Both the position numbers and the translations under genes were made by a program. Under the pieces are notes generated by a model. That model was not told the DNA's origin. It saw nothing but the letters and a program-made list of their open reading frames with translations, and ran no database searches. This document shows positions 1-7,566 of a stretch of DNA of 7,566 nucleotides, piece by piece. The stretch comes from a virus. Taxonomy: Duplodnaviria; Heunggongvirae; Uroviricota; Caudoviricetes. The DNA lies in IMG/VR virus record IMGVR_UViG_2698536559_000017, one strand, 5' to 3'. Each line of letters begins with the position of its first letter. Within the stretch, counting starts at the first letter, position 1.

Positions 1-5606: not shown

Positions 5607-5629
5607 GGTGATACGTTGTTGGAGGTATC

Positions 5630-5803
5630 ATGAAAACAAAAAACGTAAGGGCCGTACTTCTGGCCCGTGAACAGATAGAGCGCCTTGAGCGGATCCGCAA
5701 CGACGAAGCTGCACGCTCAGCCTACGGCATCAGACCAACCATTCACGAAGTAGCCAGAAAACTCATTGATGAAGCGCTGAATAAAGGGAGCTGTAATGCC
5801 TGA
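5630..5803 (+). CDS. small protein (57 aa), first gene of the operon; possible DNA-binding regulator
   Basis: Not in the ORF track because it is under 60 aa. ATG 5630 has GGAGG 6 nt upstream. It translates to MKTKNVRAVLLAREQIERLERIRNDEAARSAYGIRPTIHEVARKLIDEALNKGSCNA. The stop at 5801..5803 overlaps the next ORF's ATG 5796. The helical, charged character suggests a small regulator or antitoxin-like protein, but no family is recognised. Confidence 0.55.
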   Translation: MKTKNVRAVLLAREQIERLERIRNDEAARSAYGIRPTIHEVARKLIDEALNKGSCNA

Positions 5804-6656
5804 TTTTTTTGGTTATTCGCAATACCTGGGGATCAAGGGTATTTCGCACCTTCTGGGGGGAAGGAGGAAATCCGGAAAAAAATCAAAAAACGCCTCACAG
5901 GCGGCAGTCGGCCAGCAGCCATCAGCTCGCCATAATGCAAAATCCAGGAACAAAGAGGAAAACAACGTGAAAATGTCTTTTTTACATCTCAACAAGGGCC
6001 GTCATGCTGGCGCGGACAACTCTGGCGATACCGTTAATCAGCCTGATGTTCCTGACATCAGCGAAGTAAAGGGCGCTGAATCCCTCTTTCGCAGCAACGA
6101 GCCTGAACCGTTACCCAAAAAACACACACGGGAACATAACGTTTCCGTTTCGGAGGAAGCAAAAAGTAATCCGGTTCTTGCTCTCCGACTTCTGCGGACA
6201 ACCGACCTGAAATCATCCGTCATCATCAAAAAACTACGCGAAGAACCCGAGGCTATTACCGCTTTCACTGAACGGCACATGACAGAGAATTCACCGGAAT
6301 GGGAGTTCGTCAGCGATGAAGACAAAGCCCGTCAGGCGATGATTTATTCGATGGTTAACGATGACAGCAACGGCTATAGTTCCGGCAAGACCGCAGCGCT
6401 GAAAGTGCTGGATGGAATGCGCGACAACTACATAACACAGTCTGAGTTTGATCTCTCGCTGGCGCTTTACAGGGAAAACAACCCTGAAACCCGTCGTATA
6501 GAGGCCAAAAAACTACAGGAGGAATATGCCCGAAAAGCTGCCCGCGAACACGTCAGATACCACCAGGAACTGAAAAAAATCGGACAACAGGTTTCACCGG
6601 ATGACCTGGATGAAGACAAGGTTTACGAAGCCATGAAGCAAAGGTACGCAATATGA
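5796..6656 (+). CDS. hypothetical protein (286 aa), paralog A of the pair; Lys/Arg/Ser-rich N-terminal extension
   Basis: Open frame of 286 codons, with its start overlapping the upstream stop. The first ~59 aa are low-complexity and basic; an internal ATG at 5973 is preceded by GAGGA and is an alternative start. Residues about 125..215 are paralogous to ORF 6653..7315. Confidence 0.7.
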   Translation: MPDFFGYSQYLGIKGISHLLGGRRKSGKKSKNASQAAVGQQPSARHNAKSRNKEENNVKMSFLHLNKGRHAGADNSGDTVNQPDVPDISEVKGAESLFRSNEPEPLPKKHTREHNVSVSEEAKSNPVLALRLLRTTDLKSSVIIKKLREEPEAITAFTERHMTENSPEWEFVSDEDKARQAMIYSMVNDDSNGYSSGKTAALKVLDGMRDNYITQSEFDLSLALYRENNPETRRIEAKKLQEEYARKAAREHVRYHQELKKIGQQVSPDDLDEDKVYEAMKQRYAI

Positions 6657-7315
6657 TATCCAGCCAGCGCCCAGATGAGCAAAGCCCTTTTGCCATTGCG
6701 TCGCCGCCTTATTCAGGCGGCCCCCTCAGTGGCTGGCAATACCATTCAGTCGCACAGGATGACGAGCATGAAGGCGGGCTGGCATCCGTCAGAAAATCAA
6801 ATCCGGCGCACTGCATAGCCACGCATCCGAAGGCAAGGCATAACCCTGTCCTGGCCTTTCATCTCATTCAGTCGGGGGCTAATTTTGCTTATGCAGACAA
6901 ACAACTCAATAACAGTCCCCGCAAACTTTCCGGCTTTACGGATCGTTTTATGGAACGACGGGTGAGCGGCTGGGAACTTTTTTCAGATGAAGAACGCAAC
7001 CTTGCAGCCTTTGCCCGTTCAACATCATTCAACGACGATAACGGCTATATGGCCTCCATGCGTGCCGCTGAAAGGGCACTACAGCGTTATGTTATCCCGC
7101 TAACGCTTAACGAGATGGTCAGGAAAGCCAAAGCCCTTTATGACGATCAGCATCAGGCACAGATTGACGCAGGCCACCAGAGACTGAAACAGATGTTTGA
7201 GAACATGGGATATACCTGGACACCACCGGAAGATCAGAAAGAACCTGACGGTGAAGTAAACAGAAATCCCCAGTATACAGGTGTTTATTTTCGGGATATG
7301 AGTACAGGAATATGA
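6653..7315 (+). CDS. hypothetical protein (220 aa), paralog B of the pair
   Basis: ATG 6653 overlaps the upstream stop (ATGA). Shared motifs with paralog A are NPVLA, FT[ED]R[HF]M, W-E-[FL]-[VF]-SDE-[DE] and NDD-[SN]-GY. No recognised family. Confidence 0.7.
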   Translation: MISSQRPDEQSPFAIASPPYSGGPLSGWQYHSVAQDDEHEGGLASVRKSNPAHCIATHPKARHNPVLAFHLIQSGANFAYADKQLNNSPRKLSGFTDRFMERRVSGWELFSDEERNLAAFARSTSFNDDNGYMASMRAAERALQRYVIPLTLNEMVRKAKALYDDQHQAQIDAGHQRLKQMFENMGYTWTPPEDQKEPDGEVNRNPQYTGVYFRDMSTGI

Positions 7316-7566
7316 GCAGATACAGAAAAAACAAAGTTGTTGCCTCCGGCCTTGCTGAAAGCTGGATGCTTGCGGCGAAAAAAGTCACCGATCGCGTGTT
7401 TGGTGAAGGGTATGCAAACGCACACCCCGAACTGATAAGCGCATTCATGACAACGGCGGCGACAAGCTTTGCCACACTGAACGGTCGTGAGGCAGCCGAA
7501 GCAGCTGAGCTTGTCAGTATTAACGTGAAGTGTGACAGCGGCACGCTGACTGATGAACGGGGTTGA
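7312..7566 (+). CDS. hypothetical small protein (84 aa), fourth coupled gene; intact copy of the fragment at 3642..3782
   Basis: ATG 7312 overlaps the upstream stop (ATGA). The stop TGA at 7564..7566 coincides with the window end. Product is MSRYRKNKVVASGLAESWMLAAKKVTDRVFGEGYANAHPELISAFMTTAATSFATLNGREAAEAAELVSINVKCDSGTLTDERG. Confidence 0.6.
   Translation: MSRYRKNKVVASGLAESWMLAAKKVTDRVFGEGYANAHPELISAFMTTAATSFATLNGREAAEAAELVSINVKCDSGTLTDERG

Follow-up and report, generated by a model that had tools for sequence, protein, structure and literature searches.

The scaffolding protein CpmB, encoded by SaPI satellites of Staphylococcus aureus, competes with the scaffolding protein of the helper phage. 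The operon that harbors its gene, SaPI operon I (cpmA, cpmB, ptiA/B/M, and terS), is controlled by LexA and carries interchangeable capsid-size switchers (Ccm, CpmAB, or Rcm) ahead of terS (PMC12409344). Amongst Gram-negative cos-type PICIs, EcCICFT073, the most thoroughly studied one of E. coli, redirects packaging with the protein Rpp and goes into phage-sized capsids (PMC6739421), so that small capsids are not obligatory for a satellite of this kind. In Pectobacterium PICIs, the accessory region adjoins the gene pri (PMC11364771). A literature search for a capsid-remodeling factor of Gram-negative PICIs found none.

The DNA analyzed here, a stretch of 7,566 nucleotides (“the window”), lies in an integrative, cos-type, PICI-like phage satellite of ~17 kb and ends in an operon that encodes a 57-aa protein, protein A (286 aa), protein B (220 aa), and an 84-aa protein. 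The first three genes form a conserved trio that resembles SaPI operon I in several respects. SaPI operon I ends in a small-terminase gene, as the satellite operon here probably does, and both place small proteins ahead of terS, those of the SaPIs having helper-interference or capsid-assembly roles. A LexA-controlled promoter is likewise indicated in 11 of 19 relatives, although it is absent from the lineage of the window, and the slot is interchangeable, as sibling E. coli satellites with the same backbone hold genes for major capsid, decoration, and scaffold-like proteins in the equivalent position. On the other hand, neither in sequence nor in fold are A and B similar to CpmA, CpmB, Pti, or Ppi, and it is in their N-terminal and central parts, not in the C-terminal part, that they resemble the helper scaffold. 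Moreover, SaPIs use headful packaging, whereas packaging here is by cos and the operon probably spans a cos site. We propose that A and B, encoded in a late operon of the satellite, may be scaffold-like proteins by which assembly of the helper capsid is redirected or blocked, a reading that we hold tentatively and rate as slightly short of an even chance. The trio would open the late helper-exploitation operon of the satellite, as the counterpart of SaPI operon I.

The satellite element and its packaging signals

The element begins with genes for an integrase, a DUF6387 protein, AlpA, an Icd-like protein, a DUF4222 protein, and a primase-helicase, followed by ori iterons and a gene for SSB. 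After these come ProQ, PerC, the four-gene operon, a first cos-like site (cos1), two small genes, a TerS-like gene, and a second cos-like site (cos2). The integrase matches the Pfam families Phage_integrase and Arm-DNA-bind_3, the AlpA regulator matches Phage_AlpA (E 4.8e-16), and the primase gene matches D5_N, DUF5906, and Pox_D5. Annotation of the element (locus L001) contains no capsid, tail, or lysis genes across the ~17 kb. The sequence features by which a PICI is recognized are present, namely an integrase with AlpA, a primase with an adjacent iteron origin, a packaging determinant, and a size in the range of ~10-20 kb. The replication and packaging sequences are located as follows.

Window 3194-3408: CTGTTCACC-type iterons and inverted repeats, immediately behind the stop codon of the primase gene
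L001 17095-17290, ~30 nt past the end of the window: cosQ/cosN-like sequence and repeats of this element (cos1)

All of the satellites, and also the phage L010, have the conserved cosQ/cosN-like sequence between B (or the tail genes) and TerS, and it is followed by direct repeats that are specific to each TerS type. The product of the TerS-like gene matches phrog_57 (E 1.8e-13), is homologous to the TerS of the helper, and has the length of a TerS; the satellite also encodes a 126-aa homolog of the C-terminal half of TerS. EcCICFT073, which uses Rpp, appears to differ in this respect but is otherwise alike: it has int, alpA, and pri next to an ori, its packaging protein derives from TerS, and the cosB regions of its two cos sites are different (PMC6739421). 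The trio of the small gene, A, and B is not described in the papers on Gram-negative PICIs PMC6739421 and PMC11364771, and one of the trio-bearing loci, L014, may fall into one group with the Pectobacterium PICIs of the latter.

The sequence-only reading had placed the window in a P4-type element. P4 is also an E. coli satellite, and it likewise has an integrase, Vis/AlpA, cos packaging, and a primase-helicase of the alpha type (the one here is 51% identical to residues 320-771 of alpha), as well as a late operon (sid-delta-psu, in which sid and psu are both named “Psu-like” in RefSeq). However, the assignment did not stand because P4 Sid, Delta, Psu, and Epsilon had no match in the element by tblastn, in which only the C-terminal part of the alpha helicase, Vis/AlpA, and Int matched, and the element is instead a cos-type, PICI-like satellite. 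It differs from P4 further in having its own TerS-like gene, of which there is none in the P4 record, and in its putative helper, a prophage that combines a head of the lambda type with a Mu-like tail, where the helper of P4 is P2. P4 Sid and Psu were also considered as relatives of A and B and were rejected (hhalign probabilities of 1.5 and 0.1%, respectively).

Layout and control of the operon

The features of the operon and its upstream region are listed below in window coordinates.

5453-5477, plus strand: intrinsic-terminator-like hairpin and T-run, ending the upstream ProQ/PerC unit
5494-5513, minus strand: terminator-like hairpin on the opposite strand
5560-5575, no strand: left inverted-repeat arm GTTTCATTAATCGCAA, a putative operator half-site
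5583-5591, plus strand: extended -10-like TGtTATCAT, a putative promoter core in the palindrome spacer, read by eye
5591-5606, no strand: right inverted-repeat arm TTGCAATAAATGAAAC
5630-5803, plus strand: 57-aa gene, from the ORF list
5796-6656, plus strand: gene A, 286 aa, from the ORF list
5855-5860, plus strand: G6 homopolymer inside A, given as G5 for the same strain in RefSeq
5967-5975, plus strand: possible internal start in A, with in-frame GTG at 5967 and ATG at 5973 preceded by GAGG, from the sequence
6653-7315, plus strand: gene B, 220 aa, from the ORF list
7312-7566, plus strand: 84-aa gene, from the ORF list

The four plus-strand ORFs and the stop/start overlaps claimed for them were recovered exactly. 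The 57-aa gene and A overlap by 8 nt (5796-5803), A and B by an ATGA at 6653, and B and the 84-aa gene by an ATGA at 7312, which upholds the tight coupling claimed for these genes. A Shine-Dalgarno-like sequence precedes all four starts. Because stop and start codons overlap, A and B should be produced in similar amounts. In the G-run at 5855-5860, one G is missing from the RefSeq record of the matching strain, so that A is split there into 57 and 229 aa, and the intact 286-aa form is present in 19 other sequences (P0008). An internal start at 5967 or 5973 is possible and would give a 227-229-aa form of A beginning at the F-L-H-L motif. A Shine-Dalgarno-like sequence and an ATG are found ahead of this motif in seven lineages, and short forms of A occur naturally in L003, L020, and L025.

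Upstream of the 57-aa gene, the arms of the inverted repeat match at 14 of 16 positions around a 15-nt spacer, in support of the claim that the operon has its own palindromic, operator-like promoter. The same motif, paired at a distance of 31 nt, is located upstream of the small gene in L002, L003, L005, and L011, and the -10-like element is kept as TGcTATCAT in L002 and L003; a consensus promoter scan called no promoter at 5583-5591. The hairpins predicted at 5453-5477 (plus strand) and 5494-5513 (minus strand) jointly insulate the operon.

The 57-aa protein is basic (pI 9.9). In every lineage the trio starts with a homolog of it, and 18 residues are invariant. It has no match in Pfam or PDB, and the PDB profile search returned noise alone. 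It is a putative DNA-binding autoregulator, which would bind the promoter-overlapping palindrome and thereby set the level of the operon; a ribbon-helix-helix fold for it is a guess. The fold was compared by hhalign with Arc, Mnt, CopG, ParD, and NikR; the alignment was in register but not significant (2.5% probability, as opposed to 46-96% for controls), and the fold is kept as a guess. A 68-aa gene that heads the capsid-type operon of a sibling satellite (L031) is laid out in the same way, with a comparable motif ahead of it, and it was rejected as a relative since its homology to the 57-aa protein is undetectable.

A LexA-box-like sequence (CTG-N10-CAG) is located 24-34 nt before the first gene in the 11 related loci noted above, compared to a background of 0.13 per kb, and the scan found none in the window or in L002 and L003. 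Cleavage of LexA would switch the operon on together with an SOS-inducible helper prophage in most lineages, while in the E. coli lineage, which has no LexA box, a PerC gene is located upstream of the operon and would take its place. No plus-strand terminator was predicted from the promoter to the end of the TerS-like gene in L001, L008, and L024, in which predicted terminators flank the whole promoter-to-TerS unit. Because terminator prediction gives none in between, the transcription unit probably continues over cos to the TerS-like gene.

The conserved trio and its neighbors

The order of the small gene, A, and B is kept in approximately 20 satellites from many genera of Enterobacterales, including Escherichia, Pectobacterium, Xenorhabdus, Hafnia, Raoultella, Rahnella, Edaphovirga, and others (L002-L008, L011, L014, L015, L018-L025, L094, and L148). 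The trio always adjoins cos and the TerS-like gene, on their upstream side, while the genes between the primase and the trio vary and include SIR2, SocA_Panacea pairs, Abi_C, and ProQ/PerC. The operon had been taken to lie in a cargo region; instead, the order and place of the trio are fixed beside cos and TerS, and it is the primase-to-trio genes that vary. The neighborhood comparison also narrowed the expectation that the four genes travel together, since just the 57-aa gene, A, and B do. The 84-aa gene follows B in the E. coli lineage only, and its product belongs to PHROG 1231 (E 1.5e-23) as a paralog of the gene normally located upstream of or beside ssb; the gene is probably a lineage-specific passenger. 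Thus, of the earlier statement that none of the four products belongs to a known family, the part concerning the 57-aa protein, A, and B held in Pfam, NCBIfam, PHROGs, and PADLOC, and the part concerning the 84-aa ORF did not. The 84-aa protein was also considered as a tape-measure fragment and rejected, as BLASTP found nothing and the sole hint was a PHROG match at E 0.06.

The fixed position bears directly on the first interpretation of the operon, as an accessory anti-phage defense, abortive-infection, or toxin-antitoxin (TA)-like module with the 57-aa protein as antitoxin or repressor and A and B as effectors. A gene for a small basic protein that overlaps a larger downstream gene behind a palindromic operator is the layout of a type II TA system, and some TA systems are also under SOS control. 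Defense-like genes (SIR2, SocA_Panacea, and Abi_C) are amongst the neighbors, and both the cos-adjacent regions of P4-like satellites and the regions downstream of pri in PICIs are defense hotspots (PMC11364771). However, a trio whose place and order stay fixed while the primase type, integrase, and cargo differ shows the opposite of hotspot behavior, and its apparent co-transcription with the TerS-like gene also argues against a defense role. A and B have no PADLOC match, no match to a toxin or enzyme family or fold, and no known toxin family, and the 57-aa protein has no recognizable antitoxin fold. There is also no match to Tai: TaiEcA (phi80 orf63) was rejected with an hhalign probability of 0.1% against A/B, and phi80 orf66 is likewise unrelated. 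Finally, only three of the 120 IMG/VR contigs that bear the cosN 15-mer also have A/B, and two of these three are satellites. We consider a defense or TA-like role quite improbable.

In many lineages, tail genes and not head genes adjoin the trio (tail assembly chaperone, tape measure, fiber, and fiber-assembly protein), and A and B could accordingly be late-operon factors that exploit the helper for tail assembly, as tape-measure or fiber partners or chaperones, or that act on terminase or cos, rather than on the capsid. In L014 and L021-L023, a tape-measure homolog comes directly after B with no tail-chaperone gene between, and it overlaps B in L021 and L022; elsewhere, the trio adjoins genes for a tail assembly chaperone and tape measure, or for a fiber and its assembly protein. 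In the phage L010, which is the only true prophage with a B-type domain, the protein with this domain is flanked on one side by a minor tail protein (phrog_1924) and on the other by a fragment similar to the C-terminus of a tape measure, and a chimeric ORF in Morganella joins the N-terminus of B to the C-terminus of a tape measure. The constant proximity of cos and the TerS-like gene would fit a terminase role. Nonetheless, the trio of the E. coli lineage has no tail genes with it, nor do those of several further lineages (L007, L020, and L025), and searches with A and B turned up no similarity to the tail assembly chaperone, tape measure, or TerS families. A TerS-specific role is also unlikely because the core residues of A and B are invariant across satellites that differ in TerS and cosB types. 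In addition, the only helper protein that the A/B profile finds is one in the position of a scaffold, and a tail or terminase role as a whole appears unlikely.

Proteins A and B and the helper scaffold-position protein

The paralogy claimed for A and B is borne out by BLASTP (E 3e-13, 31% identity over 98 aa), and the motifs claimed to be shared by them (NPVLA, FT.R.M, W-E, and D.NGY) are invariant or nearly so in an alignment of 28 family members. Together with the database searches, this supports A and B as paralogs from an undescribed family. Their N-termini differ as the sequence-only reading had said: residues 1-59 of A are basic (pI 10.6, net +9) and residues 1-49 of B are acidic and rich in Pro, Ser, and Gly. 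The basic extension of A leads into an M-S-F-L-H-L motif and a linker, behind which are a helical core that is acidic (residues ~110-215) and, at the C-terminus, a long helix. In B, the acidic N-terminus precedes a helical core that is basic (residues 50-150, pI 9.4), and residues 152-184 form a long helix. The acidic core of A and the basic core of B are complementary in charge, and opposite charges would suit a heterodimer.

AlphaFold2 modeled B from the 28-sequence alignment with a pLDDT of 90-98 for residues 50-190, and the model of the core has no structural match in PDB or BFVD. The structure prediction of A, from a shallow alignment, had a pLDDT of 47 and was unusable. The A/B profile had no matches amongst PDB sequences, and a tblastn search with B against 50,697 phage records gave no significant match. 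Because its fold is confidently predicted and without a match in PDB or BFVD, the B core represents new structural territory, whichever function proves right.

The strongly basic N-terminal extension of A could also belong to a regulator. The pti genes of SaPI operon I interfere with phage reproduction (PMC12409344), and the E. coli lineage has PerC in place of the LexA box, both of which would fit A and B as Pti-like or Psu-like regulators of helper or satellite late transcription that take no part in virion assembly. The extension is missing in some lineages, however, no DNA-binding, RNA-binding, or regulator domain was detected in A or B, and the weak similarity that they do have points to a head-assembly protein. 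We regard a regulatory role as very improbable indeed.

This similarity was found in a prophage resident in the same genomes. All three satellite-bearing E. coli genomes contain a rare prophage, whose head is of the lambda type and whose contractile tail is Mu-like; prophages of this type are present in 10 of 5,426 genomes, and by our arithmetic the chance of such co-occurrence would be ~5e-9 if the two were independent. The cos of the prophage is 97% identical to cos2 of the satellite, and we infer that this prophage is the helper. When the A/B profile was compared with the ORFs of the helper, the sole match outside the A/B family was a 190-aa protein, the gene of which is located between those for an S49 prohead protease and a gpD-like decoration protein; its scaffold label derives from this position and from a partial match to a PHROG whose annotation reads head maturation protease. 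Against 25 such helper-type proteins, hhalign aligned A/B over 42 columns with E 2.5e-4 and a probability of 43%, which fell to 21% when A was aligned alone. Amongst 10,409 ORFs searched with a scaffold-motif HMM, the top five non-scaffold matches were A proteins, although low complexity biases such matches. In PHROGs, one of the 28 A/B family members matches phrog_6382, the family of the helper 190-aa protein, at E 8e-4 out of 38,880 families, while neither A nor B of the window itself reaches any threshold.

The helper protein and A/B have three features in the same order: at the N-terminus a motif F-x-(A/M/S)-H-L-(L/I/V)-G, next a linker that is charged and disordered, and last a conserved helix-loop-helix motif with “NP.LA..L...T.(M/L)S”. 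The common form of the last is “..H..IA.S.EA..NPVLA..L...T.LS..I..L”. Past this motif, the regions are unrelated and the overall similarity is marginal, and A and B have an extra helical domain of ~70 residues (with FT.R.M, W-E, and D.NGY) that is absent from the phage protein. The N-terminal F-x-H-L motif was also tried alone and rejected as a link, being too short to give a significant HMM result.

Because the F-x-H-L motif, the charged linker, and the NP-LA helix-loop-helix are common to A/B and the helper protein, we propose that A and B would act as scaffold-like alternatives that join the assembly of helper procapsids or compete in it, with a domain of their own in place of the C-terminal part of the helper protein. 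The redirection would most simply be to capsids sized for the 17-kb cos-to-cos satellite genome, or else the helper head would be blocked. The more specific form of the proposal, that A and B are a new class of alternative scaffolds, derived from the N-terminal half of the helper scaffold and fused to a domain whose fold is without known relatives, that remodel or block helper procapsids, is a possibility that we consider rather doubtful. If true, A and B would be, to our knowledge, the first capsid-morphogenesis hijack described for Gram-negative PICI-type satellites, and it would sit in an SOS- or PerC-wired operon running over a cos site.

With the position of the SaPI switchers, conservation across genera, and a weak but traceable link to the helper scaffold-position protein, the trio is a concrete candidate for a capsid switcher, and capsid remodeling in Gram-negative PICIs becomes a testable question. 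The satellite and the resident prophage, being present in the same sequenced strains, form a natural pair for study. The TerL of the helper is annotated as frameshifted in the strain of the window, which counts against the proposal, and one helper variant carries genes for heat-labile enterotoxin II.

The overlapping genes and the A/B paralogs

The ORF list contains four plus-strand genes with overlapping stop and start codons, exactly as the sequence-only reading had described them, and a Shine-Dalgarno-like sequence precedes each of the four starts.

5630-5803, plus strand, 57-aa ORF
5796-6656, plus strand, gene A (286 aa)
6653-7315, plus strand, gene B (220 aa)
7312-7566, plus strand, 84-aa ORF, PHROG 1231

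The proposed paralogy of A and B is borne out by BLASTP (E 3e-13, 31% identity across 98 residues), and the motifs quoted as common to both are invariant columns in an alignment of the 28-member family, which has a long A-type and a short B-type branch. None of the four proteins had been assigned to a known family. This holds for the 57-aa protein, A, and B, which had no match in scans of Pfam, NCBIfam, PHROGs, and PADLOC, but not for the 84-aa ORF, which belongs to PHROG 1231. Only in E. coli does the 84-aa gene directly follow B, and it has 54% identity to a paralog that normally precedes ssb. The original pre-ssb copy in the window's element has decayed into 95-nt tandem repeats (3532-3750; ORF fragments at 3526-3782).

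The window corresponds to a stretch of the E. coli 2015C-4136CT1 chromosome. Near position 3597 it has one 95-nt tandem unit fewer than the RefSeq sequence of that strain, which makes the number of units variable. Moreover, a G-run inside A (5855-5860) has six residues in the window and five in RefSeq NZ_CP027550.1, where A is consequently split into 57 + 229 aa. This difference may be either an assembly error or the mark of a slippage-prone tract; the intact 286-aa A is found in 19 other sequences. In the same assembly, the GpA-type TerL of the candidate helper prophage is likewise annotated as frameshifted. The operon is present in 3 of 5,426 complete E. coli genomes, at three different chromosomal sites.

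The trio among related satellites

A and B are rare proteins. Among 5.8 billion proteins, they form 17 and 7 clusters at 90% identity, respectively, all from Escherichia, and an A/B profile search (1.84 billion) returned only 30 representatives. The gene arrangement was recovered from contigs encoding distant members and by a scan of 100,044 species genomes, which placed the trio of small gene, A, and B in Pectobacterium, Xenorhabdus, Hafnia, Raoultella, Rahnella, Edaphovirga, and one Enterobacterales MAG; a Morganella locus (L016) has a degraded copy. The common order is a 54-58-aa protein with clear homology to the 57-aa protein of the window, A, B, and a TerS-like gene, with B separated from TerS at certain loci by tail genes (tail assembly chaperone, tape measure, fibre, and fibre-assembly protein). 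Thus, of the four genes expected to travel together, the small gene, A, and B do so, but the 84-aa gene does not. Loci differ in primase type, in integrase, and in what lies from primase to trio (SIR2, SocA_Panacea pairs, Abi_C, or ProQ plus PerC), whereas the trio is constant, and it therefore behaves as core rather than as part of the cargo region in which it had been placed. A defence or toxin-antitoxin module, previously offered as speculation, is a rather improbable reading of the trio.

Satellites in other genera (L005 11343-13523, L008 5352-8927, L011 11286-12478, L021-L023, and L026) carry homologs of helper tail genes, namely the tail assembly chaperone, a tape measure with a lytic transglycosylase domain, the tail fibre, and a fibre-assembly protein. 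In the literature searched, no PICI-type satellite with such tail components was found.

The element of the window is ~17 kb in size and comprises, in order, int, DUF6387, AlpA, Icd-like, DUF4222, primase-helicase, iteron origin, SSB, ProQ/FinO, PerC, the four ORFs, a 50-aa gene, a 126-aa gene, and a 177-aa TerS-like protein (phrog_57, E 1.8e-13). The last two form a tandem pair of TerS-derived genes (17435-18345 of L001, the element in 2015C-4136CT1); the helper TerS shares homology with the 177-aa protein along the full length and with the 126-aa protein in its C-terminal half. The P4 proteins Sid, Delta, Psu, and Epsilon were not found in the element, which is accordingly a PICI-like satellite with a P4-alpha-type helicase and not the P4-type element it was taken for. 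Dense direct and inverted CTGTTCACC-type iterons straight after the primase stop codon (window 3194-3408) are probably the satellite replication origin. For a PICI-like element, the satellite's own SSB and ProQ/FinO-family RNA chaperone (window 4121-5145) are considered unusual cargo.

Operon control, cos sites, and the candidate helper

The two arms of the palindrome noted at the promoter (5560-5575 and 5591-5606) agree at 14 of 16 positions and enclose an extended -10-like TGtTATCAT, and terminators just upstream insulate the operon. An inverted pair of TTGCAATWWATGAAAC lies upstream of the first gene in several lineages. The 57-aa protein would autoregulate via the palindrome; a regulatory role for A and B themselves is highly improbable. 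Of 19 loci, 11 have a LexA-box-like CTG-N10-CAG 24-34 nt before the start codon (background 0.13 per kb). The E. coli lineage and the satellite locus L007 lack this box and instead have a PerC gene upstream. The four loci with PerC (E. coli L001-L003 and L007) all have it ahead of the trio and all lack the LexA box, in a sample that is small and not phylogenetically independent; a PerC gene is also present in the helper prophage. That PerC may take the place of the LexA box is a lead, not a result.

Window 5142-5414, PerC-family gene
L007 1639-2058, PerC-family gene
L154 7128-7622, PerC-family gene of the helper prophage

In all satellites and in the related prophage L010, the stretch separating TerS from B (or from the tail genes) contains a conserved sequence. 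It consists of GGGTCC(T/C)TCC, ~20 nt, ACGGGCATTGCGCGCCG, AGCTAT, and TTTTGAAATTTG, followed by direct repeats that vary with TerS type, and is read as a putative cosQ/cosN plus cosB. The trio is conserved at the operon head, adjoining cos and TerS. The window's element has two such cos-like sites, with a common cosQ/cosN-like core and different cosB repeats, resembling EcCICFT073, which also has two cos sites (PMC6739421).

L001 17095-17290, ~30 nt past the last base of the window, TTTACAC cosB repeats, beside the satellite's TerS-like gene
L001 22125-22380, TGTCCCA cosB repeats, as in helper-type phages

In L001, L008, and L024, no plus-strand terminator is predicted from the promoter to the end of the TerS-like gene, and terminators flank this unit, so the four ORFs probably open a longer operon running over cos. 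Among known systems, this layout most resembles SaPI operon I, which is LexA-controlled and has terS at its end and an interchangeable slot for capsid-size and interference genes (PMC12409344).

The satellite is tied to a specific helper. Its second cos is 97% identical to one in a prophage at another place in the genome of strain 'numer 3', and this prophage type occurs in 10 of 5,426 genomes, which include all three satellite carriers (~5e-9 by chance if satellite and prophage were independent, by our own arithmetic).

L154, NZ_CP027550.1 3.866-3.908 Mb, candidate helper in the window's strain
L153, NZ_CP141863.1 1.155-1.173 Mb, candidate helper in 'numer 3'

The prophage, which is rare and combines a lambda-type head with a Mu-like contractile tail, appears to be at least ~40 kb, as estimated from L154. 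This locus encodes lambdoid early genes including a LexA-family repressor, a lysis cassette, a minor tail protein followed by cos, and TerS (phrog_57) and TerL. Its head genes specify gpW, the portal, the S49 protease, a 190-aa protein, the decoration protein, and a major capsid protein of the lambda E type, and the tape measure of its tail contains a lytic transglycosylase domain. The TerS and tail genes of the satellites are homologous to those of this phage type. The 'numer 3' copy harbors heat-labile enterotoxin II A and B genes within its lysis region.

Possible scaffold likeness and function of A and B

When the A/B profile was compared with all helper ORFs, the sole match outside the A/B family was the 190-aa protein in the scaffold position, whose family comprises 25 sequences from phage contigs with the common cos. 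These begin with F-x-F-A-H-L-(L/I)-G-(L)-K-K and a charged linker, followed by 'ER.RCA.IF.S..AA.NP.LA..LAF.T.MS...A..L'. Both A and B have an N-terminal 'D-F-S-H-L', to which A adds 'L-L-G-L plus basic residues', and, after a variable linker, 'H..H..A.S.EA..NPVLA..L...T.LS..I..L'. Against the scaffold family, hhalign gave E 2.5e-4 (probability 43%, 42 columns) for the A+B alignment and E 1e-3 (probability 21%, 48 columns) for A only. In a search of 10,409 six-frame ORFs with the scaffold-motif HMM, the best five non-scaffold matches were all A proteins, and 14 of the top 33 were A or B, members of a family that accounts for just 0.4% of these ORFs. In addition, one of 28 family members matched phrog_6382, the family of the helper 190-aa protein (E 8e-4). 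Each of these signals is weak, but jointly they point in the same direction. The core of A is acidic and that of B basic, which also agrees with this reading, as do the capsid genes in the equivalent slot of sibling satellites.

These siblings, L030 (9645-12175) and L031 (9671-12364), are E. coli satellites with the common backbone of PHROG 1231, SSB, and PHROG 1561. Where the window's element has this module, they encode a major capsid protein (lambda E type), a decoration protein (gpD type), a scaffold-like protein, and a TerS of the Nu1 type.

We therefore propose, tentatively, that A and B may be scaffold-like factors that redirect or block helper capsid assembly. Expression would be timed to helper induction by LexA, or by PerC in E. 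coli, and A and B would be produced in similar amounts and pair together. Their scaffold-like N-terminal and central segments could join or compete in helper procapsid assembly, and their own C-terminal domains would alter its outcome, most simply yielding capsids sized for the 17-kb cos-to-cos genome or, alternatively, blocking helper heads. An action of A and B in tail assembly or terminase function is unlikely. The kind of element (PICI) and of operon (helper-exploitation genes with terS at the end) are already known; the trio, the fold of B, the cos-crossing operon, and the link to the helper scaffold-position protein were not found described in the family libraries, structure libraries, and literature searched.

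AlphaFold2 predicts residues 50-190 of B with pLDDT 90-98 (28-sequence alignment) as an all-helical fold with one long helix (152-184). No resemblance to this fold was found in PDB or BFVD, nor any match to A or B among PDB sequences. Tai, Sid, and Psu were ruled out as relatives, being unrelated. B-type segments also occur in recombinant ORFs. The Morganella locus has a B-type N-terminus joined to a tape-measure C-terminus (L016 9709-10209), and prophage L010 has an unrelated N-terminal domain fused to a B-type core (9947-11247), followed by a 110-aa protein with a tape-measure C-terminal motif (E 1e-7).
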